Shown here: one piece after another, positions 1 to 64,000 of the stretch
Layout of the letters: every line of letters starts with the position of its first letter
Numbering within the stretch: the first letter of the stretch is position 1
Assembly (NCBI GenBank): GCA_036229005.1
Contig: JAZAMN010000022.1
Coordinates: forward strand, 20,174-84,173
DNA: 64,000 nucleotides
Direction: 5' to 3'
Source of the DNA: Myxococcota bacterium
GTDB taxonomy: Bacteria; Myxococcota_A; UBA796; CAJQPC01
Translations under genes and position numbers: made by a program
Notes under the pieces: model-generated
Told to the model about the DNA's origin: nothing
Database searches by the model: none
The model's input: the letters and a program-made list of their open reading frames with translations, nothing else

Positions 1-1
1 G

Positions 2-721
2 GGCCAGATGGAGTACGTGACGCCGGAGGAGATCGCCGCCCTCGTGGTCCGCGAGATCCGCGGCGCCACCACCGGCCGCGACATCATCTCCGCGCTGGAC
101 GGCGCGGTGCTGGACCCCAGCTACAAGGCCGGTCTGGTGCGCGGCGTGGCCCTGCAGGATCTGGAGGCGGTCGAGACCGCCAGCCTGATGGACAACACCG
201 GCGTGCCCAGCATCGCCCTGGGCCGCCTGGGCCCACCCGAGCTCTCCAAGCTGCTGTTCGAGGGCGCCCTGCTGCGCCACGTCTACGGCACCCTGGAGGC
301 CCTGGCCAACGACACCGCGGACGCCAAGGCCGCCGCCGAGCGCCTGCAGGACGCCCTGGAGCCCACCCAGGTGGGCACCCTGGCCCCCTCCATCGGCATC
401 CCCGTGCTGCTGGCCGACGGCGACACCCTGCTGCGCGGCCCCCGCATCAACGTGCCCGAGGTCCTGGGCCACCGCACCCAGGTCGACCTGGACGACGAGC
501 ACGTGGACACCTGGGCCGCCAAGGGCTGGGTGGACCTGCGCGCCCGCAACCTGGACCGCTGGCGCGACCGCGCCCGCCGCATGATCCAGGCCCGCACCGA
601 CCTGCGCGTCGCCGGCTCCGCCGCGGCCACCATCCAGTCCTACATGAGCAACCGCTTCGAGATCGGCGAGGTGGTGGCCTGGGTGTTCAACAATGAGATG
701 GGTGGGCACCGGGTAAAGTAG
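2..721 (+). CDS. 5'-truncated CDS; C-terminal part of a conserved protein (resembles an uncharacterised family often labelled short-chain dehydrogenase)
   Basis: Frame open from window start (GGC CAG ATG...), strong GC3 bias, stop TAG at 719-721; family call from recalled similarity of GQMEYVTPEEIA...TGRDIISALD only. Confidence 0.5.
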   Translation, partial: GQMEYVTPEEIAALVVREIRGATTGRDIISALDGAVLDPSYKAGLVRGVALQDLEAVETASLMDNTGVPSIALGRLGPPELSKLLFEGALLRHVYGTLEALANDTADAKAAAERLQDALEPTQVGTLAPSIGIPVLLADGDTLLRGPRINVPEVLGHRTQVDLDDEHVDTWAAKGWVDLRARNLDRWRDRARRMIQARTDLRVAGSAAATIQSYMSNRFEIGEVVAWVFNNEMGGHRVK

Positions 722-729
722 CTGCCCTG

Positions 730-1143
730 ATGCTCTCCCTTGTTCTGCCCCTGCTCCTTGCCTGCAGAAGCCCCGAAGACACCGCGAGCGAAGGCTGCTC
801 TTCCCCTGAAGTGGCCCGCACGAACTGGGCCCTTGGGCAGTGTCAGTGGTACGCGTGCTTCTATGGGGAGGGCGAGATGTTCGAGGGAGAGTCCTTTGAC
901 CAGGAGCGCTGCATCCAGGACGAGCTGGTGCGTTTCGACCGGCTCTCGGAAGGCCTCTGCGTCGATGTCTGTGCGGTAGACGACATCAACGAGCGCTTCC
1001 TTGGCTACCACAGCGAGCTGGGTTGCGATCACCTGCCTGGCCCCAAGAGCTACGGCTTCTACGCCTGCGAAGAGACGCCCCCCTCCGAGCGCGAGGGCTA
1101 CGAGGACTACATGGAGTGCGCGTGCTCGGGGTGCTGCGTGTGA
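730..1143 (+). CDS. Cys-rich lipoprotein, tandem paralog 1
   Basis: MLSLVLPLLLAC lipobox; 13 Cys; near-duplicate immediately downstream. Confidence 0.8.
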   Translation: MLSLVLPLLLACRSPEDTASEGCSSPEVARTNWALGQCQWYACFYGEGEMFEGESFDQERCIQDELVRFDRLSEGLCVDVCAVDDINERFLGYHSELGCDHLPGPKSYGFYACEETPPSEREGYEDYMECACSGCCV

Positions 1144-1201
1144 TGGGATTGGGGCTCCTGAGTCTGCCCATCACAGGCAAGGTCTTCTGCGAGGAGACCT
1201 G

Positions 1202-1603
1202 ATGCTCTCCCTTGTCCTGCCCCTGCTCTTTGCCTGCAGAAGCCCCGAAGACACCGCAAGCGACGGCTGCTCTTCACCGGAGATGGCCCGCACGAACTGG
1301 GCCCTTGGGCAGTGTCAGTGGTACGAATGCCACTATGACCAGGACGGCGTGGCATTCGACCAAGAGCGCTGCATCGAAGACGAGCTCTTCAGCTACGATC
1401 ACTTGGCCGAAGGCCTCTGCATCGACACCTGCACGGTAGACGACATCAACGAACGCTTCCTTGGCTACCACGGAGAGCTGGGCTGCGATCACCGGCCAGG
1501 CCCCAGCAGCTACGGCTTCTACGCCTGCGAGGAGACGCCCCCCTCCAAGCGAGACGGCTACGAGGAGTACATGGAGTGCGAGTGCACGGGCTGCTGCGTG
1601 TGA
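1202..1603 (+). CDS. Cys-rich lipoprotein, tandem paralog 2
   Basis: GAGGAG RBS before ATG 1202; MLSLVLPLLFAC lipobox; all 13 Cys shared with 730..1143. Confidence 0.8.
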   Translation: MLSLVLPLLFACRSPEDTASDGCSSPEMARTNWALGQCQWYECHYDQDGVAFDQERCIEDELFSYDHLAEGLCIDTCTVDDINERFLGYHGELGCDHRPGPSSYGFYACEETPPSKRDGYEEYMECECTGCCV

Positions 1604-1756
1604 TGGGATGGGTGTGTAGGCCCCTGTAGTGCTTCACACCGACCGCAAACCGAGAAAACCGGATCCACCGAATCGAGTCGTCCTGCTCCCGGCTGCTCCG
1701 CGACGAGCGCAGGACAAGCCCAGCCTGACCTCGCTGGTGGAGGGGGTGCACAGAGT

Positions 1757-1786
1757 GAGAAAGCCCCCGGGGTGACCCGGGGGCTT
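1757..1786 (-). terminator. Probable intrinsic terminator hairpin
   Basis: AAGCCCCCGGG-GTGA-CCCGGGGGCTT perfect 11-bp stem, 40 bp after the stop of the minus-strand Fe-S gene. Confidence 0.65.
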
Positions 1787-1825
1787 GCTTGTGCTCAGAG
1801 GCTCAAAAGGTGAGCCAACCAGCTC

Positions 1826-3769
1826 CTATTTGGCCGGAGCCGGCTCCTCCTCCTTCTCCTCGGACTTGGGGGCGCCGCCCTCCAGGCGCTCGAGGAGGAT
1901 GGTGGCGATGTCGTCGACCTGGGTCTTCTCGTCCTTGGCGACGGCCAGCATGCGGTGGCAGCCGGAGCAGCCGGTGACGATGCGGTCCTTCTTGGTGTCC
2001 TCCATGATCTGCGCGAAGCGGTTCTTGGAGACCTTGGCGGGGCTGTCCCACAGGAAGCCGCCGCCGCCGCCGCCGCAGCAGCTCGGGACGTCGGGGTCCT
2101 TGCCGGCGGTCAGGCCGGTGACGCCCGCGGTGGACAACAGACCGTCGAAGATGGCGGTCTCGTCGTTGTGGATGGTCTTGCAGGGGTGGTGGACAGCGAC
2201 GGTCTCGGCGCTGGCATTGACCTTGAGCTTGCCCTGGGCGACCAGGTCGGTGAGCAGCTTGATGTGGCTCATGACGCCGGTGAAGGGGGCCTTGCCCATC
2301 TGCTCGGCGGCGGCCGAGAGCTGCACGGAGACGTTGTCCTTGCAGTGGGGGCAGATGGTGAGGATCTTCTTGCTGTGGTCCTCCTCGAAGACGTCGGAGA
2401 GCTCTTCCACCTTCTCGATCTTGTAGAAGGGCCAGTCCTCGAAGACGCCGCCGCCGTGCAGCAGGCCCTCGCCCCAGCAGGTCTCGTCCTCGAGCACGCC
2501 GTACTTGACGCCGGCAGCCTCGAGCAGGCGGGCGGTGGCGACCACGACGGGGCGGACGTCCGGGCTGTAGGAGCCCTGGCAGCCCAGGATGAAGAGGATG
2601 TCGTGCTCTTCGGCGTCGTAGAAGGGGATGTTGTTGGCCTCGATGAACTCGTTCCGGTCATCCGAGTCCGCGGCGAAGATGTTGCCGGTGCTGGAGACAG
2701 GGCTGGCGCCGGTGTCCTTGAGGGCGCGGGGCGGGTAGTGCCCGGCGGCGGTCATGCGGCTGCGGATCTCCAGGCCAGCGCGGCTGGGGCGGTTGCCCAC
2801 GGGGCAGACGTTGTCGCAGGCGCGGCACTGGGTGCAGGTGGACAGGATGTCGGGGGGCACCAGCTCGACGAAGGCCTCCTCGCCGACCTCCGGGTCGCGG
2901 AAGGAGAGGACGAAGTGGTCGCGGGGCGCCAGGCCGGCCTCAGCCGAGGGGCAGGCGTCGTTGCAGCGGCCACACTCGATGCAGGCGGCGGGGTCGAACA
3001 GCGTGTGGAAGGAGTAGTCCATCACGCCGTTGGGCATGCCGACGCGGGCCAGCTCGGCCTCGAAGTAGTCGTCGTCGGCGTCCTCGTCGCTCATGTCCAG
3101 GTCGGAGCCGGGGATGAAGCGGTCGGAGGGCAGCTCGGTCATGTGCTTGAGCACGACGTTGACCGGGCCGACAACCAGGTGGAAGTGCTTGCCGTAGGCG
3201 ATCAGGCTGGGGAAGCCGCACAGGATGAGGGTGTGGATCCACCAGTTGACCATGGCCCCGGTGTTGTCCAGGTTGTCCATGCCGGGGACGTAGCGCTCGA
3301 CCAGGTAGGTGATCATCAGGCTGCCGATGAGCAGCAGGACGATGCCCGACTCCAGCATGTGGGTGAGCTGGTTGCGCATGACGGTGTAGCGGCGGATGGC
3401 CAGCGCGATGACGCCCGAGAGGACGGCCACGGCGAAGAAGTCCAGCACGTAGTCGAAGGGGCCCAGGTGGATGGGCTCCGACAGGTTGAGCAGACCGTTG
3501 AGGATGTGGGTCACGCTCTTGGTGCCGAACATCACGAAGCCGTAGAAGACGGCAAAGTGGAAGATGCCGGCGCCGGGGCGGTTGGCGATGACCTTCTTCT
3601 GGGAGATGACCTCCCAGATGCCGGTCCAGAGGCCGGCCTGGTTGACGATCTTGATCTCACCGCGCTTGGGCCAGACGTGCTTGAGGCGACGGGTCCAGGC
3701 GATGTAGCCAGCGCTGGAGGCGCCAGCGACGATGGCCAGGACGATGAGGACGGCTTGAATGATGGCCAT
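1826..3769 (-). CDS. Membrane-bound (Fe-S)-binding oxidoreductase, HdrD/GlpC/FadF-like
   Basis: N-terminal TM helices, two CxxCxxCxxxCP ferredoxin motifs (CIECGRCNDACP, CTQCRACDNVCP), C-terminal CCG-type domains (CPHC, HHPC, CCGGGGG); start moved to MAIIQ. Confidence 0.85.
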   Translation of the reverse strand: MAIIQAVLIVLAIVAGASSAGYIAWTRRLKHVWPKRGEIKIVNQAGLWTGIWEVISQKKVIANRPGAGIFHFAVFYGFVMFGTKSVTHILNGLLNLSEPIHLGPFDYVLDFFAVAVLSGVIALAIRRYTVMRNQLTHMLESGIVLLLIGSLMITYLVERYVPGMDNLDNTGAMVNWWIHTLILCGFPSLIAYGKHFHLVVGPVNVVLKHMTELPSDRFIPGSDLDMSDEDADDDYFEAELARVGMPNGVMDYSFHTLFDPAACIECGRCNDACPSAEAGLAPRDHFVLSFRDPEVGEEAFVELVPPDILSTCTQCRACDNVCPVGNRPSRAGLEIRSRMTAAGHYPPRALKDTGASPVSSTGNIFAADSDDRNEFIEANNIPFYDAEEHDILFILGCQGSYSPDVRPVVVATARLLEAAGVKYGVLEDETCWGEGLLHGGGVFEDWPFYKIEKVEELSDVFEEDHSKKILTICPHCKDNVSVQLSAAAEQMGKAPFTGVMSHIKLLTDLVAQGKLKVNASAETVAVHHPCKTIHNDETAIFDGLLSTAGVTGLTAGKDPDVPSCCGGGGGGFLWDSPAKVSKNRFAQIMEDTKKDRIVTGCSGCHRMLAVAKDEKTQVDDIATILLERLEGGAPKSEEKEEEPAPAK

Positions 3770-3896
3770 GATCTCTTCCAGTTGGGAGGCAGCCCGCAGC
3801 GGGGCACTCAAACTGAATGGTGATTCAGTAGGACTCGGATCGCGCCCTTATCCCATTGGGCCGAAAAGGCCCATGCCATCGTATTGATAGCCGTTT

Positions 3897-4388
3897 TCAA
3901 GAGCCGCTCTCCCCCATCCTGGGCCCGTACACGGGCAGCCCTCCGGCGTTCAGACGGTCGAACACCAGGCTGGTCTCCAGGTGGGCGACCTCTTCGCGGG
4001 TGGTGAGCTGATCCAGGGCGAGATCCCGCAGGTGGTGAGCGTCCCGGACGGCCACATGCAGCACGAAGTCGGCCTTGCCGGAGATGTGGAAGGCCTGCAC
4101 GACCTCGGCGAGCCGGCCCACGTGCTCCATGAAGGCGTCGAGCTGGTCCCGGCTGTGCTGGCGGAGCTGCACAAGCACCAGGGCCTGGAGACCGACCTGC
4201 GCGGCGTCGGGATCGAGCTCGGCGTGGAAGCCGGCCAGCGCGCCCTCGTCCACCAGGCGACGCACCCGTCCAAGGCAGGTGGAGGGGGCCAGGCCCACCC
4301 GCGCGGCCAGCTCCTTGTTGGAGAGGCGGGCGTCGTCGCGGAGCTGGCGGAGGATCTCGAAGTCGATTCGATCCAGGGGCGTATTCAT
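3897..4388 (-). CDS. Lrp/AsnC family transcriptional regulator
   Basis: LDRIDFEILRQLRDDARLSNKELAARVGLAPSTCLGRVRRL HTH plus C-terminal RAM domain; divergent from the PLP enzyme. Confidence 0.92.
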   Translation of the reverse strand: MNTPLDRIDFEILRQLRDDARLSNKELAARVGLAPSTCLGRVRRLVDEGALAGFHAELDPDAAQVGLQALVLVQLRQHSRDQLDAFMEHVGRLAEVVQAFHISGKADFVLHVAVRDAHHLRDLALDQLTTREEVAHLETSLVFDRLNAGGLPVYGPRMGESGS

Positions 4389-4475
4389 GGGCAAATTCCG
4401 AAGACTATTCGATTGAAGCGCGAGCCAGTTGAATCTACGCTCAAAGTATAGCCACTCTGCCGAAGGAGATTGGAA

Positions 4476-5666
4476 ATGTCTTGGGATACCCTGGCTGTCC
4501 ACGCGGGCCGCGCCGACCTCAAGTCCCTGGGGGTGCACGCCCCTCCCCTGGATCTGTCCACGACCTACCCCGTGCCGGACCGCGCCGAGGGCACCGCCTC
4601 CCTGGAGGCCCTCGCCATGGGCGAGGCCAAGGCCGACAACCCCGTCTACGCCCGGCTGCACAACCCCACCGTGGCGCGCTTCGAGGAGGGCCTGGCCGCG
4701 CTGGAGGGTGCGGACGCCGCGGTCGCCTTCGCCAGCGGCATGGCCGCGATCACCGCGATGCTCATGGCCTTCTCCCAGAAGGGGAAGCACCTGGTGGCGG
4801 TGCGCCCCCTGTACGGGGGCACGGATCACCTCCTCAACGCCGGGCTCCTGGGCATGGAGGTGAGCTGGGTGCGGCCCGATCAGGTGCGCGAGGCCATCCG
4901 TCCCGACACCGCCCTGGTGCTGGTGGAGACCCCGGCGAACCCCACCCTGGCGCTGGTCGACATCCGCGACGTGGTGGCCCAGGCCGGCGAGGTCCCGGTG
5001 TGCGTGGACTCGACCTTCGCCACCCCGGTGCTGCAGCGCCCCATGGAGCTGGGCGCGGCCCTGGTCGTGCACTCCGCCACCAAGTTCCTGGGGGGCCACG
5101 GCGACGTGCTGGCCGGGGTGGTCGCCTGCTCCGAAGAGCACGCCGCCCTGCTGCGCCAGATCCGCGTGATCACCGGCGCCGTGCTGCACCCCCTGGCCGG
5201 CTACCTGCTGCATCGGGGCCTGCAGACCCTGGCGGTGCGCGTGCGTCAGGCCCAGCAGAACGCCCAGGCCCTGGCCGAGCGGCTGGCGGGGCACCCCATG
5301 GTCCAGGCCGTGCGCTACCCCGGGCTCCCCGGCCAGGATCCCCGCGGCCTGATCGGCACGCACCCCGGCGCCCAGATGCGCGGCCCCGGCGCCATCCTGG
5401 CCTTCGAGCTGCAGAGCCTCGCCCACGCCGACCAAGTGATGCGGCGGGTGCGCCTGCTGACCCCGGCGGTGAGCCTGGGCAGCACGGACAGCCTGATCCA
5501 GCACCCCGCCGGCCTGACCCACCGCGTGATCGGCGAGGAGGCCCAGGCCGAGGGCGGGATCACCGCCGGAATGATGCGCATCTCCGTGGGCCTGGAGGAC
5601 CCGGAGGACCTCTGGCGCGACCTGGTGCAGGCCATCGAGGGCGAGCGCCTGGCGGCCGCCAAGTAG
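4476..5666 (+). CDS. PLP-dependent trans-sulfuration enzyme (methionine gamma-lyase / cystathionine gamma-synthase family)
   Basis: YARLHNPT, FASGMAA, ETPANP, DSTFATP, HSATKFLGGHGD, RISVGLED motifs; AAGGAG RBS. Confidence 0.92.
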   Translation: MSWDTLAVHAGRADLKSLGVHAPPLDLSTTYPVPDRAEGTASLEALAMGEAKADNPVYARLHNPTVARFEEGLAALEGADAAVAFASGMAAITAMLMAFSQKGKHLVAVRPLYGGTDHLLNAGLLGMEVSWVRPDQVREAIRPDTALVLVETPANPTLALVDIRDVVAQAGEVPVCVDSTFATPVLQRPMELGAALVVHSATKFLGGHGDVLAGVVACSEEHAALLRQIRVITGAVLHPLAGYLLHRGLQTLAVRVRQAQQNAQALAERLAGHPMVQAVRYPGLPGQDPRGLIGTHPGAQMRGPGAILAFELQSLAHADQVMRRVRLLTPAVSLGSTDSLIQHPAGLTHRVIGEEAQAEGGITAGMMRISVGLEDPEDLWRDLVQAIEGERLAAAK

Positions 5667-5733
5667 CGGCCCATCGGATGGAGAGCAGCCGGCCCCCCGG
5701 GGCCCTGTTGGCACCCGGACTCGGGGGGGACGG

Positions 5734-6078
5734 CTACAGGAGTCCGCCCCACTGCTGCTCGGTGTAGGCGCTGCAGGTGGCCTCGTCTGCGGAGAGATCA
5801 GCGAGGCGTTCGCTGCACATGGATTCGGTGCGGTGGGCCGCAGAGGGGTCTCCGGCCGAGATCTCCTCCTCCTCCAACACCAGCAGCTCCCAGGTCCAGA
5901 CCTCGCAGGAGGCCTGGAAGTCCTGGCCGTCGCTGTAGCCGGCGTCCTCCCAGCCCAGGCCCCAGTCCTCCAGGCAGGCGCCGTAGAGGCTCTGGGCCTC
6001 CGCGCACATCTGCAGGCAGGGCTCGGGGGCCTGGTCGGGGTGGGCCGCGCAGGCCAGCAGCGACAGCCAGATCGGCAT
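5734..6078 (-). CDS. Small Cys-rich lipoprotein
   Basis: MPIWLSLLAC lipobox; start overlaps upstream stop (TGATG). Confidence 0.7.
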   Translation of the reverse strand: MPIWLSLLACAAHPDQAPEPCLQMCAEAQSLYGACLEDWGLGWEDAGYSDGQDFQASCEVWTWELLVLEEEEISAGDPSAAHRTESMCSERLADLSADEATCSAYTEQQWGGLL

Positions 6079-7232
6079 CAGTAGAAGGCCATGGAGCTGA
6101 TGCCCAGGGTGGAGCTGATGTAGCCCCCCTCAGCGGTCAGGTCAGAGCAGCTGTTGATGTCCACGAGCATGGCGCCGCCGGCCACGCTGTTGGTCCAGTC
6201 GTAGCCCACGGAGATCCAGGCCTCGCCCTTGTTGTTGAGCCAGGGGCCGGAGCTGTAGGGCAGCTCGCCGCCGAGCTGGGTCATGGTCTCGGCGTCAGCG
6301 TCCAGGCAGTAGATCTCGGTGCCGTAGCTGGGGGTGTAGACGGTCATCAGGGCCTTGCCGGCGTCGTTCATGACCATGCCGCCGATGTCGCCGGAGACGT
6401 CGGACTCGGTCACGATGGGCTCGGAGAGCAGGCCCTCGGAGAGGCTGAGGGTGCGCAGGTCGCCGTCGGGGCTGCCGTACATGCCGGTCTGGACGAACAC
6501 CACGTCGCTGTCCTGGGGGTGGGCGCTGATGCGGGGGTTGACGCCCACCTCGTGGCTGCCGACGATGGCCTCGGTGGCGCAGTCGATCTCCAGGACCTGG
6601 CCGGGGCCGGCGCTGGCGAAGGTCTCCTGGTCCAGGATCTGGAGGGCAAGGATCAGGCGGTCGCCGTCCTTGATCATCGCGGCGGCTTCAGGCAGGCCGT
6701 CGGCGTCGGCGTAGGCGCTCAGGTCGATGGCGCCCGCGGGGTTGCCCTCGGCGGAGAAGATGGCGACCTTGTCCACGCCGTACTGGCTGACGAAGATCTT
6801 GTCGTCGCAGAAGTAGGCGGCCTGGGGGTTGGAGCCCTCGGCCAGGGAGATCTCCTGGGGGTTGGACCAGTCGCCGATGTCGTAGATGCGCAGGTAGTCG
6901 AAGCCGTAGCGGCCGAGCTGCAGGACCTTGCCCTGGTCCACGGTGACCCAGGCGTCAGAGGCGATGTCGGCCACGTCGGTGGCGTTGCGGCTGTCCAGCG
7001 CGAAGGTGGTCAGGGCGCCCACCGAGTAGTCGGTGGTGGTGGCGATGGCCATGGTGTGCTCGGGGTCGGCGTCCGCGTCGGAGTCGGAGTCGGCGTCCGA
7101 GTCGGCGTCGGCGTCGGCGTCGGCGTCGGTGTCGGCGTCAGCCTCTTCGGTGTCGCCGGTCTCCTCCAGATCGGCGGCGGGGGGGCAGCCCAGCAGGACG
7201 GCGAGGGACAGGGACAGGGCGGTGAGGGTCAT
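6078..7232 (-). CDS. Lipoprotein with acidic D-A/D-S linker and probable beta-propeller (YncE/BtuG-like)
   Basis: MTLTALSLSLAVLLGC lipobox, (DA/DS)n linker, propeller-like blades (GSNPQ, VGVNP); ATGA overlap with the TonB receptor stop. Confidence 0.75.
   Translation of the reverse strand: MTLTALSLSLAVLLGCPPAADLEETGDTEEADADTDADADADADSDADSDSDADADPEHTMAIATTTDYSVGALTTFALDSRNATDVADIASDAWVTVDQGKVLQLGRYGFDYLRIYDIGDWSNPQEISLAEGSNPQAAYFCDDKIFVSQYGVDKVAIFSAEGNPAGAIDLSAYADADGLPEAAAMIKDGDRLILALQILDQETFASAGPGQVLEIDCATEAIVGSHEVGVNPRISAHPQDSDVVFVQTGMYGSPDGDLRTLSLSEGLLSEPIVTESDVSGDIGGMVMNDAGKALMTVYTPSYGTEIYCLDADAETMTQLGGELPYSSGPWLNNKGEAWISVGYDWTNSVAGGAMLVDINSCSDLTAEGGYISSTLGISSMAFY
7065..7143. repeat. Coding hexamer repeat (GTCGGC/GTCGGA)n encoding the DADADSDAD linker
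   Basis: About 13 tandem imperfect 6-mers visible in the sequence. Confidence 0.75.
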
Positions 7233-9262
7233 GGGGTCTCCGGAGAGGGCGACCAGCGCAGGGTCAACAGGACCGTGCGGCCGGGCAGCGGATAGCCGAC
7301 AAAGTCGGTGAGTGGTTGAAGGATCAGGTTGTCGTCCTGGGGATCCAGGACGTTGCGGGCCACGGCCTCGACGCGCTGATCGCGCAGGTTGAGGACCGAG
7401 AGCTCCAGGGAGGGGAGCGCCGGCTTGGGCTGCACCCGCAGGAACACGCCGTGCAGGCTGCGGGGGGGCACCAGGTACCAGTTCGTGCGGTCCCAGTAGG
7501 ACTGGGCGCTGTAGCTCCAGGTGTGCCCCAGGCGGACGCGCTCGCCCCAGTGCACCGAGCTGACCTGGGAGAGCTCCCAGAGGGGGATGCGGGGGAGCTG
7601 GTTGTCGGCCACGGCCGGGTCGGCGGTGAGGTTCACGCTCAGGGTGCGGGTCAGGTTGGACTGCAGCGAGACCCAGCCATGGAGCTCGGCGCTCAGGGCG
7701 GCCTCGACCCCCTGCACCCACGCGCGGCCGACGTTGTGGGCCACCAGGGTCTTCTGCGAGTTCTGGCTCCAGGTGATCAGGTTCTCGCTGTTCCGCCAGT
7801 AGTGCCCCAGCTCCAGGCTGCCCTGGATGCCCCAGCTCTGGGGGCTCTGCAGGCGCGCGCCCACGTCGGCCTGCCAGCCGGACTCGGGGGAGAGATCGGG
7901 GTTGCCCACGAGCACGCCGCGGTCCCCGTAGAGCTCTCCAAAGTCGGGGGGGCGCAGATAGCGGCCCGCGCTGGCCTTGAGGATCACCCCCTGGACCGGC
8001 AGGGCAGCCACCCCGATCCGGGGGGTGAACGCCGCCAGCGAGGACACACTGGCGCTGTCCACCCACAGCCCCTGCAGCACGGGGGAGACCCGCAGGCGCT
8101 CCTTGAGCAGCCACAGGTCAGCGGAGGCGGCGGCCCCGGTGGTCCAGCGCAGGTGCTGTTCGGCCTTGGCGCCGGGGTCCATCAGGTCCTGCGCGCTGGC
8201 CTGGTCCAAGCGGCCCCACGCGGTCCCCCGCAGGATCACGCTGGGGCTGGGCGCCCAGGCCACGCTCGCCAGAGTGCCGAGCTGCTGGGTGCTGGTGCGC
8301 TGCTCCCGGGCGCCGAGCACGATCTCCCCCAGGGGGTCATCCAGGGTCTCGACGCGGAGCTGGTGCCAGGCGCGGGCGGAGAGGCTGAGCTGCCCTGTCC
8401 CTGCCTGGGCCTGCAGCCCGACCAGGTTCCGGCGGCTGTCCAGGCGGGTCTGGTAGGAGCGGGCGCCGCTGTGGCCCGCCAGCCCCTCCTCCCGGAGCAT
8501 GGGGGCCCAGAGCAGGCTGAGCTCGGCGGGGCCGACGGGGCGCTCCAGGCGCAGCAGGCCGGAGATCTGGTCGCTGTCGTTGTTCTGGCGGACCTGGAGG
8601 CGGTCGTCCATCAGCGTGTAGCGGGTGCCGCCGTCGTCGAAGTAGGAGAAGTCCCCGTCGGAGTGGAAGGCCTCCCCCAGCACGAGCACGCGGGTCTGAC
8701 CGAGCTGCCCGGCGTGGGAGGCGCCGGCCTTGCGGTATCCAAAGCTGCCCACGCTGCCGTGGACCTGGGTGCCGCGGGCGTCTCCAGGGACCAGGTTGAC
8801 CACGCCGCCGATGGGGGCCGCGCCGAGCTGGGGAGGCGGGTTGCCGCGGTAGATCTCCACCCGCTCGAAGCTGTGCAGCGGCAGCTCGCTGAGGTTGACC
8901 GCCGCGCTGCCGTCGGGGTTCAGCGGGATCCCGTCCAGGTGGATCTGCACCTGGCGGCTGCTGGAGCCCCGGATGCTGACGGTGGCGTAGTCCCCCAGGC
9001 CGCCCAGGCGGTTGACGGTGGTGCCCGAGGCGCTGTCCACGACCTGCGCGACGTCCCAGCTCGAGGGCAGGCGCTCGTCGACCTGGATGACGGTGACGGG
9101 GGCGGCGCTGCGCTGGGGATCGGCCTGCTCGCTGCGTTCACCGTGGACCTCGATGACGCCGCCGGCCTCCCCTCCCCCATCGGACGCAGCCCCATCGGAC
9201 GCACCGGTGTCTTCCTGGGCGAGCGCCAGGGAGAGCAGCAGGATGGGCGAGATGGGGGACAT
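7229..9262 (-). CDS. btuB: TonB-dependent receptor, probable cobalamin/cobinamide receptor
   Basis: Signal peptide, plug motifs (SIRGS, LDGIPLN, ERVEIYRG, GGVVNL), C-terminal GYPLPGRT; directly downstream of a cobalamin riboswitch. Confidence 0.85.
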   Translation of the reverse strand: MSPISPILLLSLALAQEDTGASDGAASDGGGEAGGVIEVHGERSEQADPQRSAAPVTVIQVDERLPSSWDVAQVVDSASGTTVNRLGGLGDYATVSIRGSSSRQVQIHLDGIPLNPDGSAAVNLSELPLHSFERVEIYRGNPPPQLGAAPIGGVVNLVPGDARGTQVHGSVGSFGYRKAGASHAGQLGQTRVLVLGEAFHSDGDFSYFDDGGTRYTLMDDRLQVRQNNDSDQISGLLRLERPVGPAELSLLWAPMLREEGLAGHSGARSYQTRLDSRRNLVGLQAQAGTGQLSLSARAWHQLRVETLDDPLGEIVLGAREQRTSTQQLGTLASVAWAPSPSVILRGTAWGRLDQASAQDLMDPGAKAEQHLRWTTGAAASADLWLLKERLRVSPVLQGLWVDSASVSSLAAFTPRIGVAALPVQGVILKASAGRYLRPPDFGELYGDRGVLVGNPDLSPESGWQADVGARLQSPQSWGIQGSLELGHYWRNSENLITWSQNSQKTLVAHNVGRAWVQGVEAALSAELHGWVSLQSNLTRTLSVNLTADPAVADNQLPRIPLWELSQVSSVHWGERVRLGHTWSYSAQSYWDRTNWYLVPPRSLHGVFLRVQPKPALPSLELSVLNLRDQRVEAVARNVLDPQDDNLILQPLTDFVGYPLPGRTVLLTLRWSPSPETP

Positions 9263-9352
9263 GTCCGGCCGGGGTCGGGGGGCACAGACAGAGGTCCACC
9301 AAGGCGGTGGTTCCTGAGCCTGTCTGCATCCCCGCAGGCAAGTTCGTGGACG

Positions 9353-9532
9353 CACGCGCAGGCCGGTCTCCTGGCTCCTGGACCCTTGGGCTGGCCTTCC
9401 CGGAGCGCGCTCCAGTGGCAGTCAGCCAAGTCGCTCCCCGGGGGGAGCCGTCCAGTCACAGTGGCGGGGGCCGCGTCGGTTTCACACCGACTTCCCGTTT
9501 CACCCAGAGCGGACTCCGGGCACCTGCGCGTG
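9353..9532 (-). ncRNA. Cobalamin riboswitch
   Basis: Minus strand reads AGGTG..AAACGGGAAGTCGGTGTGAAACCG..CCCCCGCCACTGT..GCCACTG..GGGAAGG..AGCCAGGAGACCGGCC; 10-bp closing P1 helix. Confidence 0.93.
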
Positions 9533-9594
9533 GTTCAGACGTCAAAGAAGGTGGGCGTTGTACCCCCCGACGGCCCCGATGGCAAGTACATCGG

Positions 9595-10623
9595 CTAGGG
9601 ATCCGCGGGGCCCAGGCACGCCAGCAGGCGGTCGCCCTGCGCGGGGGTCTGCGGGCTGATCCGGATGTGCTCAGGCAGACCAAAGGACACGCAACTCCGG
9701 ACCACAACCCCTTGGGCCAGCAGGCGCTCAAAGCAGGCCTGGGCACCCGGGGTGCGCACGAGGAAATAGGGCGCGTGACCGCCCTGCACCGCCCAGCCCA
9801 GGTCCGCGATGGCGCCCATCAGGCGCTCCCGCTCCCGCCAGACGGCCGCGATCCCAGGGGCGTAGAGCTGGGGGTGGGAGACCGCGACGGTGGCGGCGGC
9901 CTGGGCCAGGGCGTTGACCCCCCAAGGCAGCAGGAGCGCGCGCACGGCGGCCAGAAAGCCCGGGTCCCCGACGGCGTATCCGACCCGCAGCCCGGCCAGC
10001 GCGTGGTCCTTGGTGAGCGAGCGGAGCACCAGCCGCCCAGGGCGCCAGGCGGGCGCCGGCGGGGGCTGCAGGAAGCCCATGTAGGCCTCGTCGATCAGCA
10101 GCGGGGCGATCCCCTGGAGCTGGGCCAGGATGTCCTCGCTGGTGAGCCGACCTGTGGGGTTGTTGGGGTTGCACACCACGATGAGCTGCGGTGAGCTGGC
10201 CCGCACCCGAGCGGGCAGATCCGCTCCCTCCTGGACCTGGACGGGCTCGGCCCCCGCCTGGAGCACGGCGGCCCGGTATTCGCCGAAGGTGGGCCCGACG
10301 ATGGCCACGCGGTCCCCGGGGCCCACGCAGGCCCGGACGGCGGCGTAGAGCAGCTCGATGGAGCCGTTGCCCACCAGGAGCTGGGCTTGAGGGAGTCCGG
10401 TGTGCGCGCTGAGGGCGGCGAGCAGGCCGGTGCAGTGGGGGTCGGGGTAGGCGCGCACGTCGCAGGCGGCGAGGGCCCGCAGCACGGGCTGCGGCGTCGG
10501 GATGGGCAGCAGGGTGGCCGAGAAGTCGATCAGGGCGTCGGGGTCCAGGCCGCGCGCGGCGAGCTGGCGCTTGCCTCCGTGGGGCACGGGCTGCAGGCGA
10601 CGCACCCAGGGCTTGGGGATCAT
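9595..10623 (-). CDS. cobD: L-threonine-O-3-phosphate decarboxylase (class I/II PLP aminotransferase fold)
   Basis: HGG, DFSA, YPDP, GNGS, CNPNNPTG, DEAY, RSLTKDHALAGLRVGY; cobalamin cluster context (Salmonella-type naming). Confidence 0.8.
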   Translation of the reverse strand: MIPKPWVRRLQPVPHGGKRQLAARGLDPDALIDFSATLLPIPTPQPVLRALAACDVRAYPDPHCTGLLAALSAHTGLPQAQLLVGNGSIELLYAAVRACVGPGDRVAIVGPTFGEYRAAVLQAGAEPVQVQEGADLPARVRASSPQLIVVCNPNNPTGRLTSEDILAQLQGIAPLLIDEAYMGFLQPPPAPAWRPGRLVLRSLTKDHALAGLRVGYAVGDPGFLAAVRALLLPWGVNALAQAAATVAVSHPQLYAPGIAAVWRERERLMGAIADLGWAVQGGHAPYFLVRTPGAQACFERLLAQGVVVRSCVSFGLPEHIRISPQTPAQGDRLLACLGPADP

Positions 10624-11279
10624 GGGGACTCCAGGCAGGCGCGCCCGCCAGCGCGCACGGCATCCAGCACGCAGCGGCCCACCGCGCTGCCGATGGCGGT
10701 GTGTTTTCCGGCGAACGCAAGGGGGGCGGCGCCGGTGAGGGGCGCGGCGACCACGACGCAGTCGGTCCCGGTGCCGGTGGCGCGGTCTCCGGAGCGGACG
10801 CTGGCCACGCCCAGCTCGTGTACGGCCAAGGTGCGGGCCTCGACGGCCAGGCTCAAGACCTCCAGCAGCGCGGCGGCGCTCAGAGGCTGGCCCACCTGGA
10901 CCAGGAGGTTGATGGTCCCGGCCACAGGCGCCAACCCCGGGGGATCCCCGATCCGGAGCCGGTTGCCCAGCCCCACGGTGGCCACGCACTCCGCGGCGGC
11001 GCGCTCCCCCTGGTGCTCCAGCTCGGCCCGGCAGTGGACCACCCGCGAGACGGAGGCCGAGGTCAGCAGCCCCACGGCCTCCGGTCGCCCACAGCCGCTC
11101 AGAGCCCCGCGCAGCAGCGCGCCCGCGTCCACATCCAGGCCCAGATCGCCGTCGCGCACCTGCCGCCAGACCACGGCCTGGGCCTCCCGCAGGCCGCCGC
11201 CCTCCAGCGCCCAGCTCAGGACCCGGTGGGGCGCGCCCAGGTCGACCGCCAAGATCGGCGGGCGCAGGCTCAGCTCCAC
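10620..11279 (-). CDS. cbiZ: Adenosylcobinamide amidohydrolase
   Basis: ATVGLGN, GTINL, VEART, ATGTGTDC, AGKHT motifs; GTG start overlapping the cbiB end. Confidence 0.88.
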   Translation of the reverse strand: MELSLRPPILAVDLGAPHRVLSWALEGGGLREAQAVVWRQVRDGDLGLDVDAGALLRGALSGCGRPEAVGLLTSASVSRVVHCRAELEHQGERAAAECVATVGLGNRLRIGDPPGLAPVAGTINLLVQVGQPLSAAALLEVLSLAVEARTLAVHELGVASVRSGDRATGTGTDCVVVAAPLTGAAPLAFAGKHTAIGSAVGRCVLDAVRAGGRACLESP

Positions 11280-12187
11280 AGCGCCCCCAGGACGGCAGCC
11301 GTCAGGCCCCCATGGAGCAGCATCGCCCGCTGGGAGAGGGTGCAGGCCAGCCTCAGATCCGCCGCACCGCAGGCCCGCCCCGGGGCGCCCAGGGTGTAGT
11401 GCCCCGGCTTGTCCAGGCGCACCCCGAGCAGCCCGGCCATCGTCGCCATCGGCCACCCCGCGTTGGGGCTGGAGGTGACCCGGCGGTCGCGCCAGAGGGT
11501 CCGGAGCCCCCCACGCACCGAGGCCTGGGGCACGCTCAAGCCCACCAGCAAGAGCCACAGCGCGGTCAACCGCGCCGGGAGCAGGTTCAGCAGGTCGTCC
11601 AGGCGGGCGGCGGGCTTGCCCAGCCACTCGTAGCGGGGGGTGCGGTAGCCGATCATCGCGTCCAGGGTGTTCACGCAGCGGTAGGCCAGCAGCGCGGGCA
11701 GGCCGAGCTCCAGGGGGCTCCCCAGCACCAGCCAACACAGGGGCGCGACCAGGCTGTCCGAGGCGTTCTCCGCGATGCTCTCCGTCGCCGCCGCCGCGAG
11801 CTGGGGGGCCGTCAGCGCCTGCGGATCCCGACTGCACAGCCAGGACAGTCCGCCCCGAGCGGCCTCCAGGTCCCCCGCCTCCAGCGCGTCCGCCACCCGG
11901 TGCCCCGCCGACACCAGCCCCCACCACGAGAAGCCCGAGGTCAGCAGCCAGAGCGCCAGGACCGGTCCCGCCCAAGGCACCCGCTCCAAGAGCCCCAGCG
12001 CGGAGAAGGCCAGCGGGAGCCCCAGCGCCATCGCCGTGCCGTGGAGCAGCGCGCCGACCCGCCCCGCAGGCGCCCGCTCCCGGAGCCAGCCGACGGCGTT
12101 GCCCATCCACACCACCGGGTGGACCTTGAGGGGGGGCTCACCCACCCGATCCAAGGCCAGCGCCCCGAGCAGCAAGAGCCCGCTCAC
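11270..12187 (-). CDS. cbiB: Adenosylcobinamide-phosphate synthase CbiB
   Basis: GEPP..HPVVWMG, ESIAENASD, YRCVNTLDAMIGY, ARLDD, SPNAGWPM; GTGA overlap with the cobS stop. Confidence 0.93.
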   Translation of the reverse strand: MSGLLLLGALALDRVGEPPLKVHPVVWMGNAVGWLRERAPAGRVGALLHGTAMALGLPLAFSALGLLERVPWAGPVLALWLLTSGFSWWGLVSAGHRVADALEAGDLEAARGGLSWLCSRDPQALTAPQLAAAATESIAENASDSLVAPLCWLVLGSPLELGLPALLAYRCVNTLDAMIGYRTPRYEWLGKPAARLDDLLNLLPARLTALWLLLVGLSVPQASVRGGLRTLWRDRRVTSSPNAGWPMATMAGLLGVRLDKPGHYTLGAPGRACGAADLRLACTLSQRAMLLHGGLTAAVLGALWS

Positions 12188-12927
12188 AGCAGGCCGAACC
12201 CCGCCAGCACCAGCAGCTCCGTGCCCACGCAGGCGGCCCCCAACAGGTCCCCGGTGATCCCCCCCAGGCGCCGCCGGAACCACAGGCCCAGCAGGAGGGT
12301 GAGGATCCCGGCGCCCAGCAACAGCAGCCCACCCATGGGCCCCAACAGCGCGCCGCACAGCCCGACAACCACCCCAAAAGCGAGGACAGACCGTCCCCAC
12401 CCCAGCCCCGGCACCATGCGGTCGGCCAGGCCCTTGTTCTCCTGCCGGGCGTAGGGCAGCGCGGCCATGAGCAGCAGGGTGGACCAGCGGCCCAGGGCGT
12501 GGGCGAGCAGCAGCGCGGGCAGCCACTGGGCGGGCTCCAGGGCGCGCAGGGCCTCCAGGCGCAGGGCGAAGGCCACGACCACCGCGACCACCCCGTAGGC
12601 CCCCACCCGGCTGTCCCGGAAGATACGCAGGGCGCTCTCCCGATCCCGCCCGCCGCCCAGGCCATCGGCGGTGTCGGCCAGGCCGTCTTCGTGCAGCGCG
12701 CCCGTGAGCAGCGGACCGAGCGAAAGCACGCCCAGCGCCACGCTCAACCCCGGCGACAGGCCCAGGGTGTGCAGGCCCAGCGCAGCGCCGCCCAGGGCGG
12801 CCCCGATCCCCGCGCCCACCACCGGGAACCAGGGCGTGGCGCGGGCCAGGTCGTCCTCGCGGTAGTCGCGGGGCCACCCCAGGGGGATGCGCGTCAGGAA
12901 GGTGATGGCGGTGGCCAGGCCTCTCAT
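12184..12927 (-). CDS. cobS: Adenosylcobinamide-GDP ribazoletransferase (cobalamin synthase)
   Basis: FLTRIP, TGALHEDGLADTADG, DSRVGAYG, GGITGDLLGA. Confidence 0.95.
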   Translation of the reverse strand: MRGLATAITFLTRIPLGWPRDYREDDLARATPWFPVVGAGIGAALGGAALGLHTLGLSPGLSVALGVLSLGPLLTGALHEDGLADTADGLGGGRDRESALRIFRDSRVGAYGVVAVVVAFALRLEALRALEPAQWLPALLLAHALGRWSTLLLMAALPYARQENKGLADRMVPGLGWGRSVLAFGVVVGLCGALLGPMGGLLLLGAGILTLLLGLWFRRRLGGITGDLLGAACVGTELLVLAGFGLL

Positions 12928-12934
12928 GCGGGGC

Positions 12935-13969
12935 TCACTCCGGGGGCGGTCCGGCGGCGGCCAGGACCTCCTGGAGGGTGGCCATCTCCGACATCACGGC
13001 GCAGGCGGAGCGCAGCATGGGCAGGCAGAGGGCGGCGCCGCTGGCCTCGCCGAGGCGCAAGCCCCAGTCCAGCAGGGCCTCGCCGGCGCCCAGAGCCTCC
13101 AAGATGGCCCGGTGGCCAGGCTCAGCGGAGGCGGTGGCCGGTCGAATGAAGCGGGCCAGGGATCCCCTCCCCTTCACCGCGCAGAGCGCCGCAGCGCCCA
13201 CGATGAAGCCGTCCAACAACACGGGGATGCCCCGCTCGGCGGCTCCTTCGATGCAGCCGGCGATCGCGGCGAGCTCCAAGCCCCCCAGATCGGCCATCGC
13301 GGCCCAGGGGTCGCTGGGGCCATCGCGGTCCAGGGCGGCCTGCACGACGGCGACCTTGTGGGCGACACCCGCCGGGTCCAGGCCCGTCCCGGGGCCCACC
13401 ATCTCCTGCGCGGAGCGGCCCAGCAGGCGGGCGGAGAGCGCAGCGGCGGGGGTGGTGTTGCCGATGCCCATCTCGCCGAGGGCGAGCACCTGGATCCCGT
13501 CCCGGGCGGCCCGCTCGGCGGCGTCCACACCGGCCTGTCGCGCGGCCTGGAGCTGCTCGGGGGTCAGCGCGGGGCCCAGCATCAGGTCGGCGCTGCCCCG
13601 GGCCACCTTGGCGTTCACCACGGACACGCCGGGGGCGGGCGCAGGCAGCACGTCCAGGCCGGCCACGCCCACGTCCACGACCTCCAGCTCCGCGCCCGCC
13701 TGGCGCGCCAGAACGGACACCGCCGCCTTGCCCGCCGCGAAGGTGTGCACCATCGCCACGGTCACCGCCTGCGGGTAGGGACTCACGCCCTGCGCCACCA
13801 CGCCGTGATCGCCGGCGAACACGACCACGCGGGCCTTGTCGGCCTGGGGCATCGGGGTGTCCTGACACTCGGCCAGCCACAGGGCCAGCGCCTCCAGCCG
13901 CCCCAGGCTGCCGGGGGGCTTGGCCAGGGAATCCAGGTGGGCCTGCGCGGCCTCCACGCTCTCGCTCAT
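12935..13969 (-). CDS. cobT: Nicotinate-nucleotide--dimethylbenzimidazole phosphoribosyltransferase
   Basis: KPPGSLGRLE, FAGDHGV, GEMGIGNTT, LDGFI, LRLGEASGA. Confidence 0.95.
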   Translation of the reverse strand: MSESVEAAQAHLDSLAKPPGSLGRLEALALWLAECQDTPMPQADKARVVVFAGDHGVVAQGVSPYPQAVTVAMVHTFAAGKAAVSVLARQAGAELEVVDVGVAGLDVLPAPAPGVSVVNAKVARGSADLMLGPALTPEQLQAARQAGVDAAERAARDGIQVLALGEMGIGNTTPAAALSARLLGRSAQEMVGPGTGLDPAGVAHKVAVVQAALDRDGPSDPWAAMADLGGLELAAIAGCIEGAAERGIPVLLDGFIVGAAALCAVKGRGSLARFIRPATASAEPGHRAILEALGAGEALLDWGLRLGEASGAALCLPMLRSACAVMSEMATLQEVLAAAGPPPE

Positions 13970-14475
13970 CGCGTCTCCTTCAGGGTGAGGACCTGCCCCA
14001 GAGCCACCAGCTCCACGCGGTCACAGAGTTCAGCCAGGCGCTGGCCCAGGAAGCCGGCCTCATCGCGGAAGCGGCGCGCCAGGGGGTTCAGGGGGACGAT
14101 GCCCAGCCCGACCTCGTTGGTGACCAGGATGACGGGGTTGGGCGCAGCCTGCAGCGCATCGGCCAGAGCGGTGAAGTCGGCATCCAGCGGGCCCTCCTTC
14201 CGCTCGTGCAGCAGGTTCGAGACCCAGAGCGTCAGGCAGTCCAGGAGCACGACCTTGCCGGGCTGGTGCAGGTGGGGGGCCACGTCGATGGGGGCCTCGA
14301 TGGTGGTCCAGCCGGCGCCGCGGTCCGCCTGGTGTCGGGCGATGCGGTCGGTCATCTCGGCGTCGAAGGCCTGTCCGGTCGCCAGGTAGACGCGCTCGGG
14401 GGCCAAAGACTCGGCCAGGGCCTGGGCGCGGCGGCTCTTCCCGCTGCGGGCGCCGCCGGTGATGAGGGCCTTCAT
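13966..14475 (-). CDS. cobU: Bifunctional adenosylcobinamide kinase / cobinamide-phosphate guanylyltransferase
   Basis: ITGGARSGKS, RIARHQ, DCLTLWVSN, VTNEVGLGIVP, RRFRD. Confidence 0.95.
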   Translation of the reverse strand: MKALITGGARSGKSRRAQALAESLAPERVYLATGQAFDAEMTDRIARHQADRGAGWTTIEAPIDVAPHLHQPGKVVLLDCLTLWVSNLLHERKEGPLDADFTALADALQAAPNPVILVTNEVGLGIVPLNPLARRFRDEAGFLGQRLAELCDRVELVALGQVLTLKETR

Positions 14476-15140
14476 GGGGTGCCTCCAAGGGGCAGGGCGT
14501 GGGCCGTCTGCAGGGGACTCAGGGGCACGCGCGCGTCCCACTCCACCCGCTCGATGCGGTCGAAGGACAGGGGAATGGGGGGCAGCGCGCGCAGCGCGGA
14601 GAGCGCCTGGACGATGGGCCCGGTGGGGGTGGCCGGGTGGAAGAGCCCCACGGTGACGTGCGGCGCGTAGGGCGAGAAGCGCAGGTCCCGAGAGCCCTGG
14701 GAGAGGCGGGCTCTGAGGCCCTCCAGAGCGCCTTCGGCGTCGTCCACCTCCAGGACCGCGCAGCCCTCGAAGCAGCTCGCCGATCCCACCCGCAAGCGAG
14801 GACAGGCTGCCCCGCTCAGGGCCTGGGCCTGCGCCGCGAGCTGGCCGGCGTCCACGCTGTCCTCCACCCACCCGGGGGGCAAGGGCTCGGCGCTGGGGCC
14901 GTCCACGAAGCCGGCTACCCACACGGTGATGTGCAGGTCGCTGCTGGGTAGCGGGCGCAGCCACGGAGACAGCGCCTGGGCCACCTGCCGGACGCGCCGA
15001 ACCGCCTCGGATGCGCCCACCCGCAGCACCCACGCGGAATAGCGCGCGCGCCCCCGCAGCCAGGCCTGTCGGCCACCCGGCGGGGGATCTGCGGTGTGGG
15101 GCAGCGCGCAGAAGCGCGCCCAGGCGGCCGGCCAGTCCAT
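14472..15140 (-). CDS. 2H phosphoesterase (2'-5' RNA ligase-like superfamily)
   Basis: Two HxT motifs (LHITV, PHVTV) about 90 aa apart; overlaps both neighbours. Confidence 0.8.
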   Translation of the reverse strand: MDWPAAWARFCALPHTADPPPGGRQAWLRGRARYSAWVLRVGASEAVRRVRQVAQALSPWLRPLPSSDLHITVWVAGFVDGPSAEPLPPGWVEDSVDAGQLAAQAQALSGAACPRLRVGSASCFEGCAVLEVDDAEGALEGLRARLSQGSRDLRFSPYAPHVTVGLFHPATPTGPIVQALSALRALPPIPLSFDRIERVEWDARVPLSPLQTAHALPLGGTP

Positions 15141-15742
15141 CAGAACTCGACGCCCTTGCGCGCCCGGATGCCGGCGTCGAAGGCGTGCTTGACCAGGGTG
15201 TGCTCGGTGACGGTGTCGGCGGCGTCGATCACGGCCTGGGGCGCGTTGCGGCCGGTGACCACGATGGAGACGTGCTCGGGCTTGTTGCGGAGCACCTGGG
15301 CGACCTCGTCGGCGTCCAGGTAGTCGTAGCGCAGGGCGATGTTCAGCTCGTCCAGCACCACCACGTCGTGGGCGCCGCCCTGGATGAACTCCTTGGCCAT
15401 CGCCCAGCCCCGCTCAGCCGCGGCGATGTCCTTGGCGCGGTCCTGGGTGTTCCAGGTGAAGCCCTCGCCGGAGACCACGTGGGTGATCTCGGGGAAGCGC
15501 TTGAGGGCGGCCTGCTCGCCGGTCTTCCAGGTGCCCTTGATGAACTGGACGACGGCCACCTGCTGGCCGTGCCCGGCGGCGCGGATTGCCACCCCAAAGC
15601 CAGCGGTGGACTTGCCCTTTCCGTCACCGGTGTGGACGATCACCACGCCGCGCTTGATGTCCTTGGAGCGCGCCTTGGCGTCCTGCTCGGCCTTGAGGGC
15701 GGCCATGGCGGCCTTGTGCTCTTGTTCGGTGGGCTGGCTCAT
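15140..15742 (-). CDS. cobO: Cob(I)yrinic acid a,c-diamide adenosyltransferase (CobO/BtuR)
   Basis: HTGDGKGKSTAGFG, VQFIKG, LDELN, TGRNA, KHAFDAG..A.KGVEF. Confidence 0.95.
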   Translation of the reverse strand: MSQPTEQEHKAAMAALKAEQDAKARSKDIKRGVVIVHTGDGKGKSTAGFGVAIRAAGHGQQVAVVQFIKGTWKTGEQAALKRFPEITHVVSGEGFTWNTQDRAKDIAAAERGWAMAKEFIQGGAHDVVVLDELNIALRYDYLDADEVAQVLRNKPEHVSIVVTGRNAPQAVIDAADTVTEHTLVKHAFDAGIRARKGVEF

Positions 15743-16689
15743 TGGGGGCTCCGGGGGTGGACACGGGGTTGCAGCTCCTGGGCGGTCTTGAGCACGCCCA
15801 GGCCGGGGTCATTGGGGTAGCTGGGGGGCAGCTCGACGATCCGCCCGCCTTCGTGGCAGGCGCGGAGCTGCTCCAGGATGGAGTGCCGGCAGATGGTCGG
15901 GGTGCTGCCGCTGGGGGCCAGGATCAGGGGGGGATCCAGGGCCAGCAGGTCCTCGGCGCTGTAGCGGGGCCACATCTGGTGGCCGGCGTCCGCCGCCACG
16001 TCGTGGATGCCGCTCAGGCGCAGCATGTCGCCGTAGCTGGTGCCTTGGGTGCCGCCGTACCAGGCGTCCCCAATGACGCTCAAGTAGATGCCGTCGATGC
16101 GCTGGTCGGGCGGAACGGCCAGCTCCAGGGCGCGCTCCTGCAGGTCCAGGCTGCGCAGCAGGGCGTCTCCGCGGGCCGGGGCGCCGACGAGCTGGGAGAG
16201 CAGGCGGATGTCCTCGCGGGTGGACTCCAGACCGTACATGCCGCCCAGGTCGAAGGTGGGGATGCCCTCCTCCTCCAAGCGGGCGAGCAGCGCAGCGTCC
16301 ACAAAGTTGGAGACGATCACCAGGTCGGGCTGGGCGCGGAGGATGGCCTCCAGGCGGTTGTTCTGTCCGATGGGGATCTGGGCGGAGAAGCGCCAGCCCT
16401 CGGAGTTGCCGGCGACGTTGGCCTCGGTGATGGCCACGAGCCGGCTGGGCTCCACCAGCTCCAGCAGCAGGTGGTCGGCGACCATGTGCAGGGAGACGAT
16501 GCGCTGGTAGTCGGCCACGGGGACGGCGATCCCGCGGCCATCCACGACCTCGGTGAGCGCGGCGGTGCTCTGGGCGGTGGACACGGAACCGGTGACCTCG
16601 GCGGCGGGCGGCGCAGCCCACATGGCCCCGGCCACCGAGCCCGCCAGAGCGGTGAGGAGCAGAGCCCCGTTGAGCAGCTCAGCCTTCAC
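15739..16689 (-). CDS. btuF: Cobalamin ABC transporter substrate-binding protein
   Basis: VDGRG...QRIVSL, EAIL..QPDLV, EDLLALDP; next to permease and ATPase under a B12 riboswitch. Confidence 0.8.
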   Translation of the reverse strand: MKAELLNGALLLTALAGSVAGAMWAAPPAAEVTGSVSTAQSTAALTEVVDGRGIAVPVADYQRIVSLHMVADHLLLELVEPSRLVAITEANVAGNSEGWRFSAQIPIGQNNRLEAILRAQPDLVIVSNFVDAALLARLEEEGIPTFDLGGMYGLESTREDIRLLSQLVGAPARGDALLRSLDLQERALELAVPPDQRIDGIYLSVIGDAWYGGTQGTSYGDMLRLSGIHDVAADAGHQMWPRYSAEDLLALDPPLILAPSGSTPTICRHSILEQLRACHEGGRIVELPPSYPNDPGLGVLKTAQELQPRVHPRSPQ

Positions 16690-17426
16690 TCCCCCTCCCC
16701 GGGCAGCGACCAGGACGGGGCCTGGCCGGGGTGCATCTGGACGCCGTAGACCTGCAGGATGGGCTCGGGGGCGACGATCCCGGAGACCGGTCCGAAGGCG
16801 TGGACGCGGCCCTCGTGCAGGAGCACGGCGTCGTCGGCGTGGCGCTGGGCCTCGGCGAGATCGTGGAGGACGGAGACCACCAGGTGGCCCTGGTCGGCGA
16901 GCTCCCGCAGCACGCGGTGGATGGCGAGGGCGTGGCCCAGGTCCAGGGCGGAGGTGGCTTCGTCCAACAGCAGGGTGGTGGCGCCGACGGCCAGGGCGCG
17001 GGCCAGCAAGACGCGCTGCCGCTCGCCGCCGGAGAGCTGGGTGAAGGGGCGCTCCGCCAGGGCGGTGATCGAGACGCGCTCCATGGCCTGGTCCACCTGC
17101 TTGCGGCCGCCGCCGCCGTGGACGAAGCGGCCCAGGGCGACCACCTCGCGCACGGAGAGGGGGGCGTTGAGCAGGCTGCGCTGGGGCACGTAGGCGACGC
17201 GGCGGGCGCGCTCGGGGGGCGACAGGGCGCCCAGCTCCTGGCCGTCCAGGGTGATGCGGCCCTGGCTGGGGAGCAGGCCCAGGATGGCCTTGAGCAGGGT
17301 GCTCTTGCCGACGCCGTTGGGGCCCAGCAGGGCGGTGATCCGGCCGCGCTCCAGGCGCAGGTCCACGCCGTCAAAGACCTGGTGGTCGCGGTGTCCGGCG
17401 CGCAGGCCGTGGAGCTCCAGGCTCAT
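16686..17426 (-). CDS. btuD: Cobalamin ABC transporter ATP-binding protein
   Basis: GPNGVGKST, LSGGERQR, LLLDE, H-loop VLHD. Confidence 0.88.
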   Translation of the reverse strand: MSLELHGLRAGHRDHQVFDGVDLRLERGRITALLGPNGVGKSTLLKAILGLLPSQGRITLDGQELGALSPPERARRVAYVPQRSLLNAPLSVREVVALGRFVHGGGGRKQVDQAMERVSITALAERPFTQLSGGERQRVLLARALAVGATTLLLDEATSALDLGHALAIHRVLRELADQGHLVVSVLHDLAEAQRHADDAVLLHEGRVHAFGPVSGIVAPEPILQVYGVQMHPGQAPSWSLPGEGE

Positions 17427-18424
17427 CCCAGCCTCCCCTGGCGGGCGGCGCGGGCCAGCAGGAAGAGGAACACGGGGGCGCCGACCAGGCCGGTGACGAC
17501 GCCCAGGGGGAGCGCGCCGGTGGTGGGGGCCAGGCGGACGATGAGGTCGGCCCAGAGGACGAACGCGGCGCCCCCGACGGCGGCGGCGGGGAGCAGGCGG
17601 CGGTGGCCGGCGCCCAGGAAGGGACGGAGGCCGTGGGGGACGACCAACCCGACGAAGCTGAGGCCGCCCCCGATGGCGACGGCGGCGGCGGTGAGGGTGG
17701 CGGTCCAGACGATGACCCAGCGGCGCACGCGGGGGACGTTGACGCCCAGAGAGGCGGCCTCGTCTTCGCCGGCCAGCAGCACGTCCAGGTGGCGGGACCA
17801 GCCCATGCCCGCGGCGAGTCCGGCGGCGACCAGGGGGAAGGCCAGCGCGACGTGCCGAGCGCCCTTGGTGTCGATGCCGCCCAGGGTGAAGGCGACCACG
17901 GCGCGGCCCAGCTCCCAGTTGTCCTGGGCGATGCTCATCATCAGGCCGCCCACGCTCAGGAAGAGGCTGCTGAGGATGAAGCCGGTGAGCAGGGTGGCCA
18001 CCATGCCGGGGTTGCGCCCGCTGACCAGCAGCAGGAGCATCAGCGCGCCCCAAGCGCCCAGCAGGCACCCCAGGGGCAGCAGCAGCTCGGGGGGCAGGAA
18101 GCCCGGCAGCACGGCGGCCAGCAGGCCCTCCCACGCGACCATCACCAGCATGCCACCCAGGCTCGCGCCGGCGGTCGTGCCCAGGATCGAGGGGCTGGCC
18201 AAGGGGTTCCGGAACAGGCCCTGCACCAGCACGCCGCCCACAGCCAGGGCCGCCCCCGCCAGGCAGGCGTTGAGCACGCGCCAGAGCCGCAGGCGGAACA
18301 GGGTCTGCTCCAGCGCGCCCTGCTCCTGGCCGGAGCCCAGCCACAGCGCCAGGCCCACCCCGCCAAAGAACAGGAGCAGGAGCACGGTCCAGACGCCCAG
18401 GACGCCGCGGGGAGGAGCGCTCAA
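17423..18424 (-). CDS. btuC: Cobalamin ABC transporter permease (FecCD/BtuC family)
   Basis: QGLFRNPLASPSILG, GEDEAASLGV, FVGLVVPH, GAPVFL; TTG start uncertain. Confidence 0.88.
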   Translation of the reverse strand: MSAPPRGVLGVWTVLLLLFFGGVGLALWLGSGQEQGALEQTLFRLRLWRVLNACLAGAALAVGGVLVQGLFRNPLASPSILGTTAGASLGGMLVMVAWEGLLAAVLPGFLPPELLLPLGCLLGAWGALMLLLLVSGRNPGMVATLLTGFILSSLFLSVGGLMMSIAQDNWELGRAVVAFTLGGIDTKGARHVALAFPLVAAGLAAGMGWSRHLDVLLAGEDEAASLGVNVPRVRRWVIVWTATLTAAAVAIGGGLSFVGLVVPHGLRPFLGAGHRRLLPAAAVGGAAFVLWADLIVRLAPTTGALPLGVVTGLVGAPVFLFLLARAARQGRLG

Positions 18425-18498
18425 GGGTGCAGGGGGAGTGGGGGGCCAAGGGGCCCAGAGAGTCGCCGCATCCTTCCCTCCGAAGGACTGGGGTGATC

Positions 18499-18691
18499 GC
18501 AGAGGCCGGTCTCCTCGCTCCCGCTGATGAGTCTCGGGGACTCCTCGCGCCGCGCCTTCCCAGGGGAGTCCCCAGTGGCATGTGCGGTGCGATTCAGCGG
18601 TCAGAGTGGCGGGGGCCGCGCCGGTTCGCGGAGGCCCCCAGGGGGGCGCGCGTCCGGACTTCCCGTTTCATCCCCGAAGGGACACCTCTGC
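18499..18691 (-). ncRNA. Cobalamin riboswitch (second copy)
   Basis: Minus strand reads AGGTG..AAACGGGAAGTCCGG..CCCCCGCCACT..GCCACTG..GGGAAGG..AGCGAGGAGACCGGCC; P1 GCAGAGG/CCTCTGC; upstream of btuC. Confidence 0.9.
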
Positions 18692-18747
18692 TGGGTCAAT
18701 GAACTGGCGCCTGTCCTAGCGTGCGCTCCCCCCCCTCGCAAGCGCGC

Positions 18748-19329
18748 TCAGAAGCTCATCACCCCCACGTTGACCGCCGCGTAGGGCGCCTCCAGCCGCA
18801 CCAGGGGCCCATCTTCGTTGAACAGCGAGGGCACCATGCCCAGCTCCGGCGCGATGAAGAGCTCCCGCTCCCCCACCCGCTTGCGGAACTCCAGGCCCAT
18901 GCCGACCTCGCCCACCGGGACCACCATGTTGGTGCCACCCTCCGGCGTGCCGTACACAAAGCCGGCGCTCAGGTGCAGGTAGGCGCCCCGGCTCTGCGAC
19001 TGCTCAAAGCGCATGTTGTAGTCGATCACCGGCCCCCAGGCGTAGGGCGGCGGGTCGTCCCCAGCCAGGCTGCCGGTGGGGATGTCGTGCATGTAGACCG
19101 CGCGCAGGCCCAGCGTCTGCCCGTCGCCGATGTCCAGGCCCAGGCCGATGCTGGCCGCCGGGATGTCGCCCTTGGCCCCGAAGGGCACCGCGAAGGCGCC
19201 GCGCGTCAGCACGTAGAAGGGGCGCTCCTCGGGGGTTTGGGGGCTGGTGACCTCGCTGGCGGGCGGGGGTGCAGAGGGCTCCGGCGGGGACTGGGCCAGA
19301 GCGGTGGGGATCAGGATGGCGAACAGCAT
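18748..19329 (-). CDS. Exported protein, probable small outer-membrane beta-barrel (paralog A)
   Basis: Signal peptide, alternating beta-strand pattern, C-terminal Phe; similar to 19330..19878. Confidence 0.65.
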   Translation of the reverse strand: MLFAILIPTALAQSPPEPSAPPPASEVTSPQTPEERPFYVLTRGAFAVPFGAKGDIPAASIGLGLDIGDGQTLGLRAVYMHDIPTGSLAGDDPPPYAWGPVIDYNMRFEQSQSRGAYLHLSAGFVYGTPEGGTNMVVPVGEVGMGLEFRKRVGERELFIAPELGMVPSLFNEDGPLVRLEAPYAAVNVGVMSF

Positions 19330-19878
19330 TCAGCCCCCCTTCTTGGGGTCGAAGATCATGCCGACCGTGATGCTGGTGTAGGGCGCCTTGGCCCCCGGCA
19401 CGACCCCCATCTCCGGGGAGATGAAGAGGCGGTCCCCCGAGTCCAGCTCCCGCACGGCCCGGGCGCCGAAGCCCGCCTCCAGGATGGGCAGGACGATGTT
19501 CTCCTTGCCGTCCTCGGCCGCGTAGACAAAGCCCAGGGACAGGCAGGGGTAGAAGTTGACGTTGCGCCCCGGGTTCAGGTGGAACTGGTAGTCCAGCACC
19601 GGGCCCCAGGCCTGCTCCACGTCGCGCTGGTTGCCCGAGATGGGGTTGGCCGGCGGGTTGACCATGTAGATGGCGCGCAGGCCGAAGGTGTGGCCGTTCT
19701 CCAGCTCGACCCCCATGGCGACCCCGGCGGTGGGGACCTGCCCCAAGCCTCCGCTGGGCACCGCGACCGAGGCGCGCGTGGCCATGTAGGTGGGCCGCGG
19801 CGGCGGGGCGTCCGGGGCGTCCGGGGTGTCGGCCGCGCTGGCGGTCTGGAGGGAGGCGAGGAGGATGGTGGTGAACAT
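19330..19878 (-). CDS. Exported protein, probable small outer-membrane beta-barrel (paralog B)
   Basis: AGGAG RBS, signal peptide; shares GLRA.YM, AWGPV.DY, GFVY, LFI.PE.G.VP with its neighbour. Confidence 0.7.
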   Translation of the reverse strand: MFTTILLASLQTASAADTPDAPDAPPPRPTYMATRASVAVPSGGLGQVPTAGVAMGVELENGHTFGLRAIYMVNPPANPISGNQRDVEQAWGPVLDYQFHLNPGRNVNFYPCLSLGFVYAAEDGKENIVLPILEAGFGARAVRELDSGDRLFISPEMGVVPGAKAPYTSITVGMIFDPKKGG

Positions 19879-19905
19879 GGAATCTCCTGGTTCACCCCTT
19901 TGGAG

Positions 19906-19921
19906 TGCAGGGCCCGTGCCA
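19906..19921 (-). promoter_or_regulatory. Sigma-54 (-24/-12) promoter candidate
   Basis: Minus strand TGGCACG-GGCC-CTGCA with correct GG/GC spacing, 28 bp upstream of ATG 19878. Confidence 0.6.
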
Positions 19922-20023
19922 CCAACTCAAGTACCTGATTTCACAGGCGAGGACAGGCTGACCGTCTCGGCAGGCGGGCCGGCTGCGTCTCCTGCTGACG
20001 CGGGCGCGTCAGGACGGTGCGGG

Positions 20024-20300
20024 GGGCATCCAACCCTGAACGCCCGCGGGATCCGGGCATCCCACCCTGAACGCCCGCGGGATCCGGGCATCCCACCTTG
20101 AACGCCCGCGGGATCCGGGCATCCCACCTTGAACGCCCGCCACTGGGCTCCAGACCGGGCGTTGAACCCCAGATGCCCCCGCAGACCGGGCGTTCGACCC
20201 CAGATGCCCCGAACACGCGGGCGTTCGACCCCGGATGCCCCGAACACGCGGGCGTTCGACCCCGTATGCCCCCGCAGTCCGGGCGTTCGACCCCCGATGC
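20024..20300. repeat. Inverted pair of 31-bp-period arrays (motif GGGCATC-N7-GAACGCCC)
   Basis: Units start at 20024, 20055, 20086, 20117; inverted units at 20157, 20188, 20219, 20250, 20281. Confidence 0.92.
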
Positions 20301-20326
20301 TACCTTCCCTCCGCAAGGGAGCCCCC

Positions 20327-22726
20327 ATGGCAGACGACGCACTCCCCCCCGAGCTTGGCCGCTACGCCGTCCAGGACCTGCTGGGCTCCGGCGGAATGGG
20401 GCTGGTCTACCGCGTTCAGGACCCTCGCCTGGGGCGCGATGTGGCCGCCAAGGTCCTGCGCCCCGAGCACGCCGACAGCCCCGAGCGGGCGCGCTTTGTG
20501 GCCGAGGCGCAGATCACCGCGCAGCTCCGCCACCCCTCCATCGTCTCCGTCCACGAGCTCGGCGAGCTGGCCGACGGCCGCGCCTACTTCACCATGGAGG
20601 AGATCGAGGGCCGCACCATGGAGCAGACCCTGGAGCAGCTCCACCAGGCCAGCGACGCCGGCCACTGGGGCCGAAGCGAGGACGGCTGGACCTTCTCCCG
20701 GCTGATCGAGGCCTTCCGCCGCACCTGCGAGGCCGTGGCCTATGCCCACAGCCGCCGCGTGGTGCACCGGGACCTCAAACCCAGCAACGTGATGCTGGGC
20801 CGCTTCGGCGAGGTGCTGGTCATGGACTGGGGCCTGGCCAAGGTGCTGGACGAACAGGCCCCCGAGCCCCTGCGCACCGGGCGCAGCGATGAGAGCGCCC
20901 CCAGCACCGACACCCGGGCCGGCGCCCTGATGGGCACCCCCGCGTTCATGTCCCCCGAGCAGGCCCGCGGCGACTGGGCCCGGGTGGGCACCGCCAGCGA
21001 CGTGTACGCCCTGGGCGCCATCCTCTACAACATCCTGCGCGGCCAGCCCCCCTACCTGGGCGACACCGGCAGCGTGATCGCCGCCCTGCTCCAGGGCGAG
21101 CTGGAGCCCCCCGACGCCCCCAGCGAGCACAGCCGCGGGCCCGTCCCCGCCGACCTGGCCGAGATCTGCCTGCGCGCGATGGCCCCCGACCCTCAGGCTC
21201 GCCACGCCGACGCCGCCGAGCTGGCCGCCGACGTCGCCGCCTGGCTGGACGGCTCCCGCCGCCGCGACACCGCCCGCACCCTGGTCCAGGAGGCCGCCCA
21301 GCACAACGAGGAGGCCGCCGAGCTCCACCAGCAGGCCGAGCGCCTGCGCACCGAGGCCTTCCGCCGCCTGGAGCACGTCGCCGAGCACGACCCCGTCGAG
21401 CTCAAGCTGGCCGGCTGGGCCCTGGAGGACCGCGCCCGCCGCCTGGAGCTGCAGGCCAACCTGGTCGCCCTGGAGGGCACCCGTACCCTGCAGACCGCGC
21501 TCTCCCTGGCGCCCGACCTGCCCGAAGCCCACGCCGGGCTGGCCAACTACTACCGCACCCGCCACGCCCGGGCCGAGGCCGAGCGCGACCCCGACGAGGC
21601 CGCGCTGTGGGAGGTCCTGCTCCGCGACCACGACCGCGGCGAGCACCGCGACTACCTGGAGGGCACCGGCGCCCTCACCCTGGTCACCGACCCGCCCAAC
21701 GCCCAGGCCGTGCTCTACCGCTTCGTCGAGCAGGACCGCCGCCTGGTCCCCGAGCGCGTCCGCTCCCTGGGCCGCACTCCCATCCACAAGCTCCCGCTGC
21801 AGGCCGGCGACTACCTGGTGTCCCTGCGGCGCCCCGGGTACGCCGAGCTGCGCTACCCCGTGTCCATCGGCCGCCTGGAGCACTGGGACGGCGTGCCCCC
21901 CGGCGCCACCCGCCCCGCCCCCATCACCCTGCTGCGCGAGGGCGTCCTGGACGACGACGAGCGCTACATCCCCGGAGGGTGGTTCCAGGCAGGCGGCGAC
22001 CCCGGCGCCCCCCACGCCCTCAGCGGCCAGCGCATCTGGGTCGACGACCGCGTCTTCAAGCGCTTCCCCGTGCGCAACCGGGAGTACCTCGCCTTCCTCA
22101 ACGATCTCGTGGATCAGGGGCAGCCCGAGCTGGCCAAGCGGTATGGACCGCGCTTTGAGGGCTTTTTGCTCCTCAACCGCTCCCTGGACGGCCACTACAC
22201 GCTGCGCACCGACATGACGCTCTTCTCCCAGCACCCCGACGCGCCCGTGGTCATGATCGACTGGCACGGGGCCAAGGCCTACGCCGACTGGGAGGCCGAG
22301 CGCACCGGCCTGCCCTGGGATCTGCCCGAGGAGATCGCCTGGGAGAAGGCCGCCCGCGGCGTCGACGGCCGCATCTACCCCTGGGGGAACTACCTGGACC
22401 CCACCTGGTGCAACGTCCGCGACAGCCAGGTGGGCGCGCCGGGCCTGGCCCAGGTCTCCGAGCACCCCGTCGACGAGAGCGTCTACGGCCTGCGCGGCAT
22501 GGGCGGCAACACGATGGACTGGTGCCGGGACAGCTTCCGCGCCTCGGGCCCCCCCATCGCGGACGGGCGTTACACCCTGCTGGACAACCAGACCGGCCCC
22601 CGGGCCATCCGCGGCGGCCACTGGTACTCCGTGGACCAGCTCTCCCGCTGCGCCCACCGCTTCCGCCTGGAGCCCCAGATGCGCGCCTACATGATCGGAT
22701 TCCGCCTGGCGCGCACCCTGAACTGA
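20327..22726 (+). CDS. Ser/Thr protein kinase fused to a C-terminal FGE/SUMF1 domain
   Basis: LGSGGMG.V, VAAK, HRDLKPSN, DWGLAK, GTPAFMSPEQ; C-terminal WEKAARG..GR.YPWG, GMGGN, RGG, IGFR. Confidence 0.92.
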   Translation: MADDALPPELGRYAVQDLLGSGGMGLVYRVQDPRLGRDVAAKVLRPEHADSPERARFVAEAQITAQLRHPSIVSVHELGELADGRAYFTMEEIEGRTMEQTLEQLHQASDAGHWGRSEDGWTFSRLIEAFRRTCEAVAYAHSRRVVHRDLKPSNVMLGRFGEVLVMDWGLAKVLDEQAPEPLRTGRSDESAPSTDTRAGALMGTPAFMSPEQARGDWARVGTASDVYALGAILYNILRGQPPYLGDTGSVIAALLQGELEPPDAPSEHSRGPVPADLAEICLRAMAPDPQARHADAAELAADVAAWLDGSRRRDTARTLVQEAAQHNEEAAELHQQAERLRTEAFRRLEHVAEHDPVELKLAGWALEDRARRLELQANLVALEGTRTLQTALSLAPDLPEAHAGLANYYRTRHARAEAERDPDEAALWEVLLRDHDRGEHRDYLEGTGALTLVTDPPNAQAVLYRFVEQDRRLVPERVRSLGRTPIHKLPLQAGDYLVSLRRPGYAELRYPVSIGRLEHWDGVPPGATRPAPITLLREGVLDDDERYIPGGWFQAGGDPGAPHALSGQRIWVDDRVFKRFPVRNREYLAFLNDLVDQGQPELAKRYGPRFEGFLLLNRSLDGHYTLRTDMTLFSQHPDAPVVMIDWHGAKAYADWEAERTGLPWDLPEEIAWEKAARGVDGRIYPWGNYLDPTWCNVRDSQVGAPGLAQVSEHPVDESVYGLRGMGGNTMDWCRDSFRASGPPIADGRYTLLDNQTGPRAIRGGHWYSVDQLSRCAHRFRLEPQMRAYMIGFRLARTLN

Positions 22727-22765
22727 GCAAGCCCGGCGTTCAACGCCGAGACTCCGCGAGCCCAA

Positions 22766-23545
22766 TCAGATCGCGGAGACCCCCGCCCCCAGCACCGGGT
22801 TCAGGTTGACGAACCACCCCGGCTCACAGCGGATCTGCCGGGCGTCCACCTGGAAGTTCTCCGGGTCGGGGTGGGTCCCCTGCACCGTGTACTCGCCGGG
22901 CGCGACGTTCATCCACAGCACCCCGCCGTCCCGGCTCGAGGCCGTCAGCGTGGGGTCGGGCGCGACCTGCTCGTTGAAGTAGATGGGGAAGCTGCCGTGG
23001 GTGTCCGGAACCAACTCCATCACCACGCCGGGCTCTCCGTGGGGGCGCAGCGCGTAGAACTGCTCCCAGGTCTCCATCGCCGCGATCTCGGGCACAGTGA
23101 TGGTGTTCACGACCACGCAGCCCTCGGGGTCCCGCGAGAGCCCTGCGTCCGCGAGCCGCGACTCCATCAGGCCAAAGACCTCTACCGGGACCGCCTGCAG
23201 GTACATGCGCGGCTCGTCCTGCTCAAGGGTGAAGGTCGCGTGCCGCGCCGTGATGTAGCCGTCCAGCGCGATCACCGGCGTGAAGGGCACCCCCGCGGGC
23301 ACCTGCGCGCTCCAGCTCCCGTCCGCCGCCGACTGGGTCTGCACCCCCACCCCCTCCAGGGTCACCGTCGCACCCTCCATCAGGCGGCGGTCGATGAACC
23401 TGAAGACCAGCCCATCCACCCGCACCATCTCCACCGGCTGGGTGTCCGGGACACTGTCAGCACCGGTCTCCACCAGCGAGGTCACCCTGTCCGTGTCCGG
23501 CGCGTGCGCCCGCCAGCACGCCAACAGCGAGAGCAGCAGCGTCAC
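22766..23545 (-). CDS. Lipoprotein with carboxypeptidase-regulatory-like beta-sandwich domain
   Basis: MTLLLSLLAC lipobox (GTG overlapping the upstream stop); GATVTLEG...ADGSW pattern. Confidence 0.65.
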   Translation of the reverse strand: MTLLLSLLACWRAHAPDTDRVTSLVETGADSVPDTQPVEMVRVDGLVFRFIDRRLMEGATVTLEGVGVQTQSAADGSWSAQVPAGVPFTPVIALDGYITARHATFTLEQDEPRMYLQAVPVEVFGLMESRLADAGLSRDPEGCVVVNTITVPEIAAMETWEQFYALRPHGEPGVVMELVPDTHGSFPIYFNEQVAPDPTLTASSRDGGVLWMNVAPGEYTVQGTHPDPENFQVDARQIRCEPGWFVNLNPVLGAGVSAI

Positions 23546-25203
23546 GACAGCAGCTCCGCGGGCAGCGCCACGCCCAGCGCCTGGGCCATCTGCTCGGCCT
23601 CCTGCAGCGCCGCCTTGTAGTCGCGGGTGTGGTTGCGCCCCTGCACCGTCTTCTCCCGGCCAAAGTACAGATAGGCCTCCTTCACCCCGCCCTGGCGGCG
23701 CGCCGCCTCGGCCAGCACAAAGGCCCGCAGCGCCCGGGCGTGCTCCAGCTCCCGCTCGCCGCGCTCCATGGCGTCCAGCATGCGCTCCGCCGTGCGCTGG
23801 AGCAAGGGGATCAGCCTGTCCTCGCCGATGGACGGGGTCGCTGCCGGGCGCTCCAGGCCCAGCGCCCTCTGGACGGCGGACCCATCAATGACCAGCTCCG
23901 CAGATCCGCTCCTCCCCAAGAGCGCGACCGCGTAGGCCCGCCGCAGGACGTTGTCGAGTTGCCGCAGGTTCCCCGGCCACCGCGCCCCCTGGAGCACCGT
24001 GATGGCCTCCTGGGAGAGGGAGACGCTGCCCTGGGCTCCGGCCTCCTGGTGGCGACGCTGCACCATGAAGCCGCCCCAGGCGCCGATCTCGTCGCGGCGC
24101 TCGTCCAGGGAGGGCAGGTGCACCGGCAGCACCTGGATCCGGTAGTAGAGGTCCTCGCGGAAGCGCCCCTCGGCCACCGCCTGCGCCAGGTCCTGGTTGG
24201 TCCCGACCAGAAAGCGCAGATCCGCCTGTCGGTCGCCCCCGCTGTCCCCCAGTCGCCGCCAGGAGCGGGTCTCCAGGAGCTGCAGCAGGCCGGCCTGGGC
24301 GCTCAGGGAGAGCTTGTCGATCTCGTCCAGGAACAGGGTGCCGCCCTCGGCCCGCTCCACCGCGCCCTTGCGGTCCTGGTGGGCCCCCGTGAAGGCCCCG
24401 CGGCGCCAGCCAAAGAGCTCGGCGAGCTGCATGTCCTCCGGCACCGACAGCAGGTCCAGGTGTTCGAAGGGTTGCCCCGCGCGGGGGGAGTGCGCGTGGC
24501 ACCAACGCGCCAGGCGGGACTTGCCCGTGCCCGTGGCGCCGGAGATCAGGATGGTCTCGTTGACCCGCGCGAAGGTCTCCAGCAGGTCCATGATCGGCGC
24601 CAGCGCCCTCCCGACCACCGGCAGCAGATCGTCGTCGCGGGGGGCCTCGGTGCGCTCCGGGGGCAGGCCGACCAGGAAGGGCGTGCAGAGGTCCGCGATC
24701 AGCGAGAGCGCGGGGATCTGGTCCTCCCAGAACCCTGCTTCACCCGTCGCTTCGAGACACTGGGCCTCCACCGTGATCATGCCGTGCAGGCTGCCCTGGG
24801 GTCCGCGCAGCGGGAGCGCCAGTACGTGGGAGGCGTCGCGCGCGATGTGCCGGTGGATGGTCTCCTTGGAGGCCTGGGCGTTTAGCCCCTCGATCCGCCC
24901 CAGGCGCACGTCCAGGCTGACCGGCTCCCCCACCCGCTGGAGCTGGGCCCACGCGCTCAGGCTCGGCGCCATCTCTCCCTGGGCCTGGTGGGGAGGGAGG
25001 GCCAGGTGGCGCAATCCAGCGTAGCCCCCACCGCCTGGCCTCAAATGCACGGCCCCACGCACCAGCTCCGCTCTGGGGTCCAGCGAGGACAGGCTGGCCT
25101 CGAGCACGGCCCGCAGGCAGAGGTCGGCGGCGGCCTCGAAGCTGGGGGCGGCACGGAGCGCGGTGAGCAGCGCGGCGGGGGACGTTGGCGGGGCTATGGA
25201 CAC
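23542..25203 (-). CDS. Sigma-54-dependent transcriptional activator with GAF-like N-terminus
   Basis: GATGTGKS Walker A, ELFG..GAFTGA, GGTLFLDEI, FREDLYYRI, WPGNLRQL. Confidence 0.9.
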   Translation of the reverse strand: MSIAPPTSPAALLTALRAAPSFEAAADLCLRAVLEASLSSLDPRAELVRGAVHLRPGGGGYAGLRHLALPPHQAQGEMAPSLSAWAQLQRVGEPVSLDVRLGRIEGLNAQASKETIHRHIARDASHVLALPLRGPQGSLHGMITVEAQCLEATGEAGFWEDQIPALSLIADLCTPFLVGLPPERTEAPRDDDLLPVVGRALAPIMDLLETFARVNETILISGATGTGKSRLARWCHAHSPRAGQPFEHLDLLSVPEDMQLAELFGWRRGAFTGAHQDRKGAVERAEGGTLFLDEIDKLSLSAQAGLLQLLETRSWRRLGDSGGDRQADLRFLVGTNQDLAQAVAEGRFREDLYYRIQVLPVHLPSLDERRDEIGAWGGFMVQRRHQEAGAQGSVSLSQEAITVLQGARWPGNLRQLDNVLRRAYAVALLGRSGSAELVIDGSAVQRALGLERPAATPSIGEDRLIPLLQRTAERMLDAMERGERELEHARALRAFVLAEAARRQGGVKEAYLYFGREKTVQGRNHTRDYKAALQEAEQMAQALGVALPAELLS

Positions 25204-25389
25204 CTCCCTAGGCTACCGCGATTCAGCCCCCAAGGGTGGATCCGGCGCTTTCCCCGGCGCTCTCCCAAAAAGCGGGTGGCAGAGAGCAGCTTGTAAGCGA
25301 TAGGACCGCGGAGACGTTGTGGTGGCGCGCCGGAGCAACATCCTCCCGCGCCGAGACAGAACAACCGTCCGACCCATCTGGAGTTCCCC

Positions 25390-25740
25390 ATGAAGATCCG
25401 TCACGTCCTCTTCGCTACCGTCCTCGGCGGCCTGGCCCTCGCTTGCTCCGGCGGCGAGTCCACCCCTGAGCCCCCCTCCGAGAAGGCCGACGCCAAGGCT
25501 CTCTGCGCCGCCTTCCTCTCCGAGGATGCTGGCGACGACGACGCCTCCATCGACGCTTCCGTGGCCGGCGCCACCGTGACCACCGAGTGGGGCAAGAAGA
25601 TGCAGACCGACCTGCAGGCCGGCGACGGCCCCTCCACCGAGGTCCAGAAGGCCTTCGTGGACAAGATCAAGGAGACCAAGGCCTCCGAGGAGTCCCTGGA
25701 CTGCTCCCTGATCGAGAGCTTCTGGGGCCTGGAGCTCTGA
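25390..25740 (+). CDS. Lipoprotein, unknown function
   Basis: GGAG RBS, canonical MKIR...LALAC signal, strong codon bias. Confidence 0.8.
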   Translation: MKIRHVLFATVLGGLALACSGGESTPEPPSEKADAKALCAAFLSEDAGDDDASIDASVAGATVTTEWGKKMQTDLQAGDGPSTEVQKAFVDKIKETKASEESLDCSLIESFWGLEL

Positions 25741-25780
25741 TCGCTCCCCCCGCCTGAGGGCCTCCCCGGGGGCCCGCACC

Positions 25781-25806
25781 CAGCAGGGACCTTCGGGTCC
25801 CTGTTG
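25781..25806 (+). terminator. Stem-loop with cUUCGg tetraloop after the lipoprotein gene
   Basis: CAGCAGGGACC-TTCG-GGTCCCTGTTG; no clear U-tract. Confidence 0.5.
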
Positions 25807-25856
25807 TCGCTCTGGGGACGCGCCAGTTTGACCTCGCTGGCGGGCGCGGCTCTGCT

Positions 25857-28800
25857 ATGGTCCGCGCGAAAGGGAGCGTTGTGGTGGGAATCTCAGGTCT
25901 GCTGCCTGTCGTCTTGGGCTGCAGCCCCTCCCCAGAGACCCAAAGGGACTCCCGCGCGACCGTCCGGCAGAAGGATCTGGCGGACACCCAGGTCACCCTG
26001 CAGCCCACCGCGAGCGCCGCAAGCGACCGCTTCGGACGGGCCCTGGCCAGCGGGGACTTCAACGACGACAGCTACCCGGATCTGGTGGTCTCGGCGCCGG
26101 GACTGGGCAGCGGCGGGCTGCTCTACCTCTACGAGGGCACGGTCTCGGGCCTGGACCTGGTCACCGAGCACACCTTCTCCACCACGGGCTCGATCGGCCT
26201 GGGCTACGGCCTCTCCGCTGGCGGCGACGTGAACGGTGACGGCGTCGAGGATCTGGCGGCCACCGAGACAGGCGACAGCACACAGGAGCAGGTCTACCTC
26301 TTCCTGGGCTCCACCACCGCGGGGCTGGTCGCGGATCAGGCGATCCAACCTTCGGACTGGGTGTACGGGGACAGCTTCAAGGTGCCCGCCCTGGGCGCGG
26401 ACCTGGACGGAGACGGCTACGGAGACCTGGCGGTGGGCGCCCTCACGGCGGACGCGACCTACACCGACCAGGGCGCGGTCTACGTGTACTACGGCAGCGC
26501 GACAGGGGTCGTCGCCGCCAGCGAGCTCAAGCTGACCGACCAGGCCAATCCCTGGACCAGCGCCTACTACGGGACCGCCGTGGCGATGGGCCCCGACTCG
26601 GACGGGGACGGCTACGACGAGCTCTACGTGGGCCGACCCTGGCTCGGCACCTCGGCGGTCTACATCTACAACGGCAGCACCACCGGGGTCAGCGCCAGCA
26701 GCTACGCGTCCCTGACCGGCAACGGGACCGCCGTCTCCCACGGCGGCTCCATCTCCTTCGCGGACATCGACGGGGACGGGCTCACCGACCTGCTGGTCGG
26801 GGATCAGAACGCCGGGAGCTACGGGTCCGTGGGCGGCGGCGGGCAGATCTACACCTACTTTGGCAGCGCCACGGGGTACTCGGACACCAACCACCAGACC
26901 GCGGGCTCCTGCTACTACCGCTGCGACTACGCCGAGCACATCGCGGGGCTGGGAGACGTCGACGGGGACGGCTACGGCGACGCCCTCGCGTCCTACCTGT
27001 CCACCTCGATCGGCTCGTCGGGCTCCACGGCACCCAGCTTCTACCTGCACTACGGGACCGCCACCGGCCTGGCGCAGTCGGGCACCCTGCTGGACACCTC
27101 GGGCGGCAGCTTCGGCAACGCCTGGGCCAGCGAGGACTTTGACGGGGACGGCCTGATGGACCCGGCCCTGGGCTGGTTCGGGCAGGCCTCGTGGAGCGCC
27201 ACGGATCCGGGCTGGGTGAACCTCTACACCGGCAGCAACCGCACCTGGTACCCGGACCTGGACGGCGACGGCTACGGCGACGAGAGCGCGGGCGTGGAGA
27301 GCGCGACGCCGCCCTCCGGCTACATCGAGGACGGCACGGACTGCGATGACAGCGACGCCACGACCTACCCCGGCGCCACCGAGGTCGTCGCCGACGGGGT
27401 GGACAACAACTGCGACGGCTACGAGAAGTGCAAGGAGGACCGCGACCAGGACGGCTACGCCGAGTACCGGGGGGAGGTCACCTCCTCCGACCTGGACTGC
27501 ACGGACCCCGGAGAGGGCGACAGCAGCATGCCCCGCACCGACTGCGACGACGGGGACGCCAGCATCAACCCGGGGGCGACCGATCATCCCGCGGACGGCA
27601 TCGATCAGGACTGCGATGGCCAGGAGCTCTGCTACGAGGACCTGGACGGCGACGGCTTCGGGACCGACGCCGGTACCACCCTGAGCTCCGCCGATCTGGA
27701 CTGCGAAGACAGCGGCGAGTCCGGCACCGACGACGACTGCGACGACAGCGACGCCAGCATCCACCCGGACGCGACCGAGGGCTTCGCCGACGGCGTGGAC
27801 CAGGACTGCGACGGGATCGAGTTCTGCTACACCGACGCCGACGGGGACGGCCACAGCGCCCTGCTGGAGAGCAGCGACGACGACTGCGACGACGCGGGGG
27901 AGTCCTACACGGCCAGCGGCAGCTTGGACTGCGACGACAGCGACGCCAGCGTGTACCCGGGCGCGGCCGAGACCGTTGGCGACGGGATCGACCAGGACTG
28001 CGACGACGCGGACGCCTGCTATGTCGACCTGGACGGCGACGGCTACGGGGACGGGCTGGTGGACAGCAACTCCGCGGCCTGCTCGGACAGCGGCGAGGCG
28101 CTGGTGGACGGCGACTGTGATGACGCCGACGCCAGCGTGAACCCCGGCGCGACCGAGGCCGCCGCGGACGGGGTCGACCAGGACTGCGATGGCTTCGAGC
28201 TGTGCTACCTGGACAGCGACGGGGACGGCTACGCAGCGGGGGACACCGTGGCGGACAGCGATCTGGCCTGCGGGAGCGCCGGCAGCGCCACCGTCGCGGA
28301 CCAGGACTGCGACGACAGCGACGCCGCCGTGAACCCGGCCGCCGCGGAGATCGCCGGCGATGGGGTCGACCAGGACTGCGACGGCACCGAGGACTGCTAC
28401 GACGACGCCGACGGGGACGGGGTCGCCGGCAGCACCCTGATCCAGGCCGAGGATCTGAGCTGCGGGGCCTACAGCACCACCGCCGGGGCCGACTGCGACG
28501 ACAGCGACAGCGACGCCTTCCCCGGGGCCACCGAGGCGGTCGCCGACGGCGTGGACCAGGACTGCGACGGCGGCGACACCTGCTACGCGGACGGCGACGG
28601 CGACGGCTTCGTGGACGGCACGGTGACCAGCGCGGATCTGGACTGCACCGACAGCGGAGAGGCCGCCAGCAGCTCCACCACCGACTGCGACGACGCCGAC
28701 GCCTCGGTGTACCCCGGCGCCCCCGAGGCGGTGGGAGACGGCGTGGACTCCGACTGCGACAGCGCCGAGCTCTGCTACGTGGACGCGGACGGCGACGGCT

Positions 28801-29927
28801 ACCGCGTGAGCGACACGGTCTCGGACGCCGCGCTGGACTGCAGCAGCGCCGGGAGCGCGGACGCCGCGGCCCCTGACGGGGACTGCGATGACCTCGCCGC
28901 CGCCATCCACCCTGGCGCTACGGAGGTCCTCGCCGATGGGACGGACTCCGACTGCGATGGGCTGGAGCTCTGCTGGGTGGACGATGATGGGGACGGATTC
29001 CAGGCGGGCGATCAGACCCTCTCGGCCTCCCTGGACTGCAGCGACGCAGGGATCGCCGGGAGCGCCGCGGGCGCCGGAGACTGCGACGACACGGACCCCG
29101 CCATCCACCCGGGCGCCACCGAGGGCATCGGGGACGGCGTGGACTCGGACTGCGACGGCGGCGAGCTCTGCTACGTGGACGCCGACAGCGACGGCTACCA
29201 CGACGGGATCACCGCGGCGGGCCCCTTGGGCTGCGGCGATGCGGGCCTGCTCAGCGGCAGCGCGCCAGGGGACGACTGCGACGACAGCGACCCCGCCTTC
29301 CACCCCGGCGCCGACGAGTCGGACTGCACCGATCCCAACGACTACAACTGCGATGGCTCGGTCCAGTACGCCGACGACGACAGCGACGGCTGGCCCGCCT
29401 GCACCGAGTGCGACGACCAGGATCCCGACGTCCACCCCGACGCCGACGAGCTCTGCGACGGGATCGACAACGACTGCGATGGCACCGTCGACAACGACGA
29501 CGCCCTGGACGCCGGGGTCTGGTACGAGGACGGGGACGGGGATGGCTTCGGGCTGGACGGGTACACCACCCAGGCCTGCTTGGTGCCCTCCGGCTACTCC
29601 GAGCTGCCTGGCGACTGCGAGGACACCGACTCCACGATCCACCCTGACGCCCTCGAGATCTGCGGCGACGGCGTGGACAACGACTGCGACGGTGCGGGGG
29701 GCCCCGACGACGACGAGGACGGCGACACCCTGAGCTGGACCCAGGAGCAGGACCTGGGCACCGACCCCTGCGACCCCGACACGGACGACGACGGACGCAG
29801 CGACGCCGACGACAGGCGGCCGGTGGGCTGTGAAGGCTGCGCCAGCTCGGGATCCGGCGCGCCAGGGGGCTGGATGGCCGGCGTGGTGCTGCTCGGCGTG
29901 CTGCTCAGACGCCGCCGCCGGGCCTGA
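25857..29927 (+). CDS. Large surface protein: FG-GAP repeats, many Cys/Asp-rich MopE-type metal-binding repeats, MYXO-CTERM-like tail
   Basis: GDFNDD/GDVNGDG FG-GAP units; repeated DCDD.D...PGA.E..DG.DQDCDG; C-terminal GC..C..-TM-RRRRR; start uncertain. Confidence 0.88.
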   Translation: MVRAKGSVVVGISGLLPVVLGCSPSPETQRDSRATVRQKDLADTQVTLQPTASAASDRFGRALASGDFNDDSYPDLVVSAPGLGSGGLLYLYEGTVSGLDLVTEHTFSTTGSIGLGYGLSAGGDVNGDGVEDLAATETGDSTQEQVYLFLGSTTAGLVADQAIQPSDWVYGDSFKVPALGADLDGDGYGDLAVGALTADATYTDQGAVYVYYGSATGVVAASELKLTDQANPWTSAYYGTAVAMGPDSDGDGYDELYVGRPWLGTSAVYIYNGSTTGVSASSYASLTGNGTAVSHGGSISFADIDGDGLTDLLVGDQNAGSYGSVGGGGQIYTYFGSATGYSDTNHQTAGSCYYRCDYAEHIAGLGDVDGDGYGDALASYLSTSIGSSGSTAPSFYLHYGTATGLAQSGTLLDTSGGSFGNAWASEDFDGDGLMDPALGWFGQASWSATDPGWVNLYTGSNRTWYPDLDGDGYGDESAGVESATPPSGYIEDGTDCDDSDATTYPGATEVVADGVDNNCDGYEKCKEDRDQDGYAEYRGEVTSSDLDCTDPGEGDSSMPRTDCDDGDASINPGATDHPADGIDQDCDGQELCYEDLDGDGFGTDAGTTLSSADLDCEDSGESGTDDDCDDSDASIHPDATEGFADGVDQDCDGIEFCYTDADGDGHSALLESSDDDCDDAGESYTASGSLDCDDSDASVYPGAAETVGDGIDQDCDDADACYVDLDGDGYGDGLVDSNSAACSDSGEALVDGDCDDADASVNPGATEAAADGVDQDCDGFELCYLDSDGDGYAAGDTVADSDLACGSAGSATVADQDCDDSDAAVNPAAAEIAGDGVDQDCDGTEDCYDDADGDGVAGSTLIQAEDLSCGAYSTTAGADCDDSDSDAFPGATEAVADGVDQDCDGGDTCYADGDGDGFVDGTVTSADLDCTDSGEAASSSTTDCDDADASVYPGAPEAVGDGVDSDCDSAELCYVDADGDGYRVSDTVSDAALDCSSAGSADAAAPDGDCDDLAAAIHPGATEVLADGTDSDCDGLELCWVDDDGDGFQAGDQTLSASLDCSDAGIAGSAAGAGDCDDTDPAIHPGATEGIGDGVDSDCDGGELCYVDADSDGYHDGITAAGPLGCGDAGLLSGSAPGDDCDDSDPAFHPGADESDCTDPNDYNCDGSVQYADDDSDGWPACTECDDQDPDVHPDADELCDGIDNDCDGTVDNDDALDAGVWYEDGDGDGFGLDGYTTQACLVPSGYSELPGDCEDTDSTIHPDALEICGDGVDNDCDGAGGPDDDEDGDTLSWTQEQDLGTDPCDPDTDDDGRSDADDRRPVGCEGCASSGSGAPGGWMAGVVLLGVLLRRRRRA

Positions 29928-30032
29928 GTCCCGCGCACCTCTGCAACGCAGCACTGCCTATGGAAGCCCACCCTCAAACCCGTTAGGGACCGCTCCCGCC
30001 GCAGGCACGCAGCGGACCCGCCCGGAGGCACC

Positions 30033-30956
30033 ATGGCAGGCCGCAAGCCGCCTTGGCTCAAGGTCAAGTTCCCCTCAGGCGAGCGCCAGGCTCGCTTCGC
30101 GCGCATCAAGAGCCGGGCCCGCGAGCTCAAGCTCCACACCGTGTGCGAAGAGGCCCAGTGCCCCAACCAGGGCGAGTGCTGGGGCGGAGGCACCGCCACC
30201 TTCATGGTGATGGGCGACATCTGCACCCGCGGCTGCCGCTTCTGCGCCGTGAACACCCGCCGCAACGGCCCCCCTCTGGACCCCGACGAGCCCGCCAACG
30301 TCGCCTCCGCCATCGCCGAGATGCAGCTTGACTACGTGGTCCTCACCAGCGTCAACCGCGACGACCTGGACGACCAGGGCGCCGGGCACTTCGCCGCCTG
30401 CATCGAGGCCATCCACACGGCCGCCCCCGACACCATGGTCGAGGTCCTCACCCCCGACTTCCGGGGCCGCATGGACCTGGTGGATCTGGTGCTGAACGCG
30501 CGCCCCACCGTCTACGCGCACAACATCGAGACCATCGAGCGCCTGCAGCGCCCCGTGCGCGACCCCCGGGCCAACTACAAGCAGTCCATGGACGTGCTGG
30601 CCCGGGTCAAGGAGCACGATCCCCGGAACTTCTCCAAGTCCTCCATCCAGGTGGGCCTGGGCGAGAAGGAGGCCGAGGTCCTCCAGACCATGCAGGATCT
30701 GCGCGACGTCGGGGTGGACTTCCTCACCCTGGGGCAGTACCTGCAGCCCACGCAGAAGCACCTCAAGGTCGACGAGTTCATCCCCCCACAGGTCTTTGAC
30801 TGGTACGCCGAGCGCGGCCGGGAGATGGGCTTCAAGTACGTGGCCTCCGGTCCCCTGGTCCGGTCCAGCTACAAGGCGGGCGAGTTCTTCATCCGCGAGT
30901 TCATCGAAAAGCAGCAGCAGGACCCCACCGCATGGCAGAAGCCGCTGGCGCGCTGA
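30033..30956 (+). CDS. lipA: Lipoyl synthase
   Basis: CEEAQCPNQGEC, CTRGCRFC, C-terminal RSSY. Confidence 0.97.
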   Translation: MAGRKPPWLKVKFPSGERQARFARIKSRARELKLHTVCEEAQCPNQGECWGGGTATFMVMGDICTRGCRFCAVNTRRNGPPLDPDEPANVASAIAEMQLDYVVLTSVNRDDLDDQGAGHFAACIEAIHTAAPDTMVEVLTPDFRGRMDLVDLVLNARPTVYAHNIETIERLQRPVRDPRANYKQSMDVLARVKEHDPRNFSKSSIQVGLGEKEAEVLQTMQDLRDVGVDFLTLGQYLQPTQKHLKVDEFIPPQVFDWYAERGREMGFKYVASGPLVRSSYKAGEFFIREFIEKQQQDPTAWQKPLAR

Positions 30957-31825
30957 GCGTCGCCGACTCCATCCGTCAGACCCTCCACGCGGCCATGACC
31001 GCCGACCCCAGCGTGCTGGTGTTGGGCGAGTCCGTGGGCGCTCTGGGCGGCGTCTTCCGCACCACCACCGGGCTTCAGGCCGAGTTTGGGGAGCAGCGGG
31101 TCGTGCAGACCCCTCTCTCCGAGTCTGCAACCCTCGGGCTGGCCCTGGGCCTCGCCATGGGCGGAAAGCGTCCCGTCGTCGAGGTCGTCACGGGCGCCGC
31201 CGCGGCCTTCTCCCAGCTCGGTGAGCTCGCGACCCTCCACGGGGCCGAGTTCCCCCTCCCCGTCGTCCTGCGCGTGCCCCTGGGCGCCCTGCCCGGCGGC
31301 GGCCACACGGTCGACATGGTCGGCACCCTGGTCGGCATGCCCGGCATCCAGGTCCTGGCCCCCAGCCACCCTGCCGACGCCGCGGCCATGCTCCAGCAGG
31401 CCCTGGACTCCCAGCGCCCCACCGTGCTCATCGAGTCCATCCCCTGCTACGCGGAGCGGGCGAGCAAGCCGGCTGGTGCCCCCGGAAAGGCCGTGGTGCA
31501 CCGCTCTGGCCGGGACCTCACCCTGCTCAGCTTCGGCGCCGCCGTCTCCACCTGCGAGGACATCGCGGCCAGCTCCGAGCACGATCTGGGCGTGGTCGAC
31601 CTCCGCAGCCTGAGCCCCCTGGACACCGAGACCCTGGCCGCCGAGCTCCGCCGCTCCGGCCGGGCCATCCTGGTGCACCCCAGCCTGGTGGACGACACCC
31701 TGTCCCGGAACCTCCTGGCCCAGGTCACCCAGGCCGCCTTCCTCTACCTGGAGTCGCCCCCGACGGCCGTCACCGCGGATCCCGCGGCGCTGTCCCAGGC
31801 CATCTCCGCATCCCTGCGTTTCTAA
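30932..31825 (+). CDS. 2-oxoacid dehydrogenase E1 beta-like protein (degenerate)
   Basis: GE.VG..GGVFR.T.GL...FG..RV..TPLSE retained; EIQF.DF and HSQ regions altered. Confidence 0.82.
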   Translation: MAEAAGALSVADSIRQTLHAAMTADPSVLVLGESVGALGGVFRTTTGLQAEFGEQRVVQTPLSESATLGLALGLAMGGKRPVVEVVTGAAAAFSQLGELATLHGAEFPLPVVLRVPLGALPGGGHTVDMVGTLVGMPGIQVLAPSHPADAAAMLQQALDSQRPTVLIESIPCYAERASKPAGAPGKAVVHRSGRDLTLLSFGAAVSTCEDIAASSEHDLGVVDLRSLSPLDTETLAAELRRSGRAILVHPSLVDDTLSRNLLAQVTQAAFLYLESPPTAVTADPAALSQAISASLRF

Positions 31826-31834
31826 GGAGTCTGC

Positions 31835-33097
31835 GTGTACACCTTCGAGCTTCCTGAGATCGGCGAAGGCGTCGTCGAGGGCGAGATCGTCCAGTGGCTG
31901 GTGCAGCCCGGCGACGTGATCGCCGTGGACCAGCCCGTCTGCGAGATCATGACCGACAAGGCCACCGTCGAGATCTCCTCGCCGGTGGGCGGCCGCATCC
32001 AGAGCCTCCACGGGGAGCCCGGTGATGTGGTGAAGGTCCACACCCCGCTGGCCGAGATCGACGACGGCGCCGCTGGAGCCGCCCCCGCAGCCCCTGCGCC
32101 CGCCCCGGCCCCCAAGGCGGCTGCCCCCGCTCCCGCAGCCCCCGCGCCCAAGGCCGCCCCGGCTCCTGCAGCGCAGGCTACCGCTCCCGCGGCCCCCGCC
32201 CCCACCTCCACCGGCAAGTCCGTCGCCACCCCCGCCGTGCGTCGCCGGGCCCGCGAGATGGGCGTGGACCTGGCCCAGGTCCCCGGCTCCGGCAAGGGTG
32301 GCCGCGTCCTGCACCAGGACCTGGACGGCTTCAACGCCGGCGCCGAGGCCGTCGCTCCCGTGGCCTTGCCCCAGTCCAAGGCCGTCGCAACCGGCGCCGA
32401 AGAGCACATCAAGATCATCGGCCTGCGCCGCAAGATCGCCGAGCAGATGGTGCGCGCCAAGCAGACCGCCCCCCACTTCACCTACGTCGAGGAGATCGAC
32501 GTCACGGAGCTGTGGGCCCTGCGCAAGAAGCTCAAGGGCAAGGCCGCCGAGCGCGGCGTGAAGCTCACCTTCCTGCCCTTCTTCATGAAGGCCCTCACCC
32601 AGGTGTTCAAGGAATTCCCCAACCTGAACGCCAACGTGATCGAGGACCCCTTCACCCTGGTGGTCAAGGGCGACGTCAACATCGGCATCGCCACCGACAC
32701 CCCCCAGGGTCTGTTCGTGCCCGTCGTGCACAACGTCGAGCAGAAGAGCATCCTGGAGATCGCCGCCGAGCTGGGCGCGCTGACCGAGCGCGTGCGCAAC
32801 GGCAAGGGCACCCAGGCCGACTTCTCCGGCGGCACCTTCACCATCACCTCCGTCGGCAACATCGGCGGCGTGCTGGCCACCCCCATCCTGAACATCCCGG
32901 AGGTCGCCATCCTGGGCGTCAACCAGATCAAGGATCGGGCCGTGGTGATCGACGGTGAGATCAAGGTCCGCAAGATGGTCTACTTCTCGCCCAGCTTCGA
33001 CCACCGCATCATCGACGGCGCCGTGGCGGCCCGCTTCACCTCGGCCCTCAAGGCCCTGCTGGAGAGCCCCGAGTCCATGCTGCTGGAGCTGGTCTGA
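31835..33097 (+). CDS. Dihydrolipoamide acyltransferase E2
   Basis: Lipoyl domain (TDKA), Pro/Ala linker, E3-binding GSG.GGRV, catalytic DHRIIDG; GTG start after AAGGAG. Confidence 0.95.
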   Translation: MYTFELPEIGEGVVEGEIVQWLVQPGDVIAVDQPVCEIMTDKATVEISSPVGGRIQSLHGEPGDVVKVHTPLAEIDDGAAGAAPAAPAPAPAPKAAAPAPAAPAPKAAPAPAAQATAPAAPAPTSTGKSVATPAVRRRAREMGVDLAQVPGSGKGGRVLHQDLDGFNAGAEAVAPVALPQSKAVATGAEEHIKIIGLRRKIAEQMVRAKQTAPHFTYVEEIDVTELWALRKKLKGKAAERGVKLTFLPFFMKALTQVFKEFPNLNANVIEDPFTLVVKGDVNIGIATDTPQGLFVPVVHNVEQKSILEIAAELGALTERVRNGKGTQADFSGGTFTITSVGNIGGVLATPILNIPEVAILGVNQIKDRAVVIDGEIKVRKMVYFSPSFDHRIIDGAVAARFTSALKALLESPESMLLELV

Positions 33098-33780
33098 TGA
33101 GCATGCGCCAGGCCCTCAGTCAGGTCCGCGATGCTGGCCAGGCCCTCGCCGAGACCGGCGCGCTGGCCACCCCGGTCCAGGGCCTGGAGGCCGTCATCGT
33201 GGGCGGCTTCTCCGGCATGTCCTCCAAGGACTGGATCGTGCCGGGCCTGCGCGAGCGCGCTGGCGCCGTCCTGCGCGGCTGCTCCGTCGAGCGCCTCCAG
33301 GCCCCCCACGCCGGCGCCCGCCCCTACCGCATCGCCCCGGTGTCCGCCGACCCCGCCGCCCGCATGCTGCACGCCTGCGGCCTGGCCATGGCCATGCGCG
33401 ACCAGGACCTCTCGGTCCTCTGCTTCGTCGGCCAGGGCAGCGCCTCCTACGGCGCCTTCCACGAGGCCATGAACATGGCCGTCCTGCACCGCCTGCCCGT
33501 GGTCTTCCTGGCCCACCACTGGGACCTGGACGACCCCGAGAGCCCCCTGAGCCCCCAGGTCGCCGGGTCCATGCAGGGCCTCGCCCTGGCTCACGGACTG
33601 CGCCCCCACTCGGTGGACGGCGGCCTCGTGACCGAGGTGCTCAGCGCCGTCGCCGAGGCCCGCGCCCACAGCGGCCCCTCCTTCATCGAGGCCCGCTTGC
33701 TCCGCGGCGAGGACCCCCTGCGCCGCGCCTACGACGAGCTCACCGAGAACGAGCCCGCCGCCTCCAACCAGCTTTCCTGA
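33097..33780 (+). CDS. 2-oxoacid dehydrogenase E1 alpha-like protein (short, degenerate ThDP motif)
   Basis: GLEA, DWIVP.LRE, FHEAMNMA....LPVVF, VDG, GPSFIE; GDG replaced by GQG and NN by HH. Confidence 0.8.
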   Translation: MSMRQALSQVRDAGQALAETGALATPVQGLEAVIVGGFSGMSSKDWIVPGLRERAGAVLRGCSVERLQAPHAGARPYRIAPVSADPAARMLHACGLAMAMRDQDLSVLCFVGQGSASYGAFHEAMNMAVLHRLPVVFLAHHWDLDDPESPLSPQVAGSMQGLALAHGLRPHSVDGGLVTEVLSAVAEARAHSGPSFIEARLLRGEDPLRRAYDELTENEPAASNQLS

Positions 33781-33813
33781 ATCCCCCCCGAAATTCGCCC
33801 AACGGAGTTCCTC

Positions 33814-35234
<1,421 letters not shown>

Positions 35235-35238
<4 letters not shown>

Positions 35239-35849
35239 TCGCAGAGACCGATGGCGCCCGCGGGCGCTTCATCGTCATCGAGGGCCTGGACGGCAGCGGC
35301 GGCACCACCCAGGTGCGGCTGCTGTCCCAGGCCCTCGCCGCGACGGCCACACGCGAGCCCACCGATGGCCCCATCGGCAAGCTCATCCGGCAGTCTCTGG
35401 CCGAGCCCATGCTCCTGGGCGACGGGGTGCTCCCCTACCTGTTCGCGGCGGACCGCAAGGACCACCTCGAGCGCCTCATCGAGCCCAAGCTCGCCGCCGG
35501 CGTGGACGTGGTCAGCGACCGCTACCTGCACAGCTCCCTGGCCTACCAGTCCCTGGCCATGCCCTTCGAGCAGGTATTCGCCTTGAACGCCGACTTTCGA
35601 GCGCCAGACCTCTGCGTGATGCTGGAGCTCCCCGTGGCCCAGTGCCTGGAGCGCATCGAGGCCCGCGGCCAGGCCCGCGACCGCTTCGAGACCGAGAAGC
35701 AGCTCGTCGCCATCTCCGAGCAGTACGAGCGCGTGCTGGCCCACCTGGAGGCCCGCGGCGATCGCATCCTGCGCTTGGACGCCAGCCAGAGCATCAAGGC
35801 CCTGCACAAGCAGATCCTGGACGCCGTCCAGTCTCTCAAGGGGGGCTGA
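35235..35849 (+). CDS. tmk: Thymidylate (dTMP) kinase
   Basis: FIVIEGLDGSG, TREP, LFAADR, DRY..SSLAYQ, PD. Confidence 0.88.
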
Positions 35850-35852
35850 GCG

Positions 35853-36470
35853 GTGCGCGTGGTGGACCTGGGTCGGCAGCCCTACCGTCAGACATGGGAG
35901 CTGCAGAAGCAGGTTCTCGCGGAGCGCATCCAGGGCGCCGGCGAGGACACCCTGCTGCTGGTCGAGCACGAGCCCGTGTTCACCCTGGGCCGCGCCCGCT
36001 CCAGCCTGCAGCACGTGTTGGATCCCGGGGACGCCGAGGTCATCCAGATCGAGCGCGGCGGCGACGTCACCTGGCACGGCCCCGGCCAGCTCGTGGTCTA
36101 CCCCATCGTGGCCCTGCCCCCGGGCCGCCAGGACCTGCACCGGCACCTGAGCGATCTGGAGCAGGCCGTCATCGACACCTGCGCGGACTTTGGCCTGGAG
36201 ACCGGCCGCAACGAGCGGAACACCGGGGTGTGGGTCGGCGACCGCAAGCTCGCCAGCATCGGGATCCACTGCCGCCGCTGGGTGACCTGGCACGGGCTGG
36301 CCCTGAACGTGGCCCCGGACATGGCCTGGTTCGACCGCATCGTGGCCTGCGGGCTGGAGGGCGTACGCATGACCTCGCTGGCGGAGCAGTTGTCGTCGGG
36401 GTGTCCGGACATGCATCAGGTCAAGGGGTGCATCGTGACGCACCTGCAGCGCCTGCTCCCCTCTCCTTGA
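35853..36470 (+). CDS. lipB: Octanoyltransferase LipB
   Basis: EHEPVFTLG, RGGDVTWHGPGQLV.YP, KLASIG, HGLALN, CG. Confidence 0.95.
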   Translation: MRVVDLGRQPYRQTWELQKQVLAERIQGAGEDTLLLVEHEPVFTLGRARSSLQHVLDPGDAEVIQIERGGDVTWHGPGQLVVYPIVALPPGRQDLHRHLSDLEQAVIDTCADFGLETGRNERNTGVWVGDRKLASIGIHCRRWVTWHGLALNVAPDMAWFDRIVACGLEGVRMTSLAEQLSSGCPDMHQVKGCIVTHLQRLLPSP

Positions 36471-36518
36471 CTGGGCCTCTCAGGGGGCTATTTCTGGCCC
36501 CCCGCAGGAGACCCTCAG

Positions 36519-37853
36519 ATGCTGGACCCCAAGTTCGTCGAGAACAACCCGGAGCAGGTTCGCGCCGCTCTGGAGCGCCGCAACGCCACCGAGAAGCAGC
36601 TCGCCGCCTTCGAGGCTGTCGCTGAGCTCAACGAGCGCCGCCGGTCCCTGATCCAGAAGGCGGAAGAGGGCCGCGCCACCCGCAACCAGCTCAGCCCCCA
36701 GATCGGGCAGCTCATGAAGGCCGGCAAGCGGGACGAGGCCACCGCCCTCAAGGCCCAGGTCAAGGAGGCCAGCGAGGCCACCAAGGCCGCCGAGGAGGCT
36801 CTGGAGGCCCTGGAGACCGAGCGCACCCAGCACCTGCTGGAGATCCCCAACCTGGTCGACGCGCGGGTCCCCGCCGGCAAGGGCGAGGAGGACAACGAGC
36901 AGGTGCGCACCTGGGGCACCCCCCGCGAGCTGGACTTCGAGGCCAAGACCCACGACCAGCTCGGCGAGGAGCTGGACATCCTGGACTTCGAGCGGGCCAG
37001 CAAGCTCTCGGGCACGCGCTTCGCGGTCTACAAGGGCCTGGGCGCCCGCCTGGAGCGCGCCCTGGTCAACTTCTTCCTGGACATGCACACCCGGGACCAC
37101 GGCTACACCGAGCTGATGGTGCCCTACATGGTGCGCAGCTCGGCGCTCTACGGCACCGGCCAGCTCCCCAAGTTCGAGGAGGACCTCTTCAAGCTCAAGC
37201 AGCAGCTCGCGGGTGAGGACGCCTACCTGATCCCCACCGCCGAGGTCCCTGTGACCAACCTCCACCGCGAGGAGATCCTGGAGGAGGAGGAGCTGCCCAA
37301 GGCCTACGTCGCGTTCACCCCCTGCTTCCGCTCGGAGGCCGGCAGCTACGGCCGCGACACCAAGGGCCTGATCCGCCAGCACCAGTTCCACAAGGTCGAG
37401 CTGGTGCGGGTCAGCAGCGCAGAAGACAGCGACGCCCAGCACGAGCTGCTCACCCAGCACGCCGAGGCTTGTCTGCAGGCCCTGGGGCTGCCCTACCGCG
37501 TGATGCGGCTCTGCGGCGGCGACATCAGCTTCAACGCCCGCCACTGCTACGACCTGGAGGTCTGGCTGCCCGGTCAGAAGGCCTACCGGGAGATCAGCAG
37601 CTGCTCCACCTTCGGCGACTTCCAGGCGCGCCGGATGGGCCTGCGATACCGGCCCGCGCCGGTCCAGGACGCCAAGGGCAAGCTCAAGAAGCAGAAGCCC
37701 CAGCTTGCTCACACGATCAACGGATCGGGTCTGGCGGTTGGCCGCACCGTGGTGGCGATCCTTGAGAATTATCAGCAGCCTGACGGCACAATCGCGATCC
37801 CGGATGCACTTCAGAGCTACATGGGCCTTGCCACCATCCCTGCACCCCATTAA
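36519..37853 (+). CDS. serS: Serine--tRNA ligase
   Basis: N-terminal coiled coil, [49 protein letters not shown]. Confidence 0.97.
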
Positions 37854-37872
37854 AAGGCTGGGGCCTCGCCGA

Positions 37873-37957
37873 GGAGGTGTGGCCGAGCGGTTGAAGGCAC
37901 CGGTCTTGAAAACCGGCAACCCTTCGGGGTTCGTGGGTTCGAATCCCACCGCCTCCG
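37873..37957 (+). tRNA. tRNA-Ser(TGA)
   Basis: GGAGGTG/CGCCTCC acceptor stem, CCGGT-CTTGAAA-ACCGG anticodon arm, long variable arm, GGTTCGAATCC; CCA not encoded. Confidence 0.95.
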
Positions 37958-38013
37958 CTTCCCCCGTCTCGGGGACCAAGATCTTTTAAAGCGCTGACTG
38001 CAGATGCCTGTTT

Positions 38014-38106
38014 GGAGGCGTGACCGAGTGGCTGAAGGTGCTTGATTGCTAATCAAGTGTACGGTCAAAAGCTGTACCGAGGGTTCGAATCCCTCCGCCT
38101 CCGCCA
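38014..38106 (+). tRNA. tRNA-Ser(GCT)
   Basis: CTTGA-TTGCTAA-TCAAG anticodon arm, long variable arm, T-loop, encoded CCA. Confidence 0.95.
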
Positions 38107-38155
38107 CCTTGGCTCCAACCGGTTATACCGGCTTCCGCATCGCAGAAGGCCATAC

Positions 38156-38229
38156 GCACCCATAGCTCAATTGGATAGAGCGTCGGACTACGGATCCGAA
38201 GGTTAGGGGTTCGACTCCTCTTGGGTGTA
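38156..38229 (+). tRNA. tRNA-Arg(ACG)
   Basis: GCACCCA/TGGGTGT acceptor stem, TCGGA-CTACGGA-TCCGA anticodon arm, GGTTCGACTCC. Confidence 0.95.
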
Positions 38230-38233
38230 CTTC

Positions 38234-38273
38234 AAAACCCCCTGGCAGAAATGCCAGGGGGTTTTTTCTTTTT
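38234..38273 (+). terminator. Intrinsic terminator of the tRNA operon (potentially bidirectional)
   Basis: AAAACCCCCTGGCA-GAAA-TGCCAGGGGGTTTT followed by further T-runs. Confidence 0.92.
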
Positions 38274-38505
38274 GGGGTTTGGGATCCGGGGGATGGGATT
38301 CGTTCTGCGAAAGGCCCGGTACTCGCTTTGGGGATTCAGGCTGCACGGGCTTCCGGGCGTCGTCTGACCGCACCCGGCCCCACGGGTCTGTGGGGCCGCT
38401 CTGCGGCTACTCGTGCGTTGGCCGCCAGTTCCCCTTGCGCTGTCCGGACAGCCGGGCACAAGGTCCTTTGCAAGAGTCAATCCCGCGTGCCCCCAGCCAC
38501 AGCAC

Positions 38506-39045
38506 TCAGAGTCGCTTCCGGACCTCCATCAGCGCGAACCCCAACAGATTCAGCCCCTTCCACAGCCGGGGATTGTCAGCCCCCTCCGCGGATCTCTCCA
38601 GCCCGATGCCCCAAATCCGGTCTTGCGGGCTGGCTTCCACCAACACCCGGGTTTGGGTATTCCGCAAGAACTCGCCGAGCTCCGGGTTCTGCTTGAACTT
38701 GGCCTCGTTCCCCCGGACAACGATGTCGAACCTGGCGCGCCGCCAAGCCTCCTCGTTGAACCCGCGAACCTCTCGCCCGAGCCGCTTGGCCGCACCAGGG
38801 CTCCGCGCCTCCACGATGCGCGCGGCCATGCTCTCGTCCGAGAACAGCCTTGCCTTCTCGGCCATCATGAAGTGCTCCGCCGTCCGGTAGTGCACCCCGT
38901 CAACAACGAAGGGAGCCCCGTACCATTGGCTGAGACACTCGGCCCCGACACTGTCCCGCGTGCTCGTGTGCCCCCAGAAGAACAAGTACTTGACGTGCTC
39001 GCCCTTCGATACGGCGGCCACCAGCTCTTCAACAGTCCCGTACAT
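38506..39045 (-). CDS. NADAR family protein (YbiA/RibX-like N-glycosidase)
   Basis: CLSQWY, TAEHFMMAEKA.LF, AKRLGR, AKF.QN, LVEASP.D.IWGIG, GLNLLGFALM; start moved to ATG 39045. Confidence 0.92.
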   Translation of the reverse strand: MYGTVEELVAAVSKGEHVKYLFFWGHTSTRDSVGAECLSQWYGAPFVVDGVHYRTAEHFMMAEKARLFSDESMAARIVEARSPGAAKRLGREVRGFNEEAWRRARFDIVVRGNEAKFKQNPELGEFLRNTQTRVLVEASPQDRIWGIGLERSAEGADNPRLWKGLNLLGFALMEVRKRL

Positions 39046-39909
39046 ATGCCAACCCACCCGATGCGATTCACGTCTCGAGCATAGCGGGTTCCCGAAGACA
39101 GCGCTCCTGCCCTGCTGTTGACCAGCCAAGGCCCGCACTTCTGATGTTCTCCCCGCTTTGGCTGCAAGGGGCGGGGAACCGGCGGCCAACGCTCGGCCCT
39201 GAAGGGCCGGCCCTCCACCGGGTCCAACTCACCGCCTTCAACCGACACCCGGGCGCCGCAGTCATCCTGCCCTTGCCCCGGCCCGCCGGCCACCACTCGC
39301 TCGCACAACAAGCCCTCCCCTTCGTCCGGCACCCCGGCTCGGTTCGTGCTCCCGCCCTCCGGCTTCCGGCCCTCACCTGGTCGGCAGGGGGCCGGGCGCC
39401 TCCGCTGCGCTTCGGCACGTCGCATACCGCAAAACGCTGGTCGAAAACGCCCCGCCCACGAGCACCGGCCACCTCCACGCGGAGAGATTCTCGACCCACC
39501 ACGCGGTGCAAAGCACTCCCCTCGCTTTTCCACCCAAGTCACACCGCCTCGTGCTCCGGTCACCTTTCGGCGTGGAATGGGTGGGCGCAACTCGGGCACC
39601 CACTCACTGTGCGGCGCTGAACCCGCCAGTTTGGCGGGCGCAGCGCCTCGCCGGAGCGGGCCATTCGCAGAACGGGCGGTAAACGCCATTGGACCGCGAC
39701 GACCGGTTCTCGGGCCTCCAGCCCCGGAAGCTCTGGAAGCGGCCCAACGGCGTCTACCGCTGGACGGTCCCCGCGTTGCGTCTATGCTCAGCCAAACGCC
39801 GCAAGCGCCCGCGCCATCGGCCTCCTTGGGGCGAAACTGCGGTGTCTTTTCTGCGCAGTGTTTCTTTGGCGCGCTGCCTCTTCCCCGGAGTGTCCCCTCC
39901 GCGCGCCTC

Positions 39910-40317
39910 TCAGTCCCAGAGCGCCCAGACCGTCGGAACGCCAGCGCCGACAGCCTCCTCCGCGAAGCCCCGCAGCGCCTCCAGCGCAGCAACATCCACC
40001 AGCGGCCCCTGCTCCACGCCAAGGAAGCACCGTACGGTCGAGAGCAGCTCCAGCGCGGGTCTCTCGACCTCGCCGCCTGCGTCCTCCCAGCCACGGCATT
40101 CGTTGGCTTCTCGGATCAGCCCGGGAAGCTCCGGGTAGGTCCCCGCCTTGAAGGCCTGTTGAACCACCGGGCCCGAGGCGAAGGCGAAGACCTCCCGATT
40201 CATCTCGAAGACCACCTCTTCCCCGCCAGGGTGGTGGAAGCGGAAGCGTATCGAGCCGCCGCACAGGGCCCCGCAGACGGGGCAGGGCTCGGTGTGGTCA
40301 AGGCGTCGGAGCTTCAT
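39910..40317 (-). CDS. Hypothetical protein (N-terminal CPxC)
   Basis: GGAGG RBS before ATG, follows the permease on the same strand; no recognised family. Confidence 0.5.
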   Translation of the reverse strand: MKLRRLDHTEPCPVCGALCGGSIRFRFHHPGGEEVVFEMNREVFAFASGPVVQQAFKAGTYPELPGLIREANECRGWEDAGGEVERPALELLSTVRCFLGVEQGPLVDVAALEALRGFAEEAVGAGVPTVWALWD

Positions 40318-40340
40318 GTCCCCCCTCCCGGTCGTGGGCT

Positions 40341-41747
40341 TCAGACCGTCTCGCCGGGCTTGAACCCCGCCTCGACCACTTTGGCGCGCACGGACTCCAG
40401 GTCCAGCACGCCCTGGACGTGGACGATCCCCGACTCCAGGTCGATGTCGACGGCCTCGACGCCCTCCAGCTCGCGGAGGCGGCCCTCCACCTTGCGGGCG
40501 CAGCCCTTGCAGGTCATGCCGCCGACCTCCAGGTCCAGGCTGGGGCTGAGCACCTGGGCGCCGAAGCCAGCCTCCTGGATGGTCGCGACCACGCGCTCCT
40601 GCAGGTCCGCCCCGCTGCCGTTGACGCTCACCCGGCCGGACTCCAGGTCCACCGTGAAGGCGTCCACACCCTCCAGCTCGCTCAGCCGGCCCTCGACTTT
40701 GCGCACACAGCCCCCGCAGGTCATGCCGGACACCCTCAGGTCCAGAGCGGTGGACTCAGAGAGCTCGGGCTGCTGACGACGCGCCCACCAGAGCCGCAGA
40801 TCCTGCAGCGCGAACCAGGCGACCATGGCGATCAGCAGCCCGCCCATGGCCTGCGCGAAGGGGCCCAGGTGCTCGTGGCCGCCGTGCTTGAGGGCCTCGA
40901 CGGGGATCACGCCGTCAAAGAGCAGCCCAAAGCCGATGGAGCCGACCACGATGGTGCCCAGGTAGATGGCCAGCGGGCGCTTGCCCAGGGTGCGGTAGAC
41001 GGCGCCCAGGGTGGCCACGTTCGTGGCGGGGCCGGCCATCAGGAAGACCAGCGCGGCGCCCGTGGGCAGGCCCGCACCGACCAACGCAGCGGCGATGGGC
41101 ACCGAGGCGGTCGCACAGACGTAGAGCGGCAGCGACACGAGCAGCGCCGCGGCCATCGCCAGCAGTCCGCCGCCCGCCTGGAGCCCGGTCAGCGCGTCGG
41201 GGGGCACGAACACGGTCAGCGCCGCGGACGCCAGCACGCCCACGCTCAGCCAGCCCCAGATGTTCTGGATCATCTCGATGCCGTGCTCGAACATCTGCTT
41301 GGGGGTGGGACGGGGGCCCGCCTCGGGCTCGGGCTGGACGTGCTGCTCGGCGCTCAGGCCGTCGGTCAGGAAGCCGCCCACCAGGCCGGTGACAGCGGCC
41401 GCGGCCACCTTGAACAGCGCGAAGGGCCAGCCCAGGAAGCTGGCGGCCACCAGCGTGGAGTCCACGCCGGTCTGGGGGGTGGAGATCAGGAAGCCCACGG
41501 CGGCGCCGTCGCTGGCCCCGTCCTTCTTGAGGCCCAGGCCGGCCGGGATGACGCCGCAGGAGCACAGGGGCAGCGGGACGCCCAGGGCGACGGCCTTGAG
41601 CACGCCCGCGCGGCCGCTCAGGTGGCGCTTGACGAAGCCGGGGGGCAGCAACCCGTGGAGCAGGGCGGAGATGCCCGCGCCCAGCAGGAGCCAGGGGGCG
41701 AGCTCGGCTGTGATCTCCCACACGGCGCGCAGGTATTCGGTGATCAT
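40341..41747 (-). CDS. Heavy-metal permease (DUF318/ArsP-type) with two C-terminal HMA domains
   Basis: PLPLCSCGVIP, PLYVCATASVP, GPATN; two GMTCxxC motifs. Confidence 0.9.
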   Translation of the reverse strand: MITEYLRAVWEITAELAPWLLLGAGISALLHGLLPPGFVKRHLSGRAGVLKAVALGVPLPLCSCGVIPAGLGLKKDGASDGAAVGFLISTPQTGVDSTLVAASFLGWPFALFKVAAAAVTGLVGGFLTDGLSAEQHVQPEPEAGPRPTPKQMFEHGIEMIQNIWGWLSVGVLASAALTVFVPPDALTGLQAGGGLLAMAAALLVSLPLYVCATASVPIAAALVGAGLPTGAALVFLMAGPATNVATLGAVYRTLGKRPLAIYLGTIVVGSIGFGLLFDGVIPVEALKHGGHEHLGPFAQAMGGLLIAMVAWFALQDLRLWWARRQQPELSESTALDLRVSGMTCGGCVRKVEGRLSELEGVDAFTVDLESGRVSVNGSGADLQERVVATIQEAGFGAQVLSPSLDLEVGGMTCKGCARKVEGRLRELEGVEAVDIDLESGIVHVQGVLDLESVRAKVVEAGFKPGETV

Positions 41748-42028
41748 CGGGTGCCTCCAAAGCGGGCGAGCAGGTCGGAGAGCTCGCTCAGGGTCTGCTC
41801 ACGGGTGTTCTCGTCGCCGGACTGCAGGGCGCTGGCGACGCAGTGACGGACGTGCTCTTCGAGCATGATCTGGCCCGCGCGGCCCAGCCCACCGCGGACG
41901 GCTGAGAGCTGGACCAGCACCTCGGGGCAGTACCGGTCCTCCTCGACCATGCGGCGGACGCCGGCGAGCTGTCCCTCCAGGCGCCGCAGGCGGGCCAGGA
42001 GCTTCTTCTTCTGTTGTGCGTCCTTCAT
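41744..42028 (-). CDS. csoR: CsoR family metal-sensing repressor
   Basis: RLRRLEGQ..G...MVEEDRYC..VL.Q..A; HVRHC metal ligands. Confidence 0.92.
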   Translation of the reverse strand: MKDAQQKKKLLARLRRLEGQLAGVRRMVEEDRYCPEVLVQLSAVRGGLGRAGQIMLEEHVRHCVASALQSGDENTREQTLSELSDLLARFGGTR

Positions 42029-42039
42029 CCGGGTCTCCT

Positions 42040-42058
42040 GATACCCCCTGGGGGTATC
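42040..42058. promoter_or_regulatory. CsoR-type operator palindrome 1
   Basis: GATACCCCC-T-GGGGGTATC perfect dyad just upstream of csoR. Confidence 0.8.
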
Positions 42059-42073
42059 TTTCCTGCACCCAGT

Positions 42074-42090
42074 ATACCCCCAGGGGGTAT
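42074..42090. promoter_or_regulatory. CsoR-type operator palindrome 2
   Basis: ATACCCCC-A-GGGGGTAT perfect dyad; centre 33 bp from operator 1. Confidence 0.8.
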
Positions 42091-42160
42091 GAGTTGCACC
42101 CTGTGCGATGATCGTTTTTTGGAGCGCGATCCCTCGCGGGTCCAATGCGCAGGAGGGCCG

Positions 42161-43750
42161 ATGTTGCTGTGGTGGGTGTTGGCTTGCGGGCGGGTGACCT
42201 CGCCGATGGAGACGGGTGTAGAGGACTCCGAGGCGGAGACCGGGGACAGCGGTGGGGACGGGATCTGCTCACCGGATCACAGCCTCACCTCGACCCAGAC
42301 CCGGACGAGCACGGCGATCGTGCAGGGAGAGGAAGCGGGGGCTGGGCTGGCTTTTCTGGCGATCCCCTTCACCGAGCCGCCTCTGGGAGCGCTCCGGCTG
42401 GCGCCTCCGCAGCCCTACGCCTGCCGCGACGGCGAGGTCATCTCGGCGCAGACCTTCGGCCCCACCTGTCCGCAGCTCGACGACGAGGGCGCGCTCACGG
42501 GCAGCGAGGACTGCCTGCAGCTCAACGTGTTCACGCCGGACACCGCGCTGAGCGGCGCGCGCCCCGTGATGGTGTTCATCCACGGTGGCGGGATGGTGCA
42601 AGGAAGCGCCAGCCGCGAGGAGAACGGGGTGGCCCTCTTTGACGGGGCGCTGCTGGCGGAGCGCACGGGGGCGATCGTGGTGACGCTCCAGTACCGGCTG
42701 GGGGCGCTGGGCTTCCTGAACCACCCGGAGCTGCGGGCTGTGGGGCTGGGCGGGAACCTGGGCACGCAGGACCAGCTCCAGGGGCTGGCGTGGGTGCAGG
42801 AGAACGCGGCGGCCTTTGGCGGAGACCCGGCGCAGGTGATGGTCTTTGGGGAGAGCGCGGGGGCGCTGAGCATCTGCGGGCTCTACACCAGCCCCTACGC
42901 CGAGGGGCTCTTCTCGGCGGCGGTCATCCAGTCCGGGGGCTGTCAGACGGCCACCTTGGCGGAGGCGGAGGCCGAGGGGGAGGCCTACGCTGCGGAGCTG
43001 GGCTGTGAGGACGCGGCGTGCCTGCAGGAGGCCCCGCTGGAGGACCTGGTGGCGCTGAGCACTGCGCCCATCTCGGAGCTGGGCGTGCCGGGGACCGGGG
43101 GCTTCGGGCTGAGCATTGATGGGGACGTCCTGCCCCAGGACCCCTGGGATGCCCTGGCGGCGGGCGAGCACGTCGGGGTGCCGCTGATCGTGGGCCACAA
43201 CCGCGAGGAGACGGGCAGCTACAGCCCCACCCTGAGCGAGGCCGAGTACGAGACCCTGCTCAAGGGGCTCTTCCTGACCCGCTGGGAGGAGGCGGCGGCC
43301 CTCTGGTCGGTGGAGGAGTACGGCAGCGCCCGCAGCGCCTGGATCGCGCTGAGCACCGACGCCTCCTTTGGCTGCCCCGCCCAGCGCATGGCCGACCTGG
43401 TGAGCGAGAGCGGCACGCCTGCCTACCGCTACCTGTTCACCCACACCCCCGATACCGCCCTGTCCCGCGTTCGCGGCGCCTACCACGGCCTGGAGCTGCT
43501 CTACCTCTTCCAGCGGCTGGAGCCCATGGAAGCCGCCGGGCTCTACGAGGGCAACACCGACGACGAGGCCGTGGAGGCGCTGATGCGCACCCTCTGGCTG
43601 GCGCACGCGCAGGGCGAGGACCTGCAGGCTGACGGCGTCGCCTGGCCCGTGACCGACGACACGCAGCCCTACCTGGAGCTGGCGGCCGAGCCGGCGGTGG
43701 GGACCGGGTGGCATGCGGAGGGGTGTGGGTTTCTGGGGGAGGTGTTCTGA
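42161..43750 (+). CDS. Type-B carboxylesterase family lipoprotein
   Basis: AGGAGG RBS, MLLWWVLAC; SEDCLQLNV, HGGG, YRLG..GF, FGESAG, GAYHGLEL. Confidence 0.92.
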   Translation: MLLWWVLACGRVTSPMETGVEDSEAETGDSGGDGICSPDHSLTSTQTRTSTAIVQGEEAGAGLAFLAIPFTEPPLGALRLAPPQPYACRDGEVISAQTFGPTCPQLDDEGALTGSEDCLQLNVFTPDTALSGARPVMVFIHGGGMVQGSASREENGVALFDGALLAERTGAIVVTLQYRLGALGFLNHPELRAVGLGGNLGTQDQLQGLAWVQENAAAFGGDPAQVMVFGESAGALSICGLYTSPYAEGLFSAAVIQSGGCQTATLAEAEAEGEAYAAELGCEDAACLQEAPLEDLVALSTAPISELGVPGTGGFGLSIDGDVLPQDPWDALAAGEHVGVPLIVGHNREETGSYSPTLSEAEYETLLKGLFLTRWEEAAALWSVEEYGSARSAWIALSTDASFGCPAQRMADLVSESGTPAYRYLFTHTPDTALSRVRGAYHGLELLYLFQRLEPMEAAGLYEGNTDDEAVEALMRTLWLAHAQGEDLQADGVAWPVTDDTQPYLELAAEPAVGTGWHAEGCGFLGEVF

Positions 43751-43757
43751 GGGGGGC

Positions 43758-44027
43758 TCAGAGCGATTCCAGCGCGAGAGAGAGCTTGTCGGCGAGGCTC
43801 CAGCGCAGGCCGGCGGAGTAGAGGCTCCCTGCGAGGCTGGGGCGGCGGAAGACGGTGATGACGGCGCGGCCATCGTGGACCACCACGACGCCACGCAGGT
43901 GGACACGGACCTGACCGGGCTTGGCCCGCAGGGGTTCGCCGGAGGCCACGCAGGCGCGGACCTCGGCCAGGGAGATGTTGCGCTCGTGCATTCGCTGGCG
44001 GGCGTGGAGGGAGAGAGACAGGGACAT
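43758..44027 (-). CDS. DUF4258-like small protein
   Basis: SLHARQRMHERNIS..EV..C...GE and VITV pattern. Confidence 0.65.
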   Translation of the reverse strand: MSLSLSLHARQRMHERNISLAEVRACVASGEPLRAKPGQVRVHLRGVVVVHDGRAVITVFRRPSLAGSLYSAGLRWSLADKLSLALESL

Positions 44028-44082
44028 CGGCGGGCTCCGGGGACAGGGGGAGAACGCGGGGACCGAAGCCCCCGCAGCGAGC

Positions 44083-44283
44083 TCAGCGCTTGCCGCCGCC
44101 GCCCTTGGTGCTGCCCTTTCCGGACTTGGCGCCCCCCTTTCCAGGCTTGGCGCCTCCCTTTCCGCTGTTGCTGGCCGCGGCCTTCGACGCGCGCGCCTTG
44201 AACCCGGAGTTCTTGCCGCTCTTGTCGGCGTGGCTCTGGATCCGGCTCGCGGCGGGCTGGGTCATCGGGGTCTTCTTGCTCAT
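44083..44283 (-). CDS. Small basic Gly/Lys-rich protein
   Basis: GGAG RBS, strong codon bias; MT..AASRIQS...F.ARA..AA pattern and GKGG repeats. Confidence 0.7.
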   Translation of the reverse strand: MSKKTPMTQPAASRIQSHADKSGKNSGFKARASKAAASNSGKGGAKPGKGGAKSGKGSTKGGGGKR

Positions 44284-44454
44284 GTGGACTCTCCAGTTGG
44301 GGTTCTGTCAGCGAGCTGACACCCTTGGAATCACACGGGCCAAAGCTGGGTTTTCATTGTTTCCCAGAACAGCGGAGGGTCCCCCTCGAACGCCGACTCC
44401 AGACAAGACAGCCACCCCGGAGGCTGGCTGCGCTCGCCTGGACGGGGGGCCGGG

Positions 44455-45054
44455 TCAGGTGTCTCTGGGGTCCAGCCGAAGGGCCCCCAGCACCTCTGCG
44501 CTCCCCTGCCCTCCCAAGGCTTCCTGCAGGAGCGCAATGGCCGGAGCGGCAGACTGGTCCGGGGTCCTCAGTGCCCACAGCGTGCTGCGCTCCCCTGGCT
44601 GAGGGAGCTCGCGCTCAAAGGACTGCCCGGCATTCAAGCGTTGATGGCCCAAGCGCTGCACGCGGCCGCCATCATCGGTCACGATCAGGTGGTAGTGCCC
44701 GGGCTGAGGAGCTGTCACCACGGCCATTGGGCCAGGGTCTGACTCCAGGAGTTGGAGCAGCTCCACGGGCGCCGCCTCGTCGCTCGCCAGGGCGAAGGTC
44801 CCGGCGGGGGCGTCCAGGAGCACAGCGCGCCCCTGCTCCAGCAGGGTCTGCCAACCCGCGACGAAGCTCGCCCAAGGCGCTCCCCGGGCTGCGAGCCCAG
44901 CGTCACGGCGTGCGTCTCGCTCCGCTTGCAGGATCCCATCCAGGAGCAGGGGAAGCTGGGGGTCCCGGCAGCGGATCATCCACTCGGTGACGCGGCGGCG
45001 CTCAGGGGCCGGGAGCTCTCCCCGGACCCACTGAACGAGGGTCTGTTCGGTCAT
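44455..45054 (-). CDS. Hypothetical protein, anti-sigma-like N-terminus and DUF4384-like C-terminus
   Basis: EQTLVQWVRGEL...ERRRV..W...C resembles the zf-HC2 helix pair; ATGA-coupled to the upstream gene. Confidence 0.5.
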   Translation of the reverse strand: MTEQTLVQWVRGELPAPERRRVTEWMIRCRDPQLPLLLDGILQAERDARRDAGLAARGAPWASFVAGWQTLLEQGRAVLLDAPAGTFALASDEAAPVELLQLLESDPGPMAVVTAPQPGHYHLIVTDDGGRVQRLGHQRLNAGQSFERELPQPGERSTLWALRTPDQSAAPAIALLQEALGGQGSAEVLGALRLDPRDT

Positions 45055-45644
45055 TTGGTCATCCCATAGCTCTGGCTGCGCTCGAGCTTGAGCACGTCGC
45101 AGGCGGTTGTAGTGACTGCAGGCTTGAGCAGCCGGAAGACCAGCTCCCCGAGCACCTGCTGCTGATCCAAGGCGTCCATCTCCTCACAGAGGGTGAGGAC
45201 GGCCTCTTCGGCGCCGGAGCGGGCCAGGGCCTTGAGCAGACGGGGCCCCCCGAAGCCTTTGACACCTGGGGCCTTGGCCGCGGCCTTGCTCCACGCGTAG
45301 GGCGGGACGTTGTCCGGGAAGGGTGTGAAGTACACCACCTTGAGCGCCTCCCGCTGCCTGCTGTCGCTGAGCTTGGGCAGCACCTGCTTCCAGATCACAG
45401 CGTGCCGGAAGACCGCCAGGCTGCGGTACTTGCTCCGAGAGGGGCGACCCAGGGCCAGGTAGCGACGCGAAGGCTCGAAGGGCATGGCCATCTCCGTCCG
45501 CGCCAGCTCGGCCCTCGCCCGCTGGGTGGCTGCCAGCCAGAGCGGACTCATCTCCATGCAGCTCTGGTCCACGACCTGCTCCAAGGCCGCCGCCAGCTCA
45601 CTGACGAGCTGCTGGTCCTCTTCTTCGCTGAGTCTGAACGGCAT
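45051..45644 (-). CDS. Hypothetical protein (weak sigma-factor region-4-like segment)
   Basis: AAGGGG RBS; LPKLSDSRQREALKVVYF segment; coupled to the downstream gene. Confidence 0.5.
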   Translation of the reverse strand: MPFRLSEEEDQQLVSELAAALEQVVDQSCMEMSPLWLAATQRARAELARTEMAMPFEPSRRYLALGRPSRSKYRSLAVFRHAVIWKQVLPKLSDSRQREALKVVYFTPFPDNVPPYAWSKAAAKAPGVKGFGGPRLLKALARSGAEEAVLTLCEEMDALDQQQVLGELVFRLLKPAVTTTACDVLKLERSQSYGMTK

Positions 45645-45701
45645 GTCGCCCCTTTAGGCCGAGTCCTGGCCCGGCTGATCCGTGTTTCCCAGAACGCGCC
45701 C

Positions 45702-47405
45702 TCAGGTGGCCACACACTGCCCCGTCAGCGCCAGCCAGACGTAGGCCTGGTAGGCCCGGACCTCCCCGCCCTCACTGCTCACCTGCAGCGCATTGCGGAG
45801 CTCCTTGGGGTTGGCCTTGGGGCACAGGTACAGCAGGCTCGCCGCGATCCCGGAGACATAGGGGGCGGCCAGCGAGGTCCCCGACAGGCTGCCGTAGCCG
45901 CCCCCCACCTGGGTGGTGCAGATGGCCTCTCCGGGCGCCTTGAGGTCCGGCCCAGCGCCGTTGAACCCGCTGCTGTTCCCGAGCCGGTTCGTCGAAGCGA
46001 CGCTCAACACTGTCCCGTGGCGGGCCGGCCAGTGCCGCGCGCCCGACTTGTTGCCAGCGGCCGCCACCACCAGCACCCCCTCCTGCTCGGCGTACTCCAG
46101 CGCCTCGACCACCACCTGGGGCGTGGTGCCCACCCCAGCCAAGGACAGGTTGATGACCTGGGCTCCCTCGTCGACAGCGTCGGTGATGGCATCGGCGACC
46201 TCCCAGCTCGGCGTCCGACGCTCGCTCAGCGCAAAGTCCAGCAGCTCGATGCGCTGCCCGCTGTGGTTTGGGCTGCTCACGCCGATGTAGTTGTGGCTCT
46301 TTGCGGCCAGCACGCCGGCGACGCCTGTTCCGTGAACCGACCCCCGCCCGTACCCGCCTCGCACCACCCCCTTCAGGTCGGGGTGGGAGGCGTCGATGCC
46401 CAGATCCACGACGGCCACCAAGGTCTCCGGCCTGCGCACCAGGGGCCGGAGCTTCGCCAGCTCCAGCAGCTCGGTGCGCTCCAGGCCGTATTGATGCTGC
46501 GAATAGGGGTCGTTTGTGAGCCTGCGACCGGGCACCGGGCTCGCGCACCGGCTCGCAGCCTCGGCCTCGGGGACCTGGGCCATCGACACAGGCTCCACCC
46601 AGTCGACGTTCTCCCAGTCGTCCTCAAGCAGCTCCTGCGCCCTGGCCCGGTCGGCGTAGGACACGGAGAGCACAAACTGGCGGTTGAGGCCGGTCCGGTC
46701 GTGCGGGACGTAGTCGTCGTGGACCCGCTCGGGTTTCAGCGCCAGCAGCCGGTCGTCCAGCTCTGTGAGGGAGTCGTCTGGGCCCAGCTCGAAGACCAGC
46801 TCCGCGCTGCCTGGGTCGAGGGGGGTGACGGGCTCCTCCCAGTCCAACCAGAACATCAGCGCGAAAGGAGACGCGGAGAGCGCGACCCAACCGGGGATGG
46901 GTGTGGGGAAGTCTGGTCGGGCGACCGCGGCCAGGTGTCGAGTGGCGCGGGAGAAGCGGCGGAGCGTCCAGGAGCCGAGCAGCAGCCGGAGAAAGAGGGC
47001 GGTGTAGAAGGCCAGGAGCAGGATGGCCAATCCCATCGCGAGGGTGAACACCAGCACAGCCTCTTCCGGAGACGCCTGCTCGAGGCCATCGAAGAGAAAC
47101 GCCTCCGGGTCTCGAATCAAACCGGCACAGGTCACGATCAACGCCGCGCCCGCCATGAGGAAGAAGAACCCCAGCCCCCGAGTGAAGCGCTCCGGGCGCA
47201 TGGGGACCGGCTCCGCGGCACGCTTGAGCACCCCCGTCAAGGTCTCGATGGCCCGGTTCAAGCGGAGCCACTCAAAGACCATGAGCACGATGAAGCTCAG
47301 CATGCCCGAGAAGATGACGGTCCCTTCCAGGTCTGTCCCATCCTGGACGAGCCAGAGGAACCACCCCACAAACAACGCGCCAAGCTGCAGGGCGCGCACA
47401 ATCAT
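45702..47405 (-). CDS. S8 (subtilisin) serine peptidase with N-terminal membrane domain
   Basis: Catalytic VAVVDLGID, HGTGVAG, AAAGN, GTSLAAP; several N-terminal TM segments; start uncertain. Confidence 0.88.
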   Translation of the reverse strand: MIVRALQLGALFVGWFLWLVQDGTDLEGTVIFSGMLSFIVLMVFEWLRLNRAIETLTGVLKRAAEPVPMRPERFTRGLGFFFLMAGAALIVTCAGLIRDPEAFLFDGLEQASPEEAVLVFTLAMGLAILLLAFYTALFLRLLLGSWTLRRFSRATRHLAAVARPDFPTPIPGWVALSASPFALMFWLDWEEPVTPLDPGSAELVFELGPDDSLTELDDRLLALKPERVHDDYVPHDRTGLNRQFVLSVSYADRARAQELLEDDWENVDWVEPVSMAQVPEAEAASRCASPVPGRRLTNDPYSQHQYGLERTELLELAKLRPLVRRPETLVAVVDLGIDASHPDLKGVVRGGYGRGSVHGTGVAGVLAAKSHNYIGVSSPNHSGQRIELLDFALSERRTPSWEVADAITDAVDEGAQVINLSLAGVGTTPQVVVEALEYAEQEGVLVVAAAGNKSGARHWPARHGTVLSVASTNRLGNSSGFNGAGPDLKAPGEAICTTQVGGGYGSLSGTSLAAPYVSGIAASLLYLCPKANPKELRNALQVSSEGGEVRAYQAYVWLALTGQCVAT

Positions 47406-47497
47406 GCTTCGAAGCACACTCTTCCCGAGTCGAGCGCGAATCCTACGGGCAGGCGCGTCCCTGCGTCGATTACAGCGCCCTACAGCCGCGGGCGGCC

Positions 47498-47998
47498 CTA
47501 CTCCAGCACCAAACACGCCCCCTGCAGCGCCGCCAGCTCGTCCATCCACACCTGACGCGTCTGGGCGTTGGGGTCGGCCTCGTAGGCAGCCTGGGCTTCG
47601 GCGGCGACCTGGGCGGCGATCTGGATGGCCTCCCGCGCGGGATCGGGCAGAGGCTCGGGCTCACTGCCCTGGGCGACGGGCTCGACGCCGGAGGGCTCCT
47701 GGATGTCCTCGCACACGCGCTGGGGCGTGGGGTTGCGCTGGTCTCCAGGCTCCAGGATGCGTTGCTGTTGCTCATGCCCGGCGGCGGTGGCGTAGGCCAT
47801 CTGGACGCCCACTCCGGGCAGGGCGCAGTCCTGCTCAGGGCTCCAGGCGTACTGGGGCTCGCGCTCGGCGCAGACGCGGTGCACCTCGGCGGCGTAGGCC
47901 CGCACGCGGGCATCCTCCTGGGTCTCCACCGAAGCCTCCGAGAGGGGCTCTGGATCAGGAGTCGGGGTCGAAGCGCAGGCGAGCAGGAGCATCCACAT
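47498..47998 (-). CDS. Lipoprotein, unknown function
   Basis: MWMLLLAC lipobox, Pro-rich linker. Confidence 0.65.
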   Translation of the reverse strand: MWMLLLACASTPTPDPEPLSEASVETQEDARVRAYAAEVHRVCAEREPQYAWSPEQDCALPGVGVQMAYATAAGHEQQQRILEPGDQRNPTPQRVCEDIQEPSGVEPVAQGSEPEPLPDPAREAIQIAAQVAAEAQAAYEADPNAQTRQVWMDELAALQGACLVLE

Positions 47999-48020
47999 GC
48001 ACACAGGATAAACGCGCGGG

Positions 48021-49028
48021 GTGAGACTCCCCTACCAAGATCCCGTGGACCTGATCTGGCTCGGCACACTGCGTGAGCTGGGCTGGCGCGTGGAGCGCAG
48101 CGACGAGGTCTTTGCGAGCTGGGACGGGCAGGGGCTGCTGCGGATCTCCTCGCCGGCGGGCTTCGATCCCGACGACTGCCTGGCGCAGATGTGTTTCCAC
48201 GAGGTGTGCCACGCGCTGGTGCAGGGCCCAGAGAACCTCTCCCGACCCGACTTCGGGATGGAGAACATCGACGATCGGGATCTGGTGGCCGAGTGGGGCT
48301 GCCACCGCCTCCAGGCGGCGCTGCTGGATCCCCACGGGCTGCGCTGGGTGCTCGCTCCCACCACGGACCACCGGCCCTACTACGAGGCCCTGCCGGCGCG
48401 CCCCCTGGCCCCCTGCGACGACCCCGCGCTGCCTCTGGCCCTGGCTGGCTACAAGCGCGCCATGGAGGGCCCCTGGGCCGAGGCGATCCAGGCCGCCCTG
48501 CAGGCCACCGCCGAGATCGGCCGCCAGGCCCGCCGCTACGCCCCCGAGAGCCTCTGGGCGCAGACCCTGGAGCGCCACCCCACCGGCTTGCCGCCCGCCC
48601 CTGAGCCCCGCCCCTGCACCGGCTGCGCGTGGTCCCGCGATGGGCAGTGCCTGGTGGCCGAGACCGCGCACCCCGAGCGGGGCTGCGGCTACTGGGAGCC
48701 TCGCCTGGGCATGGAGGACTGCGCGGACTGCGGGGCCTGCTGTCGGCAGGGCTTCGACGTGGTGGACCTGGAGCCGGACAGCCCCCTGCTGGAGAGCCAC
48801 ACAAGTTGGGTGGAGGACCGCGGCTTCGGCCCACAGCTCCCCCGCCCCGGTGGCTTCTGCGTGGGCCTGGAGGACACCCAGGCGCCCTTTCGCTGCAGCG
48901 TGTATTCGCGGCGTCCCAAGGCCTGCCGGGATCTGGCGCCGGGATCGGAGGGGTGCCTGGCGGCCCGGGAGCGCTGCGGCGTGGCGCGGACGGAGCTGCC
49001 GCGGCCGAGGGTGCGGGAGCTGGGCTGA
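48021..49028 (+). CDS. HExxH-domain protein fused to a YkgJ-type CxxCxxCC cysteine-cluster domain
   Basis: FHEVCH..V.G....DFG; CADCGACC...C..L.....CSVYSRRPKACR. Confidence 0.8.
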   Translation: MRLPYQDPVDLIWLGTLRELGWRVERSDEVFASWDGQGLLRISSPAGFDPDDCLAQMCFHEVCHALVQGPENLSRPDFGMENIDDRDLVAEWGCHRLQAALLDPHGLRWVLAPTTDHRPYYEALPARPLAPCDDPALPLALAGYKRAMEGPWAEAIQAALQATAEIGRQARRYAPESLWAQTLERHPTGLPPAPEPRPCTGCAWSRDGQCLVAETAHPERGCGYWEPRLGMEDCADCGACCRQGFDVVDLEPDSPLLESHTSWVEDRGFGPQLPRPGGFCVGLEDTQAPFRCSVYSRRPKACRDLAPGSEGCLAARERCGVARTELPRPRVRELG

Positions 49029-49164
49029 CCGCTGGGCGTCAACACTGCCCCGAGACAGCGTTCGCTTGAGCTGGGGAGCCCGTGCCCGCCCAGCGAGGCC
49101 CCGCGGCCGTGACAGTCCTGGTGCAGCCGACCTGCGAGACCGCCCAGGAAGGCCTCGCCAAGGC

Positions 49165-49452
49165 GGCTACGGGGTCTGAGTGAGCGCCCAACCGAGGCCA
49201 CGGCCCCCCAATGAGCGGCGTTCTGAGGCTACGCCTGCTCGGTGAGCGATTCGGCCACCGATCTGGCCCTGCGGGGCCCCAAATGCCCCCCATACGGGCC
49301 CGGATCGGGCTGAATCGGGCTGGATCGGTGGACAAATCGATCACTGGTGGGCCGTAGCCTCCAGCGAGCGCTCACTGGTATGCCGTAGCCTCCGGCGGGC
49401 GCTCATTGGCGTGGCGTAGCCTCCGGCGCGCGCTCATTGGCAGGGCGTAGCC
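49165..49452. repeat. 31-bp-period inverted-array element, copy A
   Basis: GGCTAC-N9-RTGAGCG at 49165, 49196, 49227; inverted at 49338, 49369, 49400, 49431; inner ACCGATC/GATCGGT. Confidence 0.92.
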
Positions 49453-49470
49453 GCCACGCCACCCACAACC

Positions 49471-51384
49471 CTACTCCACCCAAATCACCGAGCCGACCGC
49501 CCACCCCAGCGTGTCCTCGACGGTGGCCTGAAGCCAGGAGGGGTCCCCGGGCAGCAGGATGTCGCGCGGTGTGCACGGCCCCTCCCAGGCCAGCTCGCCG
49601 TCTGCCCAGACCTGGACCCCATCGGCCGCCCCCTGACACTCCAGGCGCACGGAGCGGCCCTCCAGGCTCAACCCGCCCGGCTCCACCCAGACAAGCGGCC
49701 CGCTCGACGCCACGCTCTGCCCGATGAACAGCGCCTTCTCGAAGGCCACCGCGCCCGGGAGCTCGAAATCCACGACCCGCAGCCAGGTGTAGGGGCCTAC
49801 GGCGGACACGCGCTCGTCCTGGGCGGCCAAGGCCCGAAGCCAGGCGGCGTCCTCGACCCCGTTGACCCGCAGCGCGGTGGGCATGGGCTCCCAGCCAGAC
49901 ACGGGGCCCGCGCCCTCCATCCACGCCACATCGACGACCGCCAGGCGCTGCGCCTTGAGGGGCTCCATCGCGACGTGCAGGAGCAGCTCGGGGGTCTCGA
50001 TGCCGGCCCACTCCACCGCGCCGTGGCCCGGGTTCTTGCTGCGGCTCCAGCCCCAGCTCCAGACTTGGCCCAGGGGGCTCTCCAGGCGGCTGCCGGCCCG
50101 GACGCGCAACACCTCGGCGACCCAGTCGGTGGTGTAGGGGCGCGCGATCTCGTCGCGGGGGGTGTGCACCACGAACTGCACGCCCAGACCGGCGGCGAGG
50201 CTGAGATCGTCCATGGGCTCCGTGCGGGACAGGGCGCTGGGCCAGGCCTCGCGGTCGAGCTGTGCCAGGCGCCAGTCCCCAGGCGCGATGCGGCGCTCCA
50301 GCACGATGGGCTCGTCGGGGGCGTCCTGTCCGGCGTAGACCGACAGCTCCAGAGGCGCGAACATGGGCCCCGCGTCCACGGTGACGGCGTGCTCCCCGGC
50401 GGGCCAGTCCAAGGCGGCCCCTCCCGGCGGGATCACCTGCGTCCCCAGGGGCCCCGCGACCTGCGCGGCGATGGCCAGTCCCTCCGAATCCACCACCCGC
50501 AGGTGCGCCTTCCCGACCGCTCCGGGCGTCAGCTCCGCGCCGACCAGTTGCGTGCTGGGGGATCCAAAGACCCCGTCCTCGCTTGAGCACACAAGCCTGA
50601 CGGTGTTCGCGGGCACCATCGTGTCCCAGGTGGTGGGGAGCCAGGCGGTGGGCTGCCCATCGGCGTCTTCGGCCCGGACAAAGCTGCCCTCGGGGCAGGT
50701 CCCACTGGAGGGGAGGGTGAAGAGTGCCTGCTGCACCTCGGCCCAATCCCCCACACCCAGGCGCTGCGCACCCTGCAACCACAGGGCGCCACCGAGGTCC
50801 ACAGTGGCGCTGGCGTCGCTCTGGATGGCCGTGGTGCTCCGGTACACCCCCGGGCCCACGCGCTCGGCGTCGCGGCCGGCGTGCAGGTAGAGGCCCTCGG
50901 CGCCCTCGAGCTCGATGACCGGGGAGTCGACGGGGAGCACCCAACGCATCGAGACCTGGCGTCCTTCCTCGATCTCCGGCAGGCCGGGGATGGACATCGA
51001 GCGCCCCGAGACGGAGATCCAGGCGGCGCCTGTGTCCTGCCCGTACTCCAGGGTGTCAACGGCCATCCAGCCGCCCTCGACCACGGGGACGACCTCCAGC
51101 AGGCGGTCGCTCCAGCCCGGCGGCGCGGCGTCGATCAGGGTGACGCCGCCCAGGCCGAAGAGCGTCAGGGCCTCGGCGGGATCCCGGAAGACCAGGTCCA
51201 GCTTCGCGTTCTGCATCAGCAGGTCGCCGCGGCGTCCCTCGGCCAGATCGGGGAGCTCATCGGTGCAGGCGGCGGGCTTCACGCGCAGCGCCCCGGACGG
51301 CATCGCCTGGGGCAGGCAAGCGGTCCAGAGCGGCGCGGTGTCAGCGGGGACCGGCGCGCAGGCGAGCGCGAGCAGCCACCCCAC
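49471..51384 (-). CDS. Large lipoprotein, unknown function (possible degenerate PHP-like C-terminal region)
   Basis: GTG start, MGWLLALAC lipobox, long ORF with coding-like bias. Confidence 0.65.
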   Translation of the reverse strand: MGWLLALACAPVPADTAPLWTACLPQAMPSGALRVKPAACTDELPDLAEGRRGDLLMQNAKLDLVFRDPAEALTLFGLGGVTLIDAAPPGWSDRLLEVVPVVEGGWMAVDTLEYGQDTGAAWISVSGRSMSIPGLPEIEEGRQVSMRWVLPVDSPVIELEGAEGLYLHAGRDAERVGPGVYRSTTAIQSDASATVDLGGALWLQGAQRLGVGDWAEVQQALFTLPSSGTCPEGSFVRAEDADGQPTAWLPTTWDTMVPANTVRLVCSSEDGVFGSPSTQLVGAELTPGAVGKAHLRVVDSEGLAIAAQVAGPLGTQVIPPGGAALDWPAGEHAVTVDAGPMFAPLELSVYAGQDAPDEPIVLERRIAPGDWRLAQLDREAWPSALSRTEPMDDLSLAAGLGVQFVVHTPRDEIARPYTTDWVAEVLRVRAGSRLESPLGQVWSWGWSRSKNPGHGAVEWAGIETPELLLHVAMEPLKAQRLAVVDVAWMEGAGPVSGWEPMPTALRVNGVEDAAWLRALAAQDERVSAVGPYTWLRVVDFELPGAVAFEKALFIGQSVASSGPLVWVEPGGLSLEGRSVRLECQGAADGVQVWADGELAWEGPCTPRDILLPGDPSWLQATVEDTLGWAVGSVIWVE

Positions 51385-51390
51385 CGGCGG

Positions 51391-52146
51391 CTACTCCTCG
51401 ACGTAGGTGATCGAGGTGGGGACCAGCTTGACCTTCTTGACCCAGCCGGCCGCGTCGGGCGCGGTGTCCAGGTAGGTGTAGGTGCGGGTCTCGCCGGGCT
51501 TGACGGGCACCTTCCACTCCTCCTCGATGGGGAGGTTGCCGGGGGCCTGCGGGGCGACCCAGGGCCACTTGTCGGTCTCGATGACCTTGCCCTCGGCGTC
51601 CAGGTACTGGATGGCCACGTTCAGCGACTTGACGGTCTTGTCGCCGGTGTTCGTGATGTCCGAGGTGATCAGGAAGCCGTCCAGGGGCCCATCGGGGTCC
51701 TCGGCCAGGTTGGCGCCCACGACCTCGACCGCGCCGATCTCGATGTGGTCGACGTACTCGAGCATCTCCAGGCGGCGGCGGGCCTCCTGCTTGTACTTCT
51801 TCTCGCCCTTGGGGTACTCGTCCATGTACGCCTGCCAGGCCTCGGCCGTGTTCAGGTCCACGGCGTTCTGGTAGACGAAGGACTCGCGGCCCTCCTTGGC
51901 CTTGTCCAGCAGCCGGGCCTCGGGGTCGTCCGCGTACTTCTCCATGTAGCGGTCGTAGCCCTCCTTGCTGCCCGCCTCCTGGGCGGCCTCCAGGTAGAGC
52001 TCCTCCAGGCGCAGCTTGGCGGTGAAGGCGTTCGGCGAGCTGGGCGCCGCCGCGATGTAGGCCTCGTAGGCCTCGATGGAGTCCTGCTTCTGGACTTCGG
52101 AGAACGACGGCCCGCAGGCGAGCAGCGTGACGAGGAAAAACAGCAT
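51391..52146 (-). CDS. Lipoprotein with helical repeats and Ig-like (FxLYD-like) C-terminal domain
   Basis: GGAGG RBS, MLFFLVTLLAC; repeated Y..Y...YP helices; ITNTGDKTV...IQYLD. Confidence 0.75.
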   Translation of the reverse strand: MLFFLVTLLACGPSFSEVQKQDSIEAYEAYIAAAPSSPNAFTAKLRLEELYLEAAQEAGSKEGYDRYMEKYADDPEARLLDKAKEGRESFVYQNAVDLNTAEAWQAYMDEYPKGEKKYKQEARRRLEMLEYVDHIEIGAVEVVGANLAEDPDGPLDGFLITSDITNTGDKTVKSLNVAIQYLDAEGKVIETDKWPWVAPQAPGNLPIEEEWKVPVKPGETRTYTYLDTAPDAAGWVKKVKLVPTSITYVEE

Positions 52147-52251
52147 GGGGAGCCTCCGCGATTGGACGCACCCTATCAGGATTCTCGTCGCGGGCCTGTC
52201 ACGAAGCGGACAGGATCCCAGGCGGCCATCCAGCGGCCCCCCCGACAGCCC

Positions 52252-52512
52252 TCACAGAGCCGCGACGCCCGTGTCTCCGGCCTCGCACTCGTCGCCGGCC
52301 TCGGTGTCCTCGGTCTTCTGCTCCTGCAGCGCCACCGCGCAGTCGGTGAGCTCCTCGCCCTGGGCGTCCTGGTGGATGGTGCGCAGCTCGGCGCAGTCGG
52401 CCTCCGGGTGACAGTCGCACATGTAGTCGACGTAGTCGTCGCAGGCGTCCGTGGTCACGCAGGCGGAGGCGGTGCCCAGCAGGGCGAAGGTGGCGATCAG
52501 AGCGCGGCGCAT
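52252..52512 (-). CDS. Small Cys-rich acidic lipoprotein
   Basis: GAGGAG RBS; MRRALIATFALLGTASAC. Confidence 0.75.
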   Translation of the reverse strand: MRRALIATFALLGTASACVTTDACDDYVDYMCDCHPEADCAELRTIHQDAQGEELTDCAVALQEQKTEDTEAGDECEAGDTGVAAL

Positions 52513-52599
52513 GGAGGTCTCCTCGGGATCACTATGGGTGCACTTGATACGACACCGCAAGCCCCACATTCAGGATCCTTCGGAGAGGAGAGGCTGGAC

Positions 52600-53364
52600 A
52601 TGCCCAGAGTCGTTGTGATCACCGGAGCCACCAGCGGGATCGGTCGTCAGGCCGCATTGGCTTTTGCGTCCGCAGGCGAGGTCGTTGTGGGCACCGGCCG
52701 CGATCAGGCGCGCCTTTCCGAGCTCGCGCCGCACGTGGACCTGGCCCTGACCCTGGACCACTGCGACCCCCAGTCCGTGCGCGCCGCCACCGCCGCCATC
52801 TTGGGCCGCTACGGGCGCGTGGACGTGCTGGTCCTCAACGCCGGCCAGGGCCACTTCGTCGCCGCGCTGGAGGACTCCGTCAAGGACATGCAGCGCGTCA
52901 TGGACGCCAACCTCTGGGGCCCCGTGCGCGTCACCCAGGCCCTGCTCCCCAGCATGAAGGAGCGCGGCGGCGTCATCCTGGCCATCTCCTCGGTCGCGGG
53001 GCTGCGGGGCTACCCCCGACACGGCGCCTACTGCGCCTCAAAACACGCCTTGAATGGGTGGTTTGGCGCCCTCCGCACCGAACTCCTGGGAAGCGGCGTA
53101 CAGGTCGGCATCCTGTGCCCGCCCGCCGTCGACACCCCCTTCTTCGAGAACGCCGGCTACGACGACTTCAAGGCCGACCACCCCGGCCTCAAGCTCATGT
53201 CCCCGCAAGAGGTCGCCCAGCACATCGTCGACGCCAGCGAGCACCCGCCCGCCCTCGCCGTGCTCGGGACCCGCGCCAAGGTGCTCGAGGGCGTGAACCG
53301 GGTGGCCCCGGGGGTGTTGGAGTGGGCGCGGCGGAAGAGCGGGAAGATCGGGGGGGCCCAGTGA
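52600..53364 (+). CDS. Short-chain dehydrogenase/reductase
   Basis: TGATSGIG, LNAG, ISS, YCASK. Confidence 0.92.
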   Translation: MPRVVVITGATSGIGRQAALAFASAGEVVVGTGRDQARLSELAPHVDLALTLDHCDPQSVRAATAAILGRYGRVDVLVLNAGQGHFVAALEDSVKDMQRVMDANLWGPVRVTQALLPSMKERGGVILAISSVAGLRGYPRHGAYCASKHALNGWFGALRTELLGSGVQVGILCPPAVDTPFFENAGYDDFKADHPGLKLMSPQEVAQHIVDASEHPPALAVLGTRAKVLEGVNRVAPGVLEWARRKSGKIGGAQ

Positions 53365-54068
53365 AGCTCCACACGCTCCAGCACGGCGAGCAGCCCCTGG
53401 ACCTCTTCATCGCCGAGCCCACCGGCCCGGGCCCCCACCCCACCGTGATGGTCTGTCACGCCTGGAGCGGCCGCCGCGCCTTCGAGGAAGACAGGGCCCG
53501 AGCGCTCGCCGAGCAGGGCTACCTCGCCGTCGCCGTCGACGTCTACGGCGTGGGACAGCGGGGTCAGGACGCCGCCTCCAGCCGCGCTCTGATGATGGGC
53601 ATGGTCGACAACCCCGACCTCTTCCACGAGCGCCTGACCCTCATCCACGCCGCCGTCGCCGGGCTGCCCCAGGTCGATGCCGAGCGCGTGGCCGTGATCG
53701 GCTACTGCTTTGGCGGCATGTGCGCCTTGCTCATGGCCCGCCTCGGCTTGCCTCTGCGCGCCGCCGTCAGCTTCCACGGCCTGCTCAAGTTCCGCCCTCT
53801 GGAGACCCGCCCCCAGGCCCGCATGTTGGTCCTCCACGGCCAGGACGACCCCATGGTCCCCCCCCAGGACGTCGGCGCGTGGGCCCAGGAGATGCAGCGC
53901 ATCGGCGGAGACTGGCAGCTCCACGCCTACCCCGGCGTGATGCACAGCTTCACCAACCCCGCCGCGGCCGATCCCAGCTACGCCCTCTACGACGCCCAGG
54001 CCGACGCCCGCTCCTGGGCCGCCATGCAGCACTTCCTGGGCGAGGCCTTCACCTCCGCCGCCCCGTGA
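53361..54068 (+). CDS. Dienelactone hydrolase family protein
   Basis: GYCFGG, SFHG, HG.DDP, HSFTNP; GTGA overlap. Confidence 0.92.
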   Translation: MKLHTLQHGEQPLDLFIAEPTGPGPHPTVMVCHAWSGRRAFEEDRARALAEQGYLAVAVDVYGVGQRGQDAASSRALMMGMVDNPDLFHERLTLIHAAVAGLPQVDAERVAVIGYCFGGMCALLMARLGLPLRAAVSFHGLLKFRPLETRPQARMLVLHGQDDPMVPPQDVGAWAQEMQRIGGDWQLHAYPGVMHSFTNPAAADPSYALYDAQADARSWAAMQHFLGEAFTSAAP

Positions 54069-54101
54069 CTACACCCGGGCTCCACCCCCAGGAGTCCCCC
54101 C

Positions 54102-54764
54102 ATGCCCACTGCCCTCGTCACCGGCGCCAACCGCGGAATCGGCCTCTCCCTCACCCGCCAGCTCAAGGAGTTGGGGTTCGAGGTGATCGCGGCCTGCCGC
54201 AAGACCTCGGCCCAACTCTCCGAGCTCGATGTCCGCATCGAAGAAGGCGTCGACGTCGGCAACGGCGAGGACATCCGCAGCCTGGCCAGCCGCCTGAAGG
54301 GCGTGCAGATCGACTGGCTGATCAACAACGCCGGCATCCTGGGGCGCACCCACCTGGAGTCGATGGACTTCGACTCCGCCCTGCGCCAGTTCCAGATCAA
54401 CAGCCTGGGCCCCCTGCGCGTCACCGAGGCCCTGCTCCCCAACCTGGGCAAGGGCGCCAAGGTCGGCATCGTCACCAGCCGCATGGGCTCCATCGCCGAC
54501 AACGACTCCGGCGGGCACTACGGCTACCGCATGTCCAAGGCCGCCGTGAACGCCGCCGGCAAGTCCCTGGCCATCGACCTGGCCCCCCGCGGCATCGCCG
54601 TCGCCCTGCTCCACCCCGGCTGGGTCCAGACCGAGATGACCGGCGGCACCGGCCACGTGGGCCCCGACGAGTCCGCCGCCGGCTTGATCGCCCGGATGGA
54701 GGGTCTGAGTATGGCGAACAGCGGAAGCTTCTGGCATGCGCAGGGGCAAGAGCTGCCCTGGTAG
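54102..54764 (+). CDS. CsgA-like short-chain dehydrogenase
   Basis: TGANRGIG, INNAG, TSRMGSI.DN, YRMSKAA, HPGWVQT.M. Confidence 0.9.
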   Translation: MPTALVTGANRGIGLSLTRQLKELGFEVIAACRKTSAQLSELDVRIEEGVDVGNGEDIRSLASRLKGVQIDWLINNAGILGRTHLESMDFDSALRQFQINSLGPLRVTEALLPNLGKGAKVGIVTSRMGSIADNDSGGHYGYRMSKAAVNAAGKSLAIDLAPRGIAVALLHPGWVQTEMTGGTGHVGPDESAAGLIARMEGLSMANSGSFWHAQGQELPW

Positions 54765-54789
54765 GTGCAGGTATCTGGGGTCGACCCGC

Positions 54790-55995
54790 CTACCAGTCCT
54801 CCACCCGGATCTCAAAGCGCCCAAAGTCATAGGGCACCCCACCCGCCCGCTCCACGGGCACCAGCACCTCGCGCTGGCCCTGTTGCTTGAGCTGGTGGGC
54901 GCGGTGGTAGCAGAAGGGATTGTTCCCCCGCCGTCCCAGGGTGCAGTGGGTGGTGAAGCTGCAGCCGGCCATGCAGTCGCTGGCGTAGGCACAGCCCGCG
55001 CAGAAGCCCCAGAGCTCGCTCTCGTCGCGCCCGCGGACGAACTGCAGCTCGGGGGCGTGCTCCCAGATCTGCTCCAGCCCCAGGTCCTGCACCTTGCCGC
55101 CGGTGTAGGGCGCGGTGGGCAGCGAGGGGCACCCCTTGATGGTGCCGTCCGACTCGATGCCCAGGGTGTAGGTCCCCGCCTGGCAGCCCTGCCACCAGCG
55201 CGCGTCGCCGCCGGGGTTGGAGCGGAGCAGCACCTCGTGGGGGCCGTAGTAGCCCAGGTTGTTGGAGATCAAGACGTTGAACAGCTTGCCCAGGTCCCCG
55301 CCGGCCCGCTCGATGAAGTCCGTCTGCACCTGCGCCAGCGTGTCGATGACATCCAGCACGCGCCAGGGCGGGAGGATCCACTCCGGCTTGTCGGCAGCCC
55401 GGCCCATGGGGACCGTCAACTGACAGCGCCAGATGCGCACACCCGCCTCGGCCAGCAGCTCGGCGGTCTCGGGCAGGTGGTCAGCGTTCAGCGCGTTGAC
55501 CTGTGAGTTGGCCGTGGTGATCAGCCCGGCCTGAGCCGCATTGCGCAGCGCCCGCATGGCCGCCGCGTGACTCCCGGGTGCTCCCCGCAGCGTGTTGTGC
55601 GGCCCCTCCGGCCCGTCCACGCTCACGCCCACCGCGGCCATGCCGGCTTCCTTGAGCGAGCGGGCCAGCTCCAGCGTGAGCCCCCGCCCACCGGTCTGCA
55701 TGGTCACCCGCACGCCCCCGTGGTGGAGGAAGCGCACGATGTCGTGCAGGTGCGGGCTCAGGTAGGCCTCGCCGCCGATCAGTGTGACCTCGCGGGTCTG
55801 GAGCGCCACGAGCTGGGAGGCGACCTCGAGGAGCTGGTCCAGCGCCAGCTCGTCTGGACGCGGGGCCACCGCCCGGCTCCCGCAGTGCCCGCAGGCGTGG
55901 TCGCAGCGGAGCGTCAGCTCCCAGACGGCGTAGATGGGCCGCGGTCGCCCGGCCTGGTCCTGGGGCGTGATGGTGCGGGGGGAAGGCTTGGCCAT
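54790..55995 (-). CDS. Radical SAM/SPASM protein (resembles the Y-X10-GDL / Nif11-type peptide maturase group)
   Basis: WELTLRCDHACGHCGSRA, LIGGE; SPASM CQAG..GIESDG.IKGCPSL...C..C.Y...C.AGC...GNNPFC. Confidence 0.88.
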   Translation of the reverse strand: MAKPSPRTITPQDQAGRPRPIYAVWELTLRCDHACGHCGSRAVAPRPDELALDQLLEVASQLVALQTREVTLIGGEAYLSPHLHDIVRFLHHGGVRVTMQTGGRGLTLELARSLKEAGMAAVGVSVDGPEGPHNTLRGAPGSHAAAMRALRNAAQAGLITTANSQVNALNADHLPETAELLAEAGVRIWRCQLTVPMGRAADKPEWILPPWRVLDVIDTLAQVQTDFIERAGGDLGKLFNVLISNNLGYYGPHEVLLRSNPGGDARWWQGCQAGTYTLGIESDGTIKGCPSLPTAPYTGGKVQDLGLEQIWEHAPELQFVRGRDESELWGFCAGCAYASDCMAGCSFTTHCTLGRRGNNPFCYHRAHQLKQQGQREVLVPVERAGGVPYDFGRFEIRVEDW

Positions 55996-56049
55996 GGGGG
56001 CAGTCTACGCGGGAGGGCCAGGGCCCGACGGATTCGGGTCCCCCAAAGC

Positions 56050-56305
56050 GGCTACGCCCTGCCAATGAGCGCACCCCTGTGGCTACGCCCTCCGAGTGAG
56101 CGCCCGCTGGAGGCTACGCCCCACCAGTGAGCGTTCCGCCCACCGATCGGCCCTCAAATCAGCCCAAAACACCGGATCTGGGCCCCGAGAAGCCCTCAGA
56201 ACCCCGAATCGGTCCCCCGATCGCTCACCGAGCCGCCGTAGCCTCAGAAGACCGCTCACTCAGACCCGGTAGCCACCCCCCTCCGCTCACTCAGACCCGG
56301 TAGCC
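56050..56305. repeat. 31-bp-period inverted-array element, copy B
   Basis: Units at 56050, 56081, 56112; inverted at 56222, 56253, 56284; opposite orientation to copy A. Confidence 0.92.
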
Positions 56306-56319
56306 ACCCGCAAAGGGCC

Positions 56320-56994
56320 CTACTCCACCTGGATCAGGTCCCCGAAGTTCTCGAACTCCTCGCGGAACAGCGCCTCGACGCCCATCTTCATGGTCATGAT
56401 GGAGCTCGGGCAGGTCGAGCACGCGCCGACCAGCTTCACGTACACGTCCATCCCATCGGTCTTGATCAGCGTGATGTCGCCGCCATCGGCCTGCAGCGCC
56501 GGGCGCACCATGTCGTCCAGCAGCTCCTGCACCACCACGGGGTCCAGACCATCTCCCGAGGCCGCGGGGGCCTCCTCGGCGGGCGCGCTCTGCGCCTCCA
56601 TGAGCTCGACCAGCTCGGCCTTCTTCATGCGGGAGCGCAGCTCGACGCCCAGCTCCTCCAGCTCGGCGCGGAGCTTCTTCACGGTCCAGGAGTTGTAGTC
56701 GATCGGCTCGACCACAGGCTCGGGAGCGGCCGGGGTGACCTCGGGCGCGGGCTCCGGTGTCGAGGACTCGGCAGCGACAGGATCCGGGGAGGTGGGGGCC
56801 GGGGTGTCCGACACGCCCGACTGCACCTCTTCGACCGGAGCAGCCTCCTGAGCCGGCGCAGGGCTCTGCCCCGCCGACGAGGTCTGGCTGCCTGCCTCTG
56901 GCTCCCGGTACTTGAAGGGGTAGTTCGCGGGAGCGGGGGGCTGGGCCGGGCTCTGGTCACGGCCGAGCAGGCGCTTGATGAAGGACTTGATCAT
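56320..56994 (-). CDS. NifU C-terminal domain (NfuA-like) Fe-S carrier with Pro/Ala linker and Rho-N/SAP-like helical motif
   Basis: VRPALQADGGDI...GACSTCPSS.MT.KMGVE; TVKKLRAEL...G....MKKAELV. Confidence 0.85.
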   Translation of the reverse strand: MIKSFIKRLLGRDQSPAQPPAPANYPFKYREPEAGSQTSSAGQSPAPAQEAAPVEEVQSGVSDTPAPTSPDPVAAESSTPEPAPEVTPAAPEPVVEPIDYNSWTVKKLRAELEELGVELRSRMKKAELVELMEAQSAPAEEAPAASGDGLDPVVVQELLDDMVRPALQADGGDITLIKTDGMDVYVKLVGACSTCPSSIMTMKMGVEALFREEFENFGDLIQVE

Positions 56995-57086
56995 CCACGG
57001 GCTCCGAGGGCAAGAGAGGGCCAGACGCAGCGAACGCGCCATAGGTCCCAGTGGCTTTGGGACATAGCGCGTTGAAGCGTGCGCGC

Positions 57087-57671
57087 TCAGCAACCGGTGC
57101 TCTCCTGCATCGCCACGCGGCCCAGGCGCTGACCGGGCTCGGCGGCCGAAGACAGCCACAGGCTGAGCTGGCCCAGGTTGTAGTGCCAGGTCTCGTCCAG
57201 GATCAGATCCACCACGCCGTCGCCGTCCAGATCCCCGGCGAACACCAGGCGGGGGTGGGCTTCATCGAGCCCAGGGAGCGTGAACAGGGTCTGGGTGCCC
57301 CCCTCCCAGGTCAGCGCCATGCTGACGTCCGTGTGCACGGCGTTGTACCTGTCGCTCGGCCGCACGGTCCCGTAGGTCCCCAGGGTGTAGTCCCCCAGCG
57401 GCAGCATCTCGCCAAGCAGGAAGGGCCCGCCGCGCTCGGGCACGGTGGCCTGGATGCCGTCTCGGGGCTCCAGCCCGCGGAGCAGGACCAGGGGCTCCAC
57501 GCCCTCGACACTCAAGGCCACGCCGGTCGCCTGGCCCTCCTCATCCAGGACCGCGTCGTGGGGGGCCTCGCTGGCGTGGAAGAGCTGCGGCTGGGTGATC
57601 TCTGGCTGAAGCAGAACGCGCCGGCGGTCAGGGACCTGCCGGCGCGCGCTTGGCCAGATGCCGTCTGACGC
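57087..57671 (-). pseudogene. Probable 5'-damaged gene (GDLDGDG-containing exported-protein family); first usable start is GTG 57521
   Basis: Frame open from 57671 with no start codon or signal peptide before 57521; ends LVFAGDLDGDG..DL...L.LS...GC. Confidence 0.4.
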
Positions 57672-58565
57672 TCAGAGCGCGCCGGCGTCGTTGAGGGCCT
57701 GGTAGAAGTTCGCGTCGGTGGGGCCAGCGATGATGGTCAGGTTCTCATCCAGCAGCCACATGGTGGGCCAGCCGCCGTCCAGGTAGACGGACTCCATGTC
57801 CCGATCGCCCGCCAGGATGGGGATGTAGGGGTGGGGGTACTTCTCCTCCCAGTCGGCAAGGGTGCTCACGTCGGGCAGGCCGCCGGAGTTGTTCTCGCCC
57901 AGGAAGGTGAGCCAGCGGACCTTCTCGTTCCAGACGTTGTCGTAGGTGCCGGGGAAGGAGGCGTCGTAGCTGGAGCTTCCCTCGGAGAGCCAGCCGGCGA
58001 AGCCGTTGCAGGGCGGGCACCACTCCGCGCTGTAGTCCAGGACGATGTACTGGCCCTGACCGGCGAAGTCGTAGAGGTCGACCTCATCGCCGTACTGGTC
58101 CAGGAAGGTGCCCGTGGCGAGCTTGTCGCCAATCTTGGCGCCGCTCAGGCTGGGCGCGTCGGCGGCGCCCTCCTGGTAGGCCGCCTTGTCGGGCTGGTAG
58201 GGCCAGCCGCCCTGGTAGATCTTGGAGTCGGCGTCCGCGGGATCGCTGCCCTCGGTCACCTCCCAGCCGTCCTGGTAGCCGTCGCCGTCGCTGTCCAGAG
58301 CCAGGGGGTCGGAGCCGTACTCCTTGACCTCCTCCCCATCCAGCAGGCCGTCGCCGTCGGTGTCTGCGACGAAGGGATCGGTGCCCCGGTTGGCCTCACC
58401 ACCGTCCCGCAGGCCATCCCCGTCGGTGTCCGCGTTGTCGGGATCGGTTCCGGCCGCGGCCTCGTCGGCGTTGGAGATGCCATCGCCGTCGGAGTCGAGC
58501 ATGGAAGCGCAGCCAGAGAGGGCGATCAGCCCGGCGGTTGCGAGGGAGAGGGCGAGAGCGCGCAT
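57672..58565 (-). CDS. Redoxin (TlpA-like) lipoprotein with DxDGDG Ca-binding repeats
   Basis: GAGG RBS, LSGC lipobox, four D(S/T)DGDG repeats, SAEWCPPC, GWPT. Confidence 0.85.
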   Translation of the reverse strand: MRALALSLATAGLIALSGCASMLDSDGDGISNADEAAAGTDPDNADTDGDGLRDGGEANRGTDPFVADTDGDGLLDGEEVKEYGSDPLALDSDGDGYQDGWEVTEGSDPADADSKIYQGGWPYQPDKAAYQEGAADAPSLSGAKIGDKLATGTFLDQYGDEVDLYDFAGQGQYIVLDYSAEWCPPCNGFAGWLSEGSSSYDASFPGTYDNVWNEKVRWLTFLGENNSGGLPDVSTLADWEEKYPHPYIPILAGDRDMESVYLDGGWPTMWLLDENLTIIAGPTDANFYQALNDAGAL

Positions 58566-58720
58566 GGGTACCTCGATGCAGTGGTGGCCGAAGTGTGCCA
58601 CCAAAAGGACGCGTTGTGAACGCGATGACGTCAACATCGTATCCAGGTCTCAAGGGGAGTGACCATCCCGGCCGATGCCCCAGCCGGTCCCCGGGTTAGA
58701 GGGCGCCGCCAGGAGATCCC

Positions 58721-59734
58721 ATGAACGACCTGCTGCTCCGCGCCCTCCGCTCCGAGCCCGTGCCCCGCCCCCCCGTCTGGTTCATGCGCCAGGCCGGCCG
58801 CTACCTGCCCGAGTACCACGAGGTCCGGAACTCCCTCCCCGGCTTCCTGGCGCTCTGCCGCACCCCCGAGAAGGCCGCCGAGGTCACCCTGCAGCCCCTG
58901 CGCCGCTTCGATCTGGACGCCAGCATCGTCTTCAACGACATCCTGGTCCCGCCGGCCGCGATGGGCATGAAGCTGGAGTTCATCAAGGGCAAGGGCCCGA
59001 CCTTCCACGATCCCCTCAAGGATCCCTCGGATCTGGCGCGTCTGAGCACGCCCACCGTGGCCGCCGACATGCCCCACGTGCTCGACACGATCAAGATCCT
59101 CGTCGAGCAGATCGACGTGCCGCTCTTTGGCTTCGCCGGCGCGCCCTTCACCCTGGCCGCGTACATGATCGAGGGCGGCGGCTCCAAGGCCTTCGCCAAG
59201 GTCAAGCGCTTCATGTACCAGCACCCGGCGGCCTTCCAGGAGCTGCTGGACCGCCTGGCCGACATCTGCGGGATCTACCTGCAGGCGCAGATCGACGCGG
59301 GCTGCTCCGCCGTGCAGCTCTTCGACACCTGGGGCGGCGTGCTCGACCCCGAGGCCTACCGCCGCTACGCGCTCCCCGCGGCCCGGCGCGCCCTGGCCGG
59401 CGTCAGCGGCGCCCCCAAGCTCTACTTCCTCAAGGACGCCAGCCCCTACCTGCCCTGGCTCAAGGAGGTCGGCGCGGACGCCTACGCCATCGACTGGCGC
59501 ACCGACATGGGCCTCGCGAGGCACGTGCTGGGCGACACCCCGGTGATGGGCAACCTGGACCCCGGCGCGCTGCACGCCTCCGACGACGAGGTGCGCGAGA
59601 AGGTCCACGCCATCATCCGCAAGGCCGGCCCCACCGGGCACGTCTTCAACCTGGGCCACGGCGTCGATCCGCTCACCCCGATCCGCGGCGTGCACGCCAT
59701 GACCAAGGCCGTCCGCGAGTGGTCCTGGGAATGA
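58721..59734 (+). CDS. hemE: Uroporphyrinogen decarboxylase
   Basis: PVWFMRQAGRYLPEY, GFAGAPFTLA.Y..EG, QLFDTW, GNLDP, FNLGHG. Confidence 0.96.
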   Translation: MNDLLLRALRSEPVPRPPVWFMRQAGRYLPEYHEVRNSLPGFLALCRTPEKAAEVTLQPLRRFDLDASIVFNDILVPPAAMGMKLEFIKGKGPTFHDPLKDPSDLARLSTPTVAADMPHVLDTIKILVEQIDVPLFGFAGAPFTLAAYMIEGGGSKAFAKVKRFMYQHPAAFQELLDRLADICGIYLQAQIDAGCSAVQLFDTWGGVLDPEAYRRYALPAARRALAGVSGAPKLYFLKDASPYLPWLKEVGADAYAIDWRTDMGLARHVLGDTPVMGNLDPGALHASDDEVREKVHAIIRKAGPTGHVFNLGHGVDPLTPIRGVHAMTKAVREWSWE

Positions 59735-59843
59735 CACGATTCGTGTAGGGCGATTGTCTTTGTAGACGCGTCCTGCACGGATCGGGGGGAGATCCTGCAC
59801 GCCATGTGCTCGATCTTGCTGGAGATTCGGCGCGTGACCCACC

Positions 59844-59859
59844 TGGCACGCGCCTTGTA
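59844..59859 (+). promoter_or_regulatory. Sigma-54 promoter candidate
   Basis: TGGCACG-CGCC-TTGTA (-12 element GT instead of GC), 30 bp upstream of ATG 59889. Confidence 0.4.
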
Positions 59860-59888
59860 TCCATGGGAGGCACCACGCGGAGTCTTCC

Positions 59889-60830
59889 ATGTTCCAGTTT
59901 GTCCTCGCTGTCCTCGCCGGCTGTCACGGTGCGCAGAGCGGCCCCGGGCTCCAGCCCGCCCCGGAGGTGGGCCTGAGTGTGTGTCCACCGGACAGCCACC
60001 TCCACTTCCCCTCCCGTGACGTGGAGGCCTGCGTGGACGACCAGGGCGCGCTGCACGGGATGTGGCGGCACTTCCACCCCGATGGCAGCCTGGCGATGGA
60101 GGGCAGCTACGAGGCCGGCGAGAAGTCCGGCGCGTGGAAGTCCCTGCGCCCCGACGGCGTGCTGGAGTGGGAGGAGGAGTACGGCGCCCCCGGCGAGCTC
60201 GCGGCGCGCTGGGAGTACGGCGTGGACGGCGAGCTGCGGGCCAGCCTGCGCTTCGAGGGCGGTCGGCGGCACGGCCGGGCGACCTGGTTCTTTGCGGACG
60301 GCAGCCCCCGCGAGCAGGTGTCCTTCGAGCACGGAAAGCGGCACGGTCGGGAGCTGGCGTGGTCGGAGGAGGGGAACCTGGAGCGCTCCGGGAGCTGGCG
60401 TTTCGACCGTCGGGACGGCCCGTGGCAGTACACACTCGATGGCGATCTGGGCGCCAGCGAGGTCTGGCTGGATGGGTCGCTCGTGGAGGCCTCCGGGCCG
60501 GTGCCGGCGGAGCTCGGGACCTTGGACTGCCCGGCGCACACCTTCGCGGTGCGGGTCGAGCACGCGGGCGGGAGCACGGAGCACTGCCAGACCCCGGCGG
60601 GCACGCTGCACGGACCGGGCGAGGCGCGCTTTGCCGACGGGAGCCTGCGGCGGGTGGGGAGCTGGCGCGCGGGGGAGCCGGACGGCGCCTTCCAGACCTG
60701 GTGCACGAACGGGATGCCGATGAGCCAGGGCAGCTACGTGGCGGGCGAGCAGGTGGGGGCCTGGAGCCGCTGGAGCTGCCAGGGCGCGCTGGTCGAGAGC
60801 GTGGTGCACGGGGAGGTCGCGGCGCGCTGA
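59889..60830 (+). CDS. Lipoprotein with MORN-variant (YwqK-like) repeats
   Basis: LAGC lipobox; repeated HG.W..F..DG....G.Y/W..G units. Confidence 0.8.
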   Translation: MFQFVLAVLAGCHGAQSGPGLQPAPEVGLSVCPPDSHLHFPSRDVEACVDDQGALHGMWRHFHPDGSLAMEGSYEAGEKSGAWKSLRPDGVLEWEEEYGAPGELAARWEYGVDGELRASLRFEGGRRHGRATWFFADGSPREQVSFEHGKRHGRELAWSEEGNLERSGSWRFDRRDGPWQYTLDGDLGASEVWLDGSLVEASGPVPAELGTLDCPAHTFAVRVEHAGGSTEHCQTPAGTLHGPGEARFADGSLRRVGSWRAGEPDGAFQTWCTNGMPMSQGSYVAGEQVGAWSRWSCQGALVESVVHGEVAAR

Positions 60831-60908
60831 GGCCGGCGCTCCCGGAGGAGTTGACGCATCAAGACTTTTGTTCTCCCAAGTTCCAGTGATCCACGCTAAA
60901 ACACGCCC

Positions 60909-63101
60909 ATGCTGCACCTGATCGCCACCCTCGCCTGCACGACCGAACCCGCTGAGCCCCCCGCGCCGCCGCCCCCGCCGCCCCCCACCCACCGGGAGAC
61001 CACGGAGCTGTGGCGCGACCTGGTGGACGAGGCCTGGCGCGCAGAGCTGGACGAGGGCGGCCTGTTCATCAACATGGGCGAGGCCGAGCAGCACAAGTAC
61101 ACCCGCGGCGGCTGGGACAATAGCTGGGGAGCGTTCGGCAACGAGGGCCCGCTGACCTGGGCCAACGCCGACAGCAAGCGCCAGTGGATCGAGGTGTGGC
61201 TGGAGGAGGACCAGGCGGCCGTGGCGCTGGAGGTCTTCCTGCGCTCGGACGTCGAGGGGCAGGTGCTGACCGCGCGGGCGGATGGCGTGGTCCTGGGCGA
61301 GGCCGAGGTGGGCCTGGCCTGGGGCACGGTGCGCATCCCCACCGACAAGCTCACTGCCGGGCGCCACCGGATCCAGCTCGACTTTGCCAAGCGGAACAAC
61401 GACGGGCCACGGGCGCTGGTGTCGTCGATCTGGCTGATGTCGGACGAGACCGCCAAGAGCCCGGTGCCGGTGGCCCGCAAGTACGTGGGCGAGGAGCTGC
61501 CGGCCTACGCCACGCGGAGCTGGGACTACTACCTGGAGATCCCCGAGCAGGGCACCTTGGTGTTCGATGGCAAGGGCGAGGCCACCTTTGTGGTCGAGGT
61601 GGCGGTGGACTCGGAGTCCGGCGTGCCCACGCGCTCCGAGCTGTTCAGCGGCAAGTGCACGGCGCCCAGCGGGGAGTGCGTGGTCGACCTGTCCTCGTTT
61701 GCGGGTCAGATGGTGAAGCTGTCCCTGCGGAACGAGGGCGATGGGGTGTGGGGGGCCCCTCAGATTCGGGTCCCCACCCTCTCCTCCCCCTCCAAGCGGC
61801 TGGATGACAGCGCGCCCCAGCACGTGCTGGTGCTGCTGATCGACACGGTGCGGGCGGACGTGTTCGCGCCCTGGGACGCGGACAACGGGGTGAACACGCC
61901 GGTGGTCGACAAGCTGGCGGAAGAGGGCGTGGTGTTCCGGAACGCCTACGACAACGAGAACTGGACCAAGCCCAGCGTGGCGACGAACCTGAGCGGGCTG
62001 CGGCCGGTGACGCACAAGGCCAAGAAGGAGAGCTCCAAGCTCAAGCCAGAGGTGGAGCTGATCTCGGAGATCCTGCAGGCCGAGGGCTACCAGACGGCGG
62101 GGTTCATCGCGAACGGCTTCGTGAGCAAGAGCTTTGGGTTCAACCAGGGCTGGGACCACTTCACGAACTTCATCCGCGAGCAGCGCAACACGAGCGCGGA
62201 GAACGTGTTCACGGTGGCGGGGAACTACATCGAGAAGAACCCGTCGGAGAAGTCGTTCATCTACATCCAGACGATCGACCCGCACGTCCCGTACATCGTG
62301 CCGCGGGAGTACATCGACCCCTACTACCCGGGGGCCTACACGGGCTCGCTGGGCAAGATCCTGGACGGCTACGTGCAGGCCGACATCTCGCAGGGCAAGC
62401 GGGCGATCACGGACGAGGACCGGAAGTGGATCGAGGCGCTCTACCACGCGGAGATCAGCTACCACGACGAGCAGCTTGGCCTCTTTTTGGAGCGGCTGTC
62501 CGCGAGCGGCTGGCTGGACGACGCGCTGATCGTGGTGACCAACGACCACGGCGAGGAGGTCGGGGAGCACGGGCACTACGGCCACGGCCACAGCCTCTAC
62601 GACGAGCTGATCCGGGCCCCGCTGATCATCCGCGACCCCAAGCGCCTGGAGGCGGGTGTGGTCGAGGAGGTCGTCGAGCAGGTGGACCTGGCGCCGACGC
62701 TGCTGGACCTGATGGGCGTGGAGCACACCGGCATGGACGGGCGCAGCATGCTGCCCCTGATGACCGACCAGCCCGCGCTGCGGCCTGGGGTGGCGGTGTC
62801 GGACTTCCTGGACGGCAAGCGCTCGGTGCGCGTTGGCGACTGGAAGATGATGGAGTCCACGGGGACCTGGGTGGAGCTCTACAACATCGCCGAGGACCCT
62901 GGGGAGACCAAGGATCTGGACGAAACGGCCTGGATCGCACGTCGGGCCTGCGAGGTCTACCTGGGCGAGTCCCTGGCCAGCCCCGACAAGGGCGGCGTGG
63001 GCTTTGGCGAGGCCGTGCAGAAGGACCTGGGCAGCGAGGACATCGCGATCGACGGGGAGCTGGCGGATCAGCTTGAGGCGCTGGGGTACTTCGAGCATTG
63101 A
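60909..63101 (+). CDS. Sulfatase-like hydrolase lipoprotein (alkaline phosphatase superfamily)
   Basis: LIDTVRAD, WTKPS, DPH.PY, NDHGE, HG; MLHLIATLAC. Confidence 0.88.
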   Translation: MLHLIATLACTTEPAEPPAPPPPPPPTHRETTELWRDLVDEAWRAELDEGGLFINMGEAEQHKYTRGGWDNSWGAFGNEGPLTWANADSKRQWIEVWLEEDQAAVALEVFLRSDVEGQVLTARADGVVLGEAEVGLAWGTVRIPTDKLTAGRHRIQLDFAKRNNDGPRALVSSIWLMSDETAKSPVPVARKYVGEELPAYATRSWDYYLEIPEQGTLVFDGKGEATFVVEVAVDSESGVPTRSELFSGKCTAPSGECVVDLSSFAGQMVKLSLRNEGDGVWGAPQIRVPTLSSPSKRLDDSAPQHVLVLLIDTVRADVFAPWDADNGVNTPVVDKLAEEGVVFRNAYDNENWTKPSVATNLSGLRPVTHKAKKESSKLKPEVELISEILQAEGYQTAGFIANGFVSKSFGFNQGWDHFTNFIREQRNTSAENVFTVAGNYIEKNPSEKSFIYIQTIDPHVPYIVPREYIDPYYPGAYTGSLGKILDGYVQADISQGKRAITDEDRKWIEALYHAEISYHDEQLGLFLERLSASGWLDDALIVVTNDHGEEVGEHGHYGHGHSLYDELIRAPLIIRDPKRLEAGVVEEVVEQVDLAPTLLDLMGVEHTGMDGRSMLPLMTDQPALRPGVAVSDFLDGKRSVRVGDWKMMESTGTWVELYNIAEDPGETKDLDETAWIARRACEVYLGESLASPDKGGVGFGEAVQKDLGSEDIAIDGELADQLEALGYFEH

Positions 63102-63171
63102 GGGTGTAGGGGCCTGAAATATGGGCTGGAGTCCACCGGTGCTAGGGTGAAGGCCCTCAGGAGAGCTCCCG

Positions 63172-63591
63172 ATGCCCGAAGGCAGCCGCTACGTCCCCCC
63201 GCACCGTCGGGGCCAGCAGAACAACCAGAACCAACCAACGGCCCAGCCGGCCCAGCAGGACCACCTGGGCCAGGACCACCTGCAGCAGACGCCGCAGCAG
63301 CAGGCCCAGGCGTGGCTGCAGGCCAACGGTGCTGGGTTGACCCCAGACGCCGGGACCCTGGCGCCCCAGGGAGGTCGCGTGACCTTCGGGTGTACCTACC
63401 GGGGTCGGCACGTGCGCTGGAACATCCACCGGGGCGGAGCGCCCGGGAGCCTCTGGGTGAGCGGCGTGGACGGATTCGCGACGGAGGCAGACGCCGTCTT
63501 GTCGCCGGAGGCACTGCAGGCCTCCATCGACCGGACCGCGGAGCTGGTTCAGGCCAACCCACGGAGGTCTGATCAGGACTGGCGGAGGTAG
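63172..63591 (+). CDS. Hypothetical protein with Gln/Asn-rich N-terminus
   Basis: AGGAG RBS; ORF of 139 aa; no recognised family. Confidence 0.55.
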   Translation: MPEGSRYVPPHRRGQQNNQNQPTAQPAQQDHLGQDHLQQTPQQQAQAWLQANGAGLTPDAGTLAPQGGRVTFGCTYRGRHVRWNIHRGGAPGSLWVSGVDGFATEADAVLSPEALQASIDRTAELVQANPRRSDQDWRR

Positions 63592-63657
63592 GAGGCCGCC
63601 ACCGACTGGGCGCGTCTCGGCCGCCCCCAAGACCGCCCCCAGTCGGCGGCTCCCCGA

Positions 63658-63852
63658 TGCTACGGGCACCCAATGAGCGGGACCCCGAGGCTACGGGGTG
63701 CCAGTGAGCGCTCCTCCGAGGCTACGCCCCACCAGTGAGCGAAACGTCCACCGATCCGGGCTCGGGAGGGGCGGATTCGGGCTGGTTCGGGGGCTCAGGG
63801 GCCTCCAGAGGGGCAGATCGGTCACCCAATCGCTCACCGAGGACCCCTAGCC
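63658..63852. repeat. 31-bp-period inverted-array element, copy C (short right arm)
   Basis: Units at 63658, 63689, 63720; inverted unit at 63831; inner ACCGATC 63750 and GATCGGT 63816. Confidence 0.88.
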
Positions 63853-64000
63853 TCAGCGCAGCGCTTGTGTCTGCCATCGCCGGGTAGCCTGTTGAAGCCG
63901 GGGGGAGGCGCGGAGCTCGATGAAGCGCTGGTCCCGAGCAATCGAGACCGTGAGTGAGCTTGAGCCCGCGCCTCCTTTCGGTCACGCCCGCAGCTCGAAC

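Follow-up and report, generated by a model that had tools for sequence, protein, structure and literature searches.

The gene at positions 14472–15140 (minus strand) of the window, the whole 64,000-nucleotide stretch of DNA that was analysed, encodes an intact 2H phosphoesterase of 222 aa, as judged by sequence and predicted fold. It is likely a real accessory gene of B12 loop assembly that had no earlier assignment, and one for a cobamide-remodelling enzyme. For the specific role that we favour, a cobamide-loop phosphodiesterase that feeds CobU and would remodel or proofread complete cobamides, as an analogue of CbiR with an unrelated fold, we estimate a probability of about 0.45. On the same odds it would be a fourth, independently evolved remodelling enzyme, a metal-independent 2H phosphodiesterase stripping the lower ligand of B12-family cofactors. 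That the subfamily has some role in the cobamide pathway is very probable. The remodelling routes named in a 2026 review are CbiZ, CbiR and Vibrio CobS. The sequence-only reading knew of no 2H enzyme with an assigned place in cobamide metabolism, and none was found in the literature searched, in which subscription journals were thinly covered (including PMC7733943, PMC12931638, PMC4201822, PMC8406329, PMC9426561 and PMC8123684).

The same reading had described an ORF with two HxT motifs overlapping cobO upstream and cobU downstream, and both features were borne out. The 2H gene shares 1 nt at its start with the cobO stop and 4 nt at its stop with the cobU start, and it resembles the neighbouring genes in codon GC pattern. 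The product matched PF13563 in a Pfam search (E 2.2e-10); its Pfam matches were limited to this family and PF02834, and it belonged neither to the histidine-phosphatase (RHG) nor to the CobZ family. No NCBIfam model, TIGR02258 included, matched at E 0.01. Both catalytic motifs are intact, H70-I-T72 at 14925–14933 (family form HxTx[FW]VxGF) and H161-V-T163 at 14652–14660 (family form PHxTxGx[YF]), and are separated by approximately 80–90 residues, as for the 2H superfamily. The existing annotation is an RNA-ligase-like protein, with nothing further.

The operon lies entirely on the minus strand and begins with a cobalamin riboswitch (18487–18704, RF00174, 79.7 bits). This is followed by genes for a BtuC-like ABC permease (17423–18424, Pfam/NCBIfam search, start codon uncertain), a BtuD-like ABC ATPase (16686–17426, with Walker A and ABC signature in the translation), a BtuF-like binding protein (15739–16689, PF01497) and the adenosyltransferase CobO/BtuR (15140–15742, Pfam/NCBIfam). 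Downstream of the 2H gene are cobU, for the bifunctional AdoCbi kinase/guanylyltransferase (13966–14475, NF004469 over cut-off), cobT (12935–13969, TIGR03160 over cut-off), cobS (12184–12927, PF02654), cbiB (11270–12187, TIGR00380 over cut-off), the amidohydrolase gene cbiZ (10620–11279, PF01955, E 1.5e-48) and a cobD-like threonine-phosphate decarboxylase gene (9595–10623), whose best match, TIGR01140 at 241 bits, was below the 291 cut-off. A second cobalamin riboswitch (9344–9542, 106.3 bits) then precedes the gene for a BtuB-like TonB-dependent receptor (7229–9262, Pfam/NCBIfam search). Behind this riboswitch, btuB is followed by two genes without a Pfam match (6078–7232 and 5734–6078, both minus strand); in G037 (L034) btuB has both genes conserved behind it, and in G415 (L144) that at 6078–7232. 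The 6078–7232 product is lipoprotein-like, with an Atlas model resembling YncE/DUF5074/XusB beta-propellers (TM 0.66–0.78), and we take it to be a candidate BtuG-like B12-binding lipoprotein.

The source genome (G000 in our analysis) is 94% complete. Judging by the Atlas clusters to which a neighbouring gene belongs, its lineage is probably Myxococcota. It contains cobQ, unlinked to the window operon, and no BluB over cut-off; the replacement base in any remodelling would therefore come from outside. No second PF13563 match was found in it, and neither the CbiR superfamily (PF01261) nor TIGR02258 had a match. B12-binding domains over cut-off number 19 in this genome, and many belong to proteins of 460–600 aa. 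From their size, many of the latter are probably B12 radical SAM enzymes, consistent with a high B12 demand.

To place the protein, phmmer was run over 1.84 billion representatives, and 311 relatives had an E-value of 0.001 or less. Alignment A1 (78 rows) consisted of the query and 77 of the best 150 relatives, selected without regard to motif. Residues W27, R31, H70, G77, F78 and H161 were invariant, and Y34, W37, T72, D94, F124, R154 and T163 were at least 90% conserved. Both catalytic histidines were found in 78/78 rows, T72 in 77/78 and T163 in 76/78. The extended ThpR motifs, HxTxxF and HxTxxR, were absent from the subfamily in this alignment: at the +5 positions after the catalytic histidines were V75 (V in 67/78, F not among the top residues) and L166 (L in 32 and R in 11 of 78). 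The predicted model had a confident two-lobed 2H fold, the nearest solved structures being ThpR-type and CPDase proteins at 10–17% identity. Members carry the database label 2'-5' RNA ligase; by their aligned sequences, they form a separate 2H subfamily, unnamed and distinct from ThpR. Shorter homologues with an internal gap of approximately 25 residues form a basal branch (G048, G058 and G383; L035, L036 and L041), and these genomes also have cobU-cobS.

Beyond the window's order and Moraxellaceae, homologues of the 2H gene lie next to cob or btu genes in four or more lineages. Overall, at least six distinct types of B12 neighbourhood were seen. Within the window's phylum, 3/22 homologue loci were linked and 19/22 unlinked. 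The three linked loci (G046, G393 and G037), from the same order and three families, all read 2H-cobU-cobT-cobS; G046 was the best match to the window protein (47%), and in G037 the 2H gene lies behind a riboswitch and btuB. In metagenome locus L169, it is directly upstream of cobU. These four sequences and the window protein appear to branch near the base of the clade in an unrooted FastTree tree. Moraxellaceae/Acinetobacter operons read 2H-cobU-cobT-cobC-cobS, with a 2-nt gap, while a Methylibium megaplasmid reads cobT-cobS-cobC-2H. The latter operon ends, after the 2H gene, with a hypothetical protein (L123:10675-11295) that has a Cys-rich C-terminus and no Pfam match, and that we presume to resemble CblC/MMACHC- or QueG-like B12 proteins. 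In Halopseudomonas, the 2H gene is divergent from riboswitch-btuB, with cobU-T-C-S 6 kb downstream in G423. It is adjacent to B12 genes in Rhodanobacter loci L094 and L101, L239 reads btuCD-2H-x-cbiM, and the order in Rhodospirillales is 2H-queH-riboswitch-btuB. QueH, a B12-independent queuosine enzyme, stands between 2H and btuB in L122 and L194, the cobalamin riboswitch being confirmed in L122. Across carriers, the commonest direct neighbour was cobU.

The frequency of linkage was estimated from two samples. A GTDB scan by one motif gave 169 relatives, and 22 of the best 80 loci lay near B12 genes (9 Acinetobacter, 10 Halopseudomonas-type, 2 Rhodanobacter and 1 Rhodospirillales). By a stricter rule, the best 80 of 169 comprised 20 linked, 55 unlinked and 5 that were too short, and 80 metagenome loci comprised 10, 21 and 49, respectively. 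The share expected by chance was approximately 0.4%, the part of the window's genome that is no more than 3 kb from a cob or btu gene. Unlinked copies, among them one on a Vitreoscilla plasmid, had varied neighbours, and Dyella loci had a second, LigT-type 2H gene nearby. No cobalamin riboswitch was found at the 11 unlinked loci or the three Acinetobacter operons scanned. Linkage to cob genes extended to several phyla, in a minority of loci.

Pooled over all samples, 72/72 genomes with a core 2H member carry cobS. No core member was found in the 432 cobS-negative genomes searched (31 from the window's phylum, 151 Moraxellaceae, 99 Rhodanobacteraceae and 151 Anaerolineae), two of which hold weak sister-group matches. 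These genomes are samples, many of them incomplete, and the alignment searches scored at most 7–19 candidates per genome; because carriers in one family are related to each other, the genomes greatly outnumber the independent events. Of the 60 relatives drawn, 17 had the 2H gene, all with cobS, 12 had cobS alone and 31 had neither. The association within the window's order gave p = 2e-5 when stratified by family, 0.056 by genus and 2e-4 with one genome per genus, kinship partly remaining. Adding G000 and five phylum-sample matches, 23/23 carriers of the window's phylum had cobS and 23/23 had cobU. In many of these, cobU, cobT and cobS are scattered, and unlinked 2H genes are therefore expected there. 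In G005, G008, G011, G015, G020, G021 and G007 (L131-L151, L165), for example, cobU and cobS occur on separate contigs among unrelated genes; most of these seven genomes are without cbiB, and they would have a dispersed minimal loop-assembly pathway.

Other families gave the same pattern. In Moraxellaceae, 28/201 genomes were carriers and 28/28 of these were cobS-positive (one by a contig-end fragment), as were 50 genomes overall; this adds little beyond linkage, because the copies are mostly linked. In Rhodanobacteraceae, all 13 carriers among 151 genomes were cobS-positive (52 overall) and all were unlinked, though they may largely be one clade. Eight further carriers from various phyla were all cobS-positive. 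The 266 Anaerolineae genomes gave one core member and two weak matches (96 and 65 bits; L249 in G857 and L250 in G912) in cobS-negative genomes. The weak matches, which lack the W-GR-Y-W, VxGF and DD motifs, were set aside post hoc; one of the two genes follows a Nudix-like gene, and these sister-group proteins are a possible ancestral pool. As a control, ThpR was over cut-off in 10/66 of the same genomes and only 4/10 of those had cobS, so that the distribution of canonical ThpR is not tied to cobS. The carriers share a CobU-CobS module. However, the 2H gene was missing from 12/35, 22/50, 39/52 and 114/115 cobS-positive genomes (window's phylum, Moraxellaceae, Rhodanobacteraceae and Anaerolineae, respectively), and is an accessory gene, dispensable in most of them. 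Together, the multi-phylum neighbourhoods and cobS co-occurrence support well the tie to cobamide metabolism first proposed from the window.

In cobamides, a ribose 3'-phosphodiester lies beside a free 2'-OH, and this diester would be the substrate of the 2H protein. Known 2H enzymes cleave ribose phosphodiesters that have a free hydroxyl group beside them; USB1, which acts on 3',5' bonds, and the 2',5'-phosphoesterases do so by transesterification to a cyclic phosphate (as described in PMC4201822 and PMC8406329). By the favoured, Usb1-like route, the 2'-OH would attack the phosphorus to give cobinamide and an alpha-riboside 2',3'-cyclic phosphate, and the kinase and guanylyltransferase activities of CobU would reactivate the cobinamide. 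Alternatively, ThpR-like hydrolysis of P-O3' would give cobinamide-phosphate and alpha-riboside, the products of CbiR. From known 2H chemistry, cobinamide with ribazole 2',3'-cyclic phosphate would be at least as likely a product as the cobinamide-phosphate of the sequence-only reading. The products of either route would enter at CobU, bypassing CbiZ, CbiB and CobD, so that, in cobamides that were imported or wrongly assembled, the enzyme would cut the nucleotide loop and CobU, CobT and CobS would rebuild it. Many carriers have cobU, cobT and cobS without cbiB or cbiZ; in these, CbiZ-independent entry at CobU would therefore be the only route for reworking cobamides, CobS-type exchange aside.

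Our estimate for remodelling reflects the shared CobU-CobS module, the frequency of cobU as neighbour and the prospect that 2H cuts yield a CobU substrate. Also counted in its favour were the placement upstream of cobU, the cobS co-occurrence, the ThpR control, the absence of cbiB and cbiZ from carriers, the lack of PF01261 in the source genome and the chemistry of 2H enzymes. Against it, most copies are unlinked, the gene is accessory in cobS-positive genomes, and the window operon already has CbiZ. Loci scanned, whether unlinked or from Acinetobacter, were riboswitch-free, and an unregulated cofactor-cleaving enzyme risks futile cycling. In addition, each of the A. baumannii genes cobU, cobS and cobT can complement Salmonella in the absence of the 2H gene, and the ethanolamine ammonia-lyase of that species works with several cobamides (PMC9426561), so that there is less need for remodelling. 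Of the three roles first suggested for the window gene, remodelling nevertheless fits best.

The other two of those roles do not hold for the family in general. A non-orthologous CobC substitute, acting as 5'-phosphatase on AdoCbl-5'-P or alpha-ribazole-5'-P, was suggested by the lack of CobC and CobZ in the cluster. By tblastn the window operon is indeed without cobC, as are the three related 2H-cobU-cobT-cobS clusters, and 2H-negative G026 has cobT-cobS-cobC. Yet the two genes were not mutually exclusive, as such a substitution would predict, since they share an operon in Acinetobacter and in Methylibium, where cobC is directly upstream of 2H, and in Halopseudomonas G423 the cob operon nearby includes cobC. 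These Acinetobacter and Methylibium genes were identified as cobC by synteny and best match, below the TIGR03162 cut-off; the Acinetobacter order agrees with cobU, cobT, cobC, cobS in A. baumannii, where cobC is named (PMC9426561, whose main text mentions neither a phosphoesterase nor a ligase-like gene at the cob locus). The source genome itself has an unlinked gene for a CobC-like phosphatase of 417 aa (G000:C50:46860-48113; L168:6861-8111). Its C-terminal half has no family assignment, but its N-terminal histidine phosphatase domain scored best as CobC, at 141 bits against 147 for the operonic Acinetobacter CobC, and from its sequence it is likely the cobC of this genome. The 2H activities described in PMC4201822 and PMC8406329 are also on diesters or cyclic phosphates, and we regard a CobC substitute as very improbable. 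The recycling of the aminopropanol-phospho-ribazole fragment released by CbiZ is more improbable still. It would fit the presence of cbiZ, cbiB and the cobD-like gene in the window operon, and the fragment contains the same phosphodiester, but cbiZ was in 0/5 carriers tested, closest homologue G046 included. Likewise, cbiB was in 0/27 Moraxellaceae carriers and 10/23 of the window's phylum, being missing from 13/23 of the latter; it was thus not found in 40/50 carriers tested (80 chosen genomes examined). Such recycling would be at most a local side role.

The enzyme might instead repair or salvage lower-ligand nucleotides and spare intact cobamides, by opening alpha-ribazole 2',3'-cyclic phosphate left by cobamide breakdown or clearing putative side products of CobT/CobS, for example a 2'-linked isomer or alpha-dinucleotide. 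The linkage and co-occurrence data fit this equally, 2H enzymes most often hydrolyse cyclic phosphates, and the closest folds are those of ThpR and CPDases. Such an enzyme would act together with the CobC of the same operon, and could do without riboswitch control and would set up no futile cycle, matching the riboswitch-free loci. However, the source of the cyclic phosphate is hypothetical, and the conserved neighbour is cobU, a corrin-side enzyme gene, more than cobT or cobC; we consider repair rather unlikely. A general cyclic phosphodiesterase of RNA or nucleotide repair, a passenger with the cob genes and without a cobamide substrate, would agree with the mostly stand-alone copies and their varied neighbours, with the database names, with its being the only PF13563 or ThpR-like match found in much of the window's family, and with the sister group without cobS. 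Against this are the 0/432 result in cobS-negative genomes even though copies elsewhere are unlinked, the at least six kinds of B12 neighbourhood, the missing ThpR motifs and the ThpR control, and the separate LigT-type gene near the Dyella loci. A passenger gene would therefore seem distinctly unlikely.

The ability of microbes to rewrite lower ligands shapes nutrient sharing in communities. If remodelling is correct, it would be a new remodelling chemistry and a cofactor substrate for the 2H superfamily. The enzyme would then be masked by the name '2'-5' RNA ligase family protein' in anaerobes and myxobacteria-like lineages as well as in Acinetobacter, pseudomonads and Rhodanobacteraceae. 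Many such hosts are now counted as cobinamide salvagers only, and many cultured bacteria, Acinetobacter species among them, would be reclassified. Under the weaker reading, the gene would still be an accessory to nucleotide-loop assembly that had no assignment before.

Compared with known systems, the window protein has 10–16% identity to ThpR/LigT, a 2',3'-cyclic phosphodiesterase of RNA (TIGR02258). It lacks the HxTxxF and HxTxxR motifs of ThpR (PMC4201822) and, unlike ThpR, has a 30-residue N-terminal extension with invariant W27 and R31, as well as GF77-78 and DD94-95; the distributions of the two across genomes also differ. Identity is approximately 10% to Usb1 and to the 2',5'-phosphoesterases AKAP7, ns2 and VP3, eukaryotic and viral enzymes whose substrates are RNA or 2-5A (PMC8406329). 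The amidohydrolase CbiZ and Vibrio CobS also rework complete cobamides, through other bonds and folds (PMC7733943, PMC12931638), and the CbiZ route needs CbiB downstream, whereas most 2H carriers tested are without cbiB. CbiR of Akkermansia muciniphila differs in being an AP endonuclease 2 enzyme with a TIM barrel, in the linkage of its homologues (approximately 80% cob-linked, against approximately one-quarter of sampled 2H copies) and in its demonstrated activity, giving Cbi-P and alpha-ribazole, while the activity of the 2H protein is a prediction (PMC7733943). CbiR is likewise an accessory gene and, as proposed for the 2H protein, its product cuts the loop phosphodiester, is encoded beside cobU, cobT and cobS, and releases a corrinoid that enters at CobU (PMC7733943).
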